Source: Entomortierella parvispora E1425
Taxonomy: Eukaryota > Fungi > Mortierellomycota
Length of the DNA stretch: 64,000 nt
Assembly: GCA_020891255.1 (NCBI GenBank)
Contig: BQFW01000008.1
Location: forward strand, 1,550,001-1,614,000
Reading direction: 5' to 3'
The position numbers were made by a program, and so were the translations under genes. The notes under the pieces are model-generated. The model worked only from the letters and a program-made list of their open reading frames with translations, was not told the DNA's origin and ran no database searches. Of the stretch, positions 1 to 64,000 are shown in pieces (position 1 is the first letter of the stretch; the number at the start of each line of letters is the position of its first letter).

Positions 1-1030
1 TCTCGGAACCGAGTACGCCGGAGAGATGAAGAAGGGTGTCTTCACCATCATGCACTACCTCATGCCCAAGGCTGGTGTCCTCTCCCTCCACTCATCTGCT
101 AACCAGGGACCCCAGGGCGATACCTCTTTGTTCTTTGGATTGTCTGGAACTGGAAAGACCACCCTCTCTGCCGACCCCGCCCGCGCCTTGATCGGTGATG
201 ATGAGCACGTCTGGACCGACACTGGAGTTTTCAACATTGAGGGAGGATGCTACGCCAAGACCATTGACTTGTCTGCTGAGAAGGAGCCCGAGATCTTTGG
301 CGCCATTCGCTTCGGATCCGTCTTGGAGAACGTTGTCTTTGATGAGGATACCCGCGTTGTTGACTACACCGACAAGTCCTTGACCGAGAACACCCGCTGC
401 GCTTACCCCATCGAGTACATTCCCAACGCTCTCTTGCCCTGCATTGGTGCTCACCCCAAGAACATCATCATGTTGACCTGCGATGCCTTTGGTGTTCTCC
501 CCCCCGTCTCCAAGTTGACCTCCGCTCAGGCCATGTACCACTTCATCTCTGGATACACCGCCAAGATTGCCGGCACTGAGGAGGGTGTCACCGAGCCCGA
601 GGCCACCTTCTCGGCCTGCTTCGGTCAGCCCTTCTTGGTCCTCCACCCTACCCAGTACGCCACCATGCTCGCTGACAAGATCCACGAGCACAAGGCCAAC
701 GTCTGGTTGATCAACACTGGCTGGAACGGCGGTGCCTATGGTACCGGCAAGCGCATTGCCCTTAAGTACTCTCGCGCCATCATCGATGCCATCCACAACG
801 GTGAGCTCGCCACTGCCGAGTACGAGACCTACCCCATCTTTGGCCTCGATATCCCCAAGGCCGTCACCGGTGTCCCCGCCGAGGTCTTGAACCCCGCCAC
901 CGCCTGGCAGGGAACCGTTGAGGAGTTCAACGGCACCGTCGCCAAGCTCGCCACGCTCTTCAACGAGAACTTTGCCAAGTACCAGGATCAGGCCACTGAG
1001 GATGTCATTGCTGTTGGCCCCAAGATCTAA
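1..1030 (+). CDS. PCK1: Phosphoenolpyruvate carboxykinase (ATP), 3' part; gene begins before the window
   Basis: The frame is open from the window edge ([12 protein letters not shown]). It has the P-loop [16 protein letters not shown] and the motifs IGDDEH, EGGCYAK and NTRCAYP. Codon bias is strongly C-ending. Stop TAA ends at 1030. Confidence 0.97.
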
Positions 1031-1287
1031 ATCTCTCCCACTCTTTCGCATTAGCATTTTTTTTACCTTTCCATCATAATTATATCCCCCACTCTCTCAC
1101 CTCCACTCATCATTGTAAATAATAATAGACCCATTTTGGAAACAACAAAAAAAACCTTTGTTTGAGCCTTGTACAGTACTGTTGCACTGAATCCTTGAAC
1201 GCTGTACTTTGACTCCTGTCATTTATTCTCGCCACGAACAGTAAAAGAGGGAGGTGTGTTGGAGATGAAAGCCCAAGGCATCAGACT

Positions 1288-3250
1288 CTATTCTGAGTGT
1301 GTCAATTGCTCCAATTGAACCTCCAAAAGTCGGATCTTGACATCCCGCTGCGCCATCTGGTTCTTGAGATCCTCATTCTCTTGACGAAGTTTGTGATACG
1401 CCTCCTGGTAATCCTTGTCACTCTTGGGTGGAGCCACAACATGTTCCTCTCCGACCTGAGCGGCCGCACTTGAAGCCACAAACTCCTTCTTGGCCGACGC
1501 CGTAAAGCCCTTCTCGAGCGAGATCAATTTCGGCTCTGCACTTTCACCTCCAAACCAAGCATCGGCCGACAAGGACGCCTCGTCTCCGATCGTGTCTGGG
1601 AACAGATCGGCCTGAAACGAGTCGGACTATGTGGGATCCCCAAATTTGATGAAGACCAAAAATTAGCATTCCACAAAAGCAATGACCAAAAAAAAAAAAA
1701 AAAACGCCATGACATACCTTACGTGGGACCGTAAAGCTGATTGGCTCTACAATTCCGTTCGAGACCTTGTAAGCCCTGGCAATCTCGCAGTCGTTCACGT
1801 TCAAGGCGCGCTTAGGCATAAAGGCCATTCCACGCTGGGGAACATTTGAGCCAAACTCAGAGAGGGTATAGATTTCATCGCCCTCGTACTCAAAGTAACG
1901 AATATTGCCATCACTAAAGAAGGAGTGGGGAGGAAGGGGGAAAAAAAAGAAAAAGTTGGCTCAGTTCAATGTCATGAGCGGTCAAATATGGCTGCTTCCG
2001 GTCGATAGGTATCGTATCCCTCACCCTTTTCCTGCAAGATAGAGCATGTTGCTGTCGTGGTCGTAGAATGGCATGACCACACCCGAGGAAGTGTCGAGGT
2101 TGGTGGTGCGGAGATGGGTTTCCAGATTGGCAGCATCCCAGATGTTGACCTGCCGGTCAGACATTTTTGAGAATCCAGTGGTCGCCAATCGGGTTTCGCC
2201 CATCCAGACCACTCGAGAGCCTTTGACGCCTTGATGAGAATCGCCATGCTATACAGCAATTCCCATTATAGAAAAATATAACCAGAATGAGGCATAGTCC
2301 TGCAATGGGCATGGGCCGGTCAATAAGGACATGGGCTTGTACACTTACATGAACAATCTTGTTGCTACGAACATCAAAGACTCTTAGTTTCTTGTCGCGA
2401 CAAGTGGTAGCCACCAAGGTTCCGTTGTAGTTCCAGGCCACACTTTGAATCACCTCCAGATGGCCTGTAATCTCTTGCTTCTCCAACCCTTTCTCGACAT
2501 CCCAGAGTTTCATCGTCAGATCTGCAGAGGCTGAAAGGAGCACATTGTCCGCGACGGGATTAAATGCCACCTGACCGACTTTGCGGCCATGCGAGTTTAA
2601 TCGAACCAAGGGATCAATGTCCTCCTCTCCAAACTCTTTGGGGACATTGTATAGAAAGACTTTGCTGTCCTCTGAGGCAGAGGCGATCAGGTGGTCGTTG
2701 AAGGGCGAAAAGTCTGTGTCGAGGACCGCGGCTGAGTGACCTCGGAATAGAGGCAACGCATCAGAAATCTTGCCTACAGGAAGGTAACATTACCTGTCAG
2801 AGAGTTGGGATGGAACAAACTGACGGGACCCCAAGTGAAGTTCCTTCCAAGTTACCTGTCATGGAAAGCGGAATAACGGCGAAAGCGCCACCTCCACCAG
2901 AGTTCCAGTTCAAAGAGAAGAAGGACTATTCGATAGTTGTGACACGTAAGAGCATTGAGGACTTGCGCTATACGATCTCTTCTCTTTCAAAATTCTTGCC
3001 TCTTATGATGCAAAAACTTACAGGGTTGACCTTGATCAAGTTGGTATCCCAAGCGTTGCTCGAGACTTTGACATTGTCGTAACTCAACTCACGTCTTGCC
3101 GCCGTACCATAAACGTGTCTATCATAGTCGATTGGTTTGCTCTAAGCATTCTCTTCTCGATATCGAGCGTGTGGGTATAGAGAAAGAGTGAGACCAACGC
3201 GTGTTTTTTTCTTACCTATACTTGGACGCGCGAACGAACCTGCCGGACAT
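1288..3250 (-). CDS. CRN1: Coronin (WD40 actin-binding protein), multi-exon
   Basis: Exon 1 ATG at 3250 gives MSGRFVRASKYR, spliced to HVYGTAARRELSYDNVKVS. Later exons give GGGAFAVIPL, LFRGHSAAVLDTDFSPF, DTSSGVVMPFYD, EPISFTVPRK/SDSFQADLFPDT and a C-terminal coiled coil (ORF 1288-1572). Introns are GT-AG. Confidence 0.96.
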
Positions 3251-3774
3251 CCTTGAGCAAGAAGAATAAAAATAGAGACAGAAGAGTTAAGCACCACAGA
3301 AGAAGGCAAGATTACTGCAACTCAATGGTTGCCAAATGGAAAACGAACATTCATTCAGCGCGCAGTAGACAGTTACATCCATTTACTTTTGACAAATAAA
3401 AAAAGGGCTGCTGGAGTGAATGAATGCGAATGCTAGGCGATGAGCAAAGAGAACGTGGAAAGGAAGCGTGGACAAAGGAAAGAGAAGGGGCAGAAAGAAA
3501 GCGTGGGAGACACACCAAGGAAGAAGCAGGGGGCTCGATCCATGCTCGTCCTTTTCCACCCATGCAGATGCGTCAGGCGCGCGTCTCCTTTTGGTGCCTG
3601 TGTCGACTCGAACACAGATGGCCATGCGCACAGACAGCCCACTCCACTTCTTTTCTTCTGCTTTCCCCCCTTTCCTTTGCTTCTCTTTGCTCTTTGTTTT
3701 GGAGAGGTCCTTTTATTCTCATGACTATTGTACATTGGGGGAGGATGTGAACGAACAGGGGGCCAGATTGGAGA

Positions 3775-4834
3775 TCAATACTCGTCATCTGTTCCTTCGT
3801 CCGAACCATAGTCGCGGCCAAAGATGGACTTTTTCTTCAGATTCCGCTTTTCTTTCTTGCTATCGTCCTCGATCACGCCCACAGTCTTGTATCTCAACTC
3901 GAGCATCGACGTCTGAAAGTTGTCCGTGTTGCCCAACTCCTCAAAGCCAACCAAACGATCCACTGCAATACCATCCGTGAACGAAATGACACAGGGCAAG
4001 ACCTTAACTTGCAGCTTCTCAACCAAAAAGGGAGCGTTCTCGACTTTGATCTTGACAAACTTGGTCTTGATGTGCTTCTTGGCCAAGGTCTAAAGGAGAC
4101 GAGTGAAGAAACAAGGTCGCATTAGCATCTCCTTCCACTTTGATCGGTCAGATTCAAGGGGGATTTGACCCATGTCTTTGCAATGCTTTACCTCCAGATG
4201 CTTGTCTACAATCATGCAGCGTCTAAAGTCCGAGTGATAAAAGTGGATGACACAGTGCTTGGTCTTTGTCGTAATGTCCATGACCTCCTTTTCGTCCGTT
4301 AAATCCTTGTACGAACCATGTTCGTTCTCCATCATCAATTTCCTCTTGGCGACCCTATTTTGTTGGATCCAAAAGAATGTCAGATCTCGGTCAAAAAAAT
4401 CCTTTTGAACTGAACGAATAAACGATGGCAGCTCATCACTTTACTCTTCCTTCAGCTCCTCGATCCGCTGTTCACGGAAGCTGGCCATGCCATAGTCATC
4501 ATTTTCGAGTTCCTCAAATAGCTCATCGTCATCCAAATCCTTGTCCTCGTCCTGGGCATCGATCGTGTCATCCTCTACCAGTCGTCGGCTGTTATGATCC
4601 TCTGTTGAAGCATTGCTGTTTGGATTTGGATTTCCATGGGTCGAGAGAAGGAAGAGGGAAAGACAGAGTCAGAAAGCAAGTTGATGAGTCTGGTTCCCAA
4701 GATGATGGCGTTTATTTTAGGCAGAGATGGAAGTCTAACCTGAATGCACCAGTGGGTGCCTGGGTGGCCTTTCCGGATGGTTCCTGAGCAGGAGCGGGTC
4801 CTCCTGCGGCAGCGGGTGGTGCAATGTCGGCCAT
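3775..4834 (-). CDS. PLP1: Phosducin-like / thioredoxin-domain protein 9 (Plp1 type), multi-exon
   Basis: ATG at 4834 (MADIAPP..GAF) splices 4740 to 4615 in frame into an acidic segment (DDDELFEELENDD..FREQRIEELKEE). Then come HGSYKDL..VIHFYHSDFRRCMIVDKHLE and FVKIKVENAPFLVEKLQVKVLPCVISF..DRLVGFEELG. Confidence 0.9.
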
Positions 4835-5839
4835 GGTATAATGAGAGAGAGAATGAGAGAGAAAAAGAGATGAATTGGTGGCGGGGTGATGAGCAAGATC
4901 AAGGACTGGTGACCTGTGGACTTTGGCAAAGTCGGTCAGGGACAAAAGGGACGACGCGCGTGCACAAGCCACACCTTGGATCCTCGATTTTGGATTTTGG
5001 ATTTTGGATCCAACGGTCGAGGCCGCGCTTTTTTTTTTTTTTTTTTCCTTTCTTTTTTTTTTCCTTCTTTCTCGCAGAAGAGGGGAACCTCGCCAAGAGG
5101 ACCAAGAAAGAGCAAGAGATCTCATCTTTCGCTTTCGCTTGGCGTGGTTCATGCACGGACTTGCCCACCTGTTTCATGAAATTCCAGAAAGAGATCAGAG
5201 CGAGAGAGACAGAAGTAGAAAGGATGTGGTCTCGTCGTTTGTTTGTCTTTTGTGGCTACATTTTCGTTTTCATCTATTTTTCATGTTCGTCATGCTTGCA
5301 TGCTTCAATGACGGACCTAACCATCTGGCCTTTTGAACAATTGAATCTTTGGGGGGGGGGGGGGAAGGGTGCAAAGAAAAGCATAGGCCTAAAAAATGAG
5401 TTTTTGTTTGTTTTATTCGGATCGTAATAATATTTTTGTGGTGCGGGTGAGTGAGTGAATGAAAGAGTGTGAGTGGTGAGTGTGTGTGTATTGTATCGGG
5501 GTGCAGTGTGTAGGGACGTAAATCGGTAGGCGCTGGCTTTCTTGGTTGAACATAAACACGTTGAAAAGAAAAAAAACCACGAGTTTGAAACGGAAAAAAA
5601 AAGGAAAAAAAGTTCCAGCTTCGTGCGCTGTCGATTGACGTATTATACAAGCGAGAAAAGGAGAGAAAACGATGGAATGAAGAAGATGAGTAGATGAGTT
5701 TTGGTAGAGAGAGAGAGAGAGGGAGAGAAGAGAAGAGCAAGAGTTCCAGCAGTGTTCCCGGTGTATATTCTCTTGTTTTTTGCTTTTTTTTTTCTTTTTT
5801 CTTTTTTCTTTTGATGTAAAGAGGAGATTGGTAGCCATT

Positions 5840-6879
5840 TCAATCAAAGTCCAACAGGTCTCGACTGCGGTCGTTCATGATCTCCATCAGACTCAGGACG
5901 CTGGTCAACAACAGAATCTGGAGTCCATTCTTGTCTAGAACATTGGCTGTAGGCGCGTTAAAGATGATGAGCTTATCCGAAGCCCCGACATGGCTGCTGT
6001 GCAACCGAGCAATCCTCGAGGGGGGTGTCGTGCTTGTCGTGTGGCAAACCAAGACATCCGCGCCGGGTTGCGCGTGGATTCCATGGCCGCCCGCGGCCGT
6101 CCATTGATAGATTCGACCTTCAAACTCAAAGGCCCAGCAGACGTTCACGGGATGATGTTGATGGTTCGAGTCCGTGGTGTTGTACCGACCGTCGGCTCGG
6201 TCATCATCTTCATCTCCAGGCTGGTAGATCAAGGGCACTTTGCCTCCACCCCCGTTCTTCTCTACAGCTTTCTTGAACGCAACCATGTCTCGGAACTGGA
6301 CATTAATATCCTTTTCATCCGTGGTCAGGTACAGATCCAGGAGATGCTCTCCTTTGTTCTTGACCTTGCACACCTGTGCGTTCTTGTAATCCTTCATGGT
6401 CATATTTCTGTTCGTACTATCGGATCTCGATTGGAATGTGTAGGCCTCCTTCTTGTTGTCCGACTGAATCTTGATCTTGGGCGTCAACAGGCCCGCGGCC
6501 GTGAGCGAGAACGCTGTGGACGGGGACATGGATGCAATAAAAGGTGTGGGGTCGGATCGGCCTAAGGTGGGAAGAGTACGATTCATGGACGTTGTAGGAA
6601 CCACTACACTGATCGGAATTTGCTTCTTGAAGAAAAAATTCGACAGGACTTGTGCTTGAGTCTGAAGAGGTGTGGATGAGTTTGCAATCGGGTGAAGATA
6701 CGTCTATTGTCATGGGGGGTTTTTTAAAAGAGAGAAAAGTTTGAACCGCGATTAATGTCTTTTTCTTCAAAGTGGAATGAGAAGAGGAGGAAGGAGGAAG
6801 AAGAGTGGAGGTTTACTTTGTTGTTTGAGAAAGGAGAGGAGAGACGGGATGGTGAGGTGAGAAAGTACGACATTGGCAT
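5840..6879 (-). CDS. Hypothetical protein, about 308 aa with two exons (6879-6817, 6703-5840); possible tubby/LURP-like beta-barrel (DUF6593-like)
   Basis: The frame is open exactly up to a CAATAG acceptor at 6704. A 63-nt ATG exon ending AAA/GTAAAC (intron 6816-6704) joins it in phase 0. Protein-like composition, with WAFEFEGRIYQW and a C-terminal hydrophobic helix (LQILLLTSVLSLMEIM). The fold assignment is inference. Confidence 0.75.
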
Positions 6880-9800
6880 AGGGACTGTTCAATTCTCAAG
6901 GAGAGTGGGAAGGAGGAAAAGCAGGAAAATCTACGCGAGTCGATGTGTGCAACGATTGTGAGAATCCGAGAATCAGGAGCAGGAGACTCCAAGGAAAGGC
7001 AGAAAAGAGCAGAGGAGGAAAAAGAGTACGATGAGGAGCGAGGGGAAAGATGGAGAAAGAGGGGAGAAAGAAAGACGAGAGAGCAGATAGCAAGAAAAGT
7101 GGCAAAGGGGTGGGGGGTGAGGGTGAGAGGAAAGAAGAGCCAATCTGCGAGAAAAAGAGCCGAGAAGGAGAAGGAGGAGAAGGAGTGCAGGGACCGTTGC
7201 GATTGAATAAAAAGCAGGCGATGCAAGTGGACAAGAGGGAGCCTCCGTTCTTGCATGGACCCCACGATGCCCGCAAGAAATTGTCCCGATCCTCAAACAA
7301 CTCCTTCACGACTGAGGGGAGCGGATCGAGCGACCAAAAAAAATTATAATTAAGAGCTCCAGCAATAAAGCGAACGGGTGCGGAAACAACAGCATCAAAG
7401 GAAAATTGACAAAAAAAAGGAGGTAGAGTTCAGGACCACCCACAAGGAGAAATGGACTGCCCAATCCAATTGGGGACGGAGACTTGTCACGAACTGAAGT
7501 TCTTTTGGACCCAAAAGAAAAAAGGGACCGAGGAAATGAGTGAACCAACGACAAGTCAGCGCTTGGCTGCTTTTGTTTGCGAGAGCCGTCCGTCTGTCTC
7601 TCATCACCCATTCTCTCACAAGGAGCAAAACGGTCAGAGAAAGCAGTTATCTCTTTTTGCCAGATCGAGAACAATCTTAGCTAACAGGGGGGAAAGCAGA
7701 GGGAATGTTGAAGGGACAGGTGGAAAAAGCGAGGTGGAAGCCACACAGGAACTGGATCCTTGTACCCTTCACACTTCAGACTTAATTCTTTACTCACATG
7801 AAGGATCAATTGAGTCCTGAGCGCGAAAAGCAGTAACGGGATCGTCGCGAAAATGAAATGAGGTAATGCAAATCGAGGCAACAGCAGGGGATCCGACGCG
7901 AAGAGGAAGCGATGGAAGAGAAGATTGCAGGTCAGGCGTCGCGTTGTTGGGTGAAATGACCAGACGAACGAAGCGGCGCGGAAAAGAGGGTGGCGGCGCA
8001 GTTAGGGAGTGTCGACGAAGAAAAGCTTCGAGGTTCAGAGAGGAGAGGAGAGGGGATGGGTGTTTGACCGAGAAAAAAATGTTGTGAGAAAAGTGGAGAA
8101 AGGTGCACCTTTTTATATTGCGATGGAGAGATCGCAGTTGCATTGCATCGGTTTAATAAAGCCCGCACGACCATCCCATCGGGCAAATGCATCCAAAAAG
8201 TTAGTTGAGAACACAGAAATTGAGGGGGGCAGAGGATGAGGGGCGGAGGGACGCACAAGAAAAGAGACTGTAAATAGATCGGGACCGTGGGCTTGAACTT
8301 TGGTCGGATATATGGAGAATGAATAGTTCTTCTTGCTCATGCAATGGCCTTCCAACCAGATCATTTTTACCAGAAAAAAAGAGGATCTGGGAAGCATCCA
8401 CAACACTGAGCACTGAACCATTCAAAGTTCATCTTGTGCTATCTATGTCTCCAATAGGCTTTTGGCAAGGCTCAAGAGAGCCAACGGAGAGACTCTTCCG
8501 GATGAAAAAGATCCCAAAAGGCTGCAATCTCGTTCATCGCAGCATTCGGGAAGTAGCACTCTTTGCCTTTAGTTTTGTATGAACAATAATTCAAAAAACG
8601 AGGGAGGAAGAGGAGGAAGAGAAGGGACACAGGCGACAGAGGAGAGCATCTGTCCGTGAGCAATGGAGGAATCTCAACAACGCGTACGCAGAAGTCAAGT
8701 CAGTCCCTCGTACCTGTTACTCAACCGTCCGGTGCCCTCTTTCATTCATTCTATCCATTCCTGTCGAGCCACTCACCAAAGATATACAGAGACACCGAGA
8801 GCAAGCAGCTCCAACAACATCGAGAGCAGAACGGAGAGGCAAGAGGAGTCTGGAAAGAAAAAAAAGGGGGCAGAACAAGGAACTTGCATTGTATGCATTT
8901 CGCATGCTTCGTGTTTCCTTTGGGGAGAACAGCATGTCTGCCGAAGGCGTGGCGACCTCGATCGAGATCTGTGTCCAAAGGAAAGGTGTTGACAATCGTT
9001 GAGCGACTTCATTGCTCCGAATGGGTTCTGCGCAACAGGCACAGAAAGAACCCAAGGATTTTGCATTATTGAGGTCCTCCCGTTTCCTTCTCCAGCGTTT
9101 GTTTATGCCCACTTCCATCTTTTTTTTTTTTTTTTGTATTCGTTCCGTTTTTCAGTTTTGCCAGTTGCATTTGTTTGTTTGTTGCTATCATGCATTAATT
9201 TGAAGCATTGTCGTCCACTATCATTAACTCCAAGGAACGAGAGATATACCCCCACCCCTCCCCCCACACAGCCAGAGCTTCGCGCGTTTCCCATGCTCGA
9301 TGCATTGACCTTCTCAGGACCAAATGCACGAATTACCGCTTTTTGACCCTCCCGGGGTCCAAACTGCACGTTTGTGAGATGGTCAGAGTCCCTTCCTTAC
9401 AGAAAAAGACGCGTTCCTTGCTGTAGGCAAATAAAGGAAATAGCAATACTAAATCAAGGGACTGCACAGCAAAACACGAAAAAAAGGGATGAGTTGAGTT
9501 CAAAGAAGACTGCTCTTGTATGGACTGGATAGCAATGACGCTCTTGGCCCCATACATCCCTTGGGGTCTGGTGGTCTACCCTTCCCGTCGGGGAGCAAAA
9601 AAACAACAACAACCAAAAAAACAAAAACAAAAAAGAAAGGGAGAGGGGAAAGGGGAGAGGCAGCCCAGATAGCGTTCTGCAGATCCATCCTCTCATGTCG
9701 TACTGTAGGATTGGACCTAGGACATTTGAATCAGGAGAAAGGGCCCAACGTCCGAATGCCAACATCGACAAACGGCAGTAGCTAAGCACTTTTGGGTTCC

Positions 9801-11258
9801 ACCCTCAAACACTATTAACGCGACCTGTCTTCCACCTTGGCTCCTTTTTTGCACAGCTTGGCCAATTCGCTCAAGTGCCCAGAGTCCAGTAATGGCGCAA
9901 GTTATAAACTGCTTGCATTTCATGGTAGGACTTGATCCAAGAGCGAGTTCATGCAGGAAAAAATGAAAGCCATATGCAGTCCACGCCTTGGAGACTTCAT
10001 TACTTCATTTCTTGAGGTCAAGGCTGAATGGCCGATGAATGGATCGGTTCCCTTCTCTTCCCTTTAATTCCCTTCCCTTCCTTTTCTGTTTCCTTCCAGT
10101 CCCCCTAGCCCCTGAGGCCTTTTTGGTGCGCTCTGACATTGGTAGGGACTTCGCGTGGCAGGAGTGTATGGCAGGAGGGCATTGGCATAGCCGATATTAA
10201 GCGGAAGGGCAGGTAGAGGGGCAGAGAGACAAGTAAAGAAGTAGTGTAATGCAAAGCCCTTTACTGCCCAGGGCTGATTGGAGTGGCAACTCCGCGTTTT
10301 TTTTCCCTTTGGTCTTTGTTCTTCCCCCCCAACCTTCCGATGCAAGTCGGCTTAATTCTGTTGCATGATTTGGTGAAGACCCCAGAGGAGGATCCTGTGA
10401 CTGAACAGGAACGGGGCGATGGAGGCTGCGCGAGTGTGTCTTCCCAGCTGGTGCATGTCAGGGCCATAAAAAACCAAAGTCCGGGTTCTGTTTGGGCGGG
10501 GTAAGGTGACCTGTCGAAGAATCAAGGGGCAAAAAGAATGGCGCGTACGCCCATTGCGCGCGCTCTTCCCATATTTAGAGATCAGTGGTTCGTTTTCTTG
10601 TTTTCAAGCACGGTAGTCAAAGGCTCTTCCACCCAAGGTACCTCTCTCTCCCTCTCGCGCGCAGACTCAATGCCGAGAGCAACAAAAGATAAAATAAAGA
10701 AGTGACCGAGAGCACGTTGTCCAACGGACAGGCAGCCACCCCCCTGTTCTTTTTTTCTTGTTTCAACTCATGCGCATATTGTGACCAGCAAAAGGTTCTT
10801 TCCTCACTCTCTCGCCCACAGTCCTTGTACTTTATCCGAAGGATATCGTATCGCGTGGCAGTTCTCTTTGCAGAGAGGGTGCCGTTGCTGGGAGTGGCAC
10901 TGCAAACGACAACAACCAGCTGCCAAAAGCGATGATCTTGTGGTGTATTCTTCTAGAGGGTTCAATTGAAAGGTGCGCCTTGGCCATGCCAATATTGATG
11001 CGAGATCTACCCCTGAAAGGGAAAAAAAACAAGCGATCCATCCCCACCCTCATTTTTTACCATTGAACTAAGCCATGCGCTTTTCATTTTCATCCTGCAT
11101 ATCGCAACCCCTGAACAAAGAGTAAAAACAACAACAGGACAAGGTCACCCCGGTTGGAGAGGCCCAGTAGTTTCAATACAGACTGGCCCTTTACACGCAA
11201 AGAGCGAGATAGGTATAATCATAACGGGAATTCTTTTTGATTTAAAGAGCTCAATAGA

Positions 11259-13886
11259 CTACGTCGAGGCTGCATGAAGATCTGGGACCTTTTGCACAAT
11301 TGAATCCACGAGGGTGTTGCCGTTCAAGATCTGAGTCGTACAAATCACAAAGTCGCGTTGTCCACCCTCTTGCGAAGCAAGAAAACGTGTGGCCGAGATC
11401 TCTGTGAAAGTGCAACCGCCCAGGAAGAACACAAGGGAGATTCTAGGCTGGCCATTCATCCCTAATACAATGAGAAAAAGTGATGTCCAGTAAGCCATGG
11501 GGTTTTTTAGAACAAAAATTGAGACAAGCGGGTATTCAGACATATCACATCTCATCATCTTACTCTTGGACGATCTAGGCTGGCCGTCCTCTACTCTCTG
11601 TGTCTCATCAAATGTCCGCCCAGGGAGCATCCGCAACACATCTTCGAATCCTCTCCAGCCGTTCCCGCCTGCAATCCCGCCTCTATTTCCAGGTCCTTGT
11701 TTGCCACCTTCCTGTCCACGTTGGACCACACACTGCACCAGACGCACACTCAGAGGAGCGTATCCAGAGTAAACATATGAAATGTCATTGGGCGCATGTT
11801 CGTTCACCTCATCCACAATCAAGGAGAGGCTGCGACGGACAAGACCATAGGTGTTTTTGGTATTGACCTGTTTCGTCAGCATTCCGAGTTTTCGAAGTGA
11901 TTCGAGTGTGATGATGTGCTCAAAGCCATAGGTCTCCAAGATTTCCTTCTTGAAAAACTCGAATTGCTTCGCCTTGAGTCCGTTGTTGACGAGAGAGTAC
12001 AGGCAAAGTAGACGTAAAACCTGTGTCAGTGGTGCCTGCTTATTAATCATCTCCTCGATGTATTCTGGCTCCTTGTTTGTGGCGATTCCAGCAACAATAT
12101 CTAAAGCGTTACAAAATCCATCAAGCTGCATTAGCTTTCATTATCTTTTGATCGTCAGCGACAGGTCTTTTGTTCGAAAAAGAAGTCCATCACATACTCT
12201 GTTGGACTTCCAAGATTCGGTTGAAGTCATCTGTCATGGTGTAGTTCATGATTTCTTCGGCAAGCGCAGTGTCTATTACGATCAGGTTTGAAGCCGGTTA
12301 AGTGAGCATCGCAGTTGATGGCGGCAACCAGCAGTTCAGCTCCTGAGCTGGTTGGGTCACTTACGAAGTCGAAGAGACTGATGTTCTGCAGCAAGTCCTC
12401 CCATCTTGACAATGAATTGTCGAATCTGTGGTACAGTCTTTGCGTTGTGGCGTTCCTCGTAATCGGCGTTGATCCTTTTAGCTACTTTGTTCAACAAGCC
12501 TCCAACGACTGCGAAATTGAGATCACGAAGCTCTCCAAAGAGCTTGTCACCTCCATTGAGCGGGACCTTCTTGTTTTTCCCCGGAGCCGCTCCCGCTGAT
12601 GCCGATCCTCCTGCCGCATTGGTGCCTGTGCCAACTAGACTGGGATCGACTTCCACAAAGGCTATGAGAGCGTCCGTACAACCTGAAAGTCAGATGATCG
12701 AGTGCGGCGATATCACAACTAGACTTTCACATCAACCATTGCGACTTACAATTCTTGATATGGAATATCTCGTCAATAAGGCCTTCGTATGTCAGTTGCG
12801 TGCAAAGAGGCGTCACCATATCCACACTGCGGTCAATGATGATCAGCGAATCAATATTTTGGGACAGCTGCATCGTTTGGGATGCATCCAAATCATCCAC
12901 AGCCATCTCGCGCCTCATGCGAAGCATCATATCACACAGCGCTTTAGAATAGTCTCCCTTCCCAAGGATGCGAGGAAACAATCCATAGATTCCCTGAAGT
13001 CGCATCAGTGCTTTAGCCGCGTAATAAATAGACGTCGTGTCCTGCTCCAGATACAATTCTTTGAAGGTCGAGTCCCACTCCAGACTGAGTACATCATCCT
13101 CCAATGGGATCAAATCCAAATGATACTCTCCCTTTGTAATCTCGCCAAACACGCCTGCATCTTCCAGGTACTTCTCACAGAGTGCTGTGCGTCGAGGAAC
13201 AAAGAAAAGAGAATACGTGTACGCTCCTGACCGTGCTACTCGAGTATGGGTGTGAATGTGTTCTATAAAACAATAGCACGTATGCATTACGCCGTTAAAA
13301 TCGATAAGATGAAGTCTCGCCACAGTCCTGGATCCTTTTTGCTCAAAATGGGGGGTATCCAACTTGCCTGCAATATACTTCATGTAGTTGACTTGAGGTC
13401 TGCAAATGTAGATCAGGTTCTTGCAGTCTGTCTCCAATGGTCCAGGTTGAAGGTGATATATTTTCTCGACGCCATGGTCCTATCATTGATATAGGGTGGT
13501 TTGCAATGTTTAGTCCCGAGTCGTTGCTTGAACACGTCCAATCCTTTCGGAAACGGAACCGACATACCTTAAGAAGTGCAAATTCCGCAATGAGACTCAG
13601 CGGTCCACTGAGGTTAGGGTCGAGGATGAGACCCTTCTTGCCTTGAACCTGAATATAAAATCAGACGTGTGCACATATGTGTTGGTCAGAAAGAGTCTTT
13701 GCGAGGCAAAGAGAGCCATTTTTTAGTTTTTAGAAGGACCTGTACCGAATCAAGAACATTGACAAGTTCCTTCCGAGCAAGGTCCCTCAATGAGTCAATG
13801 TTCAGGGATGTGTGTCCGAGATGTGCGCCTGTGGGTTGCGCTGGGGTAGAAGCAGCGGCGACAGCAGCGGCTGTAGAGCTTGACAT
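11259..13886 (-). CDS. VPS33: Vacuolar protein sorting Vps33 (Sec1/Munc18 family), multi-exon
   Basis: Motifs LRDLARKELVNVLDSV, YSLFFVPRRTALCEKYLE, LIPLEDDVLSLE, LIIIDRSVDMVTPLCTQLTYEGLIDE, LFGELRDLNFAVVG, VLRLLCLYSL, YVYSGYAPLSVRLVQ and LVFFLGGCTFTEISA. An in-frame upstream ATG at 13952 is an alternative start. Confidence 0.96.
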
Positions 13887-14156
13887 TGTAGATGTGTTGT
13901 CGCCTCGGAATAACTTGCTGGGTCGACGGTTGGATGTGCTGCCAAGATGCATGCATGAGCGCGCGACTTTTGTGCTCCTCGGGTCTCTCGGTCACGTGGT
14001 GCCCCGTGACGAAGCAAGCTTTGAATCGCGCTTGTGGGCGGACACGCGCGCATGGTCAGGCCTCCCTTTTCCCCTTCTTCCTCTCGCACCTTTCTCTCCT
14101 CCTTCTCCCTTCTCTTCTCTTTTCTCAAGATATCACTTTCTTCCTCTATTATCTCC
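13887..14156. promoter_or_regulatory. Short divergent (probably bidirectional) promoter between VPS33 and the YhfC-like gene
   Basis: Head-to-head start codons lie 270 bp apart, with a CT-rich tract at about 14060-14155. Confidence 0.55.
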
Positions 14157-15565
14157 ATGCCCTCTAGTCCGACCCATCTGGATCCCTCCCGTACCCCTGT
14201 CGCCACAAGCCAGCCGTCATATGGATCCGTCTCCGCCAACCCCCAGGGGCCAGCTGTCATTCTAGGGGCTGGAGTTGGTTCAACGGTCGGGGAACTCTCT
14301 ACCACGAACCGATCCGTACATATCGTTGTCCCCTCTCGGAGTGGCCTCAGTGACAATGACAACAACGATGCCATCTCCATCTCAACAAAGTCCTCTTACT
14401 CGACCTATTCCTCCCTGCAAGACCTGGACGCTGCCTCTGGCAAGAGATCTTGCGACGACAATAGCGACAACGATGATGATAGTGACATCAATGCGAGCGC
14501 CCGGAGATTGTTTTGGATCTATGTGGCCTTGGCACCGATCCTGCTTTCCATCCTCGTCTTGTTTGCGGGTCTCCTCCAACTATTGCCAGCAAATGACCAA
14601 GAAGGATATCTCATTCATTGGGGTAAAAACACAAACAACACATTTTCAGATCTTCTCATTCCTAGAAAATGATGGCCCTGCAGTCTTCTTCTGTCCCAAC
14701 GGTACTAACATGTCGGTTGTCTTCCGGTTACTATGTCTTGCACCTTTCTTCCCCTCTCCTACTCGTCCTTCAATTTACAGACAGCTTTGGCGTGGGAGCC
14801 CTGGGCTGGATGTTCACATTTGGGTCAAGAACGCCGATTTTCGCTCTTCTTTCCAACATCCTGGAGCTGAATTCTTATTGCTGTGAATGGTACACGCTGG
14901 TCTTGGGCGCAGCTGTCGAAGAGATCACTCGATGGATCCTTTTGTCAGCCCTGAACATCCGAAGCGACTTTGGGGCTGTTTACTGGTTGGGACTCGGCTG
15001 GGCCGGCATGGAAACCATTTACTATATTGGACAATCACTAGTTTACTCACACTGGCTATCGGATGATGACTATCGCGCAGTAACTACAGCCACCTCTATC
15101 GGGGTTATGGACGCAATTCACCAACAGCAAGATGACGAGGGCGAAGAGGACGAGGAACGCAGGCTCGAGTCCATAACTCGCAAAGATCCTGAGAATGAGT
15201 TATTGCTACCAACAACGACAACAACGACAACGACTTCCACAGCTGCGGTCAGCCTGGATTCAGATGCAGGGGAAGAAGATGTCTCGACAAGAGAGGTGCG
15301 CCACCTGCTGGGGATCGACCGACCCTGGTGGAGTCTGATGGGTAGAACTTCAAGCATGATGGTTCATCTTGGACTCTGCGGGTGGTTGGGATATGGTGGC
15401 TGGAAGCTTTTGGTGCCCGCGGCGATGATTCACGCTGCTATTTATGTCCTATGGGGGGTCTTCATGCCAGGAAAGTGGTCAGTCCCGGCAGCTTCTTATG
15501 GAACGCTCATGACAGCCATGGCTATCTTTTTGATTGGATTAGCCCTGTACGGTCAAATTGTATAA
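14157..15565 (+). CDS. Multi-pass membrane protein of the YhfC/PrsW-like glutamic intramembrane protease (CPBP-like) superfamily; one intron (about 14623-14780)
   Basis: ATG 14157 (MPSSPTH). The splice TGG G/AC AGC gives IHWDSFGVGALGW. It has about 7-8 hydrophobic segments and the motifs AAVEEITRW, GLGWAGMET, RTSSMMVH and MIHAA, which match the EExxR / GxGxxxxE / H / H pattern. Confidence 0.72.
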
Positions 15566-15816
15566 TATTCTTCTCAAAAAAACAACAAACAAGCCCGTTT
15601 ATTGGGGCTGTAATGAGAGTGCGTGCACAACTAACTGGTCAATGAAATGGGCTAAGGGAAACGTGATATATCAATCGTTGGTTATGGGCTGTCTGCAGCA
15701 TCAGTGGCGGATGTCAGCCCAAGATCCTTCTTTGCGCCGCCTTCCAAATCAAATTCGGTCAAAAACTATATGATAAAGATGTAATTGTTAGCCAACATTA
15801 TCCATCTGTCAGTCTA

Positions 15817-18800
15817 TCAGTTTGCGTTTACAAAACGATACAAAGATTTGGACAATACCTTCTCCACTTCATCCAACAAATCATCACCCTCTCCATCCTC
15901 ATCGTCATCAAAGAACTCATCGTCTCCTTCGTCCTCATCGTCTTCGTTGGTATTGGGGTGTTCCTCTCCCTCATTAGTCTGATCTCTCTTGGTATCTGCC
16001 GAGGATGACGACGTTGAAGTATCCAACGTGGTGTTGTTCGATGTTGACGTAGAGGCCAAAGTCGAGGTCGATCCACTTGAAGACTTTGATACAGTGGAGG
16101 ACACTGCAGATCTGTTTCTGTTCTGGATTCCACCAGCGATGCTTCCGGCCAGTTTCCGTCCTTCAGAGAGAAGAGAGTCAAACACCTCGCGGGCAAAGAG
16201 GCCACGTTGACGGTCCAAGGGCTCCAACAGCTTGAACGAACTTGAGAACCCAGAGTCGAAAAACTTTTCGAGGGCCTCATCAGCCAACACCACCATACGA
16301 AAGCTGGGCAACGACATCTGGATTTCTGGCTCGTCCGCAGTCGTCACAGTATCTTCCTTTTCGCTTGCGGTGGTGGTGTCGGTTTCTTGAACAGATCTTT
16401 CGGAAGCAGCACTGTTGTCTGATTCATCATCCTTGGTCTCCTTATCCTCTTCAGAGGGATTGCCCAGATCAATCAAAGCCTCCTCGTCGCTTCCCTTCTT
16501 AGGAGACTCTACCTTTTCCGCAAACTCAAATGCGTTGCGGATAAAATTGGAAATGGCACTCAGATAAGAGTCGCCGTCATCAAACCGGAAGATGAACAAA
16601 AGGCTCTCTGACATGCCTAGAATCTCGTCACGACTGAGAGTACCATCCTTGTTGAGGTCATGCATATCAAAGAATAATTGCATCCTGGTCATCAAGTCAC
16701 CGTGGATGATGTCGCCTAGACCGGTCGTCACTTCCTGGAGCGACAGTAGGCCTGTACCGTTTTGATCAAACCGTTCGAAAAGGCGAGAGATAAAGTGTCG
16801 ACCCACGATTTTGCGACGTTCTCGGGTTGTGGAGGTGGTTGAAGTCGATCCTCGTCGGCGGTGTTGTTGAGGCGAGCCATTCGTAGGTCTGAAATCATCA
16901 TTGTCCATCTGATCATCCTCTACTTGGGCCCAATGGGCAATACTACCCAGGAACGACACAAATGTATTCGAGTCCAACGCACGCGCCTCCTGTTTGACTG
17001 AACCTCCACGTTGTTGACGACCATAGAACAAAGCAGAGTAGAACCGATCATAGATGACAGACATCTCATCCTTAGAGAATTTTCCAGGAGTAATGTTACG
17101 GAGCTGACTGCGTTTTGTGAAGCTTCCAATGTTGTGCACCACCTTCAATTGATGGTTTCGCCTCAGTTCTGCCACCAGTTCAGGAGTCACAGATTCGAAC
17201 TCCTTGTATGCTACCAACATAAGCTCATTGAACTTTGTCAAGGCCCTTGCCTTGGGGTTGGTGCTATTGGGGAACGCCGAATCGTCCAAAGTACCAAAGT
17301 ATTTTTTCAACACGTCCATGAACGCGCCATCATCTTTGGAGGCCAATAGTTCGTCGCCATTGACCTTAAGAATAGCTAATAGGACGAAGGATTAAGAGAG
17401 CAGTTGTCAGAATATAGCAAGGACATAGATCCTAGAGCACCCTTGGAATTGCCAAATAAATATACCTAAGCTGATCTGGAACAAAACCTTGGGTCCCTCA
17501 AAGAAAAAGCAATCCAAGACGCGGAATGCATAGACAAGTGGCATCGAGTTGATGAAGAGGCTTAGAAACCAGGGAAGACAGGCCACAGAGAGTTGGACGT
17601 CCACCTTCTTCAGGTGTTTGCTCAGAATTGGCATCGTCTTTTCCAGCAGGTGCTCAAGAATAGTCTGATCCAGCAAGGCACCGTACATGGAGGTACTGTA
17701 GTATCCAGGCAAGAGACGGTCGCAAAGAACGTTCAGCGTCCAGAAAGCCTGCTCCTCGCTCTGATAGCTATCAAATCAATGCGTGGTTATAGAATTAGAA
17801 TGGAAAACAGTTTTGGTCGTTTTCGACAGAGAAACTGAGTGCTTACATCAGAATGGCACTGGTAACAATGTTCATCGCTTGGCAGTATCCCAGATCAGGG
17901 TTTTTCCAAGCATACGCACTGAGCACATTACGGAGTCGGTTGATACCCTGGTTGGCCTGGTACGCTTGATATTCTGGCAATGATCTGAAAATAAAAGAGA
18001 GTTAATTATCTGAGCTTACAAAAAAAAAAAAAAAAAAAAAGGAAATAAAAGAGCACATATTGAGATATTGAGTTCGCGAGCCTTGCCTATTCAGATCCTT
18101 CTCAATCTCCTCCAATGACAATGACATTTTGCCTTCATTGTCTTTTAAAAGCCGAGTATATTCTCCAGGATTCATGGATCGAAGGTAGAGCGAACCACTG
18201 CATGCCTCCCAGATTTCACCTCGTAGTTTGTTGGGGAGTCCAACGCGGATGAGTTTTGGAAACGTGGCAACTTTGGTCATAGTCAAGTTACGGCCATTGT
18301 CCTTGAAATATTGCAGCCAGAGCTTAGTTTTGCTCTTGTTTTTCAGCCTGTAAAGCGAAACAATGATTAGTATTTCTAGTTCAGAAAGACATTTTTGAGC
18401 TGAGGAGTGAGGAGACTGTGCTTACTTTTTGGGGTCGCCTGGGAACTCAAAGATCCATCCGAGTCCAGAATCCTTCTCAGCTACATCAGGTCGGTCAGCA
18501 AGGAGCGCTTCAGAAAAGCAGGTAGCCAAAAAAGGCTTCAAGGACCTCATGGCCCTCACCTGCAGCTTCAGGTTGGTCTTTAGAGTCCCGCAGAACTTTT
18601 CGCACTGAGTGATGGGGCCATTCAAACGAAAGACGATTCTCATCTGATGCCAAGTCAGAATATTGAGTGCGTACATGGCGGTCCTAGAGTTCATTCGTTC
18701 GACCCGTCGAATAGTATAAAGTGGTAACACGAGTATACAGGGGTCGGCTTCCACGCAAATAAAGCACAGGAAAGACTCGGACATGTATAAACGACCATGG

Positions 18801-20296
18801 AACATATCGGTCTTGTCTCCTTGCACCATCGTTGCACTGGAATCTTCCATCATATGCTCCGACGTGGGCAAATTGAACCGAAGTTGAAACTGATTGTCCC
18901 TCTTTTGTTCCTCAAGACCCAATCGCAATGGTCGTGTCGTCGGTGCTGGTGAATGAGGAGAGTCGTTTCCGTCAAGATTTTCCACGTCTACAGAGAACAC
19001 GTCCTTGATCGTCTCGCCATCGTCTCCGTTTGACATTCCTGGCGCGTGTTCCAGAGCAGTGTTCCGTAAAAGACGTTCCATAGTGAGCGTAGTCAACTGA
19101 ACCAACATGTCGTATGTTTCATCTCGATGGAAGAGATTTGAGAAAAAGTACTAAGAATTACCAAGGTGCCCAAAAAAAAAAAAAAAAGAGGGAATAGTGA
19201 GCAAAGTTATCGCCACTCCACATTCCAGGTTATAATAAGCTTGACATCCATACCTCCTGAGAATCCTTCATAACCACTCGAATGGCATCCGCAAACACGC
19301 CACGTTTGCTCTTCTCCTTTTGCAAATCGCCAATATCTTTGAGCTCCAAAAAAATCTTGGTCTCCATGCCGAGCATGAACGAGTAGAAGCAGAGATAATT
19401 TTCCGAGATGTACATCCATCCTTGATTCATGACTCTGCCATGGTACGAGCACGAGTAGTAACTGACGAGGCGTTCAGAGGGCAGCACGTTAAAAGTCTGT
19501 CGGAACGCACGGGAGGCACTCCGGACCTTTTCGTCCGATGTGATATCGTCCGTTCCCTTGTCTATTAAGAGTGAGACCAATAAAATGTCAGTGTCCGTTC
19601 CTGCTGCATGGATGGATACATTTTTGTTTCCTTCAAACGGGCAGATCCCCTAGCCAGTCAGATGTGTAATACCTGCTCTCGTAACAAGAGACCTGATCTT
19701 TGTCAAGACCCACTCTTCTTTTTCCTGTGGGTCATCCAGCACCTGCAATCCAATAACGAAATTATCTAAGGGGTCATCAAATGAGAGGTTTTAGCCATGT
19801 TGTCTCGACTTCTTAAAAGCTCTCCAAACTGCGTCACTGCAATCCTACCTTGCACCCAGCTCCATGCCTGGTCGATGCTCTTTTGGGTTTCTGCCTCGCC
19901 AATCATCAATGCCTGGGCGTCGATCTGACGACGAAATAGGATGCGGAACGGAGCCTGCTTGGTGTCAAACCTATTGATGTGTCATATAGTAGGCTGTTAG
20001 CTATGCATTTGCAGCCAACGGCAGTGCGGACAATCTCTTCGCGGGACAACGGGAAGCTTGATTCCAGCGATAACGGCAGAGCAGACAGCACGGCATTCAC
20101 ACAGACTGATAGGAAGGTTCACTTACACATTCTGAATAGTTCCTAAGAACGAGTTCAGGAACTGGCTCTTGGAGGCCTTTGTACGTTGAAGCAAAAAGTT
20201 CTCGGTGGACTTGAGAGTGTCAAAGAGTGGATTGTTCTGATCGCATGGCGTGGGCAAGATGAAGACATGGGGCGGAGGTTTGAGATGGTACGCCAT
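15817..20296 (-). CDS. MDR1: GRAM-GRAM-TBC-EF-hand Rab GTPase-activating protein (Mdr1/Gyp2, TBC1D8/9 type), multi-exon
   Basis: N-terminus [19 protein letters not shown]1 [32 protein letters not shown]; GRAM2 [17 protein letters not shown] motifs [24 protein letters not shown] and [26 protein letters not shown]-hand [17 protein letters not shown]. Confidence 0.94.
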
Positions 20297-20873
20297 GGGT
20301 CGAGACGACGAGGGCGGAGATTGCATTGTTCTGTTGTTCTCTGTCTAGTTCTCTTTCTTGGTCACAACAGGGGGTGTTGCCGTGTCAAGAGTCAGCAAAG
20401 AGGGGACAACAAGGATGGAAGAAGGGAATGAATATGAACTGTGAACTGTTGGCGGCGAGACAAGGTTCTATTTATACAGTTGGGAGGGAGGAGCACCACG
20501 GGTGTTTAGATGGGCCTTTGTCTGCAGGGATTGCAAGACTACACAGCGAGATGGCGCAGAGGAACGATGGCGAAAGAAGCAAGTCAGTCGAGGCAAGAAG
20601 GGAGGCAGACTGACGGACGCGAAGAGAGGAGAGAGCGAGACAAGGGGGAAAGAGGAGCGAGCGAAGGAAAGAAGAAAGTGCAAGAAAGTGCTCTTTGACC
20701 AGACACGAAAGAGAAGAAAAAAAAGAAAAGGAAGAAAGTATGGCGGCGCGCGTCACAGCGACTTATTGGAGTTCATTTCTGACTTTTTTTTTTTTTATTT
20801 TTTTTCATATGTAAGATGATTTTACTTTGTTTTTACACTGTGCTTGTGTTGGCCATGTAGCGCCACCGCTCCC

Positions 20874-22136
20874 TTAGTACTCGCGCCCATTCTCGTCTTT
20901 GCCATGGTCCAACGCGTCGTGCTCGTCGTCGGTTGTAAGACCGGCAGGGGCCTGGGTGTTTGTCCGGGTCGCATGCTCCTTTCGCAGCCTTGTCACCATC
21001 TTGGTCCAGGATGTCGACTTTACTTCCCTATCCAATTGATCAATCACATTGTCCGCGGACTGACCCGTCAAGGCTGTCAGCCGTCGGACCTCCCTGATGA
21101 TGACCAGGCGATTGGAGTAAAACTTTCGCTCCTTGATGCTCGTCCGCCACTTCGTACCATGTTTCTTGTCCATTTGTTCAACTGACGGCAGTAAAGGAGA
21201 GAGGCCTATGGTCCATTCATTCCATGCTTCACGGACAGTGTCGATCCCGCGACTCATCTCGTACGTATCCGGTACCAGCTCCGCGGGTAGGCGTGCATGT
21301 TCGTTCGCGGCCGTCAAGTCGATAACGGGTTGATGAGAGGAGCTGCCACCATTAGTGCTGGAGAATTCTTGATCTGTAGTTCTCGCCTGCGACAACATTT
21401 TCCCTCTACTGCTGAAGGTCTTTGCTTGGCCCTCTCTCTGAGTTGTCAAGCCAGAGGCCGGGGTGATTGTCGAGGCAGTGGTAGCGGGTCGGATGCTAAA
21501 AGTGCCATTATGACTTACAACAGCAGTACGCGGTACAATGTTTCGCGATGCTGACGCTGGTGATGGTGAAGGCGAAGACGGGGATGAAGAGGAAGATGAG
21601 GAAGAAGGGATTCCTATGACGGAATTTGCGTCTGCCAATCTAATCCTTTTGCGAGCAGTTTCTATTGCTTGAGATATCGAGCTCGTCGATCCAGCCATGA
21701 TACGCTCCATCGATGTAATGGACTGTTCTGAGGGTCGTTGCAGTGACGAACTTGCTGCGCCATGGCCAGGTTGCTGAAGCTCGTTTGTGTTGAGTGATCC
21801 TTGAAGTGCATACGACTCGGCAAAAGAGTCCAAAACGTTCTTGAGCGAATCAGCCTCACGTGTGGATTTTTCCAGTGCATCATTGAGAGCGTCAGAGATA
21901 TTCTGAATAGCCTGTTGTGCCACTTGAAGAGTCTCTGTCTTGATCCTCTGTTGCTCCTGAAAATACCCAAAAGCTTTTTGAAAGAACTCTAGCTGAGCAG
22001 CACGCGTTTGTGCCGATTCCTCTCGAATCACATTCACAAGTTTAATGAACGGGTCGTCCTCTGCAGACGCATCAGTGTGGGATGCTGGCGCAATTCCAGT
22101 GGGGCGTGATCGTGATTTCTCCTGAGGTTGGGGCAT
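20874..22136 (-). CDS. Intronless 420-aa protein with a C-terminal GCR1_C DNA-binding domain (Gcr1/Msn1/Hot1/Crypton type)
   Basis: YEMSRGIDTVREAWNEWTIGL..PSVEQMDKKHGTKWR...ERKFYSNRLVIIREV fits the remembered GCR1_C consensus. It also has an N-terminal predicted coiled coil and a central S/T-rich linker. Confidence 0.85.
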   Translation of the reverse strand: MPQPQEKSRSRPTGIAPASHTDASAEDDPFIKLVNVIREESAQTRAAQLEFFQKAFGYFQEQQRIKTETLQVAQQAIQNISDALNDALEKSTREADSLKNVLDSFAESYALQGSLNTNELQQPGHGAASSSLQRPSEQSITSMERIMAGSTSSISQAIETARKRIRLADANSVIGIPSSSSSSSSPSSPSPSPASASRNIVPRTAVVSHNGTFSIRPATTASTITPASGLTTQREGQAKTFSSRGKMLSQARTTDQEFSSTNGGSSSHQPVIDLTAANEHARLPAELVPDTYEMSRGIDTVREAWNEWTIGLSPLLPSVEQMDKKHGTKWRTSIKERKFYSNRLVIIREVRRLTALTGQSADNVIDQLDREVKSTSWTKMVTRLRKEHATRTNTQAPAGLTTDDEHDALDHGKDENGREY

Positions 22137-22244
22137 GATGCCGTGGTTCTTGGTTACAATGGTCTTGCCAATTTAAATGAATTTGGCGCGCTCGAGAGTG
22201 AAGAAGTTGGTCACGTGCGTTTATTTCAAAAAAAAAAATGGCCA

Positions 22245-22877
22245 TCATGACTCAATGCTGACTGTGTGAAAGCCAACGAGGAACTGGTCGACCCATCCAA
22301 GGACCCAGATGTGAACCCTGGTCGATGAAGCAACTGTGACCCTGTACAGTGCCAAGAGTCCCTCTTCTTCCTCCTTGTCTCCTGTTTGGGTTGCAATATG
22401 TTGTGATCCTATGGCGTGATAATGAAAAATGTCCCGAAGAGCGTGCTCTATCTTTTTAGCCCCAGGGTGGGTGTTGGCAAGGACTTGCTTCAGGTCGAAG
22501 GTCCTCTCACAAGAGAGCTCTTCTACGTCATCGTCCTCCGAGATAAGGTGCATTTCCTCGATTAGCTGCAGGAACTCGGCCTCGGTCGGTAGTGGCAAAC
22601 TGCTGGAAGACGGAGTGGCGGCGTGTTCTTTGGGGATGTGAACAATTTCGAAGGGCTCCTCTCCTTCAGAGACAAAGATGGCATCCTCAAGAGCGACCTC
22701 CAGGGTCTTGATCGCGCGACGCTGGTTGTCAGATAGTGTGGAGGCTGAAGAGTTGGAGTCTATCTTTTTTTGGCTGTTGGTTTTTGCAGCGACCAAGGGC
22801 TTTGCACCCACGCCTGGGATGTCGCGTGTCAGTAGGGACATGTAAGCGATGTCGTCCTTGTTCTGTTCTTGGTCCAT
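22245..22877 (-). CDS. Intronless 210-aa NuiA-like (nuclease A inhibitor-like) protein
   Basis: ATG at 22877 (MDQEQNKDD). LEVALEDAIFVSEGEEPFEIV resembles NuiA LKQASDGLLFMSESEYPFEV. The C-terminus LYRV..VHIWVLG..LVGFHTVSIES* resembles VYRLG..LDVYVIG..LAGISTKVVET* (NuiA recalled from memory). Confidence 0.8.
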   Translation of the reverse strand: MDQEQNKDDIAYMSLLTRDIPGVGAKPLVAAKTNSQKKIDSNSSASTLSDNQRRAIKTLEVALEDAIFVSEGEEPFEIVHIPKEHAATPSSSSLPLPTEAEFLQLIEEMHLISEDDDVEELSCERTFDLKQVLANTHPGAKKIEHALRDIFHYHAIGSQHIATQTGDKEEEEGLLALYRVTVASSTRVHIWVLGWVDQFLVGFHTVSIES

Positions 22878-23376
22878 GTCGTGTCTTTGGTGAATGAAAT
22901 GTGAATGAGGAAAGAAAGACAGAAACCGCCCCAATACGTCACTTTTTTTTTTTTTTTTGCGTGAGGAAAAAAAAAAACGCGTCCCCTTCTTCCTTCTTCT
23001 GCCAATCACGTTCGACTTGCAGGAAGCCAAAAAGTCAACGGACAAAAGACGCGCAAACAAGCGACTGAAGAACACCGATGCAGGGAAAAGAGAAGCGAGG
23101 GTAGAAGGAGAGTGGGGGAGTGAGCAAGGGAAAAGCGAGGGAAGACTTTGTGCACAAGGCTCGCAACGACGGAACAACGGAACGCAAATAAAAAATAAAA
23201 AAATAATAAAAAACAAGCGCAACGAAAGAGAGCGTCTGGTCTGGTCTGGTCTGGTCTCTCTGTCTTGCCTTGCCTTGTCCACCTGCGAGTGCAGTGCGAC
23301 AAGAGAAGGTCAAGAACACGAACAAGAACAAAGAAAAGGGTCGCTACGCACCGTTCGTCTCTTTTCTTCTCTTGCC

Positions 23377-23509
23377 TCTTCTCTCTTCTCTCTTCTCTTT
23401 TCTCTTTTCTCTTTTCTCTTTTCTCTTTTCTCTTTTCTCTTTTCTCTTTTCTCTCTTCTCTCTTCTCTCTTCTCTCTTCTCTCTTCTCTCTTCTCTCTTC
23501 TCTCTTCTC
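23377..23509. repeat. Polypyrimidine heptamer tandem array (TTCTCTC / TTCTCTT units)
   Basis: About 130 bp of near-perfect 7-mer repeats, in blocks that switch between two variants. It lies within a larger CT-rich leader/promoter (about 23360-23880) upstream of ROM2. Confidence 0.9.
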
Positions 23510-23902
23510 CTCTGTCATTTGCCTCTTCCATTTTTTTTTTATTTTATTTTATTTTTTTTTATTTCATTCTTTCCACTCTTCCTCTTCACTCTTCATCCCT
23601 TCTTGTTTTTCATCATCATCTTTCTCACTCTCTCCTTCTCCTTCTCCTTCTCTCTCTCGCTCCCCCTCTCTATTTCTCTCTCTTTCATTCAATTCATTCT
23701 TCACTCACTCTTGCTTCCTCTCTTCCCTCCCATCCTCATTTCCGCCAGCATGACCATCCAATAATCCATCTAATTATTATTAATATTCTCTCCTCTCCGT
23801 CCCCAGCTTATCTTCTCCGCTCCTCTCTCTCTCTCTCCTCTCTCTCTCCATCGCCCTTCTCCTTCCTCGCTCACAAGGAAACTCAACCACACCCAGCGGA
23901 CC

Positions 23903-24229
23903 ATGGCCGACAACCAGGCATCCCAGCCCGACCAGGCCCTGACCGCCTCCCCCGTCGCTGCCAATGCCTCTGCGGCCTTCCCGCCTGGCGTCACCACCAC
24001 CAACGCCAACCACGGCTACACCAGCGCTCAGTACGTCTCGCGCCACCGACCCGCCTCGACGGTGCCCAGTCCAGGTGGACCATCGTCACTCCAGGGTTCT
24101 TTTGCTTCCCAGCCTATGCGATCTCAAACCCTCGCCTCTGGACAGCAGCAGCAACAACAGCAACAGCAGCAACCACTGCCTGCCCAATCCCACGGTTATG
24201 TGCTTCCTCCGCCACATCAACAACAACAA

Positions 24230-24262
<33 letters not shown>

Positions 24263-27200
24263 TTGATGCAGAAACAAGGATCACCCTTGAATGGCCCTGT
24301 TGGCTCTAGAGGATTTGTTAATGGCCCATCGCCGCCCTCCCGCAATAGCACCTTGCCATCGCCATCAAGGCCGCCGACGATCTCCTCACCCCTTTTGCAA
24401 GGACAGATGCAGCAGGGAGGCGGGCCATCGCCCGTCATGGACCCTTACTCTACCTCGCCCAACTCCCCACGGTATTCCTCGGGCGGCAATCCGCGATTGT
24501 CAGGACCGGCATTGGGGGGACCGATGCGACCTACAGGATCGCTGGTTCGACCACCTGGCCCTTCATCTGGATTTGGACAGTATGGGTCGCCACCCATCCG
24601 ACCCATGAATTCGAATTCAGGACAGGGATATTCAGCCGACTATGTGCGGGCACCTGTGCGACAGACCCCGTCTCCGTACAACGGGCGTCAGGACGGGATG
24701 GCACAGACTGCAGCAGCCCAGGGTCTGGGCATGGGCGCTCCTCGGCCGTTCCGGCCGCCTCCTCCTCCGCCTGCCCCGCCACTGCAGCAGCAACAGCAGC
24801 AGCCTGTTCGGTACTCGAGCCAGTCGCTCTCTGGGTGGGAGCATGGACCCTCGCAGCATCCTAACAATCGGCCACCGCCGTCCTCCTGGAACGACGCTGG
24901 TACTCAGAACGGATCCGGGGTAATGAACCACCGCCGCGCGACTTCGACTCAGCTGCAGCCAACGTACTATGGCAATGAAATGGCGAACCTAGACAGACAG
25001 ACATCCGTGGCCTCACGGTATAATAACGGCACTTCGCATCATGCAGGACCTTACCCTCATAATCCAGTAGCACCACAATACCAACATCAGCAACAGCCTT
25101 ATATGGCTGCTTCAAACCGCCAACTTGTTCGCCATAAATTGTCAGACCCTGGTGGCCCAGGCGGACCAGATGGATACTACTATCCAAATGCACCGTACAG
25201 AAAGCTATCCCTTGGAGAAGGTATGGATGGAGCTAGGATCAGTCTGGACTCGACAGCAAGCGTTGAATCCGGATACACCAATCGTCAGCCATCGTTGTAC
25301 CCAGTTCCCAACGTGTACAGCCGCGATGCTGACCCGAGTTTAGACTCTTTTTCACCCAATCGACAGCGGTCAGCATCCAAATCGTCTACATACTCTGGCC
25401 ACTCTGTTTCCGATTACTATGCAGATTTTGACAGTGGAGCTGCTCCTCGCTCCGCCACGCCCAACGGAAGTACCCCTCAAATCTCAATTCAGTCTGCACA
25501 AGGGTTCCCTACCAGTAGGGCTGACCCATTCTCAATGCGTGCGCGCACCCCTTCCCCAGGACGCGCTCGTCAAGGATCCAACCCTCCATTGGTGCGAGCA
25601 GGTACGTTTGTTTGCACTTGAATATATACGATTACTGCTTCCTTTTTATAATAGCCAACTCTCTTATTGACCGATACTTCTCCCTTTTTTTAATTGTATA
25701 CAGCCAATCCTCCCGTGTTTTTAGCAACCAACCTACCACAGTCGGAAGCTGCTCGTCGAAGTACAGAGCTTGTTCGGTTACCCGCCTCACAGGCTATCAG
25801 AGGAACGGGAGAACGATCCATGTCCATGTCATCCCATACACCTCCACCATACGACATGATTGCCCGCCACAATGTGATGGGATCCGTCTCTGCTGGTTCT
25901 CTGGGCCCTACTTCAGTCAAGAAGCCACCAATTGTATACCCAGCCCTGCTTTCCCGCGTCGCCAATGCTTTTGTGCAACGCATTACAACTTCTCCGAGGA
26001 TCAAAGACTCTATCGAATACAAGGACTGCTTTGATGGGCGTGATGCAGTGGTAAATTTTGCAATCATGGTTCAGGTTGGAAGGATACCAAAAACAGGTCA
26101 TTGCATCCTGTTGCAGAGCATTTAATCTTTTGTGTTTTTTTTTTTTTTTCTTTTTGCTGGTGGTCTTCAGGACAAGATCGCGTTCATTATCAAAACTACG
26201 GATAGAAATCTTGCGTTGTTGCTGGGACGAGCCCTGGATGCCCAAAAGCTCTTCCACGATGTTACTTATGACCACAGGCTCCGTGACAGTGTGAACGAAC
26301 TCTATCAGTTCCGCAACAAAATGATTACAGGAGGACCTCGCATCCGCTCCATGGAGTCTGTTGACTATCGGCCTGCATACCCTGCGGAAAAGCAGACGAC
26401 GACCGATGATAATGACTCTGTGAATGGAGTCTTCACTCTTTTGACCGATTGCTATTCTCCAACGTGTACCCGAGATAAACTGTGCTATAGTATTGCATGC
26501 CCCCGACGATTGGAACAGGTCAGTGCTTACGGCAATTGTAGCACGAGCGCTTTGGCGTTATGCACGGGTTCTAATAATAGTTGCCTTTTTTGTACCTTTA
26601 CGCCCTTTTATTTTAGCAATCGCGGTTGAACTTGGCGCCAAACGGTGGTCTCAAACGTGCTTTGAGTCGGTCATCTTCAAAGGAAAAGAAGGATCAACGA
26701 CTTTGGATTACCTCTGTGCCCAAAGAAATTTCAGATGCACTGTCTTCGGACGAGAAGAAGCGACAAGAAGTTATCTATGAGCTTGTTTACACTGAGAAGG
26801 ACTTTGTGAATGACCTCAAGTATCTCAACGATGTAAGTCAAGTCACTGGACGAGCCACTTTAAAAAACGTATCGATTACAAGGCATTGGTGTATTGATAC
26901 TTCTTTTTATTGTCTTAGAAATGGATTGTACCTATTCGAACTATGGACACTCTCCCTGAGCCTAGGCGAGAGGCTTTTATTGACAGAGTCTTTTACAACA
27001 TCAAGGATGTTTACAACGTCAACTCCAAATTGGGCGAGGCCTTACTGAAGAGACAGCAGGCGTACGCTGTTGTTCCTGAGATCGGTGATATATTCATGGA
27101 CCACGTGTACAATTTTTCGCCGTTTGTCCTCTATGGCGCGAACCAGATCGAGGCCAAGTACGAGTTTGAGCACGAAAAGAACACAAACAGCTACTTTAGC

Positions 27201-30097
27201 AAGTTTGTCGATGTAAGCTTCTGACCAGATTGGTTGTGAATAGCATGTTTTCATTCTTGGTCGCAATGAATCTTGTTTTAGAGGTATTAACTGGCGATAT
27301 GCTTTCATTTTTCTTGTATTTCAGGAAACTGAGCGACGACCGGAATCCCGAAAATTGGAACTCAACGGCTATCTGACAAAACCAACGACCCGTCTGGGAC
27401 GTTACCCACTGTTGCTGGAAGCTATCCTCAAATATACTCCGGATGACAACCCTGACAAGAAGACGATCCCCGTGGTTATTACTATTATCAAGGACTTCTT
27501 GCAGAAAGTTAATTTGGAATCCGGCAAATGCGAGAATGCTTTCAACCTGCGCCAGATCAACAAGGGTTTGACCTGGAAAGGAGAGCCAATGGTATATACG
27601 GCTTGAATGAAGTCTTGATGTCCAAGAATGGGGAGAAGGTATAATCTAACCCCTTCAATTGCTTTACTTGTTGTAGGAACTTAATTTGCTTGCAAAAGAC
27701 AGACAATTGATCATGAAGGGACCTCTGAAGAAAAAAGGCACCAGCTCAGAACATGCCGATATCTACGTATTTGTGTTCGACCATGTGCTGTTGCTGACGA
27801 AAGAAAAGAAGGGAAAGGGCATGGAAGGCTACAAGGTGCACAAGCGACCAATCCCTCTGGAACTTTTGACCTTGTCTACCATGGAGGAGCCTATCATGAA
27901 ATCGACCAAAAGGTCATCGTCTCTGATACCGCACAAATCAGGATCGCATGCCAGCAACGTGGTTTCCAAGATCACACCAACGTCCAATCCATTGTCCAAG
28001 ATCACCTCCGACTCTAAATCCGGATACCCCATCGTCTTTACTCACATTGGACGATATGGTGGCACATTCACCCTATACGCCACTACACCTGTTGGAAGGA
28101 AGAGTTGGATGGACAAGATCCAGAACCAAATCCAGATGCTCAAAAACAAGGCAGACTCTTGGAAACTTCTCCCAGTTTCTGAAAGGTTCTTCTCTGCGAG
28201 CAACAAAGTCAATTGCTCAGCAACCTATGGTATGTGGATGTGCTCTTCTTGTATTTCATGCGGAATCATTTACAGTGACGAGAGCGCTGGCGGATTTTGA
28301 GAGTTGTCACTAATAGATTGATGCGATTGTGTCGTAATAGATAATGGAAGGCGACTTGTCATTGGCACAGACGCTGGTGTATTTGTGGGCAGAGGCAAGG
28401 GTCAGCTCGTCAAGATTATCCCTCGGGAGCGTGTTTCTCAAGTGGATGTGCTGGACGACGAACGTATTCTGCTGGTTTTGGCTGATAAGCAATTGCTGGC
28501 ATATGGTCTTGAAGCATTGGAGCAAGATGACCCCAATTCACCCAGCAAGAAGGCCAAGAAGCTGGGATCCTCCGTCAGTTTCTTCAAGACGGGTGTTTGC
28601 CAGAACCGAACTTTGGTGGGCATTGTCAAGAACTCGAGCAACGCTCTTGACTCTAACTCGACCATCAAGACCCTGGAGCCTATTGAGCAGGATGGGTCCA
28701 AGAAGAACAAGCACAGCCTCCGGACCATGCTGCGCGGTGGCAACAGTGAACTCTTTAAGCTTTATAAGGTAAGTCGGACCCCTTTCTTTGTTAAGCTCTC
28801 CTGGATAAATATTGCTTTGCCAACCATGACTTGCTACCCTAGGACTTCTATATCCCGCGCGAGACCAACTCGCTTCACTTTTTGAGGAATACCCTCTGCG
28901 TTGGATGCAGTAAGGGATTTGAGCTTATTGATCTCTCCAATCTGAACACCCAAGATTTGTTGGATTTCAGTGACCCGACCTTGGACTTTGTCCATAAGAG
29001 GGATGAGAATCTGAAACCACTAGCGATTTATCGCATTGGAACGGGCGATTCATTCACGTTCCTTCTGTGCTATGAAGGTACGTACCATCTTTTTATATTT
29101 CAAAAAGATTTCTAAAAGGGGTGTATGATTTTCATACACATACTGATATTCAACAATCCTTTTTTTCCTGATAGAATTCTCGTTCTATGTCGACAAGACT
29201 GGTCGCCGAGCTCGAAATGGCTGGATCATTCACTGGGAGGGAGTGCCGACTTTCTGTGCTTTGTCGCTGCCCTATGTCATTGCTTTCGATCCGTCCTTTA
29301 TTGAGATTCGACACGTGGAAACTGTAAGTATAGCTCTTGTTATTGCACCATGTTCTTGCACAGGAATGACGCTGCTAGTCCAACGATTGAATACTGCAGG
29401 TTTGCAAATGATTAATCGCTCTCCATCATGATAGGGCGATCTTGTTCAAATTATTCCAGGCAACAATATTCGGTGCTTGTACCATGTCGCCAACCAACCT
29501 GGCGCTATCCATGTAGTGATGGTAAGAAGGAGATGCCTGTGGTCCGAAAATTGTCTAAATAGTTAAGCGTTCCGTGTTGCTGACCTTGGTTATTCTCTTT
29601 TGGATATTTAGACGGACGAAGAGGGAGATTACCAAACGGTAGCCAAGCTCTGTCGCGAATCGCAGATTGCAGGGCTGTTGGGGGTCGATGCCGAGGAAGA
29701 CCATCTTCCCATGTATACTTCTGGCCTTGCAGCGGGAGCAATTCTTGAGGAGGAGGAAGGCGAGTCCCATCATTCTATGACACCCGATGAAGAAAAGAGT
29801 CAGTCTTTGGTCTCGGGCAGCCACGGTGGCGTTGCAGATGAGGATGAGGATGAAAGTGGAACCTACAGTCCCATGGATGGTCCCTATCCACATCATCCTA
29901 GCGGTCTGAACCGGCCAATGAATCGCCTCACCCTGGACTTTGGGGAGGGCTTTGATCTCGGCTCGGCCTCTCCAGACAGTCCTCAGAGTTTGCAAGATAT
30001 TCTCGACATTGGTTCAGGGGTCATGGTCCAGAGCGGCTCCTCAAGCTCCTTACCACTCAGAGATGAGCATGATAGCCCGCGAGCTACATATATCTGA
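23903..30097 (+). CDS. ROM2: Rho1 guanine-nucleotide exchange factor (Rom2/Rgf1 type; DEP-DH-PH-CNH), multi-exon
   Basis: Long Q/P-rich first exon. DEP: VYPALLSRVA..YKDCFDGRDAV, LALLLGRALDAQKLFHDVTYDHRLRDS. DH: EKKRQEVIYELVYTEKDFV, LNGYLTKPTTRLGRYPLLLEAILK. PH: GPLKKKG..YVFVFDHVLLL. CNH: VSQVDVLDDE..LLVLADK, LPYVIAFDPSFIEIR. Confidence 0.96.
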
Positions 30098-30362
30098 AAA
30101 ACTGACATTTTTTTGTTTTCGACATTTTCTTTGCAAAATAATAAAAAAAAAAAACTCTTGTATCTTTTTCCTTTTTCTTGGATTTTCAACAGTGGTGGGA
30201 CGCATTCGCCCTTGTATATTTGAAGTTATGAGAGTCTTGTATGAGAGGGGTGGAGTGGGGGGGAACTCTTCGTCCGCCATACTCCAAAGAGATGACGGGG
30301 ACTAGAGACAGCGACAGGTTGGAGGGGAGAGAGAAGAGAGAGGGTAAAATAAGGCATATAGT

Positions 30363-31646
30363 TTACTTGGAGTTGATAGCGGCCTGGAGAGACTCCAGAA
30401 CCTCAACCTCAATCTTGGCAGAGAGCTTGTCCTCCTCAGTGGCACCGGAGGTGACAGCACGATGGGCCTCAGCCAAGTTGTGACGGATAGCCTATAAAAA
30501 CAATTAGGAGAGGTTAGATCATAACGAACCGGCACTACTGTTTCACGAAACGTATGGGTCCCTACCTCAGCGCTGAAGTCCTCGACGGGGAAAGCCTCGA
30601 GAGCGTTGATGTTGAGGGTCGAGTCGGGGTTCATGGTGGCGAAACCTCCAGAGACTAGGTAAAGGAACGAAAAAAAAACAAAAGAAATCAGTCTACTATT
30701 CTTGGCAAGCGTGATGAATGATCCTGATCCTGACCCTGACGAAGTCCAGTCTATTTGCATTGGGTGTGATGGTGGAAAGAATGCTACGTCTTTGGCAGGC
30801 CTACAAGGATGTCATATAGGTCCAAGATGCATAGATGCATTCTGCAACTCAGTCAGGCGTGTTGTGTTGATAAAACTCAGTCGATCTCATGTCCTGGTCT
30901 TCACTCTCCTCTCCTTCCGCGCTTTCGTTCAATCGCCCTTAATCCAGATAGTGGAATCGTAATAAGAGGCTCTCATTACCGAAGAACTTCTTGGTGGCAG
31001 CACCCTCAATGACCTCAACAACTCCAGGGCGGAGCTGCTCGATCGAGGGAACGTGGTTGGCGAGAATACCCATATCACCGGAAACAGCAGCGATGTTGAC
31101 CTGGGCAACGGGGACATCCTTGTAAAGGGTCTAGTTGCAGATAATAGAGACTGGTCAGAGACGAATAGAGGAGAAGACACTCTCTGTCCCACGGTCGTGC
31201 CCATAGCGTGGCTTTTTACAAAGTCTTCCGGTTGGTGCTTGCATATTTACCTGGTGAGGGAGGGCAAGGGTCAAACGAAGACCGGTGGCAGCAGCCTCGG
31301 TGGCATAGGTGCGAACTAAAAGAAGTTGAATTATTGAAAGAAACAAGAATGGATTAGATCTTGATTCCTCGTCCCAAGAATCTGATCGCTAGATGGACAT
31401 GGAAGGGGGGGTTTTGGGAGTGGCGAAACTGATCAAGATGTGATGATGGTAGAAGGGGGATAGGGGTAATTGAATGGAACATGGTCCAGATGATGATGAA
31501 GTATAGGGCTGCATTTCTCGTCCTGGATTGATCCGCGCGAAAGGGGACACAGACACAAAGTCTACGGGAAAAGAGGCAAGAATCGGAATGAGATGGAAGG
31601 GAAGCATACCCATGCGGAGGGGGCGGGCGATGGATCGGGCGAGCAT
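30363..31646 (-). CDS. ATP16: Mitochondrial F1-ATP synthase delta subunit, multi-exon
   Basis: The spliced product reads MLARSIARPLRM/VRTYATEAAATGLRLTLALPHQ (presequence-like), then MGILANHVPSIEQLRPGVVEV, SGGFATMNPDSTLNINALEAFPVEDFS and AKIEVEVLESLQAAINSK*. Confidence 0.96.
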
Positions 31647-31934
31647 GATTGATTCTTTTGGGTCGAGGATGAGGGGTGAGAGAGAAAAGAGAGAGATGGG
31701 ATGGATGTGTCGATGTCGGGCAGAGGCAGATCGAATGCGGGATCGCAAGTGCGGCCAGCCCCGCCGACCGCCGATGCTTGTCGTGGTAGATGTTCGATCG
31801 TACGGGCTGTGATGGCCATCTGCCGCTGGTCCGTGCGCTGCCCTCTCTGTTTCCCCACATGTTGCTTTTTTTTCTTTTTTTTTTTTTTCTTTCCATTCAT
31901 CGTTTCGAAAACTCTCCACCCTTCCCATCTTATT
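31647..31934. promoter_or_regulatory. Short divergent promoter shared by ATP16 and DAHP synthase
   Basis: Head-to-head ATGs lie 288 bp apart, with a GC-rich core flanked by oppositely oriented CT/T-rich tracts. Confidence 0.55.
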
Positions 31935-33774
<1,840 letters not shown>

Positions 33775-34106
33775 GGGTGCAAGGTGCAGCCAAAAGTGAG
33801 AGCGTGAGGCAGGCAAGCACAAAACGACAAGCACACGAATAAAGACACAAGATTCGCCCACGGCCCATTGACCAATCAGCGCGCGCTTCATCACGGCCAG
33901 CCCAGCCAGGCAGGCCCTCAGTCGTGTGTGTTCTTTCCTCTTCTTTTGGGGGGTCTTCTTCCCTTTTCTCTTCTCCATTCTCATCCTCTTCTCCATCCTT
34001 CTGTTACCTTCCCTTCCTCATCCTCCTTTCATCTCTCCCGTCCCTGATTCTCCCTCCTCTTCCTCCTCTTTCCCTTCCTTCTTTTCTCTTGAACTCTCTT
34101 TTTGCA

Positions 34107-37100
34107 ATGTCTGGAAAAGCTACTGTCAAATCTGTCCTCTCCGCCGACATGGTCGTCCTTAGTGGACGTCCTCGCGCCGGTGGCCCTCCTGCCACCCGCA
34201 CCCTCGGTCTCAACTATATCCAGGCACCCAAGCTCGGTAACAAGGACCGTGCTGATGAGGTACCGTGTGAGATTCTGCCCAACTCCTTTGCATCCATATC
34301 GCCATCCCACGCGATGCCACACATCAAGTTCATCTGATCAGATCTGATCAGATGAACAATCGCACCTGAATGCCTGCCCCTCTTTGCTCCAACACGGAGC
34401 TTCGATACCGTAGACCCGTGGGCTTGATCTGCAAGTTTGAGTTTGTCTGTTGAACCCCCCCGTTACTTACCATGCCTTCTATGACCTCATTGATGCCTTT
34501 TTGAACTCTCGATCGTGTCTTTAGCCTTTTGCTTTTGCTGCCCGTAACTTCCTTCGCAAACTTCTTGTTGGCAAGGAGGTCATGTTCCGCGTTGACTACA
34601 CTGTTCCCAACACTGGACGCGAGTATGGTGCCATTTACTTGAACCAGGAGAACATTGCTCATACGCTTGTTCGTGAAGGATGGGCCGATGTTCGCGAGAT
34701 CAGAGCCTCGGATGCCGAGAATGTCGACGTAGAGGCATTGTACTCGTACAAGGCGGAGGCGCAGGCTGCAAAGCGCGGAATCTGGGCCGAGGACAACTCG
34801 GTAAGTGTTTTTCCTATCTTTTAGCTGCCTCCTCCTTTTGAATAGGGGCAGCATCAATGAACCAGGGGATAAACTAAACGAGAGCATTGCGATTTGAGAA
34901 AGGCGATCACTGATAAACCATGACTTAATAGGGTATCCGCAAAGCACATTACAACTTGGAAGGAGATGCTGAGGAGTTTCTGGAGAAAGTCAAGGGCAAG
35001 CCCCTTCCAGGTAAAATTCGCATTGGAGCAGTTGGACCGTGCTTGGAGCATCGCAAAAATCAGTTCTAAAGTGTTAAGTTTGCTCTTACTTTTTTTTTAA
35101 AAAAAAAAGCCATTATTGAAAGCATCCGTGATGGATCCACTGTCCGTGCCTGCCTCACTCTTCCCAACGGCGAATACCAATACATCACTCTTATGATCTC
35201 TGGAATCAGGGCACCCATCATCCGCCAGGGTGTCTCTGGTACTGAAGACCTTGTCGAGCCTTTTGCTGAGGAGGTAAGAAGGACCACATTTTTTATACTT
35301 TTGGGTTCTTTTCAATGGTATACAGTTGTCCCTGACAGTTTAATTGGTATGCTTTCAGGCCAAGTACTTCGTCGAGTCTCGCCTCCTCCAGCGTGAGGTC
35401 CGAATTATCTTGGAAATGGTTGGACAGAACGGTAACAACTTCTTTGGATCCATTCAGCACCCCGCTGGAAACATTGCCGAGGCATTGGTCGCAAACGGAT
35501 TGGCCAAGGTTGCTGACTGGAGTATCACCCATGTCACTGGTGGTCCAACTGTTCTTCGTGACGCTGAGCGTAAGGCCCAGGCATCAAAAATCCGCCTGTG
35601 GCAGGATCATGTGGAGAAGACCAAGAACCAAGATCACCAATTTGACGCCACTGTTGCGAGAGTTATGACCGGTGATACCATCATTGTTCGCAATGCCACG
35701 GGTCAGGAGCGCAGATTGAGATTATCCAACATTAAGGCTCCCAACAGGTAACAAGAAGGTGTAGAGCCTAAGGACCACCTGAACCAAGCAAAATGTCCAA
35801 ACACTAACACCAAAACTCTGTTTGTTCATTTCAAAGACTTGCCCAGCAGAAGGGAGTTGAAATTGCCTCCTTCGACTATGAGGCTAAGGAGTTCCTCCGC
35901 AAGCGTCTTATTGGCAAGAATGTTCACATCACAATCGACTATGTCAAGCCTCCTTCAGATCAGTTCCCAGAGTCTACAGAGTGCGCCACTGTTAAGGTGG
36001 GCGAGATCAACGTGGGCGAGCAACTTGTTTTGAGAGGATTGGCCGATGTGATCAAGTCCAGGGAGGATCGTTCTCAGTTCTATGATCAGCTTTTGGTCGC
36101 TGAGGCAAAGTAAGTGACAAACATATATACATCGCAACCCATTGTGAAGGGACATTGATGACTGATCGTGCTGTCACCTCCACTCGTAGGGCCAAGGAAG
36201 AAGGAAAGGGCAAGCACTCTGCCAAGGAGGCACCCAAGTACAAGTGGTCTGATGCTTCAGAGAACGCTGCCAAGGCCAAGCAGTTCTTGCCATTCTTCCA
36301 GCGTGGAGGACGTACCCAGGCTATTGTGGAGTACGTTGCTAATGGATCCCGCTTCAAGCTCATCATCCCCAAGGAGAACTGCAAGTTGACTTTTGTCCTT
36401 GGTGGCGTTCGTTGCCCTCGCTCTTCTCGTACACCCAACGAGAAGGCCGAGCCCTTCGGTGCTGAAGCTTTGGACTTCATCTCTCGTCGTTGCCAACAGC
36501 GTGAGGTTGAGATCGAGATCGAGTCCCTCGACAAGACTGGAGGTTTTATTGGATCCATGTGGCTCAACAAGACTGAGAACGTCGCTGCTATGCTCTTGGA
36601 GGAGGGTTTGGCCTCGATTCACTCTTACAGTGCTGAGCAAAGCAAGCATGCCAGTCTTCTCTACGCCGCCGAGCGCGCTGCCAAGCAGGAGCGCAAGAAC
36701 GTAAGTTTCACTGAACGCTTTTATAGACCCACCTCACATTTGAAGAGCGCGATCTAACTTTGATTTCCTGTACACTCTTAGTTGTGGACAAACGTCGACC
36801 CCAACGCAGTTGTGGAGGAGGAGGAAGAGGTAGACAACACCAAGCCCATCAAGAAGGAATACCTAGATGTCGTTGTTTCCGAGATTGTGTCGGGCGGACA
36901 CTTTTATGTCCAGGTCATCAACCAAAACATCCAGGCTCTTGAGAAGATGATGGCCGACCTTGGTAGCCACCACAAGAGCAACTCGACCGCTCCTGCAGAC
37001 TGGAAGCCCAAGGTCCACCAGGTGATCAGTGCCAAGTTCACGGAGGATAACCAGTGGTATCGTGCCAAGGTCATTCGCAACGTTGCCGAGACAAAGAGCG

Positions 37101-37749
37101 TCGAGGTTCTTTACATTGACTATGGCAACGTAAGTGCAAAATCAACTCGTCTCTGCCGATCTTCCCAATCAACAAATCAATACTGACTCTTTATTTTTTC
37201 ATTGTCGTTATGATTAGTCCGAAACCATTCCTTTGACTCGCACCTGCCCTCTCCCTCCACAGTTCAGCAGCCTTCCTCAGCAGGCTCAGGAAGCAGTTTT
37301 GTCCTACGTGAAGGTCCCCGCAATCAAGGACGACTATGGCATTGAAGCCGCCAACCGCTTCCGTGACATGGTCTCTGGCCGTCAGTTGGTCGGTGTCGTG
37401 GAACAGCGCGAGCACAATGTGATGCACTTGACTCTCTATGACCCCTCCATCTCCCAGGATCCCGATCGCAGCTTGAACGCCGAGCTTGTTCGCGATGGTC
37501 TTGCCACCGTTTTCATCAAGTCTCGCTATGCACGCCACCCCAGCAACCAAAACCTTGTTGCCAAGTTCCAGGAATCCACTGCCTTGGCTAAACGCGAGAG
37601 GGTAAGTTCATGGCAATTCTAGAGCAATTCTATCCATTGAAGAGTATCATGTCGACTTACCGTGCACAACTATGTTTACCCTGAATGTCTAGTTGAACTT
37701 GTTCGAGTATGGTGACAACACCGCCGACGATGAGGAGCCCCGTTACTAA
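34107..37749 (+). CDS. SND1: Tudor staphylococcal nuclease (Tudor-SN; four SNase repeats, Tudor, SN5), multi-exon
   Basis: Motifs ATVKSVLSADMVVL, EPFAEEAKYFVESRLLQREV, YEAKEFLRKRLIGK, QAIVEYVANGSRFK, FISRRCQQREVEI, Tudor SAKFTEDNQWYRAKV..VLYIDYGN and terminal LFEYGD..EPRY*. Confidence 0.96.
34328..34357. repeat. Perfect 30-bp palindrome in SND1 intron 1
   Basis: GTTCATCTGATCAGATCTGATCAGATGAAC equals its own reverse complement. Confidence 0.95.
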
Positions 37750-38092
37750 GTGGCCTCGACTCTCCTTTGGACGTTAACCGCGTATCCTTGAAAAGGACTT
37801 GTAAAATACTAAAAACCTATTTATGAAAAAGTAAATCTTTACCTTTTTGTTCTGCACATGGAGGTCTGCTTTGAGGAAATACGAGGTTGTGCTGATACTC
37901 AAAAAGCTGCTTCAAGGACTGACTCTCTACCTCCTGATGCCTTGCCCAATCAAACCCTTGCCTTCCTCACCCTTGCTCCTCCATCCTTGATCGCCAGGCT
38001 GCTGATTGGCGATTTGAGCCCTCCCCTCTGCATTGGCGCCAAACCGTGTCATGGCAGTTGATAGTGGACTGTTGTCCATTGGCAAAGCATGA

Positions 38093-38117
38093 CATGGCAT
38101 GGCATGGCATGGCATGG
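38093..38117. repeat. (CATGG)5 microsatellite upstream of the Zn2Cys6 gene
   Basis: Five perfect CATGG copies, with degenerate copies on both sides. Confidence 0.9.
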
Positions 38118-38505
38118 TGTTAGCATGGTGTTGATCTGCGACTTGTTGTATTAGATAAATTGGGTCATTGTGCCTTCTCCTGCTTCATTGTTATCCTCGA
38201 CGCCTCTCCTCTCCCCTTAGATGTAAAAGGTGAGATCGACACCGAAGACAACCGTATCGTCCTTTTCTATCAAATGTTGGTACCCATGCTCTCTCAGACA
38301 ACTTATAAACGACCGCATTTGGCAATTCACCTCACTTCTTTTTACGCCATTTCATTTTTTTTATTCTTCTCGCTCCCCATTTCCTTCTTCTTCACAAGAA
38401 ATCTACCACCTGCAATCCGTGAGAGAGAGTCACCTCCTCCAGTTTCAACCCTATTGTTCCATCTGCTAGCCAACGCACGCTGAACGTTACAGTACACGGT
38501 TCACT

Positions 38506-41500
38506 ATGAACCAAGAAGCACCGTCAGCTACTCAGCAAGTCCGCAAGCGGTCCAAGATGGCGTGCGATACCTGTCATTATCGGTAATTTTCAATGGGATA
38601 AGAAGTCACCATCCATCGTTATGCGTTCTTCTTTTTGTCTGGTCGTTATTTTCTTCAGTCAAGTCTTTAGTGGAATGGAGGGAGAACGAAGAGAACAGGC
38701 AAGGTCGGGGAGGGGGGTGGGAAATATGAAGCTCGTCTCGGCTTGTTTTGTCCTTAAGGCTCGATGGGATAACAGGCCTCGGTGAAATGATGCTGTGCAT
38801 CTAGGGTACACAAAACAACAAATTGGCCCCTTCTTTTTTTTTCTTTTCGAAACTGTCCCTTGCATACACATGTCCAAGATCTGGTCTTCTGAGAGAAGAA
38901 AAGCATAAAGAACATAAAGAACAACGGGACTAACGGACAACAAAGGCTTTGGAGCTCTGCCCTTTGGACTTCCTTGATCTACCTCCTTTTCATCGACATG
39001 CACACACACCCATAACAGACCCTCACTCAGTCGACCTCGATCTACCTCTGTCGCCTTATTCTCCCCTCTCTCTCCTTCCCTCTCCCGTCCTCCCTTCCTT
39101 TTCGCCCTGCCCTTCCTTTTTCCTCCTTGCTGTTTTAGAAAAAAAAAAAAAAAAGAAAAAAAAAAAGCCAGACTGTACTGCGGAGCGAAAGCGCGGAAAG
39201 GGGAGGGGGATGGAAGCAAAAAAACGGGTATTTTGTCGGAACGCGTCTCTCTTTGTTTCAAGAAAATTGTCCGTAGCAAAGATCACCCAGCACACGGACG
39301 CTCTTCACTGTTGCCAGTACGATTCCGTTGGGAGGGACGATTCGTCTAATTGATACGCCACGTTTGTTCTTTTTTTGGGGGGGTCGCGGTCCCTTTTTTT
39401 GATAGCAAGATCAAATGCAACGTCGACAAAGCCTTTCCTTGTCAAAACTGTGAGCGGAGCTCAGTTAGATGCACACTGGTGGGTCCAAGCATGCGGCCCT
39501 CTCGTGCCGTTTCAGGTTCCTCTTCGGCCGCGGCAGCCGCGGCAGTGGCGATGGCGGTGGCAACAGCTTCAAATGCTAGATTTGCGGTCGTGGCGGCATC
39601 GGCGACGAAACCCATGTTGTCGTCTGCAGGATCTCATCAGCCCTTGACCCCGGGTACTAGACCCATGTCAACGCCATCAGCCCCATCCTCGTATTCTTCC
39701 AATGTTCAACACTTTGATGCAGACTCTAATCGACAGCCCCACCGACCTACAGAGGTCAATTATCGTCAGCAAGCCCCTTGCCACCAACATCAGCAACAAC
39801 AGCTGCACCAGCAGCAACACAACCAACAGCGACCCTGGACTGAACCACATTTCACCACGGACGCCCACTCGCTTACACAAGGGATAAATGCGCCCAGGTT
39901 TCGGGACGATGGATCGGGGTCGCGGGAGGGACCAGGTCGAAGCGTTACTAGGAAGCTTCATAGCTATTCGTCCTCACCTTCGTCCTTGCGGCTCTCGTTT
40001 GTTCACGCTTCTACGGCAACGGGTCAACCCATCCACTTGCGCTCATCAATCTCCTCACCTTCGACCTCAACTTCTTCCAGTTCACCATCATCGCAGACGA
40101 GTTTGTACCAATCACTGTTGGGAGGACTTAGTGCAGGAATGGTCGCTGGGAGTCCCTTTGAGGAAGGGACCGCGGTGGGGACATCCTCTGTGGTTTCAAA
40201 AGAGGGTGCTCGAACTGATTACTTCAGCCAACCATTGTCCCCTCAGTCGGTGGGGACCACCACCCCAATTTCCCCCAACTGCACCTCGCTGACGATGACC
40301 ATGTCACAGTTCTCACTGGATCAAAGTTATCCAACTGCTGCCAGCATCTCCACAGATGAAGTTGCTACTGCTGCTCCCTCTCTGTCTTTGCCCAACTCAC
40401 CTCCGTCTATGCAAGCGTCCGCGGGTACCTCATCATCATCGACTCAGTCTCCGGGTTACTATGATCACAACACGCGGTTGACACCTCCAGGATACTTGAA
40501 CATGAATGCATCTCGCTCCGCAATTGGATCTCCCTTTGCCCTCCAGCCCAATAGTGGACGCGTCGTGTTCTACGAAAGCCAGCCATCCCTTCAAAACTGG
40601 AACTTGAATTCTGCTCCTTGGAGGCCACAGCAACAGCAAGGTCATCCGGAGAGCGTACCTACGTCCACCACCATGAACGTCGGTGACCCTGGGTTTACTC
40701 AGCAACAACAGCCACTGCAGCAACAGCATCCATATCAATACCAACAGTATCCACAGCGACCACATATTAGTCGCTCCTATAGCACTCCTTCGATCTTCCA
40801 AGTTTCTGAGATGTGGTCTGGATACCAAGGACAAGAGAGTGCAAGTGCCAAGGTTGTAAACATGAACGAGCATGTCCTTGAGCCTAATCGGTTCTCTCTT
40901 CCATCCACCCACTCTTCTTCATCCAATGTGTCCTTCACTTCATCTTTCTCTACACACGCCAGTGAACTCAAAGACTCTTATACATCGCACCCAGTACCTT
41001 TCTCCTATCAGGATCTTCATGGAGGCAGCTCGTTACAGAAAACGACTCCGGGACCTGATCGTGGGCACCGCTTCAACGCTGCAGTCACTCGACGGCGATC
41101 TGACGGGCTTCTCTCGAGGTATTCTTTCCCCTCCTTATCATTATCCTTTGCTTCCAATCACTCGTCCGGAGCCGCCTTATCGACCGACAACAAAATCAAA
41201 GACATCCACCCTCGATGCCACGAAGTGCCTGGTTCGACCGTCCAGCAGCAACATTTGAGTGGTCCCCACTCAGCCTCCATCAGCCCTTGGTCTAAAGAAG
41301 TCAAAGCCCCAGAGGGCAATCCTTATGATATTCTAAAGCCCGAGCATCCTGAGAGACAAGACGTAGATAACGGTGCAGTTGGTCAGGTGGGACAGGTGGG
41401 ACAGCCTCCAGCACCGCCGCTGCTGCCTCTCACTTCAATGTCATTCCACTCAGATTCTGCACAAGCACCGGCACTTTGCTGGACATCACAATCGTCAGAC

Positions 41501-41746
41501 GGACAAGAGATGATAAAGCCACAGTTAGTTCACATGGACAGCGCCCTGACGCCTGCTGTTGCGTCTGCAATCCTGGACCGACACATTGGAGTGTACCCTC
41601 AGAGCACCAAGCAGAACAGGAATACAGGCGAAGACATGACGGGGGTCTTGAGCATCAGTGGCAACACCGACAATACGTCAGAGTACTTTGGAGATTTCCC
41701 TTTCGATACACTGCTGCCACCATCGGTCAACAGCTATTCGCAATAA
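38506..41746 (+). CDS. Zn(II)2Cys6 zinc-cluster transcription factor; exons 38506-38582 and 39406-41746
   Basis: Splicing CG/C gives RKRSKMACDTCHYRKIKCNVDKAFPCQNCERSSVRC (C-x2-C-x6-C-x7-C-x2-C-x6-C). The rest is S/P/Q-rich low-complexity sequence with no recognisable Fungal_trans domain. Confidence 0.92.
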
Positions 41747-42444
41747 ACTTGTGTATGTTTCACAACCCTTCTTGGAGCAAAGCACAGGAAGCAAAGAGTT
41801 TTCTGGATGGAAGGATCAGATCGACGTTCACAGATAAAGCGTTGGTACTTCGGATCATCCGTCTTCATCAGGCGACAGCCAAGTTTTTTTTTTTTTTTTT
41901 TTTTTTTTTGGATTTTGATTTTATTAGAAAAAGGGATGCGAACGCTTTTTTTGTTATTTTGAATCGAGTAATGTACAGCGTTTAAGTTTTTGAGGAAGTA
42001 TTTTTTTTTTGGAGGGTTGAAGCGAGTCAGGAGGAAGAAAACAAATGGAAGAGAGTATACGTGGTGAAAGGCAGTGAAAGGACGATAGAGCGAAAGGAAT
42101 GAAAGCAACAAGAATGAAAGAGAAAAGGGTGGTTGGGACGTGGCAGCGAACGTTTCGTTTCTGAAGAATAAATGGTCCTCGTTGCTTATGAAATGCCTTC
42201 GTCTCTTGAGAATAGCGTGACGTTGTAAAAGGTATGGGGATCTCTGTTGTCATTTCCTTCCTCCCTGTTGTTTTTCTTTGTCGTTGACTCTTCCTTTTTC
42301 TTTATCCTCCTTGCTTGCCCGCCTTCCTTTGCTCATTTTTGGTGTTCAAAAATAATAATAATAAAAAACCAGAGGTAGTTGGATATGTTCACCTTGTCAG
42401 GTGGATCGGATAGGGGGGGGGGGGGAGCTGTCTTCTCCTCTTGC

Positions 42445-44741
42445 TTACAGAATGGTGCACTTCTTTGTCGCCTTCTTTCCGCTCTTGTCAAGTTTGATGG
42501 GGTTCTGAAGTTGGATCATCCGGACAAGGTCATAAAAGACCTCATCCACGTTTATCCTTGAGCGAGCCGATGTTTCATAGTATGGCGTGCCTCCCCACCG
42601 CGTTGACAGTTGGTCACCCAACTCCCGCTTGACCTTGCGGTCTTGTTCCAAATCGCATTTGTTTCCCACCAAGACAATGGGTACCTAGAGAAAAAAGAAA
42701 GGAAAAAAAAAAAAAAAGATTAGTGTCGATGAAGAAGCCATAGAACGGAATGAAAAAGGACGCCCATCGCATCGTGATTGGACTGACGCGTCTTTGTCGC
42801 GTCTCTCGCACAGCTCCCAGACCTCAATTGTTGTTTGAGCCGAGGCAAATGGAATACCATCTCTCTATTAGCAAATGCAACACTCTAGCCCTCAACACTA
42901 AAATCCAATCATTTTGTGTCGCCTGTTCTCCATCTCTTTTACCCACCTCTTAGACCCCCGCCCTCTCGTTTCCCATGCCAGCAACGGTTCAACGACCAAT
43001 GGTCGCACCGCAAACTAAAAAAAAATACAAAAAAAATAAAATAATCCCCCTCCATGCACACCGGGTGCACAAACCTGTTGCCTTTTTTTTCTTTTTTTGT
43101 GGTTGATTGTTTGTTGTTGAGTTGGCCCTCATGGAAATAACCCTGTCAGAGCCTTCTTCCATCTGGATCATTTAAGTGCCTGCATGAATGATACCTCACT
43201 TCTTTTTTTGCAGCTGAAAGAAAAGAAAAAAAGAAAGAAAAAAAAAAAACGCGTCGTACCAAACCCAATCCGCTCACAAGAAGGAAAAGTAAGTCCGACC
43301 TCGGCTCTATCTCTTCTCTCTGGTTATCAAGCGCAATTGTGAATCCTGGCCACACTCTCCATTTTGGTTTTTGTACTGTTCAATCATAAAGAAAAAAAAA
43401 AGAAAGAAAGAAAAGAAGGAATGAACAAAAGAAACAATACAAAGAGCTCACTTACTGATGGGTTGTCTTTGACTTTAAGAATTTGTAATCGTAGTTCTGC
43501 CAGCTCGTCAAAGGTTGCTTGGGCAATGATGGAGAAGACAAGGATAAAACCTTGGCCGTTTTTCATGTACAAATCCCGCATTGCCGTGAATTGTTCTGTC
43601 CCTGCTGTGTCTAGGATCTCGAGCATACATTGGTGACCGTCGACTTCAACTTGCTTCCGGTACGAGTCTTCGATGGTGGGGTCATATCGGTCCACAAAGA
43701 CAGATTGTACGAATTGAACGGTCTAGACAGAGAAAAGAGATCAATGGATCAGCTTTGAGAAAATAGAAAACTAGACGAGATGAAAGAAAAGAGAAAATAG
43801 CTAGGATGGAGGTATGTAGACAAGAGCTGTTGCAGATGTGTGTGGTCTGTTCATTTTTGCCCAACAGGGGGAGGATGTGGGAGACAGGCGGTGAGCTCTG
43901 GGGCAAAAAAAAGAGTGCCGTTCATTTCTTTTTTGCACAGACGCATGCACAGTTGGTAAGATTGCAGGAGAGGTGATAGATTGAGAGGGAGGGAAGGAGG
44001 GACAGAGGGAGGAGGGAATGAAAAAGAGAGAGTAAGGGAAAAAGAGATAGAGGCAGAGGCAGAGAGGCGGAGGCAAAGGCACAGAGACAGAGAGAAAGGA
44101 GACGCACAAGCTCGCCACAAACACAAGGAAAAAAATCCCCCCTGCTCATGTTCATGCATGCTCTCAGATTGTCACAAACGCCTATTCCGCCGTGAACAAC
44201 TCCTTTGTGTGGTCCAGTTTTTGTCTCTTGTCTCTTTTGGACCTTTTGCAATATCCATGCCTCTGAGGTTGTGTGTCGGCTGTCCTCAATCCATGGCATG
44301 CATGCACGATTTGAGTCACGGTCGTCGTTGTTGTTGTTTTTTGTTGTTTTTTTTGCCTGTTGGTTGCCTGACTCTCGGTCCCTCTATCAGGCCAGTCAGT
44401 CCCCAGATCATGTCTCCGTGGATTTCTTTCTGTTGAGTCAAGGATATGGTCATCCATCCAAACAGTAGTCTCATTCGTTCAGGTCACCCATCTCCATCCC
44501 CCTATCCTTTGCGTGCTCTTTATCTCTCTGTCTCCCTTTTTTTTCATTTCAAAAAAGGACCCTCTGATCTTCTCCTCGTGGCTCCTTGATGTGAAGGCAC
44601 CCTCTTCTTGTTGGCTGAGATTCATGTCTCTTTGGGCTCTGGTTCAACACAGCAACGAAATAATGGGGAAAAAAAGACACTTACCAGAGCAGACTTTCCG
44701 ACACCACCAGATCCGAGGACAACGAGTCTGTATTCACGCAT
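42445..44741 (-). CDS. RAP1: Rap1/Rsr1(Bud1)-type Ras-family GTPase, 187 aa; exons 44741-44685, 43722-43456, 42684-42445
   Basis: [39 protein letters not shown] (Rap-type Thr at position 61), LVGNKCD, ETSAR and the CAAX end KKCTIL*. All junctions are GT-AG and in frame. Confidence 0.97.
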
Positions 44742-47186
44742 TCTGGCGTAGTATATGTGTTTGTTGAGGCGAGGTGGGTCGAGGGTGACGAAGGAGGAGG
44801 AGCAAGGAAAGGAATGCCGGGGTAGAAGGGTAGTCGCGAGGTTATTTCTTGTTTTTTTTTTTTGAAAAGCGCTGAGTCCTCTGAGTAGGAGTTTAGGAAA
44901 GGAAGGCGGATGGACAAACTAAGACGCCTGGATGGATCGAGTAAAGGGAGGTCGTATCGAGGTCAGAGAATTGAGAGATAATGAGGATGGGATGAGAGGA
45001 AGGAAAAGGTGAGAAAGAGAAGAAAGAGAGAAAAAATGAACAGTGGCACAAAGAGGAAAAAATAGGCAAGGGGGGAAAGCGGAGGACAAGGGGGAATGGG
45101 CTGGACAAGACATGGCACGGCAAAGGATAGGATCCATTGAATGAATGGAGAGCGATTGAATTGAGTTGCGTGCGCGAGAGAGGGAAAGCAAGAGAGAAAA
45201 GAATCTACGCAACGCAGTTTCTCTGGAGGCTGGTTGTGCTGTCTGTGCCGCACAAACAAATAAACAGACCGACTGTGGTGCTGAATCGTTCGTTCCTTCG
45301 AGGATTGCCCAAAGACCGAGGGAGTTGAATAGGCGACCAAGAAGCCCTGTCCGTCCATTCAGGCTCTTTCGACTCTTGTCCTTCTCTGTACCATCGGCTT
45401 GCCAAGCAACGGGCAAGAAATCGCCTGCAAGGAATCATGGTGAGCCTTTTTTTTTCTTTCTCGAATGTGCCATGTTTCTCGTAGCTTGTGAGGTTGTGAG
45501 GATCCCTGATCATGCACAAGACCCACTTTTCTTTTTCCTTTTCTTTTTATTTTTTGTTTTTCCTCGCTCTTATTTCCTCCTTCTTGTCCCTTTTCCACGA
45601 TCTTCAGCTTCCAATCCCGATCTGTCAGTGTCCTGTGACCGAGCGGGATCTCCAACTTTCTTGCTGAGCGAGCTAAGCTTGACTCCAAAGAAAGAAAGAA
45701 AGGTGCATGATGTTGGAGTGCGAGAAGCCACAGGACACGTCAAGCAGGATCGAGCAGTGCAAAAAGGGAGAAAGAGAGGACGAGACTCGAAGGGTTCCCT
45801 CTTCCCAGCCATCCCAACCCACCACTTTTGCTATCGACTCCATCACCCTCACTCCTTTTTTTTCAACATTTCGTTATTTTTATTCCCACTTTTACGCTGA
45901 AGTAAGGCAACGTCGAGCGTGAAAAAAAGGGTCAGAGGTTCAAAAGCCCTTGGACTCGAGGGCTCCTCCTTTCTCTTCCTATCCAACTCCACGGAGAAGC
46001 AGATCAAGCAACCACGCGGGATGAAAAAACAGCGCACACACATGGCAAATCTGTGGTTGCCCCATCCCTTTTTTTTTCTGTGTGTTGAGTTGTGTATGTG
46101 TGTGCGTTGAGGCTCGGGCAATTAACTTGTGCATGCACATTTTTTCCACTGCTGATCAGGGTATCTCGCGCGGGATGAGAAGAGATAATGGGCGAGAGTG
46201 ATCAGTTCTCTAGAATGAACTCATGGTCTTGCGAGGAGAAAAACCCATTTCTGAGAGCCAGTCAACACGTCTGCAGACCTCTCTGGGCTTTTGCTTGACC
46301 CTCGACGTTCAGCACGAGCAAGCTAAAAATGTATTTTTGTTGCGCTTTGCATAAATAGCCGACGATCCCGTTCCGTTTGTCAACAGTTGTCAACATTTGG
46401 ACACTGGAAGGCTTGTCGGGGCGGGGGAGGGTTTTTTTTTCTTAAAAAAAAAACACGTCGGCACCGTTTTTCAATGGTCCCTGTCCTGATGAGGGGTAGA
46501 TAGAGAGATAGAGAGATAGAGATAAAAGGAAAGAGGAACGAAAAAAAGAAAAGAACAAAAAAAAAAAACAGGCGACTTGCATGAGAAAACGTTGGATTCA
46601 TTTACGTACCATGCGGCAATAAAATGAACGCGATCACCAACAACAAACCTGCACAATGCAACCTTGTGTGTCGATACCGTTCTCTTTGGTCATGCAAGGC
46701 CACCGCTGGAATATAACAAGAACTCTCGTAGAAGAGCCAAGCGTTGGACCGTTCAGGCTTGGCTGTTCATGGACTCTTCAGAGAATCAACAACAACAAAG
46801 GAAAAAGAAAAAAAAAAGAGGATTCAGACCCATATCATTGATGATGGTGGAAGGGATGAACCCAGTTGACAACTTCCACTCTCATGGCTGACCCCCTGAA
46901 CGAACGATACACAATCCAGACAGGGGTTACGCAAAGAAGAAGGGGGGGAAAGGGCTCAGCCAGAAGGATTCATGCAAACTCTACTCTTCTTGGCCTGACC
47001 GCCCCCTGGCTTTGCCTCTTGTCGGCCCGCAGCCTTTTTCTCCTGATCCAGACCTCGTGGACGAAGGAGAAGTTGAGGTTGAGCTCACACTCTGGCGCGC
47101 ACACACCCAACTTGCACACCTATAAACAGTAGCTCAGTCGCACACAGGCCCACACAGGCAAGGCACGGGCACGCGTCGTGCAACAA

Positions 47187-47234
47187 GAACAGGAACAGGA
47201 GCAGGAACAGGAGCAGGAACAGGAACAGGAACAG
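47187..47234. repeat. (GAACAG/GAGCAG)8 hexamer repeat in the RAP1-cyclin divergent region
   Basis: Eight tandem hexamers read directly from the sequence. An 11-mer direct repeat CTGGAGCGTGC x2 follows at about 47268-47290. Confidence 0.9.
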
Positions 47235-47870
47235 GAAAGGGAACCGTCCGTCCGTCCGTCCATCCGGTCTGGAGCGTGCCTGGAGCGTGCCTGTCTATGT
47301 TTGAACATGGTTGAAAAATCTAATTATACAGAGTTGAAGCCCATACGATGAACCAATCCGGTGAGTCATTCTCGCGCAGAATATGCAGGAATAGATCGAG
47401 ACTGCCTACAATCAAATTATTTTTTTCTCCCCCTTCGTTTTTCCCTCGCAAAGAGGGCGATGAGATGAAGAGAGGGGCAAGTGAATGTCCCAGTGGCATA
47501 ATACAGAGAGAGGGGGAAAAGGACACTGTTTTTCATCGCATCATCATCATTCACCTTGTCCTGTCTTCACTTCATCTCCATTTCTCCACTTTCTTGACTG
47601 GCCTGGGTTGACTGACTGACTGACTGACTGACCGGCTGTCCGTCTGTCCTCCTCTCCTCTCCTCTCCTCTCCTCTCCTCTCTCTCTTTCTCTCTTTCTCT
47701 CTCTTTGCAACCTGTCTGTCTGACTGTCCGTCTGTCGACCTTTGTCTTTGTCTTTCTCCATTTCTTTTTTCTCTTCTTTCCTCTCTCCTTCTTCTGCTCT
47801 GCTCGCTCCTCTCTTCCCTCCCTTTCCTCCCTTCCCAAAAATCATATCTCTTTCTCTCAAGCTTCGACTG

Positions 47871-48487
47871 GTAAGCATTACATACAACTCCCTTTCCCTT
47901 TTGCCCCTTCTCTCTGCGTCCACTCTTCTGTCCATCCCCGTCTCTGCTTGTGTGCACTGCTACTCGTCCTTGTATACTCGAGGGTTTTTTTTTTTTTTTT
48001 TTTTTTTTTTTGGTGGAAGAATTCTATTCCCCGGCGGTGATTAAGATGGCCAGCAAGAGAGCATCCTCTCGCTAGAACCTGCTGAAGGGTGCAGACTAGA
48101 CCAAGGAGCAGACGGAAGAAAGAAAACACGAAGCAGGACCGAGAATGGCAGGTGGATGATCGCCTGCTTGTCCGCTTGTCTTCCTGTTTTTCAAACACAA
48201 GGACAGCCGCAACAAATGCAATCACAAACCGCTCTGGGCTGTGACCCCATCCTTTCCTTCATGGCCATTCATGCATGGCTATTTCCGGCCGCGCGTCATT
48301 GTGTGTTGTGTGTTCCTCCCGTCTGTTGGTCCGCCCATGATGACGGTCGCTCCGCCCTGCACTAGCAGACCGGCATCGATTGTTTCCCGGCCATCGTTCT
48401 CGCCTTGGCACCCATGACCGCTTCTGAGCTATCCCTCCTCGGGCCACGTATGCTAACAAACCTCCTGTTGCTCCTCTTCTTTCTTAG
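47871..48487 (+). other. 5'-UTR intron of the cyclin gene (617 nt)
   Basis: Donor CTG/GTAAGC at 47871 follows a CT-rich leader. Branch TGCTAAC lies at 48451 and the acceptor TTCTTAG ends at 48487. The 80 nt before the ATG contain an in-frame TGA, so they are non-coding. Confidence 0.7.
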
Positions 48488-48567
48488 GTCTTGCCCCTGT
48501 CGACTCTCGACCGAGGACCCCTTGACGCTGGAACAGACAGCGTCCCAGTGAACCCGGCAGCAACAGC

Positions 48568-50053
48568 ATGGACGCACATCCACCCGTAGCCTATTATCAG
48601 CCAGGCATGCAGTATCCAAATGGTGGCGCACAGGGAGGGCCATTGACGCCTATCTCCATGGGCCCTATGGGCGCGGGCGCTCCTGGATACGTGACGGGCC
48701 ATGGCCCCAACAGCACCTACGACCCCAACGCTGGATATAATTCCTCGGTGCCCTCTGGTCAGAACCACTCAGTGTCTTCGACACCTGTGCCACCACAGCA
48801 GCAACACCAGCAGCAGTACCAACAGCCGTATCTGACCCAGCAACCGTACCAACAGCAGCAGAGCTTGCCGCAACAACAGATGTACATGCAACAGCCACAG
48901 CAGCAGCAGCCAACCAGCCAGCAGTACCAGCAGTCGTACCAGATTCAAGGGAGCACACAGCAGCTTGCCTATCCGCACCAGTTGCCCCAATCACATATGC
49001 AGCCTCAAATACAGCTCCAGCAGGCGCAGAAGCAACAACAGCCTCAACAGCAAATATACATGTCGACACAGCCCCTCAACTCACAAACTCAAGTTCAGCC
49101 ACTTTCATACTCCCAGGGCACATCTCAAGGCGGCTATATCCAGCAGCAGCAACAACATCAACTTCAGGCACAGCATTTGCAACAGCAACTACAGCAACAA
49201 CAGATGCAGCAGCAGCAATTACAACAACATATCCAGGTTCAGCAGTCGCAGCAACGACAACAGCAGTCTGTTGGTTCGTCCATGGTACAGCACCCGATGC
49301 AGTCCTCTGCGCAGCAACAGCAGATGCAGATGCACCAACGTCAACAACAGCAGCATCAACAACAGGTTCAGCAACACCGTATGCAGGGCCAGCAATCAAA
49401 CAACGATTCACGGAACGCAGGAACCATTGAAGTTGTTACAAACCCTCAAACCAGCACATTACAATTGGCCGAGTTTGCCTCTGTGATGGTCTATACCCTC
49501 TGGCACACGCGGCCAAACATCAATGGTGCCTCCAGCAATGCTTATAATGTTGTCCCTCATCGGATAAGTGTGCCACCTTCCGCTGGACCGGCATTCAAAA
49601 AGTTCTGTCTGAAGGTAAACCATCCGCAGTTAAAAGGAGAAAGATGACTCGAGTTTGTTCTCAACACTGACTTTGCTTTACCGTTTGTACGATATTCAGG
49701 TCCTTTCCGCAACGCAACTCTCATCCTCGGTTATTTTGTTGTCTCTAAAGTATATCCAAAAGCTATTGAAGAACAATCCCTCGATTCATGGACAACAGGG
49801 CTCTGAGTTCCGGTTATTTACAGTCTCACTCATGCTTGCCAACAAGTTCTTGGACGACAACACATTTACAAACAAGACGTGGTCGGATGTGACTGGAATT
49901 AGCGTCAAGGAAATCAATGTCATGGAGATGGAGTTTCTGAACCAAGTTCAGTTCAGCTTATTTGTGAGCGAGACGGAATACTTGGACTGGCTGCACAGTC
50001 TCGAAACCTGGTTGAAGCAGCAAGGACAAGGACAAGGACCCATGTCAAGCTGA
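48568..50053 (+). CDS. PHO80/Pcl-family (Clg1/Pcl5-like) cyclin with a Q-rich N-terminus; intron 49615-49699
   Basis: AFKKFCLK/VLSATQLSSSVILLSLKYIQKL..SEFRLFTVSLMLANKFLDDNTFTNKTWSDVTGISVKEINVMEMEFL is the PHO80-like cyclin box. About 230 aa of Q/Y/S/P-rich sequence precede it. Confidence 0.92.
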
Positions 50054-50725
50054 TCGACATCACAGATATGGGATTGCTTGTGCTCCACAGATTTGGACCC
50101 GATTCTCCAGAAAGTGTTGTAGTTGTTTATGGGAGAACGATTTCGATCGAAAAATCTCTCCTCCTCGACGCCGCCCCATCACTTTCCACTCGACAACCTT
50201 GCTTTGGAGAAAGGAATACCTCCTTACCATGCTGGCGGATTTAAAATATAAAAAAAACACCCTCGGTCCGAACACACCAAGGCAAAAAGTCCCGGATCCC
50301 TCGCGCCTTGCAGGATGCATACGCCCTTTACCTTTTTTTCCCCCGCTTCAGCCAACTCGCGCCTATTTATCATATGCTCTTGCCCTCAATACGTTTCTTT
50401 CTCTCTTGCCTCTCTTTTCAGCGCGCTCCCTCTCTCTTTCTACTTTCCCACCCTCTCAAACACGCAAGCACACGGAGGCTCACGCACCATTCACACGCCC
50501 TCTCCCCTTTCTTTCTATCTCCCTTTCCGCACGAGACAACAACTTCCTTCTCCATATTTGTATCGCTTGACTCCACAAATGTACTCTAGCGTCTCGCTTT
50601 TTCTCCTTCCTCGATCATTCCTTCTTCCCTATCCTAGTACAATCCCCATAGATACCACAAATGTAGCAATGACCCAATGAAACAATGTTAGCAAGCAATT
50701 TTATATATAATATGGTACATTTGCT

Positions 50726-53284
50726 TCATTTGGAGCCTCCGAGGTGCATGGGCGAAGCATGAAAGAGCGACTTCCACATGAAGGCCTCGGAGAGAAGGAG
50801 CTCAATGTCCTTTTCTTGCCAGTCATCCGTGGGCACATCCTGGAGGAAGAGCATGATTTCCTGAAACTCCATCCGCAACAACTCGGCTGACCACTTTGTC
50901 AAGAAGGCTGCGCACACATATAAATGAAATTCCGAGAACCCGTGCGGATGTTCGGTCTGAACGATCAAGGAAAGAGACAAGTTAGAACCGTCGACGGCCA
51001 TGAGATGAGAGTACAAAAAAATAAAAACATAAAAAAAAAGGTTAAATTTGGATGGTCAGTGGTGCTCGTGGCACAACCACACATGCACAGTTGGCTTGAT
51101 ATTCTACTCACCAAATACGTGTCCCACATGCGGATGGTGTGTTGCAGCGTCACTTCTCGCATTAACAGGCAATTCATCCATCGAAAAGAGAACTGAATGA
51201 ACTCCACATGTTCTGCCTGTAGGTGAGCTGCTAATGGGGCTATAATTAGTGGCGTGCAGTGAAAATATATTACGGTTAATATATATAGATCATACATCTT
51301 TTTCGCTTTCCTCTTCAAATAGCCATTGTTCTCTTTTCTTACCATCTATACGACATATCAATTCTCGTAGTTTAACAATTTGACGCTGGATCCCTGGCTG
51401 TGCATGTGTAAAGTTGTCTTGAATGCCGTCCAGTAGCTTTGATAGGCACCAGTAGCTGTCAGCTTCGATCGCCGCAAGAATAGAAGGTGGGAGTCGAGAA
51501 ATATCATATGATTCTGGGTCCTGATCCTCTCCAATATATGCTGTCAAGAAGACGAGGAAGAACGGAGTCACTAGGTCATTGATTCCCTGCACATAACTAC
51601 TAGCTGGATGTCGAATTGCCCAGCAGTATAGAATTCGCTCCAGACACTATCACCCAAGATAATGGAAAGCGGCACTCGATTCATTATTAGCTCTTCGTTC
51701 CCGAACCAATCAACAACACCATCTACAAGCACCCCGAGTCCCGATACTTACTCTCTGTGTAGTTTGATTTTGAAAGAGAGCCATTTTGGGATTAGTCCTA
51801 GGCACATCAATAAAAACTTGGTGCCAGATCGTCTGATCCAGTCCCTCAATGCCTCTTGCAAACGTCTGCTGAACGCCGTCCTGATATTCTTTGCGCTTCC
51901 GCTCTAGAGCCACATTACGTCGATCAGAATTGCTGGGAAGATAACCGACCAAGAGCTGCCAGACAATTGGACGAATGGCGGTTGGTACTCCAGACCATGA
52001 CAACTTGCGAAGGACATCGAGATCCACCACGGATAACTGAAGCAGCTCCTTGAATTTGTGAAACCGCGCCTTCTGTTTTGTGCGCTGGAGAGCATATACT
52101 TCGTCCGATTTGAGCTCTGTTCCGACCAAGTGAAGGTCACCCATGGCGGATTCATAATCTAGCCCTTTGAGAATCGCCAAAGGATCTATACAGAAATAAA
52201 TAGAACTCCGGTTGAGTGACCTGTATATAGACCATAGACTCAGTCTCGAAGAGAATGGAAAGCATGGCCGCGATACCTTGCAGGATAGCCAGTGCATTTG
52301 GCTTCATGCCTTCGATTACGCCCGAAGCTCCTCCTGTTCCTATGCTAGCTGAGGCAGACTGCTGTCCCATTGCTGATGATGAGCCATTGTTTTCACTTTG
52401 GCCTATGGTATCATTGTGTCCAGATCCCGAACCCTTGGTTGCGGACGAAGATTCCGAAAGCTTCTGCGCGATGCCTGCGAACGTTGCCTTTGGATTGATG
52501 GGTGAAGTTGACGGGGAGATTTCTTGTTCTGAATCGTCCTTAGTGTCCGCCTCTGGCAAGGTCTGGTATCCTGACAACTCTGGGTCATTGTCGTATTCCG
52601 AATCGTCGGCGATGGTGGCATGGTGGTCATTTGCCCACGAAGCAGGGTCCATTTGCAGGGCTCTAAATAAGAAATACAAAATCAGTGGGCGCAAATTGAC
52701 CAAGGAAACAAATTAACACGCCCATCAAGCTCAGGGAGGCGCTCTGCTCAGCTGGACGCCAACGATCTTCCTCTTCTGGCCCCATGGTGGCGGCAGCGGG
52801 CATTCGATTGTGCAGTCGTGGCTGACGCGCCAAAGCAAAGAGCTACAGCTACTGGAGTCGTTGGATAGTGCGGAGGGAAGGCTGAGATCCTCTCTTTTCG
52901 TATTACCTGAGTCGCTCGACTTCATGGACGGTGGTGGTGTGAGAGTACTGGGCACCAAAAACCATGTTCCCAGTAACACCCATCCTGCCAGGCACAGGCT
53001 TGACTCTGTTGAATAGACAAAAGTAGCGGGTCAAGGAAAAAAAGGTTATTTCGACTCCTTTAGCCCCATCGAGTTCTCATCGCCTCATCCTGCATAGCTG
53101 CACTTACGATCCTGGCAGTTTGGTCGTGTGGCGCTTCCAGAATCCAACCTTGGCGCTACAAATGATAACGGTCAATGTAAAGCAGAGTTAAAGAATTGAG
53201 TCGGGAATAAGCTAATACGCGTGTGTCGAGGTTGGTCAAGAAGAATGAGGTGCACGCGCACCTTGGGGCAGCCGAGAAGTCCAT
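50726..53284 (-). CDS. GYP1: TBC-domain Rab GAP Gyp1 / TBC1D22 type, multi-exon
   Basis: Small 5' exons splice in frame to MDFSAAPSAKVGFWKRHTTKLPGS..MVFGAQY. The TBC motifs are LRKLSWSGVPTAIRPIVWQLL, QVFIDVPRT, QGINDLVTPF, EADSYWCL, FIQFSFRWMNCLLMRE, RMWDTYL and HLYVCAAFL. Confidence 0.95.
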
Positions 53285-53644
53285 GCTTAAAGGTGGGTGG
53301 TCCGTGAAGTCGCGTAAGGAGGCGTGTAAGGGTGGGGTAGACGAGAAGACAGCTGCGAAGGGAAAGGTGGGAGTGGGGCTCGGTTCGCGGGGAGAGACGG
53401 CGTCGGGCGGGGCGAAGAAGAGCAGAGGGCGGAGATGAGCGAAGAGGGATGGATGAGGATGACTATGCATCGGCCGCATGCAAGGAACTGCACGTGACTG
53501 ATACGCCATCGTCCATCAATGGACGACATGCATGTCTTTATCCTCTTTTCCTTCCTTTGAAACTAATACTGCAACACACGCATACGCAGGACAGGATCCA
53601 CTAATACGCCGACTAGTTTACTCGCAACAGACAAACCATTCACC
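53285..53644. promoter_or_regulatory. Short divergent promoter between GYP1 and SEC20
   Basis: Head-to-head ATGs lie 360 bp apart. Confidence 0.55.
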
Positions 53645-55016
53645 ATGCCCCCTGGAAGCGCACCGCCGACACTACCACAGCCCATTCAGCATCAGATGGA
53701 TGCCCTTCGGAAACAGTATCATGCTCTTGATGCACTTATCAATCGTCTAAAATCTCTCTCGGGAGCAACCCTCACTGTACAACAGGAGCTCGCCCGGCAT
53801 GCACGAGAGGAGTCGAAGGCTATCGAATCCAAGATCGAAGTAGGTGCCAGCCGAGTGGCGTTTTTGAAGCTTTTATTTCTGAACCATGTTCTGACACCGC
53901 CTTTTTCTTTAAAAAAAACTCGCATTGCCGCCGTTCTTGCACCCTATCTAGGACCTCAGGATCCTCGCAGACGAGCAGGACAAGGAATCCGATAGGGCAT
54001 TAACTTTGACTATGCTCGGAAAGATCGAAGACCAATTCAAGCAGTATGTGTTCTTGCCAAGTGGCACAAGCACCGTCTTATATAAGACCCCTTGATCATC
54101 TTTAACGCGTTTTCTGTCTTTACTTCACCCTCCATAGACAGCAACGGGCCTTGCGACAGGCAATCCTTAGCTCTAAGCAAGCCATTGATCGGGAAGCCAA
54201 GTCGGAACGGGAACTACTCTTGAAGGGATCAAAGTCGGCTATCGAACTGAGTGAGATTCGGAGACGTGGAAATACCAAGGGGAACTCGAGTGAATATATG
54301 TTAAACACAAGCAAGGAGCACAACGAAAGTCTTGGAAGGACCCTGAAGTTGATGCAGCAAGAAGTAGAGCGGACAGCGCACTCGGCAACAGTTATTGGTA
54401 AGCGCGTGCTTTATTTTTATTTGATATTTTGATCTTGGTCTACTTTATTTGATGAACTGCAGAATCAGTTAGCACTTTGGATGTAGTCCTCTCCAGTTTC
54501 AGATGATATGTGTCCGCCTATTTTTTTCTGATGTATCTGTTCTTCAACGATCTAGACGAGTCGTCCAAGACCCTTCGAGAGACCGTTGGACAATATCAGA
54601 CCTATGATGAAGTACTCAAACGTGGTAAAAACTTGATCACGAAACTCAACCAGGCGGACTGGACCGACCGACTCTTGATAGGGTTTGGTTTACTTGTTTT
54701 TTCGCTGGTGGTGATGTACATTCTGAAGAAACGGATTGCAGACCGAGGCATCTCACTGGTTGGGTACCTCTTCATGCCTCTCCGCTGGCTCCTCTCCCTC
54801 CTGATACCTTCTTTGCGATCGGCTCCCGGCCCATTGATTCCGTCAGAAAAAATAACAGAAAAGCTGGTAGAAACTGCACCCCTTCTGACCGAGGTTGTGT
54901 CGAACCAAGTCAAAGGATCATTGGCGGACGAGATGGTCGCAGCGGCAACTAGTGTAGCACCGACAACTGCGGCACAGGGCTTTCTTGGGTTTTTGGATGC
55001 AGTCGTCGGAGAATAA
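53645..55016 (+). CDS. SEC20: ER SNARE Sec20 (BNIP1-like), multi-exon
   Basis: N-terminal helical exons (DLRILADEQDKE), then the SNARE-like motif ESLGRTLKLMQQEVERTAHSATVI/DESSKTLRETVGQY..KRGKNLITKLNQADWTDRLLIGFG and the TM segment LLVFSLVVMYILKKR. Confidence 0.9.
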
Positions 55017-55299
55017 AGAGGTGGTCTTTTTTTTTTTTTTTTTTTTTTGAGGCTGGACCCCAGCCAGTGGTGTGGGTGCGGACGACGATCTTCCGGATCC
55101 AAGCTATTATAGTCAGACTCCCTTGGGAAAAAAACTGCAGTAGCGCCTAAAAATCCTCTTGAGATCGTCTTTGGAAGAACAAGTGTGGAGAAGAGTCTGT
55201 CTAATAACAGGTAAAGTATGAACGTCTTATAACGCAATTGTTAGCAATTACTATCCTTCACAGCCATTGTTTGATGCGATCGATCAGATTAGTGAAATC

Positions 55300-57600
55300 C
55301 TGACCTCCGAATCATTCACGGACGCACCGGAGTAGGATTAATTCAGTCGGTAATGTTTGGGCACTGTGTTGCTCGTGACGAGTCGCGCGTCTCCTTCTCT
55401 GTGCCAAACCATCAATAATCTGGACACACCACTTATTGTGATTTCCAGGGTTACCAATTCTTGTACGTGGTTTGCGATCTGTTGTAAAGATGTTCACAGC
55501 CTGCGTTTCTTAAAAAAAAAAAAAAAAAAAAAAAAAGACTGCGAGAAAGACGAGAGACTACAGATGAAACAACAGGTCAGGATCTCACTATTGGATGGTA
55601 TCCTAGTACAAGAGGTTTCTGAGCGACAACTTGGTGACGAACGGAGCGCTGCCTGCTGGTTGAGGTCGTCAGTCTGGGAGATGTTGTCGAGACCAATCAA
55701 GTTGTCCTCATCAGTTGTCTTTGTCGTTTGCAATCTATCATCTGTTGAGACACGCCAGATTGTGAGCTTGTTTGAGCTAGAACCATTGTGCCCGGGACTT
55801 CATGGAATGGTGTCCTACAGGAGATCCCTTACTGCTATCTTAGTAGCTTCAACCTTTGCAAGTGAAACCGTTCAACATAGCCTACCTGTCGATAATACAA
55901 AATATAGTCATGGTATTGTTTGCCTTGTTGCTTCCAGCACCAACGAGAGCAGCGCACTTTCGCAGTAAATTTAGGCTCCAAGGGCTTGAGGAGGCCATCC
56001 CTGTCGAGTTGACCTGGCTTGCTGTCCAACTTCAACGCCCCCTCTCTAGCGTGCTGCATCTTTTAATAACGCACGCAGTGCAGCACACCTCATATCACAT
56101 CCTCAGTTATGTTTTGGGAAACGCTCCAAGATAAACCACTTCTACCCTTCTATGTCCGCAAATCGGAAACAATAAGAAAAAAATATCTATAGTAGATAAA
56201 ATGTTAGTCAACAGTGCGCCTTGCGGGAAGTAATCACGATTGATAAAGTGTCAGTTGATCAAAGAGTCGACATCAGGGTGTTCGCCCTTCAATTGCTGTC
56301 TTGTCTCTCTCTCTCACTTCCTTCGCTTGGTTCGAATATCTTCTCGAACTAAACGACTCATTGAAACAAAGGATATGACACCGCTAAAGATCCACTCCAT
56401 GGCTGACGAAAGAGGTTGTACAGCAATGTACAGAAGTGCAACTTCACATATCAAAGTGAATTACTGAAAAATATCCTCCAATTAGTAACTCCACTGAGCT
56501 TCGAGGAGTTGCGGATCTCAGCAGGCAGTAACCAAGAAGGTTGATGGAAGAGTCGACGAGTAAGATGTGACTATGCTCTCCCACCAATTCAGGTCCACGG
56601 AGAGAAGTTGTTCCAGACCCACTTCTCTCTCCTCCAACCACCGAGAAACTTCCTCGAATTCATTTACAATACAAACCTGAATCATTTACACACGGCAGGG
56701 TATCTACTAGAGTACCAGTGAAATACAAAGCCAGTCATCAAGCACTGCTGGCCCTGATCGGCTGCTTCATTGCCAACCCTCAGGTTCCAAAGAATACGTC
56801 GTTCTTTCCCTATCTTTTTCTTGGCGGAGAAAATTACCAAACAAAGGAGAGAGTCTTAAAAGCCAGGGGAGGCCTGTGCCGAAATTCGGATCGGTCGCGC
56901 GCTGTACGCAAGGGCCTCGCTGGGATGGCTGGGATGTCTCAGCTGGCCTGAATTTGAACACTGGACGAATGGGAGTCAAGATAATTTATTAGAATAAAAA
57001 TTATTGGAGTAAATAGCCGTATCTACCTCCGATTTTCCTTTGCAGTTAGACATTGGTATCAACCGATAACTGCACATGCCAAATGAAGCTTTCCGGATAA
57101 AACATGGGTAATGGACCATCGCTTCTCTGCACCTGGATGTTGAAATAAGGGTTGGCAGAAAAGCCAGCAAATGGACAACAAAAAAAAAAGAAAGAAAAAA
57201 GAAGGGGACGGAAGAGAAGCCTTGTACCACGTCTTGTGCCCTCTCTTCCATGCACACACAAACAATCACACAGCACAAACGACTCACACACAGTGCACAC
57301 ACACCACACACAACGCACTCTGGTTAGAAGCAATCCGTGGCGCGGAAGAGAGAGAACTTGCCAGCATGGATGCAGCCATCCATGTCGGTTCTGGCACCCA
57401 GTCGTCGGACAGCTACGAGATGTGGAGAGCCCTGATGGCCAGGCCCATGCAATGAAGATCCCTCGCAGAGATGATCGTTCGGATGATCCCTCAGAACAGC
57501 AGGGCAGAAAGTCCCCACTTTTATTTGTTTGACGTTCCAGAAAGTGATCGGCTCTCTTTCTATGAGCTCCGACTTGCAGAAATGGGCAAACTGGCGACGG
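55300..57600 (-). ncRNA. Putative spliced transcript with no long ORF (lncRNA, microprotein gene or decayed gene)
   Basis: Several same-strand intron-shaped segments: 56676-56464 (GTTTGT..TACTAAT..TTTTCAG), 56317-56187 (GTGAGA..TGACTAAC..TATAG), 55885-55815 (GTAGGC..CTACTAAG..CTGTAG), plus a poly-T acceptor at 55501. The boundaries are approximate. Confidence 0.35.
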
Positions 57601-60600
57601 GTTGAGAGAGGAGTTGAAATGGAATGAAGTGTGTGAGGATGAAGAAAAATGCAACCGGTGGCTCACGTAAACAGGTCCATCCCTCATTCCGCAAGCAACA
57701 GACATCAGAAAAAAAATTATACCCAAGTAAAAAAGTCAACCGTTTTGGGCATGATTTTTTTTTCTGATGATCGAATAGTTCGGTCCTCAATCCTGCCCTA
57801 AAATGCGCCTTTCTTTTTTCCTCTTTTGGTTGACTCTTGCGTGCTCTTTTTTAATAAGACGTCCGAGTTATGAATATTCTTTGAATTTCTCTTTACATCC
57901 GATGGATGGATTCGAAACCTTGGGAGAAACAATGCATGGCTTCAACAAAGACACATCTCGAACTTGTATTTTTTTTTGTTGCTGTGGGGAGAAGGAACGT
58001 CAAAAGAAATGATGAGGTGAAATTGCAAGCTGGGAACTCTATGTGCCGCTGCCCGCAAACCGACCTTTGTGTCAAAGTTCCTTGCACCAATTGAATTTTT
58101 TGGATGGAAGGAAGCAATCGGCTTTCTTCCCAAGTTTCCTCTTGTCCTCTTTGTTTGCTCTTCCGTTTGTTTTTACGGACCGCACCTCACTCAATTGCAC
58201 GATCTGGCTCCCGCGCGACGCTCTCGCTTCTAAATAACAGCCTTTTCTTTCTCTTTTTTGGACTTCTTCCAAGAGAACACACACAGAATCGTTGCTTCTG
58301 CTCTTTCCTGGTTTCATTTTTTTTATTCCAGGTTTTTTGTGTACCACAGAAAAGCTTAAAAGCAAGATCTCTCACTTCTGGTCTCCTCGAGTCCCACGAC
58401 CTCTGCAAGCGTTCTCTCATTCAGTTGTGACCTTATCTTGCTATCACTTATGATCGGCATTTCGCCCTTTGTTTCTTTTTTTTTGGTTTTTTCTGATGTT
58501 CGAAGCCTGATCTCTTGTGAACTAGTAGCATTTGACCCACCCAAGCATTTCGGCAGGAAAGCAAGCACTGGAACAACAAAGCAACTTTGTGGGGAGAACA
58601 GCCATGTCCAAGAACCCCGCAGTCGATGCTCCCACTTTTTCTTTTATTAAAAGTGCTCTGAAAGACAGGAAGCTTTCGTTTGGGACATATTTCTCTCTCT
58701 CACTCCCTCTCATGAAATTGAAAAAAAGGTGGGGAAGGAGTTTTTTTATAATAAAAAAAATATGCCATCGGAATTCGCCCAGGAGGCTCACGCTTACTCT
58801 ACGGCCCCGAGCCATTATTGACCATGATCGAGGTGCAGTTCAGGTTGTCATCGGGGAGCTTGACTCTCCCCCCGCCAACATTCATTGCCTTTCGCTCCAG
58901 TCCGTAAGAGAATCGAATTTCTACTCTCTTTTTGTCACGCTAGTTGTGCGTCCAGCTGAGGGCCGATCTCTGACGCAAATTGAATGATTCATTCGTTCAT
59001 GATGCTCTACTTTACGCCCAAGGTCGATCACAATTTTTCCAACTGAGATCGATAGGGAGAGATCTTTGACGTGTTTTCATTTCATTATTATTATTTTTTT
59101 GTGTGCGTGTGCGTTTGTGGGGTGTGTGTGTGGTGTGTGGAACCAACCACAGCGAAGCTCCGTCTTCCTCAACCCTCCTTCTTTTCTCTCCCTGCTTCAA
59201 CTTCACGAGAGCAATATCCGAACAACAACAAAGTAGCAGACTTGAATCAATTGGATCGATTGAACAAAATATCAAAAGAACGAGATATCCTTCCTTCAGT
59301 CCGCCCTTCTGAGAGCCAAATAAAAGAAACTGGAATAAAGCATGGTACATGCCTGCTAACAATTGAGTACTTGGTGTTTTGGACGAACGAACACACATGA
59401 CGTTCAAAGAAAAAAAAAAAGATGTTTCGAACTTGCACAGTGCCCTCAGAACTCTGCCTCTTATCCTCTTTCTCTCTTTTTCCTTCTCGAGCGATCTCTG
59501 TCTGTCCGTCTGTCCGAACATGCGTGTCCCTTTTCATACGAGTTCGTGTCTGCGGAAAGAAAAAAAGGCAAAATTGCATGATGCAGACCACCCATTTTAC
59601 GTTATACAAAAGGTCAAAAAGAAAAGAAAAAAGAGTGAAGAAAGCAGAGGACAAGTTGACACCACATGATCAGATGTCAAAATATTGGCACGATCTATGT
59701 CCATCTCACCACTTGCTTGGCAGTGTGATTCATGCATGCCTTTCCAAAAGCTCGAAGTACGTAAAGAAAAGAGGTAAAAACAAAAACAACGACGACAACA
59801 ACACAAACTGTCAAGAAGGAGGGGGGCAAATCAGCGTTGGCAGCGGCAGCATTTCCTTTCATTTTCTTTTTGATTCCTGCGTGCAAACCACAAAGAGATG
59901 CTCTTGTTTTGGAAGCTGTGCTTTTTTAGTACAGATCTGGACACGCAAATGTGCATTTACCCGTGCCTGGATTCTCAGTGAGAATGAATAAATGACGGCC
60001 TACACGAGGATTGCAAGCCTTATGAGAGCAAAAGACAAACAGCACCAGCCCTTTCATTGTTGTTATTGTTGTTACATGGAAACGTCCATCAAACCCAAGA
60101 TTGAATGATCGAACGTAAGAAAAACGTTTGCTTTTGCTCAAAATACATCGTGACCTTAGCCCTGTAGCTCAAAAACCCCACATGGTGGATTGATGGATGT
60201 GGTTTTGTTTGGGTACTGTGGACTTGGTGTTGAGAGTGAGTCGCCGGGAGAGATTATTTCAGCTGAGCGTAGCACCATCATTGGTAACTCTGAACCTGCT
60301 GTTCCATCTGGAGTAACAAGCCCACTTTTCACTCGCTACCCCTATTTTGGGTATTGTCCTTCTTTATTCATTCAGATAGAGAACCAAAAAGATGTTGTAT
60401 GGGACCTGCATGCAAGCAGGAAGGTAGGTAGAGTATGTATTACTGTAAAATAAACCTGACAAAAAAAACATGAGCATTTTTCTTTTTTGAAAGCAAAGAG
60501 AAGGATCTAACCCATTCAGGAAAGCAAGACGGTGCGCGGTCCCTCTCCTCAACACCTCGTATTAAGTCTTCTGAATGAGAATTAAGAGTCTATTGTGAAC

Positions 60601-60615
60601 AGCACGCACTGTGGG

Positions 60616-62664
60616 TTACTCCTCGACATCTCGAACATCATCTGGACACAATTGTTGTGGCTGCGGAATCTCCTGTTCCTCTTTTTGATCTTGTAGAGGA
60701 CTCGTGGCTGTCGAAGAATTATTCCGGTTACTCGATCTCAACAAACGATGTCTTGTCTCGGATGGCGACATGGAAGGAACATGCTCATGGTTCGATGTCG
60801 ATGAGGGCCGTCGGGTCAGGTCCGTGCTCGACCCGGACAAGGCCGCAGCTCTGCTGGTGCTACTGGACAATTGGCTCTCTCTGGAGGACTGACCCCCTGT
60901 TTGCGGCGGCTGGGCCGGATTCACGCGACTGCGCCTGCGCGTCGTGTGCGCGTTCTTGTCCGAGACTTTCCACTCTTCAACAATAATCTTCATCCGCTGA
61001 AAAGAGAGAAAGATGGGGAGGGGAAAAAAGTCGGTAATCTGGTAAAGCCTCTTCTTCAATTCGCTCAGCTCCCACCTGCCTCTCAGGTCCACTTTCTTTA
61101 GACTTACCTCTTGTGCAGAGAGATGAGGAAGACGCTCCGCGAGGCTTTTGCTCTGCTGCTGCAGGAACCGTGTGTAGGCCGTCTTTCGATTGCCTGCTGT
61201 AATCTTTTTGGGCTTTTGCAGAATCTTCCCTGTCTTTGTTAACTTGGGTTTGGGCCGAGCTTTGCTTCCGCCAGCGGATGAACTGTTCTCAATGGCGGAA
61301 GTAGCTGTAGAAGAATAGGGAGATCCCCAAAATTCTGGCGTCACAGGTGAAAAGATTGAGGAGGGTTGAGGTTCATGTTCAGTCTTTATGGCTCTATGTC
61401 CGTAGTTGTCACCACCTTCTGCCCCTTTTCCCGCCGAAAGAGCGCGCGCTTTGACCGAAGGCGCTGTGCTGGGCGATCGTGAAACGCGACGTTCTTCAAG
61501 TGGTCGATCCTCCTCAAAAGGAAAGGACACGGACCTGATATACTGTGTTGCGTTCACGAGACTCTTTTGCTTTTCGGCTTCACTGCTTCTGAGTTGAGAT
61601 ACGATCGCGGCGTCGTGGTTGATACTGTTAATACTGTTAATACTGTTATGACTGCTGTTGCTGTTGCTGTTGCTGTTGTCATTGTCGCCATTGTTGTAGC
61701 GATCGCCTTTGACGCTTCTATGGGTATTGACTTGCCTGGCATGCAGGTTATTTGGAACGATGATGTCGCTCCTTGGTAATGAACGATGGGAGAATGTTCT
61801 GGATTTACCGCTGGCACTGTATCTCGGCCGAGGTCGGGCATGATGAACTGTGCTGAACACTGGCGCGTCAATCCGTTTTTCAGTGACAGCCGGCATTAAA
61901 GGTGATGGTAAAGCAGAGTTGCTGCTGCTGCTGCTGCCGATGTTGATGTCGCTATTGTTGTCTTTGTTGTCGTCCTTGATGGTGTCATTGTGGACGCCGC
62001 CGTTGTTAGTGCTGTCCTTGATGTTGCTGTTGTTGCTGTTGGTATCTCTGCTCTGTCCGGATTGAGACGAGAAGTGAAGGTAGGATTGTGATAGTCGCTG
62101 AACTGAACCTCGTGCACCTGTTCTGTAGTATGAAGCTGAGGTTTCTGCCATCGTGGCCAGGGTGATAGGTGTGGATGTTCCTACAAGTGGTATGATTGGC
62201 GTTGACAAGGTTCGGGGCGACCGTCGAATTTGTGCTGGAATGAGAGAAGCCGACTCGAACGATGCTGCGGAAGGGGAGAGAGAAGGCGAAGGTATTGACG
62301 AGGATGATGCTGGACGGGAAGAGTATTCCGGTATCCGAGGAGACTGGTGAGGCTCGGAAGTATGGTTTATCAAAAAGGAGATTGGGATAGAGCCTGGTCG
62401 TCCTGCTATGCCTGCACCAGTGCTGGTGGCGGCAGCTGTAGACTCCCCGTTATCGCTGTGGGTGATGAAATCAGCGCTAATACTGGTGTTGCTGCGATCG
62501 GCAGGTACCGCAGGCACTGCAGGCACCCGACCAGTGCCTCTTCCAAGAGCGCCTAGGGCCATTGACGAAATAGCAGCGTACCAGGAAAGGGGGGGTTGAG
62601 TGCCGCTGTTGTTGTTGTTGTTGTTGTTGCCGTTGTTCCCGCTGCTGTTCTGGTCGTATGACAT
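60616..62664 (-). CDS. Low-complexity nuclear protein with one HMG-box/YABBY-like domain; probable intron 61107-60997
   Basis: After splicing (GAG/GTAAGT ... CTTTCAG/CGG) it reads RKTAYTRFLQQQSKSLAERLPHLSAQERMKIIVEEWKVSDKN, which resembles the SAYNxF..hxxxxP.hs..E.h+.ha..W HMG/YABBY pattern. It also has a basic NLS-like run KARPKPKLTKTGKILQKPKK and N/S-rich tracts. Confidence 0.78.
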   Translation of the reverse strand: MSYDQNSSGNNGNNNNNNNSGTQPPLSWYAAISSMALGALGRGTGRVPAVPAVPADRSNTSISADFITHSDNGESTAAATSTGAGIAGRPGSIPISFLINHTSEPHQSPRIPEYSSRPASSSSIPSPSLSPSAASFESASLIPAQIRRSPRTLSTPIIPLVGTSTPITLATMAETSASYYRTGARGSVQRLSQSYLHFSSQSGQSRDTNSNNSNIKDSTNNGGVHNDTIKDDNKDNNSDINIGSSSSSNSALPSPLMPAVTEKRIDAPVFSTVHHARPRPRYSASGKSRTFSHRSLPRSDIIVPNNLHARQVNTHRSVKGDRYNNGDNDNSNSNSNSSHNSINSINSINHDAAIVSQLRSSEAEKQKSLVNATQYIRSVSFPFEEDRPLEERRVSRSPSTAPSVKARALSAGKGAEGGDNYGHRAIKTEHEPQPSSIFSPVTPEFWGSPYSSTATSAIENSSSAGGSKARPKPKLTKTGKILQKPKKITAGNRKTAYTRFLQQQSKSLAERLPHLSAQEVSLKKVDLRGRWELSELKKRLYQITDFFPLPIFLSFQRMKIIVEEWKVSDKNAHTTRRRSRVNPAQPPQTGGQSSRESQLSSSTSRAAALSGSSTDLTRRPSSTSNHEHVPSMSPSETRHRLLRSSNRNNSSTATSPLQDQKEEQEIPQPQQLCPDDVRDVEE

Positions 62665-64000
62665 TGTATTTGGCAGAGCGCAGTGGGTGGCCGTTTTAGA
62701 ATAGGAGTCGAATCTATAGATTCTTGCTACTGTGTCTCTGTCACGGCACCGTTCGGTCTCGCGCCAAAGACCCTGACCGCTTCGCCTTTAGTCCCTGCGA
62801 CTGCTTAGCAGCAGGGGCAATAAGGCAGTCTATAAGGCGTTTGAAAACAGAAGGGGCTGTGGAGCTTTGTGCCTTTATCGATCGAAGGCGAGAAGACGAG
62901 GGGCGAAGCAAAAAATACAAAAGAATTGAATGGAAAGTTGGAAGACTGGACCTTGGCAACAAAGCTCAAAGGAAGAAGAAAAGGCCGAGCAGCAGGCGAA
63001 TCCAACAAGAGCGCTGTACTGTTGATCAAGGCCCACTGCAAATGTCAAGTCCGAGCAGCTTTTTTTTTTGTCCGTGGACGGTGTGAGCAGATCAGCTCTT
63101 GGTGAACAGAGCGAGAGAGTTTGAAAACAGACTGCCCTTGAAAAAGGATTGACCACTCAACAAAATAAACAAAGGGAACAAGTTGGGAGAAGAAAGAATA
63201 AAAGAAAGGGAAGGAACCTCAAGACTGCAAGGGGATCACCTATGTAAGTGGGGGTGCTGGAGGATTCGAAAATTAGAGATGAGAATGGGAGTGCGCAGGT
63301 GAAGATGAACAGGCCCAAGTCGAGGGTTCCAAAGGAGAGGTGAGTTAAGCTGGGCAGCAAAAGAGTAGATTGGTTCGGACGTGGAGGTGTGAAGGTGTGG
63401 ATGAGACTGAGGATCGACGAAAGAAGGGGTGTTCAGGGACAGTGAAGTAATAGAAATTGGATAGAAAAAGTTGTATAGTCGGCGATGGAGGAAGAAAAGA
63501 TGAGGAGCGATAACAAAACGAGGAGGGATGAAGAAAGAGAGAGAGAGAGAAAGAAGGAAGAGGGGAAGAAATAAAGAAGGGACGAACGAAGAGACAAACG
63601 AAGGAGAAAGGAAGGAAAAGGGAATGAAATAATACTGCGGTAAATTTATGAGGATAATATTATTGCAGGTTTTTTACAATATGATCATTGAATTGCCCTC
63701 CTCCCACACTCGCAGCCTCTGACAAGCTTTGGCCCAATCGGGGTTTTATTCAGCATTCAAGCCCTGCTGTGGTGGGCTGGGCAATGCTCTCTGTTTCTCT
63801 GTGTGTCGCTCTTCTTCTCCCTCTCTCTCACACACCCACACACGCGCAACTCATAAACACACCCCCTCTCTCCCTCTCTCTATATCCTATCTCTCTATCG
63901 CTATCTCTCTTCATTTCTTAATGAAGGGAGAAGAGAGGCATCACTGCCCCAGCAACATCTGCACTAAAAACAGGATTGGCCGCTACGCTTCACTTTCGAA

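What the first reader, a model, noticed from the sequence alone, without database searches (positions are those of the whole stretch)
22245..22877. Fungal homologue of the cyanobacterial nuclease inhibitor NuiA, with the inhibitory residues intact
Seen: FVSEGEEPFEI near the N-terminus, and a protein ending exactly in LVGFHTVSIES*. Established (recalled): Anabaena NuiA (FMSE24SEYPFEV ... LAGISTKVVET135*) blocks the beta-beta-alpha-metal nuclease NucA using Glu24 and its free C-terminal residue, and it normally sits beside nucA. Both determinants appear conserved here (E retained, terminal T to S), but there is no partner nuclease gene nearby. The gene is intronless with an acidic N-terminal extension and no obvious signal or mitochondrial presequence. 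Inference: a probably horizontally acquired, cytosolic or nuclear inhibitor of the EndoG/Nuc1 family (NucA homologues), analogous to Drosophila EndoGI. It could protect against leaked mitochondrial nuclease in cell death, or against NucA-like nucleases from bacterial endosymbionts or competitors. This may be an undescribed fungal nuclease-immunity system.
Basis: partly seen in the sequence, partly recalled or inferred. Interest (0 to 1): 0.82.

Follow-up and report, generated by a model that had tools for sequence, protein, structure and literature searches.

The report
Fungal NuiA-like nuclease inhibitor gene
This soil-fungus gene encodes a true relative of the cyanobacterial nuclease inhibitor NuiA that keeps both inhibitory features, but it belongs to an old, fungus-wide and already catalogued family (Pfam NuiA_2) whose target nuclease nobody has yet identified.

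Summary
It passes the Pfam threshold for PF23151 NuiA_2. Two independent AlphaFold models match only NuiA in the PDB (2o3b chain B, Z 11.8 and 12.2; runner-up below 6), end to end. Glu71 aligns with NuiA Glu24, and the protein ends exactly where NuiA ends. The ending is [VI]-E-[ST]-COOH in about 150 fungal and 120 cyanobacterial sequences.

The interpretation needs correcting in three places:
- **Not recent transfer.** The family occurs in Mortierellaceae, many Ascomycota and Schizosaccharomyces pombe. It sits in lineage-conserved synteny, has ordinary base composition, and fungal members resemble each other far more than they resemble bacterial NuiA.
- **Not uncatalogued.** Pfam and UniProt already call these proteins "NuiA-like". 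I found no paper on any fungal member.
- **Target unknown.** No nuclease gene lies nearby here or in five other fungal loci, whereas 76 of 80 cyanobacterial nuiA loci have nucA adjacent.

Best reading: a cytosolic tight-binding inhibitor of a DNA/RNA non-specific (ββα-metal) nuclease, most likely the fungus's own Nuc1/EndoG-type enzyme. Many ascomycete orthologues carry mitochondrial-presequence-like extensions, which fits that target. No binding or inhibition data exist.

The parts
22248..22877 (-). Complete intronless coding sequence, 210 aa (stop codon at 22245-22247)
   Evidence: It aligns end to end with 22 Mortierellaceae orthologues. There is no upstream in-frame ATG.
22806..22856 (-). 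Fungus-specific N-terminal helix motif (residues 8-24): D9-x2-Y12-M13-x-hydrophobic-L16-x-R18-x2-P21-x2-G24. Function unknown.
   Evidence: Invariant or nearly so in Mortierellaceae. The same pattern is present in Ascomycota and is a gap in all cyanobacterial NuiA. Predicted as helix 7-17.
22737..22805 (-). Variable, low-confidence linker (residues 25-47)
   Evidence: pLDDT below 50 for residues 28-36 and 40-42. Length and sequence vary among orthologues.
22248..22736 (-). NuiA-like domain (residues 48-210), with two lineage-specific loop insertions (about 82-98 and 153-174)
   Evidence: VIA-align against 2o3b_B: model 48/49-210 matches NuiA 1/2-135, Z 11.8 and 12.2, rmsd 2.9 and 2.6 A. Pfam PF23151 above its threshold.
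22650..22670 (-). Putative inhibitory loop S70-E71-G72-E73-E74-P75-F76. Glu71 (22665-22667) is equivalent to NuiA Glu24.
   Evidence: hhalign pairing. In a 246-sequence alignment, S, acidic, x, acidic, x, P are conserved in at least 85% of Mortierellaceae, Ascomycota and cyanobacteria.
22248..22256 (-). Strictly terminal I208-E209-S210-COOH, equivalent to NuiA V133-E134-T135, whose terminal Thr binds the nuclease Mg2+
   Evidence: C-termini are VET in 116/120 cyanobacterial, [VI]ES in 121/122 ascomycete and IE[ST] in 27/29 Mortierellaceae sequences. The other two of the 29 do not end in the motif: P0028 stops at profile position 176 of 214 and P0026 at 198. Global hhalign aligns the termini. 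The role of the terminal Thr comes from PMC2790893 and PMC5587815.

Best explanation
The gene encodes a small, acidic, soluble protein with no signal peptide or presequence, so I infer it is cytosolic or nuclear. Its C-terminal 163 residues adopt the NuiA fold. I propose it acts as NuiA does, as a stoichiometric tight-binding inhibitor of a DNA/RNA non-specific ββα-metal nuclease (Pfam Endonuclease_NS). In this model the flexible acidic loop (S70-E71-G-E-E-P-F) enters the active site in place of the scissile phosphate. The hydroxyl and carboxylate of the very last residue (Ser210, preceded by invariant Glu209) bridge to the catalytic Mg2+.

The family is inherited vertically across fungi and is unlinked to any nuclease gene. 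The most likely target is therefore the fungus's own Nuc1/EndoG-type nuclease when it reaches the cytosol or nucleus. That would make it a functional counterpart of Drosophila EndoGI built on a different fold.

Shown: homology, fold, conservation of both determinants, family distribution. Inferred: binding, inhibition, identity of the target, localisation.
For: - **Family and fold.** Pfam NuiA_2 is above its cut-off. Orthologues P0006 and P0029 and the ascomycete P0042 also pass the cut-off of the original NuiA model PF07924; P0006 does so almost full length, 63-229 against 3-129 of 130. Two models (pLDDT 63.5 without any bacterial sequence in the alignment; 77.8 with a deeper alignment) match only NuiA strongly: Z 11.8 and 12.2, 119-120 of 135 residues, terminus to terminus.
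- **Determinants.** The positions conserved across Mortierellaceae, Ascomycota and cyanobacteria are concentrated at the two inhibitory elements: S70/S23, E71/E24 (Asp in Ascomycota), acidic 73/26, P75/P28, E209/E134 and terminal S/T. They also include Y178-R179/Y105-R106 and G202/G127. The protein end is fixed to the residue in about 270 sequences, as expected if the free terminus is functional.
- **Published mechanism.** The C-terminal Thr of NuiA directly coordinates the catalytic Mg2+ of NucA (PMC2790893, PMC5587815). PMC5374557 describes a Glu24-Asp121 hydrogen bond in this complex; the text labels the chains inconsistently, and I read Glu24 as NuiA's.
- **Link to a mitochondrial nuclease.** Of 116 ascomycete gene models, 74 carry an N-terminal extension before an invariant internal Met. 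In 38 Met-started extensions the first 30 residues are presequence-like (K+R 16%, D+E 2%), and 32 of the 74 extensions have an R-x-[FYL]-[STAFY]-[STN] motif within 30 residues of that Met.
- **Expression.** A spliced transcript contig exists for the Hyaloscypha orthologue.
Against: - There is no experimental or docking evidence of binding to any nuclease.
- No nuclease gene is linked, here or in five other fungal loci.
- This protein itself scores below the cut-off of the original NuiA model (18.5 against 22.1 bits).
- A fungus-specific N-terminal motif, absent from NuiA, is as conserved as the inhibitory motifs and is unexplained. It could point to a different or additional partner.
- NuiA's Trp76 is invariant and Asp75 nearly invariant in cyanobacteria. 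I saw no matching pair in Mortierellaceae.
- No S. cerevisiae protein appeared among the Swiss-Prot structural hits, although budding yeast has Nuc1. The pairing cannot be obligatory.
- No RNA data were available for this species.
Confidence: 0.55

Rival explanations
1. It uses the same inhibitory mechanism, but the target is a secreted or vacuolar Serratia/NucA-type nuclease of the fungus. The cytosolic inhibitor would be a safeguard against enzyme that folds before export or is mis-sorted. This is exactly the Anabaena NucA/NuiA logic.
For: This is the documented role of NuiA: constitutive cytosolic inhibitor, secreted nuclease (PMC13522737, PMC2790893). The window protein has no targeting signal. 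From memory, untested here: relatives among Mucoromycota (Cunninghamella, Syncephalastrum) secrete Serratia-family nucleases.
Against: I could not survey this genome for secreted Endonuclease_NS paralogues. The presequence-like extensions of ascomycete orthologues point to mitochondria rather than the secretory route. From memory, S. pombe carries the family but is not known to have a secreted NucA-type enzyme.
Confidence: 0.2
2. The NuiA fold has been re-used in fungi for a task other than nuclease inhibition, for example binding another Mg2+-dependent enzyme or acting as an adaptor through the fungus-specific N-terminal helix.
For: The N-terminal motif is conserved and fungus-only. No nuclease is linked. 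Sequence identity to NuiA is only about 20%. Weaker structural neighbours (PsbP, Maf1, Mog1; Z about 5) are non-nuclease binders.
Against: The residues conserved across all three groups include exactly the two elements that NuiA inserts into the nuclease active site. The chain end is fixed to the residue. That is hard to explain without a similar metal-site-directed mechanism.
Confidence: 0.15
3. It is immunity against foreign NucA/HNH-type nuclease toxins delivered by bacterial endosymbionts or competitors, acquired recently from bacteria.
For: From memory: Mortierellaceae commonly host endobacteria. NuiA homologues are abundant in bacteria (282 loci).
Against: The family is pan-fungal, including S. 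pombe and many Ascomycota. It is syntenic within lineages and compositionally native. It is much closer to other fungal members than to bacterial NuiA (against 32 and 37). No bacterial relative of the fungal profile was found in the prokaryotic genomes scanned or in the 1.84-billion-protein profile search, whose 13 hits all appear fungal by name or sequence.
Confidence: 0.07

Closest known systems
Pfam PF23151 NuiA_2 ('NuiA-like'), including S. pombe uncharacterized protein C21B10.02 (Q9USW0)
   Same: The window protein scores above the family cut-off. It shares the N-terminal D-x2-Y-M-x-hydrophobic-L motif, the S-[ED]-x-[ED]-E-P-F loop and the [VI]-E-[ST] terminus with ascomycete members. Q9USW0 is the top Swiss-Prot structural hit.
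   Different: The Mortierellaceae branch is divergent: 26-30% identity to the ascomycete rows of alignment A5. It has two extra loop insertions and Glu instead of Asp at the key loop position. It lacks the E-W-D motif and the long N-terminal extensions seen in many Ascomycota. No member of the family has a studied function.
Anabaena/Nostoc sp. PCC 7120 NuiA (Pfam PF07924; PDB 2O3B chain B, 1J57)
   Same: Same fold, terminus to terminus (Z about 12). Equivalent acidic loop residue (Glu71 and Glu24). Equivalent E-[ST]-COOH terminus and conserved Y-R and Gly positions.
   Different: About 20-22% identity, and below the PF07924 cut-off for this protein. It has a 47-residue fungal N-terminal extension. 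The terminal residue is Ser instead of Thr. No adjacent nucA, whereas 76 of 80 cyanobacterial loci have one. It is a eukaryotic nuclear gene.
Drosophila EndoGI (inhibitor of EndoG; PDB 3ISM)
   Same: Proposed role only: a nuclear/cytosolic protein that neutralises a mitochondrial ββα-metal nuclease by presenting acidic groups to the active-site metal (PMC2790893).
   Different: The fold is unrelated (a helical tandem-repeat solenoid, against the alpha/beta NuiA fold) and arose independently (PMC2790893). EndoGI binds a metal-bound water, whereas NuiA coordinates the metal directly.

Membership tests
Pfam PF23151 NuiA_2 (fungal NuiA-like proteins) | HMM score above the curated gathering threshold | tested here: met
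   35.7 bits against 27, E 1.1e-8. All 22 close homologues carry precomputed PF23151.
Pfam PF23151 NuiA_2 (fungal NuiA-like proteins) | Profile-level homology to ascomycete members over the whole domain, including the C-terminus | tested here: met
   hhalign of A2 against A1: probability 98.3, E 1.4e-14, 124 columns running to the last residue.
Pfam PF23151 NuiA_2 (fungal NuiA-like proteins) | Fungus-specific N-terminal motif (start of the Pfam model) | tested here: met
   D9, Y12, M13, L16, R/K18, P21 and G24 are shared by Mortierellaceae and Ascomycota and are gaps in bacterial NuiA.
NuiA proper (PF07924; inhibitors of NucA) | HMM score above the gathering threshold | tested here: not met
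   18.5 bits against 22.1 for this protein. Orthologues P0006 (30.6 bits, near full length) and P0029 (28.0) do pass.
NuiA proper (PF07924; inhibitors of NucA) | NuiA alpha/beta fold | tested here: met
   2o3b_B: Z 11.8, rmsd 2.9 A, 120 residues; Z 12.2, rmsd 2.6 A, 119 residues. Foldseek E 1.8e-4, prob 1.00, the only significant PDB hit.
NuiA proper (PF07924; inhibitors of NucA) | Acidic residue equivalent to Glu24 in the S-E-x-E-x-P-F loop | tested here: met
   Glu71 pairs with Glu24. It is invariant in Mortierellaceae and Asp in Ascomycota.
NuiA proper (PF07924; inhibitors of NucA) | Hydroxyl residue as the very last residue, preceded by Glu (the metal-ion bridge) | tested here: met
   The protein ends ...I-E-S* and NuiA ends ...V-E-T*. 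The termini align and are conserved in all groups.
NuiA proper (PF07924; inhibitors of NucA) | Gene adjacent to its nuclease gene (nucA) | tested here: not met
   76 of 80 cyanobacterial loci have nucA next to nuiA. No hit in the 64-kb window or in five fungal loci. Fungal neighbours are RhoGEF, RabGAP, isocitrate dehydrogenase or RPL3 genes.
NuiA proper (PF07924; inhibitors of NucA) | Binds and inhibits an Endonuclease_NS nuclease | not testable with these tools
   No complex prediction or assay was available.
EndoGI-type EndoG inhibitors (Drosophila) | Tandem helical-repeat EndoGI fold | tested here: not met
   The model is an alpha/beta NuiA fold. PMC2790893 states that NuiA and EndoGI folds are distinct. 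Only a functional analogy is possible.

The most novel reading that the evidence does not exclude
PF23151 proteins are the long-missing fungal inhibitors of mitochondrial Nuc1/EndoG. They would descend from a bacterial NuiA-type immunity protein and be fixed in early fungi. In Pezizomycotina they would be made as two isoforms from one gene: a presequence-bearing mitochondrial form and a cytosolic form started at the invariant internal Met. In Mortierellaceae only the cytosolic form would be made. They would set the threshold at which released Nuc1 damages nuclear DNA or attacks cytosolic RNA viruses.
Probability: 0.3. Interest if true: 0.7.

Novelty: new member of a known kind. Interest (0 to 1): 0.5.

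Why it matters
Outside Drosophila (EndoGI), I found no described protein inhibitor of eukaryotic EndoG/Nuc1, although the nuclease is tied to cell death, mitochondrial DNA metabolism and, in yeast meiosis, attenuation of RNA viruses (PMC6697816 abstract). A fungus-wide protein that keeps the two active-site-directed elements of NuiA gives a concrete, cheap hypothesis to test. S. pombe has a member (C21B10.02), so genetics and pull-downs are straightforward. If confirmed, it would show a bacterial secreted-nuclease immunity module re-used to control an organellar nuclease. It would also supply a compact natural inhibitor scaffold for ββα-metal nucleases. If the target proves not to be a nuclease, the strictly fixed C-terminus still marks an unusual mechanism.

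Tried and rejected
- **PDB sequence searches.** Searches with the protein and with fungal profiles gave no NuiA hit. A weak PylRS N-domain match to the ascomycete N-terminal motif (E 0.02) is treated as chance.
- **NCBIfam.** No model matches, even for NuiA itself.
- **Profile search of 1.84 billion proteins with the Mortierellaceae alignment.** It found only 13 clusters, all apparently fungal by name or sequence. This shows how divergent the branch is, not that the family is small.
- **Scan of prokaryotic genomes with the fungal profile.** No relative found.
- **RNA evidence.** No RNA run was listed. DNA runs hold the locus. Laying four runs with the same species label at 85% likeness gave only low-complexity matches, at the poly-T tract near 22943-22960 and the CT-rich repeats, so it says nothing on transcription.
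- **Ghosh et al. 2007 (NucA-NuiA structure).** Not held by the library. The role of Glu24 as a phosphate mimic therefore rests on my memory of that abstract, plus the Glu24-Asp121 contact mentioned in PMC5374557.
- **Rigorous donor/HGT tree.** Not attempted. My bacterial sample is almost entirely cyanobacterial, and a three-group unrooted tree cannot test nesting.
- **Complex prediction with a nuclease.** Not possible with the tools.
- I dropped that row and did not resend it.
- **Fungal secreted DNase paper PMC6401486.** A term search did not show the enzyme's family, so it is not used as evidence.

Full report
**1. The observation**

The minus strand of window 22245-22877 holds one uninterrupted ORF of 210 codons plus a TGA stop. 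There is no in-frame ATG upstream. Twenty-two homologues, all named ones from Mortierellaceae (Gryganskiella, Mortierella, Podila, Linnemannia, Dissophora, Modicella, Haplosporangium), align over the full length at 35-75% identity. The gene is therefore real, intronless and correctly delimited.

The exact protein is not in the 15-billion-protein collection. Its nearest relative is a 75%-identical metagenomic protein, followed by Gryganskiella cystojenkinii at 60%.

I read authentic NuiA from plasmid pCC7120alpha (L001:28843-29247). It contains LLFMSESEYPFEVFLW, with Glu at position 24, and ends KVVET, with Thr at position 135. nucA (PF01223) lies convergently 8 bp downstream.

**2. Is it a NuiA homologue?**

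Yes, and three independent lines agree.

- *Profiles.* Pfam PF23151 NuiA_2 ('NuiA-like') scores 35.7 bits against a cut-off of 27 (E 1.1e-8). The original NuiA model PF07924 gives 18.5 bits, below its cut-off of 22.1. The orthologues P0006 (30.6 bits, residues 63-229 on model positions 3-129 of 130) and P0029 (28.0 bits) pass it, and NuiA itself weakly hits NuiA_2.
- *Fold.* An AlphaFold model built only from Mortierellaceae sequences (pLDDT 63.5) has NuiA (2o3b chain B) as its single significant PDB match (Foldseek E 1.8e-4, prob 1.00). VIA-align gives Z 11.8, rmsd 2.9 A and 120 aligned residues, with model 48-210 on NuiA 1-135; the next entry has Z 5.3. A second model from a deeper alignment (pLDDT 77.8, pTM 0.70) gives Z 12.2, rmsd 2.6 A and 119 of 135 residues, with the runner-up at 5.8.
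- *Residue pairing.* hhalign pairs FVSE71GEEPFEI with FMSE24SEYPFEV. A global profile alignment against 120 cyanobacterial NuiA sequences pairs the two C-termini.

**3. The two determinants**

I aligned 246 sequences with MAFFT: 26 Mortierellaceae, 113 Ascomycota and 107 cyanobacteria. The aligned columns that are at least 85% conserved within each of the three groups and carry the same residue, or the same acidic character, in all three are the following:

- S70/S23
- E71/E24 (Asp in Ascomycota)
- an acidic residue at 73/26
- P75/P28
- Y178-R179/Y105-R106
- G202/G127
- E209/E134

The final residue is Ser or Thr in every group.

The chain end is fixed to the residue. It is VET in 116 of 120 cyanobacterial sequences, [VI]ES in 121 of 122 ascomycete sequences, and IE[ST] in 27 of 29 Mortierellaceae sequences. 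The other two of the 29 do not end in the motif: P0028 stops at profile position 176 of 214 and P0026 at 198.

Published structures state that the C-terminal Thr of NuiA displaces a water and directly coordinates the catalytic Mg2+ of NucA (PMC2790893, PMC5587815). The role of Glu24 as a mimic of the scissile phosphate is my recollection of Ghosh et al. 2007, which the library does not hold. PMC5374557 mentions a Glu24-Asp121 hydrogen bond in the complex; its text labels the two chains inconsistently, and I read Glu24 as NuiA's.

Conservation of exactly these elements, and of a free terminus, over the whole fungal family is the main argument that the mechanism is retained.

**4. What family, and how old?**

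The profile search of 1.84 billion representatives with the Mortierellaceae alignment returned 13 clusters. One of them (P0030) turned out to belong to a very large ascomycete group. Searching with P0030 gave 414 significant proteins; the 120 listed come mostly from Leotiomycetes and Sordariomycetes, and nearly all are annotated 'hypothetical protein' with PF23151.

The ascomycete and Mortierellaceae profiles match at hhalign probability 98.3 (E 1.4e-14), right to the last residue. S. pombe C21B10.02 (Q9USW0) is the top Swiss-Prot structural hit, and no S. cerevisiae entry appears. The ESM Atlas lists clusters auto-named 'Nuclease A inhibitor-like / NuiA-like domain-containing protein' that are 95-98% eukaryotic, mainly Ascomycota. 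AFDB cluster hits were numerous, but organism names were masked.

Synteny is conserved within lineages. In Mortierellaceae the gene follows a DEP-RhoGEF-PH-CNH gene, both in the window and in Gryganskiella and Podila. In Leotiomycetes and Sordariomycetes it follows the RPL3 gene. CDS GC (0.522) and GC3 (0.605) resemble the neighbours. A pattern scan of 185,579 prokaryotic genomes with the fungal profile found no relative.

Recent horizontal acquisition by this fungus is therefore not supported. An ancient bacterial origin of the whole fungal family remains possible, and I could not test it because my bacterial sample is almost all cyanobacterial.

**5. Partner nuclease**

In 76 of 80 cyanobacterial nuiA loci a NucA homologue lies within the flank, typically convergent and a few bases away. 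In the window and five fungal loci there is none, even at E 10. Fungal neighbours are ordinary housekeeping genes. The target must be encoded elsewhere, and I had no access to the rest of the genome. Earlier notes on this genome mention only Fanzor-type nucleases.

**6. Fungus-specific features**

All fungal members have an N-terminal motif that bacterial NuiA lacks: D9-x2-Y12-M13-x-hydrophobic-L16-x-[RK]18-x2-P21-x2-G24. It is predicted as helix 7-17, and its role is unexplained.

The window protein begins with an acidic stretch (first 30 residues: D+E 17%, K+R 10%) and has no hydrophobic leader. I infer cytosolic or nuclear residence.

Ascomycete orthologues differ. Of 116 gene models, 74 extend by 30 residues or more upstream of an invariant internal Met (M-A-S-D-E-D-Y). 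In the 38 Met-started extensions of 30-100 residues, the first 30 residues have K+R 16% and D+E 2%, against 11% and 19% in the domain. Thirty-two of the 74 extensions carry R-x-[FYL]-[STAFY]-[STN] within 30 residues of that Met, which resembles the R-3 mitochondrial processing motif.

This suggests a mitochondrial long form and a cytosolic short form in Pezizomycotina. It is circumstantial support for a mitochondrial nuclease (Nuc1/EndoG) as the target. It rests on gene models and composition only. A spliced transcript contig of the Hyaloscypha bicolor orthologue, with two introns removed, shows that the family is transcribed.

**7. Mechanism and rivals**

- *Best reading (0.55).* An NuiA-type stoichiometric inhibitor of an Endonuclease_NS nuclease, probably the endogenous Nuc1/EndoG enzyme.
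- *Secreted-nuclease safeguard (0.2).* The same mechanism aimed at a secreted NucA-like nuclease that is mis-sorted or folds too early.
- *Repurposed fold (0.15).* A fold with a non-nuclease partner, suggested by the unexplained N-terminal motif.
- *Recently acquired immunity to bacterial nuclease toxins (0.07).* The pan-fungal distribution contradicts this.

**8. Novelty**

At database level the homology is already recorded (Pfam PF23151, UniProt-style names). The window gene is a new, rather divergent member of a known kind. Functionally the family is untouched. Full-text searches for NuiA-like, PF23151, PF07924 and SPBC21B10.02 found nothing, and none of the 38 papers containing 'NuiA' concerns fungi. 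The scan had also noted this same stretch as a 'NuiA-like + GCR1_C tandem'.

**9. Limits**

- There is no binding, docking or expression evidence for this species.
- Structural claims rest on predicted models.
- Localisation is inferred from sequence.
- The absence from S. cerevisiae rests on one Foldseek search.

Noticed in passing
window 20874-22136 (-), and L002:10948-12261: A 420-aa intronless gene with a GCR1_C DNA-binding domain (PF12550, E 4e-19) lies 108 bp downstream of the NuiA-like gene on the same strand. A homologue sits in the same place in Gryganskiella, where no gene was called. It is absent in Podila, where an isocitrate/isopropylmalate dehydrogenase-family gene (Pfam Iso_dh) follows instead. 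The adjacency is therefore local to close relatives, not a family-wide module.
   Followed up: partly
Proteins P0030-P0151 (ascomycete orthologues); loci L003, L004: Many ascomycete gene models carry mitochondrial-presequence-like N-terminal extensions before an invariant internal Met. A second class of long extension in Helotiales has a conserved G-L-x-D-E-H-L-A-[ST]-x-P-P-P motif, and some of these start MGxxxS. The Hyaloscypha transcript contig has at least 427 nt upstream of the start codon, from which an 86-bp intron has been spliced out. Alternative isoforms seem likely.
   Followed up: partly
window about 23000-23760: The intergenic region between the NuiA-like gene and the divergent 572-aa ORF (23903-25621, no Pfam hit) is a long CT/AG-rich low-complexity tract. 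It yields overlapping spurious ORFs (SLFSLLSS... on one strand, EKREERREK... on the other). A T16 run sits at about 22943-22960, just upstream of the start codon.
   Followed up: no
window 11259-19108 and 26132-28885: Exons of a Sec1-family gene, a GRAM/RabGAP-TBC/EF-hand gene and a DEP-RhoGEF-PH-CNH (Rom2-like) gene flank the locus. They are in the same order as in Gryganskiella contig JAAAIG010000017, which shows conserved synteny.
   Followed up: partly
Proteins P0130 and P0020: Two database names look wrong. P0130 (Apiospora marii) is called 'ribosomal protein L3', probably because the RPL3 gene is the upstream neighbour in Ascomycota. P0020 is called 'ATP-dependent exoDNAse (exonuclease V) beta subunit' by JGI although it carries only PF23151.
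   Followed up: no
L001 (pCC7120alpha 360-408 kb): Besides nucA/nuiA, this stretch of the Nostoc plasmid is annotated with three thermonuclease-family genes, a NucS-domain endonuclease gene, a 3'-5' exonuclease gene and two TnpB genes. That is a notable concentration of nuclease genes.
   Followed up: no
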